Positions 1 to 38,624 of a DNA stretch of 38,624 nucleotides are shown in pieces; within the stretch, counting starts at the first letter, position 1; each line of letters begins with the position of its first letter. The translations under genes and the position numbers were made by a program. The notes below the pieces were generated by a model. That model worked only from the letters and a program-made list of their open reading frames with translations, was not told the DNA's origin and did no database searches. The stretch is taken from positions 1-38,624 of the IMG/VR virus record IMGVR_UViG_3300028586_000046; one strand, given 5' to 3'. Origin of the DNA: a virus. Lineage: Duplodnaviria; Caudoviricetes.

Positions 1-587
1 CACTGGCCCGAAGGCAGCCAGGGCACGGACGTATAATCGCAGAAGGTTTGGTGGTGCAGGTTGCTGAAGCGGTAGATATTACCCCGAATCATGGGGCGCA
101 GAATCTTGTTCACGTGCTCCTCCTTCATCAGGGCTGACTCGTCAATGTGGCCGAAGTCGTAGTTACCACTCCGGGCCAGCTCGGCCCGGTCCATGCTCAG
201 CATCTGGATGGTGTAGCCGTTGAGAAACGTAATCATGTTCTAGTAATTGCTAGGGGGCTGATAGGGTTTAATCCTCTCATCTGGTGGGCGTTTACCTTTC
301 ACGTAGTGGCCAAAACCGGACTTCGAGTCGTACTCGCGCAGCCCGTGGGCCTCCCAGGCCCCTTCCATCGCCGGCACCGTGTTGCTCGTGAGCTGGGTGT
401 AGGTCAGGCCCGCCAAAAAGCCCTTAGCCCGGGGCAGGTAGTTCAGCTGCACCCGCGTCTCGTGGCCGGCCACGGTGGTCTTGCCCGAGCCCCGGCCGCC
501 GACAAAGCTGCGGCGCTTTTGCTTGGCGGCCAGGAATTGCCGCTGCTTTTCGTTGACGTAGATGCGCCGGGCGGTATTATTCTTCAT
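1..587 (-). pseudogene. Phage terminase large subunit, N-terminal part, interrupted by an in-frame TAG at 240-242 and running off the window edge
   Basis: Walker A GGRGSGKT. The same frame continues past the TAG as NMITFLNGYTIQMLSMD...DFGHIDESAL...SVPWLPSGQ, which aligns by eye with the TerL at 23167-24915 (HFIIFKNGTGFHLVSLD...GFIGDEAL...SMPWGDTGRW). Confidence 0.85.
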
Positions 588-1095
588 CTACGGGGCCGCT
601 TACGTCCTCAAAGTCAATATTCTGTGTTTCCTGTTCGCGCAGCACGCGCACGTCGGTGCTGAAGTCCATCGGCACGGGGATGAGGAAGGCTTGGGGGTCA
701 AGCAGCGTCTTTTCGGGCTCTAACAGCCCCTGGAGCTTATCGCCCAGCTCGGTAGCCCGAATGGCGGCATTGATGTCGCCATCCTTGCGCGCCAGGTTGG
801 CCAGCAGCTTGTAATTCTCGATAGCAATGACGCGCTGGCCCTTCTTATCGACTTCTTCAATACTCCCATAAAGCGTGACGCTTTCGCGCACGATGGCGTA
901 GAGCTGCGGCTGGCTCAGCTCAAATTCCTTCTCCAGCGTGGCAATTACCTGGTTGCGGCTGAAGCCCAGGCACAGCAGCGCGTGCGCCTTGCGGTACTTA
1001 GCCAACATTTCCAGCTCCTCGTCCTTGAGGTCGGCTCCTTCCATCAGGTGCGACCTGTATTTGTCAATCTTGTCCGGTTTCTTCAGCTGTTTCAT
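577..1095 (-). CDS. Putative terminase small subunit of the remnant prophage
   Basis: Overlaps the terL start; helical HTH-like core; same position and size class as 24912-25574. ATG at 1095 (MKQLKK) preferred over the longer ORF-track start. Confidence 0.6.
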   Translation of the reverse strand: MKQLKKPDKIDKYRSHLMEGADLKDEELEMLAKYRKAHALLCLGFSRNQVIATLEKEFELSQPQLYAIVRESVTLYGSIEEVDKKGQRVIAIENYKLLANLARKDGDINAAIRATELGDKLQGLLEPEKTLLDPQAFLIPVPMDFSTDVRVLREQETQNIDFEDVSGPVDEE

Positions 1096-1290
1096 AAAAA
1101 GCGGGATTACACCATCAAGATGTAACCCTGCCTCAAGCAGCAGTAGGACGGGATTACGCCGGGGCGGTGGCGCCAAACGTGAGCTGACCATCTTTCACAG
1201 CCGGCCGTGAAGCCAGCGGTGTTCGAAAGCCAACAGCGCATGAAAAAGCGCTAGGTGGCAGTTACCGAGGACTTGGCAGTAATTTGCATC

Positions 1291-1668
1291 ATGCAGCTAA
1301 ACAAGAATTCTTACTTCCTCGCCACCTTACTGATAAGTATTTTACTAGCAGCGGTCACCGCGTTACCTGCCCATGCTGCATCAGATACTGCCTTCGATAA
1401 GTTAACAATAGAGGACCTATACTTCGGTTTATTCGTAGTTGTACCAAGCATAGTGGCGTGCATTGTTGCATCTATCGTGTTATCAGGGCATTATGGATTC
1501 AAGTCAAATCCTATTCTCGCCGAAAGGATTTGCTACTCGCTTGGGGCAATTCTTGTGGTCAAGGCAGCGAGCGCGGAGCGCCTGCCAGCAACAACATCTA
1601 CTGTGCTTGCCCTTGCTGCGAGCGCATTAACCTACTACATCTTCTCGCGCCTAAGACCTAATGGGTAG
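1291..1668 (+). CDS. Small multi-pass membrane protein (cargo)
   Basis: Several hydrophobic segments, lower GC, GTAATTTG -7-like box just upstream of the ATG at 1291. Confidence 0.55.
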   Translation: MQLNKNSYFLATLLISILLAAVTALPAHAASDTAFDKLTIEDLYFGLFVVVPSIVACIVASIVLSGHYGFKSNPILAERICYSLGAILVVKAASAERLPATTSTVLALAASALTYYIFSRLRPNG

Positions 1669-1761
1669 CCAAACAGCATAACCTGGCCACTTCGACGCCG
1701 CCTGCCGTGCTTACTGATACGTGGTCAGCTCACTGGTAATCAGCTCAAGTAGCGCATAGCA

Positions 1762-1794
1762 GAAAGCCCCTGGCGATAGTCGCCAGGGGCTTTC
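1762..1794. terminator. Bidirectional intrinsic terminator
   Basis: GAAAGCCCCTGGCGA-TAG-TCGCCAGGGGCTTTC hairpin between convergent genes. Confidence 0.8.
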
Positions 1795-1811
1795 TTGTGG
1801 AAGACGCTTAG

Positions 1812-2159
1812 CTATTTCTGCGTTTCAGTAGGCGCGGCCTCTACTTCACCTACGTCAACACTGTCGTTTGCACTCGTAACCCGAGTTACGGCGAATGAGT
1901 CGCTGCCTATTTGTATGACTGCAAACTGGCTGTAAGAAGTGCCTGACGAAGTATAGGGGGCAGCTTGTACGGGGTTACCGTTCACAAGGACAGTCACCAC
2001 TATTTCACCTACTAAGCAGACACCGCGGCTACTGGCCTCCCAGCATTTGCCGGGAGCAATGGTAAACTGGTCATTGCCGCAATATGCGCTCTCGTAGATT
2101 ACTTGGCCTGAAACAGGGTAAAGAGTCGAGTTGCAGATATTAACAAGAGGGTAGGCCAT
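1812..2159 (-). CDS. Hypothetical beta-rich protein, 115 aa
   Basis: Clean ATG ORF with AT-rich leader and its own terminator; 4 Cys; PYTSSGTSYSQF segment. Confidence 0.7.
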   Translation of the reverse strand: MAYPLVNICNSTLYPVSGQVIYESAYCGNDQFTIAPGKCWEASSRGVCLVGEIVVTVLVNGNPVQAAPYTSSGTSYSQFAVIQIGSDSFAVTRVTSANDSVDVGEVEAAPTETQK

Positions 2160-2235
2160 GGTAGTTTTTTCTTAAACGTCTAAAAGACCGTTTCTTAGAC
2201 AAAGCAAAAGTCCCCTATCAAGTAAGCTGAAACTA

Positions 2236-2276
2236 GCGTAGAAATACCCCTATTTAAAACTCAGGTATTTCTACGC
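2236..2276. promoter_or_regulatory. 13-bp inverted repeat, probable operator
   Basis: GCGTAGAAATACC-N15-GGTATTTCTACGC upstream of the 115-aa gene. Confidence 0.5.
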
Positions 2277-2313
2277 GAAATGCTTTCATCAGTGCTGCTG
2301 GCAAAATGGTAGC

Positions 2314-4954
2314 TCATTTATCGTTGCTGCCAGGCGAAGAAAGGGCGAGGATGCCGGCGCCCCCGTGCCCGCTGGTTCTCGCGCGGCCGGTGGTGGGCTC
2401 CCATCCCCCGGCTTGCACCAATGCCTCCAGAGTATCGGCTAAGGTATCGGGCGTAGGATGCTGCATAAACTCCTGACCAATAGTAAACGGCAACCACGCA
2501 TAGTGTGTTAATTGCTGGCTTGGCCAACTTGCCAGCAGTTTTGGTGATACCCGCTGCCAGATGGTGGAAAAGCTGAGCGGCAGACCTTTCACATTCACCC
2601 TTTTCTCGCGCACAAAGCGTAGGCGGCTGGCCTCCTCCAACCAGGTAATTCCGGACTGCATGCGCCGCATGTTGTCCGCCACCCATCCTGGGCCACTCTC
2701 CCCGGCTACGCGGCCTAGCATGTCGTGCATCCAGGGATTAATCCAAAAATTCAAGGTTTTCTCAATCAGCAACTGTTGCTGTGCCAATGACTCGGGCCAG
2801 TGCTGCTCTTGCAAAGCGCCAGCCCATTCTTCCTTGCGCTCGTCTAACCGGGCCAGCACCAAAAACAGGCCAACCTGTTCGTCAAAATCCCCGCTGCCTA
2901 ATACGGCTTGAATAGCTTTGCGATACAATTCTCGCTCCGATACCTTATAAAGCCCTACCAAACTCTCAGCCGTGTCGAGGTGCGACAAGCGTAGTAGTTG
3001 GAGCGTACTGGCTAATACAAGGCTCCGATATTTTGGCTGCATGGCCATGATACCTTCCTCCAGCATATCAAGGGCCACTCGCGACCCGACCCGCTTACGG
3101 GCAAGCAATATGTCGTCTGCCTCATCTAGTTCCCGGCACAACTGCATGACCATGTCGCGGTCCCGCGTATTCTGCTGAGCAAATGCTTGGCCTATGGCAA
3201 ACAGCAGGGTATTACGCCAGTAGGGTATCGGGGCAATGGCCCGCAATCGCTCTTTTACTACGTCGTACTCCTCCCGCATCAGGGCGCGCGCCGCCGAGAA
3301 TTCCTGTAATGACCTCACCTCAAAGCTGTAGCGGCCATCTTCCGGGGTTATAATAAACACAAGACGGTCCAGGGCAACGTGCATAATAGTATCCGTCAGC
3401 CAATCTAACTCTTCTCCGCTGTACTCCTCTTGCACTAAGTAATTATATACCAAGCACCGCAGCCGTTCAGGCGAGATGTAACCCTCCATTTTATCTATCG
3501 ACTCCCCTTCTACCTGCAGCAGCAGGCCAATGCGGTCGTGCAAAATTTCAAGGGTCTTGCGGTGGTCAGTCAGCACTTGCGACAGGGTGAGCCCGCGTTG
3601 CTGCTACGGCATCCAGCACCTCCATCCGGTTATTGACTGCCGGCACCTCGTCCAGCCCATCAAACACCACAAATAGAGCCGAGTTGGTTAGCATCAGCTC
3701 CGCATCTTGCGCGGTAAAGGAGCGCTTGGAGCGCTTATGCACTTGAGCGGCGATATACTCCAAAACGGAACCAACTTCCCCTTGAGCCAGTGCTCCAGCA
3801 AATTCCTGCAAGATGATGCGAAACGGCCAGCGGGGACAGGTGGGCAAACCAGTTCCCGACTCAGCAGCAGCTTGTTCTATCACCTGTAGCGTGCGATTCG
3901 TCTCGAACTCCAGCGTTCTAGTTGTATCTGCCCTAAGCAGCGCGGCACGGTAGCGTTGTGCCAGAAATTGGCCTAGCGTACTTTTTCCTTGCCCTGGTCC
4001 TCCTACAATGACAAAGCGGGAAGGCCCATATTTTTCCTCTGGAATAGAATCAAAAATTTCCGCAATACGCGCTTGCTCCTCCTCATCCTCCTCACCCAAG
4101 TCAGATTCGGCTTCCTCATACTCTTCCTCGTCCATGTGTGCCCGCCACGACTCGCCACTTAGTTGACGCTCCTCTCTGAGCAGCGTTGGGTGCAGTGGTC
4201 GGTCAGCCTTTTGCTGTACCTCCTGCACCACATATACCACTTGCTCGGGGCTTGATTCAGGTACCGCCTGCAAGTCTACAAACACTCGCGCTAGAGGGGG
4301 ACGACTATCACTGGCATGACCGGCCTGGGCCAGTAGGACGAATTGGTCAATCCGCAATTCTTCCTGCAGGAAAACTGATAGCGTCGTTTCTACACCCTGC
4401 TGATGCGAAAGGAACGCCTGCGCAACGTGGTGAATAAGATTGCCAGAATGTAACAAGCCAAACCGCTCAGCAACTTTGGGGGTGATGTCTACTAAGTTGT
4501 TGAGTTTGTCCCGGTCCCACACATCTGCTTCCTTAATACCTAGCTCCCCTTTCCAGTAGTTGAGGCGCTCCACAAATCTATCCTTACCCCCGGTATCCTG
4601 CTGCGCCGACAGGTGAGCGTTGGTGATAAAGAGAAAGTAATCTGGTCTTCTGCGCTTCCGCTTAGCAGTTTTATACCGCTCCATCTCTCTGTTGAGCTCC
4701 TTAATCGCCCAATCTGCTTCATCCTTAGGCGTTGCTCCCCGTGCCTGCTTCTACTTGCACTGAACTACTAAGTAGCCATTCCACAATGGACCGGCTAACC
4801 AATATTTCATCTACCCTTCGAAGGTTGCTTCTCGCCCGCCATCAGCGCCCGTAGTATATGGGCGCAGGCCGCGAGCAATGTGTTCGGCAAATAGCGCATT
4901 TGCCATGTGCTCGAAATTCTTATCACTCAAGTGCTCAAAGTCAAAATCAGGCAT
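2314..4954 (-). pseudogene. Restriction-endonuclease-like + NACHT/STAND NTPase (Avs/bNACHT-like defence gene), disrupted
   Basis: ATG at 4954 gives MPDFDFEHL...DGGREATF...VVQCK (PD-(D/E)xK-like). Walker A GGPGQGKST, Walker B VVFDGLDE. In-frame TAGs at 4811-4813 and 4751-4753, a frame break near 3580-3610 and an aberrant GC-rich 3' end. Confidence 0.8.
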
Positions 4955-5057
4955 AGGGAACAACTATAAGGTAGGACAGTACTATTCCTCTAGGCAAAGA
5001 ACGTCACGGCATTTGTGAATGGCATAGTTATAAAGTTTCATTCTACCTTGCCCACCT

Positions 5058-6401
5058 ATGGAAGTAACCTGCCAGCTGCGCCTGGGCCAACTCACTAAGA
5101 GCGGCCAGGCCCAAATCCAGCTTACCTACTGCTGGGACGGCCAGCGCCTGCGCGTGGGCGCCGGGGAGAAGTGCCTGCCCAAGCACTGGGACGCCAAGCG
5201 CCAGCGCGTCAAAAACAAGCCCGACGCCTACGCAGACGCCATCAACCAGGTGCTCGACGACCACACCGCCGCCGCCCAGGCCTTGCACCGCGCCGCCCAG
5301 GGCGCGCCCCTGGGCAAGGACCAGCTGCACGCCGGCATCGCCCAGCACGTGGCCGCGCTCGTAGCCGCCCGCACCGGCCAGGCCCCGCTGCCCCCGCCGC
5401 CCAAAATCGTCCTCACTTTCCTCGACTACTTCGACCAGTGGATTACCGAGGAGGAAGACAAGGTATCGGTGCGCACCGGGCGCCTACTCTCGCCCGACAC
5501 CATCTGGACCCACCGGGCCGTGCGCAAGGAACTGGCCGCTTTCGCTGCCCACTGCCGCCAGCCCCTCTCCTTCGAGGGGCTCACCAAGGCCTTCTACGAC
5601 GGGCTGCGCAACTACATGCTCGGCGTGGCCGGCCGCAGCCCGCGCACCTTCAACACCTACGTCAAGCGCCTGCGCTCCTTCCTCTTCTGGGCCGAGAGCC
5701 AGGAGCTACCCGTACCCGGCGGCTTTCGCAAGGTGCTGCGCCTGGCCCACAGCTACGTGGGCAAGGACGCCCTCACCCAGGACGAGCTGCTGGCCATCGC
5801 CGCCATCGACTTCACGGCCCCTGACGTACTGGCCCCACCTGGCCGCCGCCTTCCCCGAGCCCACCCCGCGGGAGGGGCGCGGCGGCCGGGGCGAGCTCAG
5901 TACCGCCGCGCACGTGAGCCGCTGCGAGTGGACCCGCGATATGTTTCTGCTCTGCGCCTACACCAGCGCCACGGCGACGCCCAGGAGCTGGGCTGGCAGC
6001 ACATCAACGCCGCGCAGGAGCTCATCGAGAAGGCCCTCAACAAAACCACCGTCGTGTGCCTCATTCCCTACCTCGATGACGACGTGTTCCGGCCCGTGGC
6101 CCTGCTGGAGAAGTACCGGCCCCTGGGACTGGACTCCTGCCTGCCCTTCGTGCGCGACCCCTGGCGCTACCTGCCCCACGTAGCGGCCCTCTCCGGCCTT
6201 ACCCGCCTCAAGCTCGGCATGCACGTGGGCCGCAAGACCCACGCCACCCTTAAAATTTACCAGGGCGTGCCGGCGCGCCTCGTCATGCTGGCCATCGGCC
6301 ACCAGACCGAGAGCCAGTTCAACGTGTACCTAGGCATCAACCGCCAGGAGCTGCTCGACTCCTACCGCCAGACGGCCCGGTGCCCGCCCAAGGCCGCCTA
6401 A
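5058..6401 (+). CDS. int: Tyrosine recombinase/phage integrase with two compensating frameshifts, probably impaired
   Basis: Arm-binding-like N-terminus, SAM-like middle, QRHGD, HVGR, IGH and VY motifs. The expected RDMFLLCAYT segment lies in the +1 frame between ~5835 and ~5964. Confidence 0.85.
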   Translation: MEVTCQLRLGQLTKSGQAQIQLTYCWDGQRLRVGAGEKCLPKHWDAKRQRVKNKPDAYADAINQVLDDHTAAAQALHRAAQGAPLGKDQLHAGIAQHVAALVAARTGQAPLPPPPKIVLTFLDYFDQWITEEEDKVSVRTGRLLSPDTIWTHRAVRKELAAFAAHCRQPLSFEGLTKAFYDGLRNYMLGVAGRSPRTFNTYVKRLRSFLFWAESQELPVPGGFRKVLRLAHSYVGKDALTQDELLAIAAIDFTAPDVLAPPGRRLPRAHPAGGARRPGRAQYRRAREPLRVDPRYVSALRLHQRHGDAQELGWQHINAAQELIEKALNKTTVVCLIPYLDDDVFRPVALLEKYRPLGLDSCLPFVRDPWRYLPHVAALSGLTRLKLGMHVGRKTHATLKIYQGVPARLVMLAIGHQTESQFNVYLGINRQELLDSYRQTARCPPKAA

Positions 6402-6415
6402 GTAGGGGCTTTTTT

Positions 6416-6627
6416 AGTGGCAGAAACAGTGGCAAAGTGCCACCTTTTCTAGTTGGGGCTGGTTGGGGGTGATTGTGAGAATCTGCGTTTACAGCACGCA
6501 GAGGCCAATTTTAGCCAGTCAGTGACCTAGGGGCACAAAAAAAGGCCGCGCCACCCGGCAAGTGCGATGTACGTTTGAATACGCTCCTAAGCACTTTTTA
6601 CCGAAAAAGGCGGCCAAAAGGGTGGCA
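6416..6627. other. Candidate att junction with arm-type repeats
   Basis: AGTGGCA at 6416 and 6428, inverted TGCCAC at 6438, GTGGCA at 6622, in non-coding DNA directly after int. Confidence 0.4.
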
Positions 6628-6645
6628 TTATCCTCTAAAACACCC

Positions 6646-7230
6646 CTAATTCTGGACTTCTGAGAGGTATTTGTGCATAGTTGCCACCGGTACGCCCGTG
6701 GCTAGTTGAATCTTCTTAAAGCTGAGCCCCTCCCCTCGCAGCCGACGCAGTTCTGCCACCACGTCGTCGGCCAGGGCCGGGCGTCCGGGCTGCTTGCTGC
6801 TGCGAGCCTGGCCAGCCTTGATACGCTCGGAGAAGCGGACGCGCTCCTGCTTGGCGATGGCGGCCAAAAAGCCAATTATTGCCTCCCGAAACATACCGGT
6901 ACTATCGAGGTACTGCTCGGTGAAGGATTTGAACTGCACGCCCGCCGTTGTGAGCCGCTGCAGGTGATTGAGCGTTTCGGTCACGCCCTCGCGGCTGAAG
7001 CGGTCGAGGCTCCAGAACAGCACCACGTCGAAGCGCCGCTGGTGGGCATCCGTAAAGAGCTGCTGAAACGCCGGCCGCTCGGCGCTGCCGCCGCTTTCCT
7101 GGTCGCAGTACTCCTTGTATACAGTATACCCTAGCCGCTCGGCAAAGGCCTGCAACTCGCGGAGTTGGTTCTCGTTGGTCTGGCCTTTGTCTTTGGTCGA
7201 GACCCGGGCGTAGATGGCGGCACTACTCAT
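6646..7230 (-). CDS. Small serine recombinase (resolvase/invertase family)
   Basis: YARVST catalytic motif, RPAF, LDRFSR, ERVRFSERIKAG and C-terminal HTH; ATG at 7230. Confidence 0.93.
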   Translation of the reverse strand: MSSAAIYARVSTKDKGQTNENQLRELQAFAERLGYTVYKEYCDQESGGSAERPAFQQLFTDAHQRRFDVVLFWSLDRFSREGVTETLNHLQRLTTAGVQFKSFTEQYLDSTGMFREAIIGFLAAIAKQERVRFSERIKAGQARSSKQPGRPALADDVVAELRRLRGEGLSFKKIQLATGVPVATMHKYLSEVQN

Positions 7231-7263
7231 CGCTCGAAAAGCATACAATATCCTTCATAAAAC

Positions 7264-7294
7264 AAAAAAGGGACTGAGCAATGCTCAGTCCCTT
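7264..7294 (-). terminator. Intrinsic terminator of the tRNA-like gene
   Basis: GGGACTGAGC-ATT-GCTCAGTCCC followed by TTTTTTGTT on the minus strand. Confidence 0.85.
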
Positions 7295-7297
7295 GTG

Positions 7298-7415
7298 TAC
7301 TCCGAACAGGACTCGAACCTGCATCTTGCCCTTAGAGATTATATCAAGAGCGACCCTGATATAATCTAGGACTTAACATGTGATAGGGCAGTTCTTCCAA
7401 TTAAACTACCGGAGC
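7298..7415 (-). ncRNA. tRNA-like RNA with 45 extra nt in the anticodon loop; anticodon unassignable
   Basis: Acceptor GCTCCGG/TCGGAGT, D arm GTTT-AATTGGAA-GAAC, stem GCCCT/AGGGC around a 52-nt loop, variable loop AAGAT, T arm GCAGG-TTCGAGT-CCTGT, discriminator A. Confidence 0.8.
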
Positions 7416-7494
7416 ATTTTAGAAACAATAACCTAGAAACCAGAGGTAATCTGACAAAGTTCATTTTTTGAAGAATTTAATACTGCGTACTTAG

Positions 7495-7598
7495 AAGTCG
7501 TTCCCAAAACTACTGTTTTTCGAACGACTTTCCACCCCACGCCAAAGGCCCCAAAAACGCAGGTTTTTGGGGCCTTTTTTAACAGGGTTTTTCGAACG
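7495..7598. repeat. Palindromes and repeats resembling res subsites, including a terminator-like hairpin after the tape measure gene
   Basis: AAGTCGTTC...GAACGACTT (7495-7530); AAAGGCCCCAAAAAC/GTTTTTGGGGCCTTT (7544-7577); GTTTTTCGAACG at 7515 and 7587. Confidence 0.6.
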
Positions 7599-7610
7599 CC
7601 TTCCGGGTGG

Positions 7611-10600
7611 CTACTTCGGCCGGATTTCCGAACGGCTCTGCACTTGCTTGATTTTCTCCTGGGCCTTGGCCAGGCCCAGCAGGTCGAGCACCACGTTGAG
7701 CTGGGTGGGCCACTCCTCTACCCTAGCCAGGCGCTGGTCGAGTGAGGCCAGCACCTGCACGAGCTGCGACTGCTCGGCCTGGTCGGTGGGTAGCGAAGTG
7801 ACGGCTGAGCGACTTTCGCCGGCTGTGGTGGGGCCGCCCTCGTAGAAGCCGCGCTGCCGGCGGGCCTCCAGCCAGCTCTCGACTTGCAGCACCTCGGGGT
7901 CCTGGCGCATCCACTCGGGAATGACGTACTCGTTCTTGTGCACAATGCCGGCGACCTCCAGGCCCTGGGCGTCGACCAGCTTGCCGTTGCTGGCTACACC
8001 CATGCCGGTGGCCGCACGCATGGCCGTACCCCACTGGCCCAGGCCAGCCGTGCTCACCCGGGCGCCCTCTCCGGTGGCCCCACCCTTGGCGTAGCCCACG
8101 ACGTTGGCCACTGCCATGCCCGCGCGCACAGTGGCCAGCGTGCTCAGCCCGATGCCGTAAACAGGCCCAGCAATCGGGCCCATCGTGGCCGCCGTTTTCC
8201 AGTAGTTCTGAATTTCGTCGTAGAGGTTGATGCCGATGTTGGCTACGGCATCGGCCTTGCGGGCGATTTTGAAGGCCTTATATAATAAGGTCTGCTTGCC
8301 TAGGCTATCCTCCAACGCCTGCACGTTATCGTCGTTGAGCACCTTCTCCACGCCCGCCAGCCCTTTTTTAAACCGGGCAACGTCATTGTCAAGGGCTTTG
8401 GCCTTAGTGGTGTGGGCGGCCTGCTCCTTGAGTTTTTCGGCCAGCAGCTTCTTATACTCGGCCGACTCCTCCCCGCTTTTCTGCTTGACGAGCGCCAATT
8501 CGCGGTCCATGGCCGCCTGCTTGCTCAGGTATGCCCATTCGTCGTGCTCCTGCTGGGTTAGCTTCTGGCCAGCCAGCTGCAGGTCCAGCTGCGCTAGCTC
8601 CACCTGCTCGTCAGCTTGGGCGGAGGCGATTTTCTTATCCAGCTCCGCCTGACGCGTCTTTTCGTCTTCCTCGGCCGACTTCGCCTTCAACTCGCGCAGG
8701 CGCAGGTCGCGGGCCTCCATGATGGCGGCTATCTGCTCGGTATAGTCCACTTCCAGGCCGGTCAGCTTCTTGACCTGGGCCTCGGCTTCGGCCAAGATGG
8801 TATCCTGCTGCTGCTGGCGGCGCATTCCTTGGTCAGTGAGGGCCACCTGGTCGCGTTGGCGGGCCAGGGCGTTGCGGGCATCGAGTAGCGCGCCCTCCTC
8901 GGATAGCCACTGCTTGAGGCCACTCAAGTGCTCCTGGTCAGCTTTGTCGCGGGCGGCCTTGCGCTCCTTGTAGGCCTTGTCGCGGGCCTTTTGGGCATCC
9001 TTGGCCGCTTTTTCGCGGGCCGCGTCGCTCTGGCCGTCGCCGCCCTGGGCACGCTGCTGCTGCGCGGTCTCGGCCTGCTCGGGGGCGGCCAGCTTGGCGG
9101 CGGCCTTCTTGGCCACGGCCGCCTCGAAGGCCAGGCGGTAGGCATCGCCCACCTTGGTGCCCAGGTTCGCAAACTCACTGCCGGCGCCGCTGAAGTCGCC
9201 GTCCTTCACCTTCCGCCAGGCCCGGCCTACGCTACCGAACGAGGTTTCAGCGGCGGCCGAGAAGGCCGCGAAGTAGGCCGGGGCGTTGCTGAGCAGGCTA
9301 AATAGGTCGCGCACGGGCCGGGTCAGCTCCTGCAGGAAAGCCTTGGCCACGTCGCTCGTCTTGGCCCACTCCACGGTGGCCTTCACTACCTCCGAAATTA
9401 CCCCCAGCAAGATGCGGGTGTTGGTGAACATAAAGTGGATGATGCTACCCAGGGCCTCCCCGGCCGACTTAGCCGTGAGCGTTTTGGTGCTCACCCAGCC
9501 CATCGCCTCGGCCAACTCGGTAAACGATTTCCAGATTTCCTGCACCGGCTCGAACAACTCCTTAAACGTGGCGCCGAGGCTGGCCAGCATGGTGTAGAGC
9601 ACCGTCATGCTCTTGTTGGCCAGCGTATCGAGCACGGTGCTGCCACCCTCGAACTCTTTGGTGAGGTCGTTCTGCGCCTCAGCCAGCTCGGTTTCGGAGG
9701 CCAGCAGGCGCTCCTGGCGTTGGGTGTAGGCGTTGGTTTTATCGACCAGCTCGTCCACGCCCTTGCCCACGTTTTTGAGCGACTTGAGGTAGTCGATGCC
9801 GGCATCCTCGCCCGGGCCGCCGAACACGTCGGCAATCACGGTTTGCAGCTGGCTGGCCGGAATTTTGGTTTCATCCAGTTCCTTGCCCACGCGCTGCAAG
9901 GCCTGCTCCACCGTGACGGTCCCGTTGTTGATGCCGTCGAAGATTTCCTTGGTGAAGTCCGAGCCAAACGCGGCTTGCAGGGCCTCGGTGGTGGCCTTGG
10001 TCTGCTCCCGAATGCGCAGGCCGAACTCCTTCACCACGTCGGCGCCCTTGTCCGAGAAAATGCCCTGGGTGGCTGACTGCGAAATGTGCCCGATGAAATC
10101 CTGGGCCGCAAAGCCCGCATCCTTGAACTGCGGCGCGTACTCCTTCACCTGGTCGAGGAAGTCGCCGCCGGCATCGGCGCCGGCCAGGAAGCCCTGCTGG
10201 ATTAATCGCATAGCTTCCTGCTGGCTCACCCCCATTTGCTTGCTGAGGGTGTTGCTGGCCTGGAGCACCTCGTTAAAATCCTTATCGAAGGAGCGCGATA
10301 CGGCCAGCACCGACGTGGTGAGCCCGTCCAGCTCGGTGCCAGTGGCCCCCGTCAGGGTGTTAATCTGGCCGCGCAGGGTCGCTACCTCCTTGGTGGTATT
10401 AATGATTTCGGCGCCTAGCTCTTTCACGCCCTCCAGCACCGCCTCGACCCCTACGGTCACGCCTCCAAAAGCCAGCGCCTGCTTAAATACGGAGCTTTCC
10501 TCCTGGGCACTACCCATTTCCTTCTTCACGCCCTCAATACGGTCTTGCAGGGCCTGGTAGTCGGCCACCATCTGCTTGCGGCCCGGGTGGTCGTTCGACA

Positions 10601-10952
10601 AGTCGTCGAGCTGGGCCTCCAGCTTTTTAGCCGCGGCATTCATTTCGTTGAACGAGGCCGACACCTTTTTACCATTCAGGATGACCTGGGCGTTTTCCTG
10701 GTTCAGCCGCTCGGCGGCCGCACGGGCCTCCTCCTCGGTCTGCACGTAGGTCGTCAGGTCGGTATTGGCTTCTTTTACCCGCGCCTTCAGCTCCTGAAAG
10801 TCCTTTTTCAACTGCTCCCGGCGCGGGTCGTCGTCGGCCATTTTGCGGAGCTGGTTGCGCAGCAGCGCCACGGCCGCGTCCATATCCTTGATGCTGGCGT
10901 TGGCCTGCGCGGCATTGAGCCGTATTTCTAACTCTCTCTGTTCGTTATCCAC
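7611..10952 (-). CDS. Tail tape measure protein
   Basis: 1113 aa, Ala/Glu/Lys-rich coiled coil; FLDQVKEY, DKGADVVKEF and FGGPGEDAG minor-tail segments; C-terminal GIVHKNEYVIP. Confidence 0.92.
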   Translation of the reverse strand: MDNEQRELEIRLNAAQANASIKDMDAAVALLRNQLRKMADDDPRREQLKKDFQELKARVKEANTDLTTYVQTEEEARAAAERLNQENAQVILNGKKVSASFNEMNAAAKKLEAQLDDLSNDHPGRKQMVADYQALQDRIEGVKKEMGSAQEESSVFKQALAFGGVTVGVEAVLEGVKELGAEIINTTKEVATLRGQINTLTGATGTELDGLTTSVLAVSRSFDKDFNEVLQASNTLSKQMGVSQQEAMRLIQQGFLAGADAGGDFLDQVKEYAPQFKDAGFAAQDFIGHISQSATQGIFSDKGADVVKEFGLRIREQTKATTEALQAAFGSDFTKEIFDGINNGTVTVEQALQRVGKELDETKIPASQLQTVIADVFGGPGEDAGIDYLKSLKNVGKGVDELVDKTNAYTQRQERLLASETELAEAQNDLTKEFEGGSTVLDTLANKSMTVLYTMLASLGATFKELFEPVQEIWKSFTELAEAMGWVSTKTLTAKSAGEALGSIIHFMFTNTRILLGVISEVVKATVEWAKTSDVAKAFLQELTRPVRDLFSLLSNAPAYFAAFSAAAETSFGSVGRAWRKVKDGDFSGAGSEFANLGTKVGDAYRLAFEAAVAKKAAAKLAAPEQAETAQQQRAQGGDGQSDAAREKAAKDAQKARDKAYKERKAARDKADQEHLSGLKQWLSEEGALLDARNALARQRDQVALTDQGMRRQQQQDTILAEAEAQVKKLTGLEVDYTEQIAAIMEARDLRLRELKAKSAEEDEKTRQAELDKKIASAQADEQVELAQLDLQLAGQKLTQQEHDEWAYLSKQAAMDRELALVKQKSGEESAEYKKLLAEKLKEQAAHTTKAKALDNDVARFKKGLAGVEKVLNDDNVQALEDSLGKQTLLYKAFKIARKADAVANIGINLYDEIQNYWKTAATMGPIAGPVYGIGLSTLATVRAGMAVANVVGYAKGGATGEGARVSTAGLGQWGTAMRAATGMGVASNGKLVDAQGLEVAGIVHKNEYVIPEWMRQDPEVLQVESWLEARRQRGFYEGGPTTAGESRSAVTSLPTDQAEQSQLVQVLASLDQRLARVEEWPTQLNVVLDLLGLAKAQEKIKQVQSRSEIRPK

Positions 10953-10955
10953 GGG

Positions 10956-11396
10956 TTAAAAGCTGATAGTGGTTTGGCCCGCGAGGGCTTCCAGGGTTTT
11001 GGGGACGAGCACCTGGCCGTAGAGGTCAAGCATGAGTTCGGCCAGGCGCTTGGTTTGGTAGGCGATTTCCTTCGAGTACCAGGGGCGGGCCTTGCGCACG
11101 TGGCGCCGCAGCTTGCCCCGAGTGTTGCGCACGCGGTCGTAGCCGTCGTCGCCCTTGCGCACGCCCGCTTTCATGCCCCGGCCCACGCCCATATCGACAA
11201 ACTTGCCATACAGGGCGTAGCTCAGGCGCAGGCGCAGCTGGTCGCCCTGGGCCTCGCCGATGACTTGCTTTTTGAAGCTGGCCAGCAGGGCGCCCGTGTT
11301 CACAATGCGCTGCTCCCGCAGATTGGCCACGAAGCGCTCGACCGTGATATCGAGCCAGCTAACCGCTAGCTCGCGGGGGGTAGTGTCCTGGTTCAT
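10956..11396 (-). CDS. Putative neck/tail-completion protein
   Basis: TGALLASF, YGKFVDMGVGRG and ARPWYSK motifs of the HK97 gp10-like style; adjacent to tape measure. Confidence 0.6.
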   Translation of the reverse strand: MNQDTTPRELAVSWLDITVERFVANLREQRIVNTGALLASFKKQVIGEAQGDQLRLRLSYALYGKFVDMGVGRGMKAGVRKGDDGYDRVRNTRGKLRRHVRKARPWYSKEIAYQTKRLAELMLDLYGQVLVPKTLEALAGQTTISF

Positions 11397-12877
11397 AGAC
11401 GGGTGTAGCGGTAGGTGTAGGCCGCCGTGGCTAGCGGCTGGCCGGTGGTGCTCAGGCTCAGGGAGACTTTCTCCCAGAGGTATTTCTTGCCATCGTCGGC
11501 CAGCTCCTTGCGGGCCGGGTCCAGGGCCAGCAGGTCGGCCAGGCCGAACTGCATGGTGCGCTCCTTACTCGTGGCCCGTGCCAGGAAGGCCAGCCAGCCG
11601 GCGTGCCAGGTGGCGTAGAGGCCGCTGGCCCCATCCCAATGCAGGGTGCTTTCGCCGATGGTGTTGCCGGCGAAGTCGAGCTGGCCCCACGTGGCCATTG
11701 GGTAGGGCTGGCCCTGGTTGTCGAGTTGCAGGCCCCGGTCGAAGAGCAGGCGCAGGCCACAGCGCGAATCGTCGCCGTTGCCGAAGGCCTGGCTGGCGCC
11801 CTTTGCGGCCACGGCCGGCACCAGCCACTGGCGGTCGATATCGAGCGGGTCGGCTTCGCGTACGGTGTGCAGCGTGCCGGCCTTGGTGCTGATGACTTCC
11901 TTGCCGTTACCGATAACCAGCTTTTGCCAGCCCACGTCGAGGGTTTTGTTCAGCTCGTCGTCCGCCTCCAGCTCCATTTCCAGGGTGAAGCCGTCGCTGC
12001 GCACGGCCGTGGTGCGCGCCGGCCCACCGCGCCGGCTCACGGCGGTCGGGTCGGCAATCACGTCGCGCAGGGCGCGGATGCGCAGCTCCCGGCGCACGGG
12101 GTGAAAGTCGTAGGCCAGGCCGAAGAACTTCTGCAAGTCCACGAGCAGGTCGGCCAGGCCCAAGTCGGGCACGTGCCGGTTGAGCTGGAGCTGGGCCGGC
12201 ACCAGGCCGGTGGCCTCCTCGGCCGCGCGGTCGGAATAGATAACGAGTTGCTGCGTCTCGGGCTCGTCGAGCCACGGCCCGCTCAGGCCGTAGCCCAGGG
12301 CGGCCATCACCCGGCGCAGCAGCGGCACCAGGCGCAGGAAGGGCACCACCGGCGAGCGCTTGCCGCCCGGCCGCTGCTGGTAGCCGCCGTTGCGGTAGTA
12401 GTTGAGCACCTGCGAGTAGGCACTCACCTTATCGGCATCGTAGAAGGCGGCGTTCCGGACGCAGGGCAGGGCGTAGTCGTCGGCATCGGGCCGCAGCTCC
12501 AGGGCGACGGTGCCCAGGTCGAGCTGCGGCAGGTTCACGCCATCGATGCGGCTGGCCAGGTCGGCGGCATCGGCCACGAAGTGGTACTCCAGTAGGCCGC
12601 GCTCCTCGTCGCAGTCCAGGTACACGAGCGAGCCCACCCACCGCAAGGCGCCCTCGATGTAAAACGAGCAGGGCAGGTCGGGTACGCGCTCGCCCTGGTC
12701 GGCGCGCAGGTGCGGGAAGTCGAGCCGACGCAGGTTGCCCGGCGACATGGGCAGCCCGAAGGGGTAGGTGGTGGTGCCGGGCACCGTGTCGACCGAAAAA
12801 TATGGGCTGCTGATGTCGAGCGAAATAGTACCGGGGGCCAGGTCCAGCCAGCCGGCAGTGACTTGAAGGCCAATCAT
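11393..12877 (-). CDS. Putative tail/baseplate structural protein (~494 aa)
   Basis: ATG at 12877 (MIGLQV) overlaps the upstream stop; TTYPFGLP motif; tail-module context. Confidence 0.65.
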   Translation of the reverse strand: MIGLQVTAGWLDLAPGTISLDISSPYFSVDTVPGTTTYPFGLPMSPGNLRRLDFPHLRADQGERVPDLPCSFYIEGALRWVGSLVYLDCDEERGLLEYHFVADAADLASRIDGVNLPQLDLGTVALELRPDADDYALPCVRNAAFYDADKVSAYSQVLNYYRNGGYQQRPGGKRSPVVPFLRLVPLLRRVMAALGYGLSGPWLDEPETQQLVIYSDRAAEEATGLVPAQLQLNRHVPDLGLADLLVDLQKFFGLAYDFHPVRRELRIRALRDVIADPTAVSRRGGPARTTAVRSDGFTLEMELEADDELNKTLDVGWQKLVIGNGKEVISTKAGTLHTVREADPLDIDRQWLVPAVAAKGASQAFGNGDDSRCGLRLLFDRGLQLDNQGQPYPMATWGQLDFAGNTIGESTLHWDGASGLYATWHAGWLAFLARATSKERTMQFGLADLLALDPARKELADDGKKYLWEKVSLSLSTTGQPLATAAYTYRYTRL

Positions 12878-14901
12878 AAGGAGGGGGTATAGTTGCGCTC
12901 GGTGGGCATGATGAACTCGAACTCTTGGGTGAGCACGCGCTTGCTTTCGTCGAGTAGGTTGCTGGTTTTGGCCTTGAGGTAGCCCGGCACCCAGCGCTGG
13001 CCAGCCAGCAGTAGCACGCGCTTGCTGAGCAGCAGGTCCTGGCTGGCCAGCAGCTGGGCCTGGGTGCGCTTGCCGGCGGCCACCTTCAGCACGGGGCGCA
13101 GCGCCCGCGCCTGCACGGCCACGTCGCCGGCCAGCGGGTCGTAGCTGGCCGGCAGGCTCAGCACTGATTCCTCGCCCGTGACCTCCACGTCGGTCTGCGC
13201 TTCGCCCAGGGCGGCGTAGGTGGCCATGCCCCCGAGCGAGGTGGCAAACAGGAAGTAGCGCCGGTGGGGGAAGGTGCGCTGGTCCAGCACGTAGCGCCGG
13301 GTTTCGCTCAGCAGCGGCCCGCCCTGGGGCGCGACTACGCACACCTCCCACCACAGCACCGACCGCGAGGCGGTGGCCAGGCTGCCCAGGCCCAGCGCCT
13401 CGTAGCCCACGGCCAGGCAGTACACCTCGAAGTCGCGGGTGGCCAGCTGGCCTGGGTGCTCGTCGCGCTGGTCGGTGCCGTCGCTGAAGGCCACGCGCAC
13501 CTGCACGGCGAAGTCGGTGGCCCCGTCCAGCACCATGTGGTAGAGGTACTCGGGCTGGTCGGGCAGCACGTGCTTTTTGGCCGGCTCCCAGGTCAGGAAG
13601 GGCCGCTGGGCCAGCTGATAGGCAAACCAGGTGCGGGCCTGCGACTCGTAGAAGTTGAGCCCGCCGAGCACCACGTAGCCCGGGTCGAGGTTGGTGCCGG
13701 GCGCAGCCACCGGCGTGCCGGTGCCGAACTGTTCGGCGTGCTGCAGGAAGAAGCGCCGGAACAAGGGCCGGGCCAGCTCGGCCCCCACGAAGCTGGGCGC
13801 GGGCACGTGGGGCTCCAGGTAAGCGGCCAGTAGCGTCTGCACCTCGAAGGTGGTACGCCCGCCGGCATCGGCCGGCTGCTCCAGCGTCACGCCCACTTGC
13901 TCGTAGTTGCCGCTGAGGTACTCTTTCTCCAGCCACACCTGGCACAAAAACGAGAGGTTGGGCTTGCTGGTGGGGTCGAGGCGGTAGGCATCGCCCGCGT
14001 CGAGGCTGAGCGTGATGGGGTTGCCGCTCCAGTAATACTGATAGGCGGCCAGGCGCACTACCACGTCGCGGGTGGCCCCGCGCGCGTCGGTCACGGTACA
14101 CTTGTACTCGCCTGGCACCAGGCCCGTGCGCGTGGCCAGGGTCGAGCCGTCGTCCCACAAAAATGTGTAGCCGGGCAGGCCCCCGCTGGGTACGAGCGTG
14201 ATGGTGGTGGCCGTGCTCAGCACCTGCACCAGCAGCTGCGGGTCGGACTTGACCACCACCGTCAGCGTAAGCGAGGCCCCGGCCGCATCGGTGACGGTGA
14301 CCTCGTAGGTGCCGGCCCGCACATTCTGGCGGAGGCCGGTAGTCACGCGGGAGTCGTCGGCCCACACGTAGGTGAAGGGAAACCTGTTCCAGGACGTCAC
14401 ATCCACCTGCATCACGCCGGTGGCCGAGCCGAAAATGGTGGCGTCCTGCACGTAGGCTTTGGCCACCAAGGGCCGCACCGTGCGCTGATTGACCACCGAC
14501 CAGCCCGACGTAGTGCCGGAAGCGAAGTCCAGGTCGAGGCGGGCATCGTAGTCCAAGGCCGTGATATCGAACTCGGCCCGCATCACGCCGGTGCTACTGT
14601 TGCGGCCCACCTCGCGCACCTCGCTCACCACGTAGGGCAGGCTGCCGGCGGTCAGCACTTCGCGCAGGGCCAGCACCAGGTTGGCCGTGCCCGTCCGGAT
14701 GAAGTTGGCGTCGGTGTTGGGGAAGGGTACGTTGAAGCCCTTGCCCGCCGTGGGGTCCCAGCCGTCGTTGCCAAAGGTTACCCACTGCCCATTAAGCAGA
14801 AAGCGGATTTCCTTGGTTTGGAACAGCCAACTGCTGGTGCTGAAAGAAACCGGGTTCCAGTCGGCCCGCAGGGTGAGTTTAGCTAAGCGTTCGCCGGCCA
14901 T
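12874..14901 (-). CDS. Tail protein with SprB-like repeats
   Basis: PFTYVW...AGTYEVTVTDAAG and SGGLPGYTFLWDDG...GLVPGEYKCTVTDARG. Confidence 0.75.
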   Translation of the reverse strand: MAGERLAKLTLRADWNPVSFSTSSWLFQTKEIRFLLNGQWVTFGNDGWDPTAGKGFNVPFPNTDANFIRTGTANLVLALREVLTAGSLPYVVSEVREVGRNSSTGVMRAEFDITALDYDARLDLDFASGTTSGWSVVNQRTVRPLVAKAYVQDATIFGSATGVMQVDVTSWNRFPFTYVWADDSRVTTGLRQNVRAGTYEVTVTDAAGASLTLTVVVKSDPQLLVQVLSTATTITLVPSGGLPGYTFLWDDGSTLATRTGLVPGEYKCTVTDARGATRDVVVRLAAYQYYWSGNPITLSLDAGDAYRLDPTSKPNLSFLCQVWLEKEYLSGNYEQVGVTLEQPADAGGRTTFEVQTLLAAYLEPHVPAPSFVGAELARPLFRRFFLQHAEQFGTGTPVAAPGTNLDPGYVVLGGLNFYESQARTWFAYQLAQRPFLTWEPAKKHVLPDQPEYLYHMVLDGATDFAVQVRVAFSDGTDQRDEHPGQLATRDFEVYCLAVGYEALGLGSLATASRSVLWWEVCVVAPQGGPLLSETRRYVLDQRTFPHRRYFLFATSLGGMATYAALGEAQTDVEVTGEESVLSLPASYDPLAGDVAVQARALRPVLKVAAGKRTQAQLLASQDLLLSKRVLLLAGQRWVPGYLKAKTSNLLDESKRVLTQEFEFIMPTERNYTPSL

Positions 14902-14903
14902 TG

Positions 14904-15437
14904 TTAAGGTTTGAAAGCCGCCGGATTGAAGCGCAGGGCGCTTGTGGCGGGGGTGAAGAATTCAAAATCGAAGCGGGTGCCGTACCACGAGCCGTCGTGC
15001 AGCGGCCCCACGGCGTCGGCCTGGATGCTGCCCACGGGCCAGCGCACCTTCGCCTGGCCTTCGTACTCGTGGAGCACCTTGCCCAGCAGCTCCTCGCCGG
15101 TTTGCTCGGTCAGGTCGAGCGTTTCCCACACCTTGTCCTTATCAAGCACTTGCTGCAGCACGAAAAAGGCGCCCCGGCGCTGATGCTGGTAGTTGTCGCC
15201 TTTGTTGTCCTGGTAGCTCGTTTGCAGGCTTTCCAGCACCAACACTTGCTCCCCGGCGTCGGGCTTGAGGAAGTCGCCTAGCAGGGTTTCCTGCATCTCG
15301 GCCAGGTCCACCTGGCGCTGCAAGGGGTCCACGCTCACGATGATGCGGGCAAAGCGGGGCGAGTCGTCGCGGTGAGCAATGAGCAGGTGCTCACTGGCCA
15401 GCCGGCGGAAGAGGGCTTCGTATTGGCCGTTACGCAT
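14904..15437 (-). CDS. Phage protein, possible tail terminator
   Basis: Tightly packed in the operon; ends in VGPL...YGTRFDFEF. Confidence 0.6.
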   Translation of the reverse strand: MRNGQYEALFRRLASEHLLIAHRDDSPRFARIIVSVDPLQRQVDLAEMQETLLGDFLKPDAGEQVLVLESLQTSYQDNKGDNYQHQRRGAFFVLQQVLDKDKVWETLDLTEQTGEELLGKVLHEYEGQAKVRWPVGSIQADAVGPLHDGSWYGTRFDFEFFTPATSALRFNPAAFKP

Positions 15438-16242
15438 GGGTTTGGGGAGTTTTAGGTTTAGCGGCTAGCTCCTGCATTTCGGCCAGCACCAGGCGCAGGG
15501 GTTGGTTGCCAGTTTGGGCCACGGTGCCGAAGGCGCCGCCCGAGAGCTTGCGCAGCACGCGGCTCCAGTCGGGGGCCTGGCCACTGCTGGCCGGCGCATC
15601 CTCGTCGGCCGCCACGAACACGTCGGGAAATTCCTGGGCCAGCTCCGCGCGGCAGGCTCGGTACCACGTGGCGACAGCCAGCTTCTCCAGGGCGGCCACG
15701 TGGGCCACGCGCGGGGTGCGGGCTTCGAGCTGGTGCTCGTTGAAAGCCGCGCGCACGTCGCCGTTCCAGTCGGCGTCCTCGGGGCTGGCCCCGCGCCGGG
15801 CGGGGCGGTAGAGCACCGTCAGGAAACTATCAAGGTGCTCGGCCTTGGTAGTCAGGGCGTAGAGCACGAAGAAGGTGTCGGCGAAGATGAACTCGCCGAA
15901 CGTGAGGTTTTGCAGGTGCCCCCGGGGGCCGTGCCAGGTGGTGGGCCGCTCGGTGAAATGCCGGCCGGGGATACCCAGGGTGGGCAGTAGCTGCTCGGTG
16001 AGCAGGTGCTGCTCACTATTGAGCCAGTCGGTAAGGGGCAGTAGCTGGGCCAGCACCACGTCGGGCTGGGTGGCCAGCAGGGGTAGCGGGAAGCCCGTAA
16101 GCAGTTGGAGCAGCCGCAGCCGGCGGCCCCGGCGCGGGGTGGCGTAGAGTTCGGCCAGGATGTCGAGCAGTTGCCGGCGGCGCAGCTCGTTCCAGGTCGA
16201 GGGTACCTGCTTGGTGATTTTGCCGATTTGTAGCGTTTCCAT
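15430..16242 (-). CDS. Phage tail-module protein of unknown function
   Basis: VPSTWNEL and LTFGEFIFAD segments; first gene after a late-type promoter. Confidence 0.7.
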   Translation of the reverse strand: METLQIGKITKQVPSTWNELRRRQLLDILAELYATPRRGRRLRLLQLLTGFPLPLLATQPDVVLAQLLPLTDWLNSEQHLLTEQLLPTLGIPGRHFTERPTTWHGPRGHLQNLTFGEFIFADTFFVLYALTTKAEHLDSFLTVLYRPARRGASPEDADWNGDVRAAFNEHQLEARTPRVAHVAALEKLAVATWYRACRAELAQEFPDVFVAADEDAPASSGQAPDWSRVLRKLSGGAFGTVAQTGNQPLRLVLAEMQELAAKPKTPQTHA

Positions 16243-16246
16243 GCCC

Positions 16247-16307
16247 CGAAATTGCCGGGGGCTGCCTCGGTAGAAAAGGACACAAAAAAGCCCCAGCCAA
16301 TGGGGCT
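16247..16307 (-). promoter_or_regulatory. Terminator followed by putative late promoter GTCCT-N22-CAATTTCG
   Basis: AGCCCC/GGGGCT-T6 hairpin, then the motif; ATG 4 nt downstream of the -7-like box. Confidence 0.7.
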
Positions 16308-16332
16308 AGGGCGAAGCTAGAAAGCAGTAGAA

Positions 16333-16668
16333 CTAAAGATTTTGGGCAAACCAGAACAGCGGAATAAGCCCGAGCACTATACCGAGTGCCCGCCAGTAGC
16401 GCCCCTTGGCAGCAAAGCCAATGGCTAGCAGCACGCCCAGTACGCCCCCTACTAGTAGAACAAGCGTAGCGGCTTCCAGCGAAGGATTTCTCGTGCGCCT
16501 GGCCTCCGTCACCACTACCGACACAAAGGCTATTACTACTAACACGAGGTCGTAGCAAAAGGCTAGCGCTACCGCCGTTGTTACTTCTCGCAACGCAATC
16601 GCCACCTCTGCGGCAACTTGCTGCCAGCGCGGGGATGGCTTTTGCGGCAGCGGGTCAGGTGATAGCAT
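16333..16668 (-). CDS. Small membrane protein (moron)
   Basis: Three hydrophobic segments, lower GC than flanks. Confidence 0.55.
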   Translation of the reverse strand: MLSPDPLPQKPSPRWQQVAAEVAIALREVTTAVALAFCYDLVLVVIAFVSVVVTEARRTRNPSLEAATLVLLVGGVLGVLLAIGFAAKGRYWRALGIVLGLIPLFWFAQNL

Positions 16669-16696
16669 AGAAGGCTGCGTAATAGGTAAGGGGCAT

Positions 16697-16963
16697 TTAC
16701 AAGTCCGGGCTCAATTCGCGCACCCGGTCTTCCAGAGCCGCGATAATCTCCACGAGCTGGTACTCGAATTTAGCGGGCGGCAGCAGCGGCTGCAGGTTGT
16801 AGCGCTGCAAAATCTCGAACATGGCCACGTCGTCGATGGCCTTAGGTTCCACCAGCGGCGGCGGCAGTTGCCGGCCGTGGGACTGCTCGGCGCCTGGCTC
16901 CAGGCCGGCCTTGTCGGGCATCGGTGTGCGGCCGAAGCCACTAGTTTTCTGTGTCTTGGCCAT
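16697..16963 (-). CDS. Hypothetical protein, 88 aa
   Basis: ATG at 16963 (MAKTQK) downstream of a structured leader. Confidence 0.55.
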   Translation of the reverse strand: MAKTQKTSGFGRTPMPDKAGLEPGAEQSHGRQLPPPLVEPKAIDDVAMFEILQRYNLQPLLPPAKFEYQLVEIIAALEDRVRELSPDL

Positions 16964-16990
16964 AAAGTCGAGCAAGCTGGGGAAATCGCT

Positions 16991-17101
16991 GCTGATACTT
17001 GTGGGCCGTTCGCCCTAGCATGAAGGTCACACTCCTCCTCTACTCCCCAGCCGTTTTTCGACGGCCGGGGCGAACGGGGGTATTTTTCCACAAGTATCAG
17101 C
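16991..17101 (-). ncRNA. Candidate structured RNA or leader
   Basis: Nested 14-bp and 10-bp perfect stems plus an inner 10-bp hairpin with one G-U; TATCTTCG -7-like box just upstream. Confidence 0.55.
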
Positions 17102-17128
17102 GCCGCGAAGATAAGGCGGGCCCCTGGG

Positions 17129-17166
17129 CAAAAAACCCACCTGCACTCGGTGCAGGCGGGTCTTTT
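17129..17166 (-). terminator. Intrinsic terminator of the lysis cassette
   Basis: ACCCGCCTGCAC-CGA-GTGCAGGTGGGT-TTTTT. Confidence 0.8.
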
Positions 17167-17168
17167 AC

Positions 17169-17621
17169 TCAAAATAGGATGGCTAACCGTTTGCGATAGT
17201 GGTAGGCGCAGGCGGCCAGCACTAGCACCACCACGAGTAGCGCACCGCCTGCTAGCAGCCACGCCGGTAGGCCCGTACGGGTAGTGGCTCCGGCCGAGGC
17301 GCCGGGCGCCGTAGCCACTGCCCCACCCTGCTGTCCGGCCTTGGTAAAGTCCTGGGCCTGGCTCGTGCCGCTGGCCACCGGTGCGTGGGCCTTAGCCACG
17401 AACGTGCCCCCGCCCTGGGCGCGGTGGTCGCTGCGGTCCTTGTAGGAGCCGGCGTAGTAGTTCTTCGAGTAGATAACCGTGGGGCCCGCGCTGGCTGAGG
17501 TGTCGGCCGCGATTACCAGGGGCGGGTGCCAGGCCGTGGCCTGGTCGAGCAGGGCGCAGCTCGTGAGCTGGCTGAGGGTGGCCAGCAGCAGCAGGCCGAG
17601 AAGGCGGGGTAGCAGGGTCAT
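17169..17621 (-). CDS. Putative unimolecular spanin
   Basis: N-terminal lipoprotein signal (LTSC) plus C-terminal TM helix and basic tail, downstream of the endolysin. Confidence 0.6.
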   Translation of the reverse strand: MTLLPRLLGLLLLATLSQLTSCALLDQATAWHPPLVIAADTSASAGPTVIYSKNYYAGSYKDRSDHRAQGGGTFVAKAHAPVASGTSQAQDFTKAGQQGGAVATAPGASAGATTRTGLPAWLLAGGALLVVVLVLAACAYHYRKRLAILF

Positions 17622-17812
17622 TTGGCGAGTAAGTGAGCGGCCGGCCGGCGGGCGGCGCGGGTCAGCGAGTCGAGCACGTGCTGCGGCGGCCGGCGGGTGG
17701 TGGCTGGCGAGTGGTAAGCCGGGCCGTGAAAGCCGGCCCAGGCGGCGGGCCGGGCGGGGTGGGTGGCGCAGGCGCTAAGTAGTAGCGCGGCGGCTAAGTA
17801 GACGAGTTTCAT
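17618..17812 (-). CDS. Small lipoprotein in the lysis cassette
   Basis: MKLVYLAAALLLSAC lipobox; Pro-rich; 4-nt overlap with the next gene. Confidence 0.65.
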   Translation of the reverse strand: MKLVYLAAALLLSACATHPARPAAWAGFHGPAYHSPATTRRPPQHVLDSLTRAARRPAAHLLAK

Positions 17813-17815
17813 AGG

Positions 17816-18397
17816 TTAGTAGCTCCAGTTAGATGCGGCGTAGATTTCGCCCCGGCCCCGGCTGAGGCGATGTACACCCGCGTTGACGCCGGACTTGACG
17901 TTGCCTTCGATGGTGGTAAAGCCGTGGCGGGTTTTGGTTTCGACGATGCCGATGTGGCCGATGCGCCGGGCGCTGGGGCTCCAGAAGCCTACCCGGTCGC
18001 CGGGCTCAATGGCGTCCACGCTACCCACCACGCCTTGGAAAAACAGGGTGCGCGGGCTCGTGAGCAGGAACCAGTAGCGCGCGCCGCCGGCCGCGGTGGG
18101 GAAGGGCAGCTTACAGCGGGCATTGGCCGTGGCCTGGAACGAGCCGCACCACTCGCTGCCGGCAGCGTTGCCGGTGGTGCGTTGGTACGACTCGACCTCG
18201 GGGCCGCGATTGTAGCCGTGCTCGCGGACGTAGAGCTGCGAGCGCTCCCAGTCCAGGATACGTTTGGCGTTGGCCTGGCGCACGGCCAGTGCCGGCGGCG
18301 TAGAGGCTAGGCGGCCTGGCTCGCCCCATGCCACATGATGGCAAAGCAGAGCAAATAGGCCGACCACAAGAAAGCGAAAAACTGCATTTTTTGCCAC
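17816..18397 (-). CDS. CHAP-family endolysin with N-terminal signal-like segment
   Basis: NRGPEV, EWCGSF (Cys), GHIGIV (His), TIEGN. Confidence 0.88.
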   Translation of the reverse strand: MAKNAVFRFLVVGLFALLCHHVAWGEPGRLASTPPALAVRQANAKRILDWERSQLYVREHGYNRGPEVESYQRTTGNAAGSEWCGSFQATANARCKLPFPTAAGGARYWFLLTSPRTLFFQGVVGSVDAIEPGDRVGFWSPSARRIGHIGIVETKTRHGFTTIEGNVKSGVNAGVHRLSRGRGEIYAASNWSY

Positions 18398-18714
18398 GGG
18401 GTAAGGGTTAAAAAGGTGGTAGTGAAGTTCTTTTTCAGCCAGCGCGGGATGATGGGCAGGTTGAAGCGCAGGCCCAGCCAGAGGAAGCCGTGGGCGAAGG
18501 CGAACACCAAGGCCGTGAGCAGCACCTTGTGCAGCTGGGTCGAGCTGAGCGGGGCCGCGTCAGGGAAGTACCAGGCGAAGACTAGCTGGATGGGGTACCA
18601 CAGCAGCATGAGCAGGGCGGCCAGGTGCAGCTCGTTGTGCTTGAGCACCCAGCCGTAGAGCAGCTGCGGCAGGGTCAAATTGTGGGGGTTGCGGTCGTGC
18701 AGGAATGCGCGCAT
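18307..18714 (-). CDS. Putative holin
   Basis: Three TM segments; overlaps the endolysin start. Confidence 0.6.
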   Translation of the reverse strand: MRAFLHDRNPHNLTLPQLLYGWVLKHNELHLAALLMLLWYPIQLVFAWYFPDAAPLSSTQLHKVLLTALVFAFAHGFLWLGLRFNLPIIPRWLKKNFTTTFLTLTPWQKMQFFAFLWSAYLLCFAIMWHGASQAA

Positions 18715-18748
18715 AAAAAGTGGGGAGTGGGTTGGGGTTGAAAAAGGG

Positions 18749-19096
18749 TTAATGGTTGTGAGCCTGAATCCATTGGTCGTGCAGGGCCGTGCGCTGCTCC
18801 AGCGAGTTGAGGCGGCCGTCGATGATTTTGTGCGTCGCCTCCGCCTCCTTGCGGGCCAGCTTCAGTTCGGCGATGTCGGCCCGCTGATACTCCAGCTGGG
18901 CCTGGTGCACCTTCACGGTGCTCAGCAGCTCGACGAGGCTGCGGTTGGTTTCGCGTAGCTCGGTGCCGGTGGAATTGATGGCGAAGGTGTAGAGGCCCTG
19001 CACGAGCAGCATGAGGAAAGCCACCACCCCCACGAGTATCCAGTTGCGGGTCTGGTGCTGGCTGATTTCGATTTTGTCGGCGCTAGTATCAGCCAT
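18749..19096 (-). CDS. Single-TM coiled-coil protein, lysis-associated
   Basis: ATG at 19096 (MADTSADK); one TM then heptad-like repeats. Confidence 0.65.
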   Translation of the reverse strand: MADTSADKIEISQHQTRNWILVGVVAFLMLLVQGLYTFAINSTGTELRETNRSLVELLSTVKVHQAQLEYQRADIAELKLARKEAEATHKIIDGRLNSLEQRTALHDQWIQAHNH

Positions 19097-19097
19097 G

Positions 19098-20111
19098 TTA
19101 GATGAACTTGAAAGACTTGGAAGTGACGGTGTTGATGATGGGCGGCGGGGCCGGCGCGGTGTAGGCATCGGAGTTGAAGTAGGTAGCCAGGCGCGTGGCG
19201 GAGGCCGTGCGGTCGAGGTAGCTCGTGAGTTGGCGCAGGTAGCGGGCGCCATCCATTAGGGCCTGGGTGGCCTTGTTTTGCAGCAGTTGGTCGAGGCCCG
19301 CGTCGGCCTCCTTGTTGTTGCTGTCGTCGAGGCGGGCGATGGTCAGGTCGATGCCGTCGCCGTTCAGGCTCAGGCCCAGCTCGGGCACGGCGTGGCCGAT
19401 GGTGAGGCTGGCCAGGGCCGGGTAGACGTAGGTGCGCAGCAGGTTCTCGTTCTCACTCGTGAGCGTGCGGGTCAGCACCTGGTCGCGCAGCTCGGCCAGG
19501 AAGGCCGGGCCGAGCACCGGCCCCAACTCAAAGCCCTCCAGCCGGCGACGCACCGGCCCCAGGGCCTCGAACACGGCCCGCGACTTGCTGATGTTCTCGT
19601 AGAGCTGGAAGTCGGTGGTGTGGGTGAAAAGCTCGCGGCGGTGGGCCTGGCCGGCGGGCGAGGCAGCCCAGGCCCGCAGCTCGGGCGAGTCGTCGCGGTG
19701 GGCCTCCAACCATATCACGAGTGCGTCGAGGCCCGCCAGGCCCCGGCGTTGAATCAGCACCTGGTACTGATTGAGCTGCCACTGGAAGGCCGTCTTGCTC
19801 GTTTCCGTGCTCATGATGTGCACGCCGGTGGCGTCGATGCTGAGCTGGTGGGTCACCACCCCGTTGGCCACGGCCAGGCGGGCCAGCGGCGCCTGCACGG
19901 CGCGCAGCAGCTGGGCCGAGAGGCCGGCCCCGGCGCGGTTGAAGCCGGCCGAGTCGTACTCGGTTTGCAGCCAGGCTAGCAGGTCGGGGCCGAGCACTGG
20001 GGCGATAACGCTGGCCTCGGCCTCGGCCAGCTCCAGGGCGATGGCGGGCGCAATTTCTTTCTGAGCTACGGCCACGTAGGCCTTCAGCTCGTCGATGGTT
20101 TTGAGTAGCAT
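19098..20111 (-). CDS. Putative head-tail connector (DUF6712-like)
   Basis: Directly after portal; two internally similar halves (APVLGPDL / GPVLGPAF). Family name from recollection. Confidence 0.65.
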   Translation of the reverse strand: MLLKTIDELKAYVAVAQKEIAPAIALELAEAEASVIAPVLGPDLLAWLQTEYDSAGFNRAGAGLSAQLLRAVQAPLARLAVANGVVTHQLSIDATGVHIMSTETSKTAFQWQLNQYQVLIQRRGLAGLDALVIWLEAHRDDSPELRAWAASPAGQAHRRELFTHTTDFQLYENISKSRAVFEALGPVRRRLEGFELGPVLGPAFLAELRDQVLTRTLTSENENLLRTYVYPALASLTIGHAVPELGLSLNGDGIDLTIARLDDSNNKEADAGLDQLLQNKATQALMDGARYLRQLTSYLDRTASATRLATYFNSDAYTAPAPPPIINTVTSKSFKFI

Positions 20112-21496
20112 CAGCCGTCAGCTTTTTTATTGGTTTCGGACTTGGCGTCGGCCGTGTTGACCTGCGGGGTGAGGAAGCGGAACTCCAGGTCGGGGTCCCA
20201 GCCGTTGTAGTCGCGGATGAAATTGAGCACCTCCAGTATCAGGTCCTGGTAAAAGCTGTGGGTCACCACGAACGTGTTGAAGGCCACCCGCTTGTCGGAG
20301 CCCGAGCCTGCGCCGATGCCCTTGCCCGGCGACACCCCGGCCAGGGTAGAGTCCACCTGCAGGGCGGTGTAGAAGTGGCTGGCCGCCTCCTGCGAGTCCT
20401 CGATGTAGAGGCCCGACTTGATTTTGTCGTCGATGGCCGACACCGTGAACACCTTAATCGTGGCGCCCGGATTTTGGGGGTCGGGCATGGTGACGGTCAG
20501 GATGGACTTGCCCGCCCCGTTGGTGCCCGACATCGTTTTCTCGAAGGCGTCCAACTCCTCGGCAATGCACTGCTTGCGCTCCGATTCCTTCTTGTCCTTC
20601 CAGTCGGGATATTTCCACTCCCAGTACCGGACGTCAGCCTCAATGAGGTACTTGATGGAGAGTTGATTATCAAATAGCTGCTTCTTGAATTCCGGCACGG
20701 CCAGGGCCACGTCGAACCACCGGGACTTGAGGATGACGCTCCAGGCCGGCACCTGGTAGAGGGCGTTGCCGGGGCTGGGCAGCGAGAGCGGCCAGATGTA
20801 TTTGAAGCCGCGCTTGTCGGCCCGCAGGTCCTCGATAGCGTTGTAGTAAGGGTCGAGCGTGGGCACCTGCTCGGTGTAGCCGTCGCCGGGTTGGGCGGCC
20901 GGCCAGCCCGCCGAGATGTACACCCACGGCGGCACGGCCTGGCCCGCCTGCTGGGTGGCGTAGCGGCAAAAAGCGGTGTCCTGGATGGTGACGCTCGTAA
21001 TCTGGCTGCGGTCGTTGCTGACAATCAGCTCGGGGAAGGCCTGGCCGAAGTAAAGCAGCCCCTGCAAGCCCTCGAAACCGTAGCGCGTGAGGTTGCTGCG
21101 CCGGAAAAACTCGCGGAGTACGGGGTCTTTGACGGGCTGAAAAATCTCGGAGCCGTCTGGTTTATAGCCGATAACCTTGCCGTAGACGATGCCGCTGCCG
21201 TACACGGCCCGGTTTTTCCAGTCCAGCACCGGGTACAGAATGGTGCTCTTGGCCAGGGCCAGTAGCACCTGCTGCGGCCAGTCGTTGCCCGGCCCCCAGG
21301 GGGCGACCAGGCCGGCCGTAGCAGTCTTATCGACCGGGGCCGAGGGCGCGGCCCCGCCGGAGAGGATGGGGCCAGTGGTGCCACTGGCCCCACTGGCGCC
21401 GCTGGTGGCCAGGGCACCGTTGAGGCGCACGGCCGCGCCCATACCCCGGTGGTAGGCGGTGCCGGAGCCGGAAAATACCAGTTGCTGATGCTCCAT
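20111..21496 (-). CDS. Portal protein
   Basis: 461 aa; PWGPGNDWP, YQVPAW, GTNGAGK, GSGSDKRVAF; position after terminase. Confidence 0.75.
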   Translation of the reverse strand: MEHQQLVFSGSGTAYHRGMGAAVRLNGALATSGASGASGTTGPILSGGAAPSAPVDKTATAGLVAPWGPGNDWPQQVLLALAKSTILYPVLDWKNRAVYGSGIVYGKVIGYKPDGSEIFQPVKDPVLREFFRRSNLTRYGFEGLQGLLYFGQAFPELIVSNDRSQITSVTIQDTAFCRYATQQAGQAVPPWVYISAGWPAAQPGDGYTEQVPTLDPYYNAIEDLRADKRGFKYIWPLSLPSPGNALYQVPAWSVILKSRWFDVALAVPEFKKQLFDNQLSIKYLIEADVRYWEWKYPDWKDKKESERKQCIAEELDAFEKTMSGTNGAGKSILTVTMPDPQNPGATIKVFTVSAIDDKIKSGLYIEDSQEAASHFYTALQVDSTLAGVSPGKGIGAGSGSDKRVAFNTFVVTHSFYQDLILEVLNFIRDYNGWDPDLEFRFLTPQVNTADAKSETNKKADG

Positions 21497-21498
21497 GC

Positions 21499-21888
21499 TT
21501 AGAGGTAGACTTTGCGGCCCGCGACGTGCGTGAGCAGGTAGATGTGGATTTTCTTTAGCTCACCCGTGGTCGTATCGACTAGGTTGCGAGTGGCATTGAG
21601 CCAGTGAGCAGGGTCTTTCGTGCCGGTGGGCACCGGCACCTGGCCATCGGCCGCGACGTCAGCGCGGGCCTCGTCGGTTTCTTCGCTGGCGGTGGGCAGG
21701 CGCAGGGCCGCTTCCTCAGCCGCACGCTGGCCTGGGCCGATGCGAGCGGCCGGCAGGTCACGGAACTCGCCGCCCGTTTGCCGGCGGCGGTCATAAGTGA
21801 CCCAGCGCACGGGTACCGGCGCCGGCCCGTCGAGCAGGTCCAGCGCGTCCTTGAGGCGAATTGTGGGGGCAGTAGGGAGCGCGTTCAT
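21499..21888 (-). CDS. Hypothetical phage protein
   Basis: ATG at 21888 after a promoter motif; HWLNATRN segment. Confidence 0.7.
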   Translation of the reverse strand: MNALPTAPTIRLKDALDLLDGPAPVPVRWVTYDRRRQTGGEFRDLPAARIGPGQRAAEEAALRLPTASEETDEARADVAADGQVPVPTGTKDPAHWLNATRNLVDTTTGELKKIHIYLLTHVAGRKVYL

Positions 21889-21895
21889 TCTGCCA

Positions 21896-21930
21896 CGAAG
21901 TACCCGCCCCACCGAGGCCGTAAAAAGGAC
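21896..21930 (-). promoter_or_regulatory. Putative late promoter GTCCT-N22-GTACTTCG
   Basis: Same motif and spacing as the other copies. Confidence 0.7.
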
Positions 21931-22301
21931 ACAAAAACGCCCCTCACTAGCCCCAAACGCCCTAAAAGTCCAATCTCACCCGATAGGGCCCTGGCGCGCT
22001 GCAAACGGCGATTTTGGGCCAAAAAGATGTTTTACAGTCTCACAGGTCGCGCGCGGTGCCCCGGCTTGCACTGTCGCCCCCTGGCAGTTGCCGGGGGCTG
22101 CCTCGGGGATATCTGCCTGGGTTCCTCCCCTAGCAGACGGCAGGCCGGGGACATGCTGAAAATAAAAGAATCAGTCAGTGAGCCAGATACTAACAGCCCC
22201 CTAGCCGCGTGGCAGCAAGAATATTCGAATTTTGAGTAAAGGCATACCGTAGCTTTGGATAGTTTTTTACCAAACTATTACTCCAGCATACATTGCATTT
22301 T

Positions 22302-23069
22302 ATGAAAAAAGCATTACTTGCCCTCCTGCTCCTCGCTGCTGGCTCGGCCAAAGCCCAAATCACGTTCGAGCACAAATACCCGCAGAAGGTGAATATCTTC
22401 AAGCTCTCGACCGGCGAGGTAAAATATGCCGCTTATGTGTCAGGCACAACCAATCAGGTGCGCGTCTACAATCAGAACCATTCTCTGTTCCGGCAACTGA
22501 GCGTGCCGCTGGCCGCTACCGTTCAAGCCGAGGTGGACTACCTCAGCGACAAGCTGTTTAACACCACTCCCGACCTGGAGTTTATGCTCTACTGCTACGA
22601 CCCGGCCCCGAACGCGCCCCTGGCCTTTGCGCAGGTATTTTCCGAAACTGGCACCTCCCTACTGCGAGTTGACTCGACCAACTTTGTCGACATCTACAAC
22701 TCGACTGCTGGCACCAAGCTTGTCACCTATCAGCGTACCGTCGCGGGCGACAGCTACTATAGCAAAGTGTACGCATTGGGGGGCAGCCGCGCCGCCCTCA
22801 AAACCACCGATGCGGCGGGCAAAGAAGCAGCCCAGCCCTATCCCAACCCCACCGGCGGCCAGGTGCAACTGCCCTATAAGGTAGCGGCTGGCCAGGTAGG
22901 CGAGCTTACCGTCACGGATGTCACTGGCCGCACGGTAGCGCATTATCAGGTTGATGGTACGTTCGACCACCTACTTTTTTACGCCCGGGGCCTGCGGCCC
23001 GGCGTGTACCTCTACTGGGTCCAGGTAGCAGGCCAGTCATCGGCTACCCGGCGCTTCGTGGTACAATAG
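22302..23069 (+). CDS. Secreted protein with T9SS type A C-terminal sorting domain (moron)
   Basis: Sec signal MKKALLALLLLAAGSAKAQ; YPNP...VTDVTGRTV...LRPGVYL...RRFVVQ. Confidence 0.88.
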   Translation: MKKALLALLLLAAGSAKAQITFEHKYPQKVNIFKLSTGEVKYAAYVSGTTNQVRVYNQNHSLFRQLSVPLAATVQAEVDYLSDKLFNTTPDLEFMLYCYDPAPNAPLAFAQVFSETGTSLLRVDSTNFVDIYNSTAGTKLVTYQRTVAGDSYYSKVYALGGSRAALKTTDAAGKEAAQPYPNPTGGQVQLPYKVAAGQVGELTVTDVTGRTVAHYQVDGTFDHLLFYARGLRPGVYLYWVQVAGQSSATRRFVVQ

Positions 23070-23084
23070 ACCGGTCCATTCAGT

Positions 23085-23125
23085 AAAGAAGCCCTTCCAG
23101 CTTACTTGGCTGGAAGGGCTTCTTT
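23085..23125. terminator. Bidirectional intrinsic terminator
   Basis: AAAGAAGCCCTTCCAGC...GCTGGAAGGGCTTCTTT between convergent genes. Confidence 0.85.
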
Positions 23126-23166
23126 GTGCCGTCACGCCTCGTATAAAGGCAGTATCTGACAACTCG

Positions 23167-24915
23167 CTAGCTACTAAATACGCCGAGTTGGCTGAAGTCC
23201 ACCGGGGCGTTGACGATGTCAGTGCCGCAGGAGAGCAGGTGCAAATCCACGTTATCAGTAAAGTGGGTGGCGTGCTCGGCCGGAAAGCTGGCCTTTTTCT
23301 CACTGGCCTTGACTTTGACGATGCGGCCCTTGCTATCCTGACTCACCGGGGCCAGCAGCATAGCCGTGAGCACGTCCTTGCAGTTGACCTTGTTGAAGCG
23401 GATGCGCAGTAGGTTCGGGTTCTCCTCCCCTAGCAGCTCCTGGGCTAGCGCATAGCGCGTGGGGTGGCCCGGGATGCGGCCCAGCCCGTAGCGCTGGATG
23501 CGCCAGCCCAGCTTGCGAAAGGCGGCCATGAGCGTCTCGTTGAGGGTAAACTCGCTGTTGGGCCGGCGGGCATCGCCGTACTCCTCGTCGGCCAGGAACT
23601 CAATCTCGCGCCGCAAATGGCACGAGTAGTAGTTAGCGAAGGCATCGACCAGGTCGTTGATAAAGGCCGGATGCTTGACGTAGAGCCCCTTCAGCATGCG
23701 GTATTCGCGCTTATCCAAATGAGGCTGGCCCACAAGCAGGGTGGTGATGCTGCCGCCCCAGTCCACGCTCACGCGCAGGGCCTGGTGGGCGCGGCAGTCA
23801 CTATCGCCCCGGCTATCGGAGAAGTCCACGTCGCCCAGAAAGCGCGGGCCGCCGGCGGCCGTGAGCTTCTCCAGGTTCAGGCCCTGGGGCTGGCCCCGGC
23901 CCTTGCGGGGGGCGTGCTCGTCGCCCAGGGCCAGGCCCAGCACGAAGTCGTCGGCGGCGCACTCCTGCACGTGCAGGGCCATATTGAGGCGCGGGTAGAA
24001 ACCGCCCTCCACGGTGGTGGGGCGGCGGTTCATCATCTCAATCTGGAAGGTAAAGTCCGTCATGAAGGCCCGCTGGTCGAGCATATACTGCAAGCCCAGG
24101 TTCTTGATATTATCGAACGCATTGGCCTCCGAGTAGAAAGTGCCCTGATTAGGGGCACTCGGGAAGTAGCGGATGGCTTTCATGAGCGGCACCACCTCCT
24201 GGGCCCAGATGTGCAGCCTTTCCTCGTCGCTGGGCGCATCCAGGAAGCGCACCTGCGCGTCAATCAGCTCATTCTGGCGCTCCACCAGGTCGATGCCCTC
24301 CTGCTCGTAGTACTTAGACTTATCCAGCAGCCAGCGCCCCGTATCGCCCCAGGGCATGGACGAAAACAGGAAAACGCCGTGGTGCATCGGGTTTTTGCCG
24401 AAATACTGCCCATTGCCCCGGTTGGTGGCCGACAAGTCGGCGTCGAGCTTCTGCTTATCGAAGAGCAGGGCCTCGTCGCCGATAAAGCCGTCCACGTTCA
24501 GGCCCCGGCTGGCCGACCCCCCGGCATCGAGCGAGACCAGGTGAAACCCGGTCCCATTCTTGAAAATAATGAAGTGGTCGTAGCTCAGCGGGCCTTCGAA
24601 GGGCCGGTCCCAGTTGAGCGAGGGCGGCGGCTTGCGCCCGATGTAGAAATCGCGGCCCAGGCGGTAGCCCAGGCGCTCCAGGCCGGCCACGGTCGAGGGC
24701 AGCGTGCGGGTGAGCACCTGCTTATAGGTCGAGCCTACGATGACCCAGCACGAGCGGGGCATGGTGGTCACAATCTGGTGAATATCCCAGGCGATGATGC
24801 TCGACTTGCCCGTGCCCCGGCCCCAGATGCTGATGCCCTGCTTTTTACCCCGCGCCGTGATGTAGCGCTGCTGCGGCTGGTTGAAGTCCAGGCGCTCTTG
24901 GTTGATACCCGTCAT
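23167..24915 (-). CDS. terL: Terminase large subunit
   Basis: Walker A WGRGTGKS, Walker B FIGDEA, nuclease-domain VSVDWG and THFTDNVD. Confidence 0.88.
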   Translation of the reverse strand: MTGINQERLDFNQPQQRYITARGKKQGISIWGRGTGKSSIIAWDIHQIVTTMPRSCWVIVGSTYKQVLTRTLPSTVAGLERLGYRLGRDFYIGRKPPPSLNWDRPFEGPLSYDHFIIFKNGTGFHLVSLDAGGSASRGLNVDGFIGDEALLFDKQKLDADLSATNRGNGQYFGKNPMHHGVFLFSSMPWGDTGRWLLDKSKYYEQEGIDLVERQNELIDAQVRFLDAPSDEERLHIWAQEVVPLMKAIRYFPSAPNQGTFYSEANAFDNIKNLGLQYMLDQRAFMTDFTFQIEMMNRRPTTVEGGFYPRLNMALHVQECAADDFVLGLALGDEHAPRKGRGQPQGLNLEKLTAAGGPRFLGDVDFSDSRGDSDCRAHQALRVSVDWGGSITTLLVGQPHLDKREYRMLKGLYVKHPAFINDLVDAFANYYSCHLRREIEFLADEEYGDARRPNSEFTLNETLMAAFRKLGWRIQRYGLGRIPGHPTRYALAQELLGEENPNLLRIRFNKVNCKDVLTAMLLAPVSQDSKGRIVKVKASEKKASFPAEHATHFTDNVDLHLLSCGTDIVNAPVDFSQLGVFSS

Positions 24916-25574
24916 AGCTTGCCGTTGCCCTCCTTGGCCTGGTTAATAAGCAGTTGCATTTGGTCGGCGCCGACCACGTTTTCGCGCACGGCCTCCTCAA
25001 TCAGCTCGAAATCCACGTCGTTGATATCCTGGGGCTTGGTGAGGTCAAACTGGCGCGATTTGCGGCCCTCTACCGTCAGGTTGAGGATGTAGGACGTGTT
25101 GCCCGTGCCCGGCCCAGCGTCGTCGCCGTGCGCGTCGGCCCGGCGCAGGCCCGCGATGTCGGCCTCGAACTTGAGGGCCGCCAGGGCACCCTTTGTGTCG
25201 GGTGGGCGCTGGCTGAGCGCGATTTGCACCAGCTTGCGGGCGAATTCCGTCAGTACCTGCCGGCGGCCTTCCTTTCTCACCTTTTTGAAGTCGCCGAACA
25301 GGTTGGTGGCGTCGCGCAGGCGCCGGTAGCACGTCGAGCGGCTCATAGCGAACTGCCGGGCCAGCAGGGGCCAGGCCTGCTCAAAGGAGTGGTAGTTGAG
25401 AATCAGCGCGTAGGCTGCCTCCAGCTCGGCGTGGACCAGCTGGTCGGCCTCGCTGAGTTGCTTCAGGGTATCGTGCTGATAGGCCGCAAAAATGCGTTCG
25501 ATGGCCGTCGAGTCGGGCAGCGGCACTAGCTCACTGCCAGGCAGCTCAAGCGGAGAAGGCAACGAGTTGCTCAT
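24912..25574 (-). CDS. Putative terminase small subunit
   Basis: Overlaps the terL start; HTH-like LARQFAMSRSTCYRRL. Confidence 0.6.
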   Translation of the reverse strand: MSNSLPSPLELPGSELVPLPDSTAIERIFAAYQHDTLKQLSEADQLVHAELEAAYALILNYHSFEQAWPLLARQFAMSRSTCYRRLRDATNLFGDFKKVRKEGRRQVLTEFARKLVQIALSQRPPDTKGALAALKFEADIAGLRRADAHGDDAGPGTGNTSYILNLTVEGRKSRQFDLTKPQDINDVDFELIEEAVRENVVGADQMQLLINQAKEGNGKL

Positions 25575-26823
25575 CGGTCAGGTCAATTCCGTTTCGAGTG
25601 ATGGTAAAGCGCCGCTGGTTGTCGCGCATGAATTGGGCGTAGCGGCGCACGTGCACGTCCACATAGCGGGGGTCCAGCTCCACCACGCGGGCCTGGCGAG
25701 CCGTTTTTTCGCAGGTAATCAGCAGCGAGCCCGAGCCCCCGAAGCCATCGAAGACGATGGCGCCGGGCTTACTGGAGCAGTCGAGGTGGTACTCCAGGAT
25801 ATCGGTTGGCTTCATGGTAGGGTGCTCGGCATTGCGCATCGGCCGGTTGAATTCCAGTACCGACGTTTGCTTGCGGTCCGAGCACCAGGTGTGCAGACCG
25901 CCCTCCTTCCAGCCGTAGAGCATGGGCTCGTGCTTGGACTGAAAATCCTTGCGGCCCAGCACGAAGTGCTGCTTCACCCATATCAGATTCTGCGAGAGCT
26001 TGAGCCCGGCATCGAGGAAGGCCGTGCAAAAATTACGCATCTCATTGTCGGCGTAGAACACGTAAATGGGCGCCCCAGGCCGCATAAAGGCAAAGCAATT
26101 AGTGAAGTAGTCACGCAGGAACTGGTAGAACTCCGCGTCGCCCAGGTTATCGTTTTGGATGGTGAGCGCGTCCTTCGTGCCGCCCGTGTAGGCCACGTTG
26201 TAAGGCGGGTCGGTGTCGACCAGGTCCGCGAGCACTCCCTCCCCTAGCGCCTGAGCCACCACGTCCGAGTCGGTCGAGGAGCCGCACACTAGGCGGTGCA
26301 GCAGGGCCTGGCCATCGGAGTGAAACTCGTACACGTCCCCAAGCACCGACTGCGGCACGGCCGGCGGCGCGGGGTCGAACGCGCCCTCCTCGGCCGGCGG
26401 CACCACCAGGGCCGCGAGGCTGGCCAGCTGCTCCAGTGCGCTCGTGTCGAGAATGGCGTCGAGGTTGAGGTGGCTGAAGTTGTCAAGCAGGGCTTGGTAG
26501 TCGAACTGGCCGGCCCCAACGTTGCTCGTCACGTTGTATTCGTCGAGCTCGTCTTTCGTGAGCTGGCGATTGGGGGCGCGCACGTCGATAAACTCGTCGC
26601 CCCGGCCCACGTCGAGCAGGATGGCCAGGCGTTGGTGGCCAGCCAGCACCACGTTATCGAGGTTGATGGCCGGAATCTCGACCAGGTTAAACTTGTCCAG
26701 GCTGTGCACCAGGCGCGCGCGGCCCTCCGCCGTGAGGATGCGCGGGTTGTAGTTCAGCGGAATCAGGTCGCGCACGCGGCGCTGGGTGGTGTGCCATTCG
26801 AGGCGCAAAAGGGTCTCAGACAT
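25546..26823 (-). CDS. ParB-like N-terminal domain + N6/N4 DNA methyltransferase
   Basis: YNPR...AGHQR; DPPY; HPTMKP; DGFGGSGS; ELDPRY. Confidence 0.92.
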   Translation of the reverse strand: MSETLLRLEWHTTQRRVRDLIPLNYNPRILTAEGRARLVHSLDKFNLVEIPAINLDNVVLAGHQRLAILLDVGRGDEFIDVRAPNRQLTKDELDEYNVTSNVGAGQFDYQALLDNFSHLNLDAILDTSALEQLASLAALVVPPAEEGAFDPAPPAVPQSVLGDVYEFHSDGQALLHRLVCGSSTDSDVVAQALGEGVLADLVDTDPPYNVAYTGGTKDALTIQNDNLGDAEFYQFLRDYFTNCFAFMRPGAPIYVFYADNEMRNFCTAFLDAGLKLSQNLIWVKQHFVLGRKDFQSKHEPMLYGWKEGGLHTWCSDRKQTSVLEFNRPMRNAEHPTMKPTDILEYHLDCSSKPGAIVFDGFGGSGSLLITCEKTARQARVVELDPRYVDVHVRRYAQFMRDNQRRFTITRNGIDLTDEQLVAFSA

Positions 26824-27478
26824 TCTTAGGGGGATTTAACTTGCTTAGGATTAGCGTGATTTCATTTTCCAGGTCGGCGAAATCGGCCGCACGGTCGGGG
26901 TTGTCGCGGAGCTTGCTCCGGAGGCTGCGCGCGTTCTGTAGCCGGCGGCGCAGCTCACCGGGGTCCGTGACCTGCGCCGTGGGCACCGGGCCAGGCAGGC
27001 GGCCATGCGCCTGCACGTGGGCTATCCTGGCCAGTAGCTCGACCTCCTTATCGGTCAGCTCCACGATTTGCCCGGCCAGCTTCTGGCGCTCGGTGCGGCG
27101 CAGGCCCTTGGCCGTGAGTTGCGGGTGCAGGTGGCTGCGCTCGTCGCGCACGGCCTTCAGTCGATGGTTCAGGGCAGATAGGGCTGCTGCGGCTTCCAGG
27201 CTCACCGCCGGGGCCGGCTCAGCAGTGGGCACCACCACGGGCGGGCTCACGGCCGCCTCGGGCGCCGGTACCGGCAGGCTCACGGCCGTCTCGGGCGCCG
27301 GCACGAGCGGCACCAGGCCCGCCAGCTCACGGGCCAGCACCTCACTGGCGTAGTCGGTGGCCGGCAGGGCGAAGAGGCGCTTGTAGGTCGCGCTGGCACC
27401 CAGGGCAGCGTAGAGGGCCGCGCCCTGGGCAAAGTCGCGCTCAGAGGCCAGCCAGGCCGTGATGTCGGGCAGTTTCAT
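26816..27478 (-). CDS. Hypothetical phage protein
   Basis: First gene after a promoter motif; Pro/Ala repeat linker and coiled coil. Confidence 0.7.
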   Translation of the reverse strand: MKLPDITAWLASERDFAQGAALYAALGASATYKRLFALPATDYASEVLARELAGLVPLVPAPETAVSLPVPAPEAAVSPPVVVPTAEPAPAVSLEAAAALSALNHRLKAVRDERSHLHPQLTAKGLRRTERQKLAGQIVELTDKEVELLARIAHVQAHGRLPGPVPTAQVTDPGELRRRLQNARSLRSKLRDNPDRAADFADLENEITLILSKLNPPKNV

Positions 27479-27482
27479 AGCC

Positions 27483-27556
27483 CGAAATTGCCGGCGCGCG
27501 CCACGGCAAAAAAGGACGCAAAAAAGCCCCGCTACCGGGTGGCAGCGGGGCTTTTT
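27483..27556 (-). promoter_or_regulatory. Terminator followed by putative late promoter GTCCT-N22-CAATTTCG
   Basis: AAAAAGCCCCGCT...AGCGGGGCTTTTTT, then the motif; ATG 4 nt downstream. Confidence 0.75.
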
Positions 27557-27558
27557 CC

Positions 27559-27777
27559 CTAGTTCACAGTACTTGAAGTTGCCGCCTCTTTTCGTCTTCG
27601 AATCGGCTCTAAGTAGGTGAACTTCGGGTCTTTCACCAACTCCTCCGCCTCGGCCAAGGTCAGCGTGCGCAGGTCGATGGTGCGCCCGAGTCGTTGAATT
27701 TCAATCCTCCCTGGGAGGACGGTGCAACGAAACTTCTCGGCTACTTCGGGCAGGAGCTGGTGGATTGACTTTGCCAT
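27559..27777 (-). CDS. Small hypothetical phage protein
   Basis: Starts 2 nt after the upstream stop; IDLRTLTLAEAEEL. Confidence 0.6.
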   Translation of the reverse strand: MAKSIHQLLPEVAEKFRCTVLPGRIEIQRLGRTIDLRTLTLAEAEELVKDPKFTYLEPIRRRKEAATSSTVN

Positions 27778-27779
27778 CA

Positions 27780-28316
27780 CTAGGGCTTCACTTTGATGTC
27801 ACCGGCGTAGATGTTGAGGCCCGTGGCGTAGGCTTCGCCCTTCACGTTGAAGCCCCGGCGGCCGGCGCTGAGCTTGGCAGAGTCGTAGTCGAGCGCCAGC
27901 TCCACCGGCAGGCCCTCGGCGCCCACCTGGAGGTAGGTACCATCGGCATCGGGCACCAGCATGATGAGGCCCAGGTTCTTCACGATGCGGGCAAATTCGA
28001 GCGTCGAGGCCTGATTACCGGGGTGGAAGCCCTCGAAGTTGATTTTCAGCCCCCGGCCGTCGCGCTCACCAACGATGGCGGCCTTCAGGCTGTTCGAGTC
28101 CAGGGTGATGTACACCTTGGCCCAGCCATCGGTCGGGTCGAGAAACTCGTGGTTGTCGGCGATGATGGCCGTGTCGCCGGGCAAAAGGCCGACTCTGGGC
28201 GCCTTGGCGATTTTCTTGAAGGCGTCCTCACGGGCCACGTACACGTAGCCCAGCAGGCCGGGCGTGTTGTCGTCACCCTGCGGCCCCTTCTGGTGGGTGA
28301 GTGCGTAAGTATTCAT
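27780..28316 (-). CDS. Putative major tail (tube) protein
   Basis: 178 aa, beta-rich, in the capsid operon; functional call is an inference. Confidence 0.55.
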   Translation of the reverse strand: MNTYALTHQKGPQGDDNTPGLLGYVYVAREDAFKKIAKAPRVGLLPGDTAIIADNHEFLDPTDGWAKVYITLDSNSLKAAIVGERDGRGLKINFEGFHPGNQASTLEFARIVKNLGLIMLVPDADGTYLQVGAEGLPVELALDYDSAKLSAGRRGFNVKGEAYATGLNIYAGDIKVKP

Positions 28317-28370
28317 GCTGAATGAATTAGTTGCTGATAAATGGAGAATTGCAAAGCCACTGCCGCCGGC

Positions 28371-28703
28371 CTACGAAGCCTTGGGGGCGTCGGGAATGAG
28401 TTGCAGCAAGCCCGACTTCTCCTCCACGAGCTTCTTCACCAGCTCGGCGTTAGCGGCCAGCTCGATGTGGGTAATGACTTTGTCGTCGAGGCTGAAGCGG
28501 CCGGCCAGCACCTGGTAGCGCTGCTTTTTGTAGGTCACCACCGAGAGGGCACCGGCCCCCTGGAGCTTGGCGGCGGCCAGCTGCTCGTCCTGGCCTTCGA
28601 TGATGGCGTCCTTGGCACGCGCTTCTTCCACGAGCTGCGCGACGTGCGATTTGAGAGCCTCGAGTTCTTGCTCGGGCGTGAGGGGGGTGGTATTGTCTGC
28701 CAC
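28371..28703 (-). CDS. Hypothetical protein downstream of capsid
   Basis: GTG start; coiled-coil N-terminal half. Confidence 0.65.
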   Translation of the reverse strand: MADNTTPLTPEQELEALKSHVAQLVEEARAKDAIIEGQDEQLAAAKLQGAGALSVVTYKKQRYQVLAGRFSLDDKVITHIELAANAELVKKLVEEKSGLLQLIPDAPKAS

Positions 28704-28808
28704 GGGAGGAGGGCGTTAAGTTGAAAATGAATGGGTTGGCACCGCCAAAGCCGGCTCACCCCGAAGGCTGAGCCGGCTGGTTGCCCCTGGGGGCGCGGGT
28801 GGCTGGGC

Positions 28809-29798
28809 CTAAATGGTCAGGTCCAGCTCGTTGGTGAAGACCGCCTCCAGCACGGGGAAGCCCACGCCCTTGTAGAAGTCGGTGTAGATGGCCACCTGGC
28901 GCTTGGCGCTTTCGATGCGCACCGCGCGCTGGTTGACCGTCTTCTTGGCCAGGCGCTTGCGGTTTTCCTTGTTGGTGGCCCAGATTTTCATTGAGTCGCC
29001 CATCGAGAGCAGGCCCACCACCGTGTGGTTAGTAAACTCAATCGGCACCGTGAGCAGGGCGTTGCCGTTGCCGTCGAGAATCGGGCGGGCCGTGGGGTCG
29101 GCGATGTCGGACTTATACTTCTGGTGGCGACCCTTGGCATAGCGCCGGGCCAGCGACAGGTTCATGCATACCTCCATCGCCTGGCCCCGATAGCGCAGGG
29201 TGAACTTGTCGACGAAGCTCTCGATGTACTCGCAGAAGGCCAGTGGGTCGGCGGGGATGGCGCCCAGGGCGATGGGCGTGATTTTGCTCTGCTGGATGCC
29301 CCGGTTGATGATGGTGCGGATGCCATCCATGCCGGTGCCGGCGGCGCCGGGCGTGCCAGGGGTCGGGGCCACGAGCTTACCGAAGTAAATCTCGTTCAGC
29401 TCGTAGTCCTCATCCATGCGCTTGTAGAGGTGCTCCTCTACCAGGTAGCGCACGAAGGGCCACTCGGTGCGGTTGAGTTTGTTGTCGGCCAGGAAGCCCA
29501 GCCACGAGTTTTCGAGCTTGTCGGGGTTTTCCTCCAGGTCCACCTTGAAGGGCGTCTGGGTCAGCAAGATGGGCGCGGCTTTGAACTCCCCGAGCGGGGT
29601 CCAGCCCAGCTGGAAGGGCTGCAGCACGCGGGTCAGTTCGGCGATGGCCATCTGATACGACGTGTCGTCGGTGGGAATCAGGCCGAACAGGGCCTCGGTT
29701 TGCGAGGAGATGTAGGGCTTGCTCAGCACCCGGGTCAAGTTCTGGCCCCCGTCGCGGTAGTAGGTGCCATACTCGGTTTTGATGTCTTCGATATCCAT
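28809..29798 (-). CDS. Major capsid protein
   Basis: 329 aa following protease and scaffold-like gene; VLQPFQ...W, WPFVRYL, MDGI segments. Confidence 0.8.
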   Translation of the reverse strand: MDIEDIKTEYGTYYRDGGQNLTRVLSKPYISSQTEALFGLIPTDDTSYQMAIAELTRVLQPFQLGWTPLGEFKAAPILLTQTPFKVDLEENPDKLENSWLGFLADNKLNRTEWPFVRYLVEEHLYKRMDEDYELNEIYFGKLVAPTPGTPGAAGTGMDGIRTIINRGIQQSKITPIALGAIPADPLAFCEYIESFVDKFTLRYRGQAMEVCMNLSLARRYAKGRHQKYKSDIADPTARPILDGNGNALLTVPIEFTNHTVVGLLSMGDSMKIWATNKENRKRLAKKTVNQRAVRIESAKRQVAIYTDFYKGVGFPVLEAVFTNELDLTI

Positions 29799-29863
29799 CG
29801 GAAAATACTTGTTATGAGAGGGTTGTAGAGTGGCTTGCTAGCCGGAGGGGAGGGATAGAAGGC

Positions 29864-30319
29864 TTAGCCGAACACGGGGTGGCCAGCCAGGGCCTTGTTG
29901 TGGGGCAGGTTGTCGATGGCCTGCTGATTGGCATCGGGCTCGCCCTGGCCCACGTCGGTTTTGCCAGCCTCGAGCGAGGGCGTGGTGTGGCTGGCGCCAG
30001 GTGCTTTGTCGAACTTGTCGGCCTTCACTTTGAAAGCATCGCGCTCGGCGACCAGGGCGGTGAGGTCGGCGGCCCCGGCGGCGGCCAGGGCGGCGTTGGT
30101 GGCGCTGACACTGGCCTCGGCCGCTTCGGTGCGGCCGGCCTTGGTCGTCAGCTCGTCGAGCACGGCGCCGGGCACGAGCTGGGCGCCTTTGATGCCGGCG
30201 GCGTCGAGTTCCTGGTTGGCCGCATCGACCTGCTCGGGCGAGGCAGCTTCGCCGACGATGGCCAGCAGGGAGGCACCGAAAGCGAGAACGGGGGCATCTG
30301 ATTTGCCGAAAAACTTCAT
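29864..30319 (-). CDS. Putative scaffold-like protein
   Basis: ATG at 30319 (MKFFGK); Ala-rich helical; between protease and capsid. Confidence 0.55.
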   Translation of the reverse strand: MKFFGKSDAPVLAFGASLLAIVGEAASPEQVDAANQELDAAGIKGAQLVPGAVLDELTTKAGRTEAAEASVSATNAALAAAGAADLTALVAERDAFKVKADKFDKAPGASHTTPSLEAGKTDVGQGEPDANQQAIDNLPHNKALAGHPVFG

Positions 30320-30350
30320 GGGGTTGAATGAAAAGGAGTAAGAGGTTGAT

Positions 30351-31301
30351 TTAGAGGGAGCGGCCCTGTTGCACCAGGCGCACGCATTCGCCCAGCGCGT
30401 CCTGGAAAGAGCCCAGGCCGTCGATAAGGCCGATGTCGCCGGCCTCGCTGGCGAAGAAGGTTTTGCCCTGCGAGGCGCCCGATTTGTCGAACTTCTTGGC
30501 GTCGAGCCGGCTGCCGCGATTGTCGCGCACGGCCCCGAGGAAGCCGCCGGCAATTGCCGTCAGGTTGGCCTGCACGGCCTTATAGTCGCCGAGGCTGGCG
30601 GCGGCGAAGTCGGCGTTTTTCAGGCTCGACTGTTCGGCATAGACCTCGTGAAACTTCACGCCCAGCTTTTCAAAGTAGGGCTGGGCATCGGCCCAGCTGG
30701 CCATAACCCCGATGGAGCCGATGGTGCACGTCTCGTGGGTGGCGATGATGGTGTCGGCGGCCGAGCCAATCCAGTAGGCGGCCGAGCACATGAGGCCGTC
30801 CTCGCACAGGGCCACGACGGGCTTACCGGCGGCCTGGCAGGCCTTGATGCCATCGACCACGCTCTGGGTGCCAAACACCTGGCCGCCAGGCGAGTCGATA
30901 CGCATCAGTACGGCCGAAATCTCGGTGTCTTTAGCCGCGCGCTGCAAGTCGCTGGCCAGGCTCATGAGGCCCGCCGGGCCGCAGAACTGGTCGGCCTTCA
31001 TCAGCGGCCCCTCGGCCCGCAGCACCCGCACCAGGATGCCATCGGTGGTGCCCCCGCCGGTACCGCTGCCGCCGGCTTGGGCGCGGGCGGCGTAGGTGGT
31101 GAGCCCGGCCCGGCGCTGCACGGCGTAGTCCACCGGGGCGGCCTCGGCGCGCAGGGCGGCCAGGTCCTGGGGCGAGGAGGCCGTGGCCGGGGCGTTGCCC
31201 AGCAGCAGCCCGGCCACCAGGGGCATATAGGATTGCGCGTGCCCCAGGGAGATAGCCCAGGGCGAGGCGGAGAGGCGAGAAACTAGACCGAGACCGTGCA
31301 T
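30351..31301 (-). CDS. S49 family peptidase (prohead protease)
   Basis: IDSPGG, CSAAYWIGS, IGSIGV, GLIDGLG. Confidence 0.92.
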   Translation of the reverse strand: MHGLGLVSRLSASPWAISLGHAQSYMPLVAGLLLGNAPATASSPQDLAALRAEAAPVDYAVQRRAGLTTYAARAQAGGSGTGGGTTDGILVRVLRAEGPLMKADQFCGPAGLMSLASDLQRAAKDTEISAVLMRIDSPGGQVFGTQSVVDGIKACQAAGKPVVALCEDGLMCSAAYWIGSAADTIIATHETCTIGSIGVMASWADAQPYFEKLGVKFHEVYAEQSSLKNADFAAASLGDYKAVQANLTAIAGGFLGAVRDNRGSRLDAKKFDKSGASQGKTFFASEAGDIGLIDGLGSFQDALGECVRLVQQGRSL

Positions 31302-31320
31302 CTTTCAGGATTGAATGATG

Positions 31321-31386
31321 CAAAGCTGCCGGCCACCCGCGCCCGCAAAAAGGACACAAAAAAGCCCCGACCAGAGTGGTCGGGGC
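31321..31386 (-). promoter_or_regulatory. Terminator followed by putative late promoter GTCCT-N22-CAGCTTTG
   Basis: GCCCCGACCA/TGGTCGGGGC-T6, then the motif. Confidence 0.75.
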
Positions 31387-31393
31387 GGGTGAG

Positions 31394-31474
31394 CTAGCGC
31401 CGGCTAGCGCGGTAGAGTGCGGTGGCCAGCAGGGCCACGAGCGGCACGAGCAGCCACCAGGCGGGGAAGCTCAT
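31394..31474 (-). CDS. 26-aa membrane peptide
   Basis: MSFPAWWLLVPLVALLATALYRASRR*; ATGA overlap with the upstream stop; ends just before the terminator. Confidence 0.5.
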   Translation of the reverse strand: MSFPAWWLLVPLVALLATALYRASRR

Positions 31475-31971
31475 GGCTGGGAGAAGCGGCCCATCTGATG
31501 GGCCTGCTGCATATTGGCCAGCATCCACTCGCCGGTAATGATGGCGCGCCCGTCGCGGACTTCCTCAAACCAATCACCTTGCAGCATCGTGTCGACCTCA
31601 AAGGAGCGGCACAGCGCGCCCCAGTCGGCGGGGTCAGCGGTATTCAGCGTGACCGGCGAGCCCGCATTGCCCGGTACGTCGCGGATGGCCAGGATGCGGC
31701 CCGTCTGGTGCTCCACCAGGGTGTCGTTGTTGCCCTTGAGCACGGTATTGAGAGTCACAAAGCGCGTTTCGGGCAGGCGCTCGCCCAATTCTCCGTTTAC
31801 CAAGCTAAAGAGCAGGAGTTTAACGCCGATTTCCACCGTGCATACGCCCGCATCGTCCTGCTTGTGGTAGAGGCTCCAGGCGCGGGCGACCTGGCCCACG
31901 CGAGATTCGTCCTGGACTACGTCATCGACGCGTAATTCGAGGTGCTTGTGGGCAGAAGCAAAAAAAGCCAT
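31471..31971 (-). CDS. Hypothetical protein, possible fibre-associated chaperone
   Basis: ATG at 31971 (MAFFAS), 11 nt after the fibre gene. Confidence 0.65.
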   Translation of the reverse strand: MAFFASAHKHLELRVDDVVQDESRVGQVARAWSLYHKQDDAGVCTVEIGVKLLLFSLVNGELGERLPETRFVTLNTVLKGNNDTLVEHQTGRILAIRDVPGNAGSPVTLNTADPADWGALCRSFEVDTMLQGDWFEEVRDGRAIITGEWMLANMQQAHQMGRFSQP

Positions 31972-31982
31972 TGTTGGGGTAG

Positions 31983-34094
31983 TTAAAAATTGTAAAGGGT
32001 GCCGTGGTTGCCGTGGCCCGACTCGTCCGTCACGGGCTGGGTGGGGTCGAGGGTGGCCGGGAAGGTGAAGCGGGCCAGCAAAGAGTCTGCTGGGGCGGCC
32101 GTGCGGTCGGCGAGTTCCGCCGCTGAGAACCGGCGCGAATAGAACCGCAAGTCGAATATTTCCACGTTGTTGACGCCGGCGCCGGTGCCTGGAAAGCCGG
32201 AAAGGAAATTGATGGTACCGACCTGCATGGCCGGCAGCTGAATCACCACGCGCACCCACTGGCCGGCCGCGCTGCCCAGCAGCGTGTTGTCGTAGGCTTT
32301 GCCGTCCACATAGTACTCCAGGCCAAAATTGCCGTCGACCACTGCGTAGAGGTTGGAGGCCGGCCGCGCGCTCAGTAGCCAGTACTCGTTACCTGCCCCC
32401 GGCTGCAAGTTACGCTTCATCCAGAAGGTCACGCAGCCCTCGGGTAATGTGGGGTTCGGGAAGCTAAAGCATTGGTTTTGCGCGGCTTTATTGAAAGCAA
32501 AGCCCACCTGCGGCTCGGGTGAGGCAGCGGGGTTGTACACCCGCCGGGCGGCGCGGCTGCCCCGCAGGTAGCCGCCCATCGGCCCGTTGAAAATTACCGT
32601 CAGGGGGTTGGCCGGGGTGATGGCCACGGTCTCTATTTCGACCTCAGCCCCATCGGCCAGCTCTTGGGGGGTGAGTACGCTGATGGCAGCATTCACCTCT
32701 GGCAGCGCCTGCTGCACGCCGGCCTGCCAGTTGCCAGCCACGCGCTGGTTGAGCTGAAACTTGGCGGATGTGGTGTTGTCGAATAAGGCCAGGTCGGTAA
32801 AAGTGTCCTGGGCTGATTTGAGCACAATGGCCGCGACGCGGGCGCCCGCGATGGTGGTGAGCTGCACGCGGCCCGCGCCCTGGCCGCCCCCGCCGCTGCC
32901 CGTGCTGCGGTGGTCAACAATCGTAATGCCGGCATCCACAAAACCGGTAGCAACGTTGCCGAACAGGTGAACTTCGCCGGTGCCCTGAAACGCCACGTAA
33001 CTACCACCCTCAATGGTGATAGCGCCGCCGTAGAAGCGCATCGGCACCGCTATCCTATTATTTAAGAACTTGGGCAAGGTGGCCGGGTCGGAGCCAGCGC
33101 CATACGTGCTTAATACATCGATGCGGCCCAGCCGGCTGCCAGGCGCCTGGAAAACAAAGAAGTTCTCTACCCGCAACGCATCGCTGGACGTGCCTGGCAG
33201 CGATAAGACGGCGTTATTCGCCAGAAATAGCGTGGCACCTTCGCCGTTAGAGTAGGCCGCCCAGCCGGGCACAGCGGGGCTATTGCTTTGGCTTAGCGTT
33301 AGCTCAGCAACGTTAAACCGCTGAAATACCTTGCTGTCGGAGTCGGCCAGCGCCTCATCGAGCGTAAGATAGCCGGCCACTGTATCGCCGCCTTTGTACG
33401 CCATCACGGGCGACGCCTGCACGCCTAGCGTTGCCAGTTGCAACGTGTGCTGCGCCTGCACCTGCGCGCTGCCTTTGGCAGCCAGCAGCATATCGGCTTC
33501 GGCCTTGGTATAGCCGCCCGCACCACCGATACCTGCTGAGCGCGGCGCGGTGGTGTCGGTGGCCAGCTCGTAACTAACCGCGACCTGGTACTCCTCGCGG
33601 GTTTGCGGGTCGAGGCCGATGGTGTAGGCGTCTGCCTCGTTCACGTTGTGCCGCGAGAGGGCCACCACGAGCACGTCGTCGAGCGCATCGCCGCCGGCAT
33701 CCACGCGGCCGGTAAGGCGGTACAACGTGCTGGGTACCAGCAGCCCATCGCTGCCGAAGTCGCGGCCCTGCTGCGCGCTCATTTCGCGGTAGGGCAGCGT
33801 GGGCGGCAGGGGTTTGAAGTCGGGTTTCCACTCGGCCGTTTCCTCACCTGGCGTAGGGGCTGGCAGAAAGCCTTGAATTTTAGCCTTGTAGTAGAGGCCG
33901 TCGAACGTGACCAGGTACTCTTCGGCATAGAAGCGCGTGGGGTCGTACGCTGGTACGTTAGCCTCGGCCAGCGGCACGAAGGTGGCCAGCATATCGGCGG
34001 CCAGCTCGCGGAACGAGCCCTCGGTGATGCGCTGGAACTCGTTGTCGGCGAAGCGGTCGGCCTGGCGCCGTTGAAAAATAGCGGGGGTAAGCAC
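31983..34094 (-). CDS. Putative fibre/receptor-binding protein with C-terminal LamG-like domain
   Basis: VTFWMK, QWVRVVI, IFDLRFYSR, DESGHGNHGTL; Gly linkers; N-terminal VTFDGLYYKA...EW CBM-like segment. Confidence 0.7.
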   Translation of the reverse strand: MLTPAIFQRRQADRFADNEFQRITEGSFRELAADMLATFVPLAEANVPAYDPTRFYAEEYLVTFDGLYYKAKIQGFLPAPTPGEETAEWKPDFKPLPPTLPYREMSAQQGRDFGSDGLLVPSTLYRLTGRVDAGGDALDDVLVVALSRHNVNEADAYTIGLDPQTREEYQVAVSYELATDTTAPRSAGIGGAGGYTKAEADMLLAAKGSAQVQAQHTLQLATLGVQASPVMAYKGGDTVAGYLTLDEALADSDSKVFQRFNVAELTLSQSNSPAVPGWAAYSNGEGATLFLANNAVLSLPGTSSDALRVENFFVFQAPGSRLGRIDVLSTYGAGSDPATLPKFLNNRIAVPMRFYGGAITIEGGSYVAFQGTGEVHLFGNVATGFVDAGITIVDHRSTGSGGGGQGAGRVQLTTIAGARVAAIVLKSAQDTFTDLALFDNTTSAKFQLNQRVAGNWQAGVQQALPEVNAAISVLTPQELADGAEVEIETVAITPANPLTVIFNGPMGGYLRGSRAARRVYNPAASPEPQVGFAFNKAAQNQCFSFPNPTLPEGCVTFWMKRNLQPGAGNEYWLLSARPASNLYAVVDGNFGLEYYVDGKAYDNTLLGSAAGQWVRVVIQLPAMQVGTINFLSGFPGTGAGVNNVEIFDLRFYSRRFSAAELADRTAAPADSLLARFTFPATLDPTQPVTDESGHGNHGTLYNF

Positions 34095-34105
34095 GGGCGC
34101 AGAAA

Positions 34106-34765
34106 CTAAATAATGGAGAAAGCGACCCGGAAGCCCGAGCGCACGATGATGGTTTTGCCGGCGGGCACGGTGGCCAGCAGGTTGCCGGCGCGGTCGCGTA
34201 GGTACACCACGCCGCCGGCTCCGGTGCCCAGCTGCACGCCGCCGGTCAGGCCCCGGCCGCTCACGTTCCAGGTGCCGAGGTAGGGCCGGGCCCGGCGGGG
34301 CGTTTCGCCCTCCAGCACCCAGTCGTAGTTGTTGCGCTGATTTTGATAAATCTCACCCGAATCGTAGGTGTCGGTCCACTTGAGCGGCTGCTCGGGCGTG
34401 CCCACGAGTTGCACCTGCCCGTTGTGGTCGCGGTAGAGCGCCACCAGCTCCTGGCCCTCCAGGGCTTCAAGGCCAGCGGCCAGCTCGGCCGAATGGCGCG
34501 AGACCGTGCCCACGAGCTTCTGGGCGTAGCTCTCGCCGTGCCGGCCCAGGTCTTTCGGGGTCTGCTTGTAGCGCACGGTGCCGCGCGTGCTCACGAGCTG
34601 GAACCAGTAGGCGTCGGGCTTCAACTCAAGCTGGGCGATGGGCAGCTCGCCCAGGTCGTCGAAGTCGAGCAGGTCGGCCGTGCGGGCGTACCACAGCGCC
34701 TCGATGCCGCCCAGGTTGTCGGCCGGCTCCTGCCGCACGTTGCGCAGGGCGTAGGGAGAAAGCAT
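34106..34765 (-). CDS. Phage structural protein resembling 27780-28316
   Basis: DNLGGI and LVALYRDHNGQVQLVGTPEQPL. Confidence 0.65.
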   Translation of the reverse strand: MLSPYALRNVRQEPADNLGGIEALWYARTADLLDFDDLGELPIAQLELKPDAYWFQLVSTRGTVRYKQTPKDLGRHGESYAQKLVGTVSRHSAELAAGLEALEGQELVALYRDHNGQVQLVGTPEQPLKWTDTYDSGEIYQNQRNNYDWVLEGETPRRARPYLGTWNVSGRGLTGGVQLGTGAGGVVYLRDRAGNLLATVPAGKTIIVRSGFRVAFSII

Positions 34766-34775
34766 AAAGCTGGAC

Positions 34776-34876
34776 TAGGGGACAAACTGAAACATTTTTT
34801 CTGTCAAATTCCGGCCTTTGGCTACGCCACGAGCCGGTGCTGACCCAATGCCGGGGTTAGGGGACAAACTGAAACA
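34776..34876. repeat. 19-bp exact direct repeat
   Basis: TAGGGGACAAACTGAAACA at 34776-34794 and 34858-34876. Confidence 0.9.
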
Positions 34877-35340
34877 CGATTCTGGGCGGCCGCCGCGAGC
34901 CGGCGCTCGGCATCGTAGCGCTGCCAGGCCTTCTTAAGGGCGTCGTGGGTGATGTCCTCGTCCTGGAAATCGTACTTGGCCCGAAACTGCTGGATAGCCC
35001 CGTACTGGCTCAGCCCGAAGGCACGCCGGTTGTCCACGAGCCCGTAGAACTCGGTCTTGATGACGTCCTCCACGAAGTTGTTGAAGTCGATAATCTCTTT
35101 CGAGTTGAGCGCCGTTAAACGCTTCTGCAAGATAAGGTTACCCTCTACCGACACGCCGAAGGTGGCCGTGTAGCGCTCGGTAAAGCCGTTGAGAAAATTG
35201 TTCTTGCGCTTGCGCTCCAGCAGCAGGCGCAGGTGCCGGCCAAAGGCGTCGAGCTGCGTGAGCTTGTAGCCCTCGCGCAGGTGGTGCAGCAGGTACTTGC
35301 GCACGTGGGGCTTGACGGGAATGGTAAAGGTGTGGAGCAT
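34822..35340 (-). CDS. Putative late transcription regulator
   Basis: ATG at 35340; ribbon-helix-helix-like TIPVKPHVRKYL and helical AIQQF...ITHDALKKAWQRY; sits between replication and structural genes. Confidence 0.55.
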   Translation of the reverse strand: MLHTFTIPVKPHVRKYLLHHLREGYKLTQLDAFGRHLRLLLERKRKNNFLNGFTERYTATFGVSVEGNLILQKRLTALNSKEIIDFNNFVEDVIKTEFYGLVDNRRAFGLSQYGAIQQFRAKYDFQDEDITHDALKKAWQRYDAERRLAAAAQNRVSVCPLTPALGQHRLVA

Positions 35341-35366
35341 GAAACGCGCGGCCTGAATTAGTAGCA

Positions 35367-35401
35367 GAAAATTACCGCCCCTCCTCCCCCGCCTCAAGGA
35401 C
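35367..35401 (-). promoter_or_regulatory. Putative promoter GTCCT-N22-TAATTTTC
   Basis: Same spacing as the late promoter copies. Confidence 0.5.
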
Positions 35402-35558
35402 GGCTAAGCGGTCTGCGTCCCGAAAAATTCACATCGCCGGGGTGCCGCGCCGCCGGCCCCACTGGCCTCACACAGGGACTGCCAGCTTTGGACGGGCAGT
35501 TGCGCGGCTTAGGCGAGAAGGCTCGGTTTGCGGTAGCTGCCCCCTTGACCTTTGAGGC

Positions 35559-35771
35559 ATGCAATTCTTCTCCTCCTCCCACCCCCGCCTGGCCACCGTC
35601 CAAAGCCGGCAGCGCGTAGTAGCCGCCGCCATCGATTTTACCCAGGGCACGGCCCTGGCCCCGCAGCAGTACGAGCGCGCCCTGCTGGATTTGTTCGTGC
35701 GCGGCTTTCTCACTATCGACCAGGTCATGGAGCGGCTGGCGCCTTACGCCACCCACTCGAAGCGAGGCTAA
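35559..35771 (+). CDS. VbhA-antitoxin-like small protein
   Basis: RQRVVAAAI...LLDLFVRGFLTIDQV; GACCTTTG box 4 nt before the ATG. Confidence 0.55.
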   Translation: MQFFSSSHPRLATVQSRQRVVAAAIDFTQGTALAPQQYERALLDLFVRGFLTIDQVMERLAPYATHSKRG

Positions 35772-35798
35772 GGCGAGCCGGCGGCCCGCTCGCCCCGG

Positions 35799-36068
35799 CT
35801 ACAGCCAGGCGCCGTTTTTAAAGCGGCGGATTTCCTCGCCCGTGTGCTGGTCGTAGAGCAGGGCCACCTTGATGTTGTCCTTGGTTTTGGTCACGTAGCG
35901 GTCGTGGCGCTTGATTTCTACGGCGCGGGGGTCGGCGGCCAGGCGGCCTTCGGGCAGGTTATTGCGCCCGTACCAGGTGCGGGCGTTGCCGTCGAGGTAG
36001 TAGACCACAAGCTTGGTGTGGGCCTGAGCGATGAATTTCTGGACCGAAGTCGAGCGGGTAGTTGCCAT
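35799..36068 (-). CDS. Hypothetical protein, 89 aa
   Basis: Clean ATG ORF co-oriented with the early genes. Confidence 0.7.
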   Translation of the reverse strand: MATTRSTSVQKFIAQAHTKLVVYYLDGNARTWYGRNNLPEGRLAADPRAVEIKRHDRYVTKTKDNIKVALLYDQHTGEEIRRFKNGAWL

Positions 36069-36088
36069 AAAAAAGGGGTGTTAGTGGA

Positions 36089-37396
36089 TTAGGTGTGGAC
36101 AATGGGGGTCAAAGCGATGCGGGTCGGGCTGGGCACGTTGGGGGCGGCCACCTGGGCGTAGTAGCGCTGCAAGGCGTCGGCCCCGTAGGCCTTGAGCTTG
36201 GCCTCGTGGTAGCGGAAGAGTTGAATCTGGCTCATGGCCTGGGTGCGCTTGGGGGCAATGCCCAGCCGGTGGGCCTTGAGCGCCCGGCGGGCCAGCAGCA
36301 GGGCCCGGCTGATGTTGCGCTGGCGGTTGTTGACCTCCTGGCGGGCCAGCCAGGCCTCGGTGCCGATAAAGCCGCGCTGATTCTCGGCGTCGAAGTAGCC
36401 GGTGCCGACGACAAACTCGGCAAAGGGACTGGGGGCAAACTTGTTAGGGTAGCGCTCGAAATACGCCGCCGCCAGGTCAATGCGCTGCAAGACCTGCTCG
36501 TGGTAGCGCTGCCACTCCCCTGCCGTGAGCTGGGGGCCAAAGCCCCGGTACACTCCGTACCACATGGCTTGCAGCGCTTTGTGCTGCTCCGCCTCGTCGA
36601 AGCGGCGGCTGGGGTAAATCCGTTTCCAGGCGTAGTGCCAGGCCTGCACCACCAGGCCCAGGCGCTCGGCTTGCTGCTGGGCCGCCGCCGCGCCGCCCGC
36701 CCCTTCTTTCGTCGCCTGGCGGGGCGCTGCAGGGGCGGTGGGGGCCGGGTTTGCCCCTGCCTGCGGCCCTGTGTTGCCAGTCAAGGCACCCGCGCTCCTT
36801 GGCGCCGATGGCGTTACTAACTTTTCCACACGGCCGATTTCTATTTCCTTTTTATCCTGTTTTTCCAGTGATACAATAAGCGGAACTTTTGTCGCCGGCC
36901 CCGGCGTCGCCAGGGCGGCGATTTTGGCCTGTTTAGGGCCTTTTTGGGCCGCTGGGGCCGTGTTCCAGACGAACTCGGCCGCCAGGTAGACCTCGAAGTT
37001 GGCCTTCGTGCCGCGAAAGACTTTGCGGGCGATGAAGCCGATTTTTTGCAGCTCGCGCAGGTGGTCGCGGATGGCGCGGGCCGAGACCTGGCGAAAGGCG
37101 GCCAGGCGCTCGTTGTTGGTGGCCACGGGCGGCGGGGTGGCCCGCGCGTCGGTAGCGGGCTCGAGCAGCAGGGGCACGCGCCGCAGCTGCTCGATGGCGT
37201 CGATGGCCCACACGAGCAGCACCCGGGCCGTAGCCTGGGCGCCATCGCTGAGGGCCTTGGGGCGCACGAGATACTGCTCCAGCTTGCCCTTGACGGTGCG
37301 CTGGCGCACTTGCAGGGGCAATTGGCTGCGCAGGCGCTTGAGAAACTGAGCGAAGCGGCCGTAGGCTGAGCGAAGGGTGTAGGGGAGCGGCAACAA
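36089..37396 (-). CDS. Putative replication initiator (winged HTH); start uncertain
   Basis: NNERLAAFRQVSARAIRDHLRELQKIGFI wHTH, low-complexity linker, helical C-terminus. Confidence 0.65.
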   Translation of the reverse strand: MLPLPYTLRSAYGRFAQFLKRLRSQLPLQVRQRTVKGKLEQYLVRPKALSDGAQATARVLLVWAIDAIEQLRRVPLLLEPATDARATPPPVATNNERLAAFRQVSARAIRDHLRELQKIGFIARKVFRGTKANFEVYLAAEFVWNTAPAAQKGPKQAKIAALATPGPATKVPLIVSLEKQDKKEIEIGRVEKLVTPSAPRSAGALTGNTGPQAGANPAPTAPAAPRQATKEGAGGAAAAQQQAERLGLVVQAWHYAWKRIYPSRRFDEAEQHKALQAMWYGVYRGFGPQLTAGEWQRYHEQVLQRIDLAAAYFERYPNKFAPSPFAEFVVGTGYFDAENQRGFIGTEAWLARQEVNNRQRNISRALLLARRALKAHRLGIAPKRTQAMSQIQLFRYHEAKLKAYGADALQRYYAQVAAPNVPSPTRIALTPIVHT

Positions 37397-37603
37397 GCTT
37401 AGGGCTGGTTGAAACGTGGAAAAAAAGAAGTGTGGCCGGGGGCGGTATGGGCAGCCCAAAATCCGCCGCCGGCCGAACCTGCGTGCAGGCCCTGTGCTCC
37501 CCTCGCCCGCGTCGAGCGGGCATCCACGGGACCTGTGCCGACCGGGAAGAGGCAGGCCCGCGTGTGTCTTCGTTAGACGACAAGGGATGAGTTGGTGCGC
37601 GGG

Positions 37604-37945
37604 CTAGACCGCTGGCCTCTGGGGCGGCGGCAGGGCCGCGTCGAGCCCGCGCAGGCGGGCCGTGAGGCTGTCGCGCTCGGCCCGCAGGCCTTGCTCCTCC
37701 CCCACGTCGGGCCGCAGCTGGCCGCTTTCTATCATGTCCAGCTTGAGGCCGATGTTGGCTAGCAGCTGGTACACGGCGTAGCGCTCGTCTTCCAGGCGCA
37801 GGCGCTGCTTGCGGGTAAGGTTCGGGGCGGGCCGGGCCGAAAGGGGCCGCACCACGAGCTCGTGGCCCGCCCGGCGCACGTTTTGGAAAGCGCAGGCGAG
37901 CTGCGTCGTCTCGGGGGCCGAGGAATACACCGTCACCTGGCTCAC
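37604..37945 (-). CDS. Hypothetical early protein
   Basis: GTGA overlap with the upstream gene. Confidence 0.6.
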   Translation of the reverse strand: MSQVTVYSSAPETTQLACAFQNVRRAGHELVVRPLSARPAPNLTRKQRLRLEDERYAVYQLLANIGLKLDMIESGQLRPDVGEEQGLRAERDSLTARLRGLDAALPPPQRPAV

Positions 37946-38238
37946 GACACGAGGTGGGGGTTACGGGCGTTTTCCTGGTACTGCTCCGAGGCCAGGCGGG
38001 CGGGGACGTACTGCGCGTCAGCCTCCATTTCTTGGCGGCGCACCTGGTGCACCTTGCGCAGGGTCAGCAGGCGGGCCATCTTATCCAGGCACTCCTCGTG
38101 GGCATTGGTGCAGGGCTCCAGCGCATACAGGCTACTCGCCTGGCCGCTCACGGCCTCGGCGTAGAGCGCCAGGGCCTCGTCGTGCTCCTGGGGCGTAAGG
38201 TCGGCGAACTCGTCGCCGGTCAGCGTGTCAATCGACAT
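37942..38238 (-). CDS. Hypothetical early protein
   Basis: ATG ORF with T-rich leader. Confidence 0.6.
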   Translation of the reverse strand: MSIDTLTGDEFADLTPQEHDEALALYAEAVSGQASSLYALEPCTNAHEECLDKMARLLTLRKVHQVRRQEMEADAQYVPARLASEQYQENARNPHLVS

Positions 38239-38270
38239 AAGAAAACGGGAAAAAGAGGGTGAGCGCCCGC

Positions 38271-38624
38271 CTAGGCCACCCGCAGGTGCGGGGGCGCGGT
38301 GGGCGTGGTGAGTTTGGGAAAAGGCGCCGGCTCGAGCTCAGCTGGGGGCAGCAGCAAGGGGGCGGGCAGCGCGTCGAGGTCGAAGTCCTCGCCCCGGTGG
38401 TAGGCCAGCAGCGCGGGCCAGGGGATGCGCGGCTCGCTCGTGAACTGGTAGGCCCGCAGCTTGACTACCTCGCCCGATTTGCCGCGCTTGCCCTTCTTGA
38501 GCCAAGCGCGCACGGTGCTGGGGTCCACGTCGAGCACCTGGGCCAGCTTCTGCACGCTGTAGAGCACGACTTCGGCCTGGCCCGCCGCCTGGGGGGCCGC
38601 GCCGGCCACACTAGAGCTTACCAA
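38271..38624 (-). CDS. Xis/MerR-like HTH protein, possibly 5'-truncated by the window
   Basis: YSVQKLAQVLDVDPSTVRAWLKKG...RIP. Confidence 0.75.
   Translation of the reverse strand: MVSSSVAGAAPQAAGQAEVVLYSVQKLAQVLDVDPSTVRAWLKKGKRGKSGEVVKLRAYQFTSEPRIPWPALLAYHRGEDFDLDALPAPLLLPPAELEPAPFPKLTTPTAPPHLRVA

Follow-up and report, generated by a model that had tools for sequence, protein, structure and literature searches.

The window analysed here, that is, the whole stretch of 38,624 nucleotides, is the record of a 38.6-kb virus with an estimated completeness of 94%. It encodes a terminase, a head protease, a tape measure, an integrase and a small serine resolvase. By tape measure, its nearest relatives bearing the names of cultured organisms are prophages of Hymenobacter, and several metagenome bins among the relatives are labelled Janthinobacterium. 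The element studied lies on the minus strand, from 7415 to 7298 (a preliminary description of this locus had not given the strand). The tape-measure gene (7611..10952, minus strand) lies upstream, and the small serine resolvase gene (6646..7230, minus strand) forms the right border of the slot between the two genes. We collected 44 tape-measure loci, and the 21 with a resolvase inside the flank were counted as slots. The content differed in all 21 related slots, from 125 to 3341 bases and with ORFs or nothing, and the T-arm motif was found in none of the 21. Among 27 cargo ORFs, three matched PADLOC candidates (TIR/PDC-S66, GmrSD/PDC-M55C and PDC-S11, in 3 of the 21 slots), and the others encode outer-membrane, sensor, immunity-type or unassigned proteins. 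Judged by these sequence comparisons, the hypervariable slot between tape measure and resolvase is a cargo position, and the element is swappable cargo.

The left border of the slot is a conserved leader (7495..7602) with inverted repeats at 7544-7577 and 7495-7530 and a repeated motif. In the window and in the related loci L014-L017 and L051-L060, this leader contains inverted and direct repeats, with the motif in two main types. The four loci whose resolvases are nearest to that of the window (85-92% identity) have its motif type. The array looks like a resolvase site, putatively one that overlaps the cargo promoter. A Bacteroidota -7 box TAnnTTTG with all fixed letters (6/6) lies at the end of the leader (7505..7512, minus strand), and a TAnnTTTG box was found 99-130 nt behind the end of the tape-measure gene in 9 of the 14 related slots examined. 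TAnnTTTG is the Bacteroidota -7 consensus and stands at -12 to -5 (PMC9723704). The box at 7512-7505 is likely the promoter of the cargo. The gene had previously been credited with a -7-like box of its own. That box (7455..7462, minus strand) agrees with TAnnTTTG at only 5 of its 6 fixed letters, and the promoter is better seen in the slot-conserved box with 6/6 at 7512-7505. A sigma-70 scan gave 0 sites.

An A+T-rich leader (7416..7497, minus strand) forms part of the cassette. The G+C content is 29% in this leader and 35% in the loop of the element, and it is 61-63% in the flanking genes. The cassette is therefore likely a captured piece. An intrinsic terminator (7260..7294, minus strand), with a stem at 7294-7268 of 12 pairs followed by a T run, begins 3 nt past base 73, in agreement with the terminator proposed before. 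The terminator scan found one site against 0.6 expected in shuffles, so the evidence lies in its position and not in the count.

Decay of cargo was observed elsewhere in the record. A broken cargo gene for a restriction nuclease/STAND ATPase (2314-4954, minus strand) lies 2.3 kb from the element. It is interrupted by two in-frame TAG stops (4813 and 4753), and near 3570 it has lost ~130 codons and changes frame; the reference is a single 920-aa frame in a related locus (L007), with 47% and 39% identity. The stops and the deletion in this gene indicate that cargo decay does happen in this record. In seven related prophages (L012, L017, L052, L055, L058, L059 and L060), differing host tRNAs (Arg CCG, Arg ACG, Leu, Met) were found near the resolvase/integrase end. 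Host tRNA genes at prophage ends fit integration sites, and the window has no tRNA there. In addition, a related prophage (L013; G004:13241-13310) contains 70 nt of degenerate tRNA-like sequence in which the acceptor and the T arm are intact; it scores 16 bits and thus falls below the Rfam cut-off.

The tRNA frame and its hairpin module

The Rfam tRNA model (RF00005) matched the element with 40.5 bits against a cut-off of 29. This was the sole match of the model within the window, and it leaves out 49 bases within the anticodon loop. No other Rfam family came near its own cut-off for the element. ARAGORN called no tRNA or tmRNA at the element with default settings; with relaxed thresholds it called a tRNA-Val(CAC) with a 45-nt intron, one of 123 mostly spurious calls.

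Common tRNA numbering and generally known identity elements are used below. The 5′ half of the frame (7385..7415, minus strand) consists of the acceptor strand (7415-7409), the D arm (7406-7391), U26 (7390) and the 5′ strand of the anticodon stem (7389-7385). The 3′ half (7298..7332, minus strand) consists of the 3′ anticodon stem strand (7332-7328), the variable region (7327-7323), the T arm (7322-7306), the acceptor strand (7305-7299) and the discriminator A (7298). All 21 of 21 cloverleaf pairs are formed, including four G-U pairs (1-72, 7-66, 13-22 and 49-65). Furthermore, U8, A14, A15-U48, G18G19, A21, the T-loop and A73 can be read from the sequence, and CCA is absent from the gene. The acceptor, D, variable and T arms are thus canonical, as had been stated before. 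Compared with a decoding tRNA, the element has the acceptor (7 bp), D, anticodon and T stems and the invariant bases; however, its anticodon loop is not of 7 nt and measures 52 nt (7384-7333).

One contig of sequencing run X1 equals 7021-7573 with 0 differences; as the run possibly represents the source sample, this is not independent evidence. In runs X2-X4, X5, X6, X8 and X20, the element was covered by at most 33 T-arm bases (X8), which is not evidence of absence. A search with a 1.6-kb query listed no RNA data set containing the locus; a query of that length would hide a small RNA, so the result carries no information about expression.

On the minus strand, folding divides the loop into three parts: 17 unpaired nucleotides (7368..7384), a hairpin (7336..7367) and a 3-nt linker or bulge (7333..7335) between the hairpin and the 3′ anticodon strand. 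The hairpin has 14 bp, 11 of them perfect, with arms at 7367-7357 and 7346-7336 and a 4-nt tip at 7353-7350. This confirms the perfect 11-bp inverted repeat, extended to 14 bp with G-U pairs, that had been noticed in the 52-nt loop. Such a perfect 11-bp repeat was matched by 2 of 20,000 base shuffles of the loop, and none of 200 dinucleotide shuffles reached the folding energy of the loop (z −3.9). The last five bases of the unpaired part (7372-7368) are able to replace 7389-7385 opposite the 3′ anticodon strand. If they displace the 5′ anticodon strand, the hairpin grows to 19 bp across the 3-nt bulge. In the 19-bp form, all three departures from a perfect repeat are G-U on the minus strand, which is suggestive only, since the helix is defined by pairing.

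The lowest predicted fold of the element (−43.3 kcal/mol) is not the cloverleaf. The D hairpin is extended, two acceptor pairs and the anticodon stem are lost, and the 3′ anticodon strand pairs with the insert bases 7372-7368. The canonical cloverleaf lies 6.5 kcal/mol above this fold and the best fold keeping the acceptor, D and T arms 4.9 kcal/mol above it, and 9 of 11 intact control tRNAs were within 1.6 kcal/mol of their own lowest fold; these energies leave out tertiary contacts and modifications. In addition, bases 7372-7354, which make up the left part of the module, repeat 7349-7328 imperfectly in inverted orientation, and a 3-base repeat stands on both sides of 45 loop bases.

A pattern of the hairpin arms gave 15 matches in viral contigs, with 0 inside a tRNA loop, and the window has no second copy of the palindrome. 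In a 221-kb phage (L100:250-345, minus strand), two interleaved inverted repeats, possibly a pseudoknot, lie 3′ of a tRNA, and one repeat has the same 10-bp arms as the hairpin of the window. A gap of 30 nt separates it from the tRNA, which has a similar acceptor, and we judged the resemblance to be a coincidence. A 32-codon ORF (7366-7464, minus strand) begins in the leader, where its start context is A-rich, crosses the 5′ half and stops at the hairpin foot. All three of its Arg codons are AGA/AGG, which are rare in the record. This ORF is probably a chance product of A+T-rich DNA.

Ancestry of the frame could be studied by comparison with intact tRNAs. The five intact viral tRNAs (four distinct) that fit the acceptor and D-loop pattern of the element are all arginine tRNAs, a count that is partly circular through A20, which is itself an arginine mark. 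The tRNAs of normal length that share the D arm include 11 distinct ones; all 5 of these that have U26 are Arg(UCU), and the three longest phylum matches inspected are host Arg(UCU) genes. The nearest intact tRNA, that of L042, is equal at 22/26 and 22/25 frame positions, so that 7 of 51 differ. Moreover, the loop ends in UCU-A-A running into the stem. On the basis of viral and phylum tRNAs, the frame is of the arginine type, which strengthens the earlier suggestion that Arg ancestry is possible.

We then considered what excision would leave. No single removal gives Arg(UCU), for the result has either C33, or A33 without base 26. Removal between the 3-base repeats gives CUC with U37, which is non-canonical. 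However, if 45 nt are cut out at 37/38, the loop reads A32-U33-CAC-A37-A38, that of a canonical Val(CAC) save for A32, and the cloverleaf is the lowest fold of the product. The previous statement that no excision gives a clean loop is thus right for Arg(UCU), which is not restored, but slightly too strong for the 37/38 cut, with its near-canonical Val(CAC) loop. In the record, AGA/AGG account for 30 of 577 Arg codons, and GTG is the commonest Val codon (382 of 579). An amber suppressor was also considered, with CUA near the loop end and two TAG in a nearby gene. It was rejected on two grounds: no 7-nt loop places CUA at 34-36, and the nearby TAG-bearing gene also carries a deletion.

The searches for homologues returned little. 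Neither a DNA search nor a pattern search found the element in any of 274 family genomes. In 49 of 401 phylum genomes there were matches, none above 42 bases, and almost every one fell in the T arm or the 3′ half. The exact 3′ half gave 0 matches in viral contigs, and BlastN returned 72 records among phages (best cover 17%) and one short match among plasmids. A metagenome scan returned the window's own record alone; its pattern demanded a long loop, so an insert-free parent could not have been detected. Neither an insert-free nor an insert-bearing allele was found in the collections searched, an absence that may reflect sampling. The preliminary description had held that its reading would fail if the insert were unique while relatives had a normal 7-nt loop and no transcript were detected. 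The insert is indeed unique in everything searched, but the relatives have no tRNA there at all rather than one with a normal loop. Any functional claim is weakened most by the absence of a homologue of the module.

Viral RNAs of the same build

We searched viral sequences with a generic pattern that required only a D arm and a T arm at a spacing of 56-86 bases and left the acceptor stem unconstrained. It found 62 loci, 51 of them distinct. We retained 30 of the 51 distinct loci (39 of the 62 loci), which are tRNA frames with a replaced anticodon arm and form 6-7 pairs in the acceptor and 4-5 in the T stem; by chance, about 0.7 of 51 would be expected to do so. The remaining 21 of 51 were dropped because they formed too few pairs (below 6 in the acceptor or below 4 in the T stem) or contained an inner tRNA motif. 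The middles of the 30 look-alikes are 35-62 nt long and align neither with one another nor with the module of the window. The element has the features that define the set, namely complete acceptor, D and T arms and a module replacing the loop; the set was gathered in this analysis and is no curated family, and its D and T motifs are common by construction of the pattern. The look-alikes need not form one family or have one function.

A 5-bp anticodon stem is present in only 6 of the 30, and none of those 6 gives Y32-U33...R37 at the three cut sites tried. With so few anticodon stems and no canonical loop after cutting, the look-alikes as a set are not splice precursors. In the family of L120, L138 and L141, the fold is kept and there are compensatory changes in 2 of 36 pairs; in that of L115 and L160, the fold is kept with compensatory changes in 2 of 21 pairs. 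These changes weakly suggest conservation of the module in the two families. An alignment (A2) of 28 sequences, 27 of the 30 plus the window, was also made; its pair counts are circular, as the rows were picked for pairing.

We searched 24 look-alike records for protein families and found DUF2828 in 7, TROVE in 3 and RtcB in 1. A DUF2828 or TROVE gene lies within ~1.5 kb of the RNA in 5 of the 24 records, one of them by a weak match, and 19 of the 24 have no such neighbour. The window record gave 0 matches to DUF2828 or TROVE (PF11443, PF05731). In the set as a whole (L115-L175), L120/L138/L141, L127, L135 and L156 adjoin DUF2828/TROVE genes, and L151 and L169 adjoin Mu-type GemA and Mor genes. 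For L135, L141 and L156, a second over-long tRNA match was found at most 400 bases away. Two look-alikes were compared with annotated phages, without a match.

Some further RNAs with a tRNA frame were observed. A conserved RNA of 190-198 nt is present in 3 of the 274 family genomes (L110:1412-1609, L111:1411-1607 and L112:1420-1609, minus strand). It contains an internal T-arm-like hairpin and repeated short motifs, lies between an RlaP gene and a gene with a Prok-RING_4 domain, and has no Rfam match at E up to 0.05. A cellular genome, 1 of 401 of the host's order, contains a 123-nt RNA (L197:1490-1612, minus strand) which is identical to the window's element in the D arm (13/13) and in the variable region and T arm (21/21). 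Its module differs from that of the window and resembles that of L110-L112. In addition, a phage tRNA-Leu(UAA) (L107:162-272, minus strand) has a 26-nt self-complementary insert directly after the anticodon. Judged by eye, removal of this insert leaves a canonical Leu(UAA) loop, and it is a better intron candidate than the element of the window.

What the element may do, and the rival explanations

The element is likely unable to decode, and it probably belongs to a kind of non-coding RNA that is found again in many other phages. The explanation that we prefer, with a probability of about one half, is that an arginine-type tRNA frame does not decode, is processed like a tRNA, and displays its hairpin to a protein. 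Transcription would start at the slot promoter and end at the terminator. RNase P and 3′ nucleases would trim the transcript and CCA would be added, by way of the intact acceptor and T arm, giving one piece of ~121 nt. The RNA is predicted to be neither spliced nor used for decoding. Instead, a stable scaffold would present the hairpin to a protein, as the look-alikes suggest. By analogy with the ROT/TROVE (Ro60-like) neighbours, the likeliest partner would be a protein of the host that repairs RNA or binds tRNA, since the phage record has no such protein.

Several lines of evidence argue for this explanation. The frame is complete, the hairpin goes beyond chance, a terminator and a conserved -7 box are present, and the element sits in a cargo slot. 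Furthermore, the build is recurrent, with compensatory changes in small families, DUF2828/TROVE neighbours and the similarly framed RNA of L197. Engineered tRNAs with inserts are also processed in E. coli (PMC3753655). Against it stand the lack of a module homologue, the predicted misfold, the absence of DUF2828/TROVE from the record and of GNCGAA from the module, the 19 of 24 look-alike records without a ROT/TROVE neighbour, and the decayed cargo gene 2.3 kb off. A hairpin-displaying scaffold had been one of three hypotheses put forward before, and it is the best of them, as many unrelated viral frames carry such modules. Another, a decoy against anticodon nucleases, fits poorly: these nucleases read the anticodon stem-loop, and the normal anticodon loop is gone.

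The main rival, somewhat less probable, is that the cargo is disabled and any RNA from it inert. In that case an Arg cassette, probably UCU, was captured and then inactivated by a local insertion or inverted duplication, so recently that the frame is still intact. In its favour, the element is a singleton in every collection searched and a misfold is predicted. The likeness between 7372-7354 and 7349-7328 is what an inverted duplication would give, and the 3-base repeat flanking the 45 loop bases and the two stops and deletion in the neighbouring nuclease-STAND gene point the same way. In addition, AGA/AGG codons are rare in the record, so an Arg(UCU) cargo would once have been useful. However, since no single removal gives Arg(UCU), at least two further changes would have to have occurred while the 21 stem pairs stayed. 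Nor was an intact parent found, the nearest tRNA (L042) being 7 of 51 positions off, and the same build recurs and is kept in other phages.

The hairpin-display explanation can be extended, and the extended form seems rather unlikely to us. The tRNA frame would be a universal export format of phages for small RNA ligands, released as stable RNAs by host RNase P, 3′ trimming and CCA addition, with a swappable module at the anticodon position. This copy would then be an RNA-only moron, in a slot where relatives have TIR, GmrSD and PDC-type defence candidates, acting on a host tRNA-sensing, RNA-repair or defence protein; it would need no phage partner and would protect the lysogen or the phage.

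An intron spliced by proteins is improbable. Here a nuclease would remove 45 nt at 37/38, and the host RtcB would join the ends into a 73-nt tRNA-Val(CAC). The cut gives U33, A37 and A38, the product has the cloverleaf as its lowest fold, and A73, A35 and C36 are identity elements of valine. GTG is the commonest Val codon in the record, and the phage tRNA-Leu of L107 has an insert that can be removed to a canonical loop. However, A32 is atypical in tRNA loops, the frame is arginine-type, U33 with a purine at 37 would arise by chance in an estimated one case in seven, and 24 of the 30 look-alikes have no anticodon stem to restore. At this archaeal-type position, U33, A37 and A38 are correct and A32 is atypical. 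A bulge-helix-bulge is absent, with a 3-nt 3′ bulge and 1 of 4 central pairs formed. All 5 genomes searched that carry related prophages (none known as the host) encode RtcB, and 2 of the 5 encode TROVE. The splicing endonuclease (PF01974), by contrast, was found in 0 of these 5 genomes, with four archaeal controls positive, and in none of the 41 ORFs of the window. Thus cleavage followed by RtcB ligation, the third of the earlier hypotheses, has neither a motif nor an endonuclease in its favour. A precedent of a sort lies in the tRNA inserts of Lak phages, whose removal route, within the cited account, is not known (PMC6784885).

An antisense regulator, in which the frame stabilises the RNA and its unpaired parts pair with an mRNA leader, seems very improbable. 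The C4 RNA of phages P1 and P7 is a precedent for such a regulator, and the 17 unpaired bases and the hairpin tip are exposed. However, no target was found in 43 start regions of the window: for the best of four segments 13 of 200 shuffles were as good, and for the others 97-178. The longest exact word in common with the window is 10 nt, which 190 of 300 shuffles matched, and Rfam C4 gave no match at E up to 10.

Least probable of all is that the palindrome acts as DNA (an operator, a recombination or attachment-site remnant, or back-to-back extended -10 boxes) with the tRNA as its landing place: its 11-bp arms are perfect in DNA, each with a TGnTATAAT-type box, the resolvase gene is 100 bp off and in related prophages host tRNA genes adjoin the resolvase/integrase end, but the palindrome occurs only once in the window, the repeat array at 7495-7602 is the candidate site for the resolvase, none of the 15 viral arm matches lies within a tRNA loop, and Bacteroidota promoters use TAnnTTTG by the account cited above (PMC9723704), in line with the empty sigma-70 scan.

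On balance, we regard the element as a variant of a tRNA-derived non-coding RNA in a moron slot, that is, an unusual real gene with a fair chance of being dead. If it is active, it would be an RNA-only moron of ~240 bp including promoter and terminator; if inert, one more scarred tRNA. As tRNA finders miss or mislabel such genes, a layer of phage RNA genes may be unannotated.

Comparison with known systems

The phage tRNA-Arg genes of L042, L029 and L103 share with the element the acceptor pattern, A20, U26, G49-U65 and the T arm. However, they have a 7-nt loop and decoding is possible, whereas the loop of the element has 52 nt. tmRNA has tRNA-like ends and a domain replacing the anticodon arm, together with G3-U70 and a tag reading frame. 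Unlike tmRNA, the element has U3-A70 and a full D arm, ARAGORN found no tag frame in it, and it is one third the size. Group I introns have a catalytic core of some hundreds of bases and a terminal G; the insert has 45 nt, and no Rfam intron match was obtained at E up to 10. With the missing splicing endonuclease, this upholds the earlier view that the insert is neither a group I nor an archaeal-type intron. In the literature searched, in which subscription journals are sparsely covered, there was no published description of a tRNA-framed class.

Some natural RNAs are built in a similar way. YrlA of M. smegmatis is cleaved by RNase P and receives CCA (PMC4201824), and ROT/TROVE proteins work with a tRNA-like partner (PMC7824862). 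Like YrlA, YrlB and Yrn1 as described there, the element would be a non-decoding RNA with tRNA D and T arms, an acceptor stem and, putatively, a protein-binding module. However, YrlA is described as permuted, with an internal acceptor stem, GNCGAA and an adjacent Ro60 gene, whereas the RNA of the window has the normal tRNA order. The Ro60-binding GNCGAA is absent from its module, and the element has no Rfam YrlA match.

The engineered tRNA scaffold, with an insert in the anticodon stem-loop, is processed, protected and accumulates in E. coli (PMC3753655). It shares with the element the acceptor, D and T arms and a foreign hairpin at the anticodon stem-loop. The scaffold is artificial; it proves that the build can work, not that the gene of the window does.

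If active, the element would bear on whether natural tRNA frames display ligands, are spliced by a bacterial route or are junk, and on the tRNA inserts of Lak phages. The tRNAs of Lak megaphages carry "enigmatic" introns without a known removal route, as described by Devoto et al. (2019; PMC6784885). As in Lak, a phage tRNA gene contains extra sequence outside the recognised intron classes. The Lak inserts are described as recurrent and typically identical across cohorts, with insert-free alleles that define the cut; the element, by contrast, is a single copy with no insert-free allele, in a 39-kb temperate phage with no tRNA cluster. By that account, the Lak inserts are the nearest natural description of what lies in this slot.
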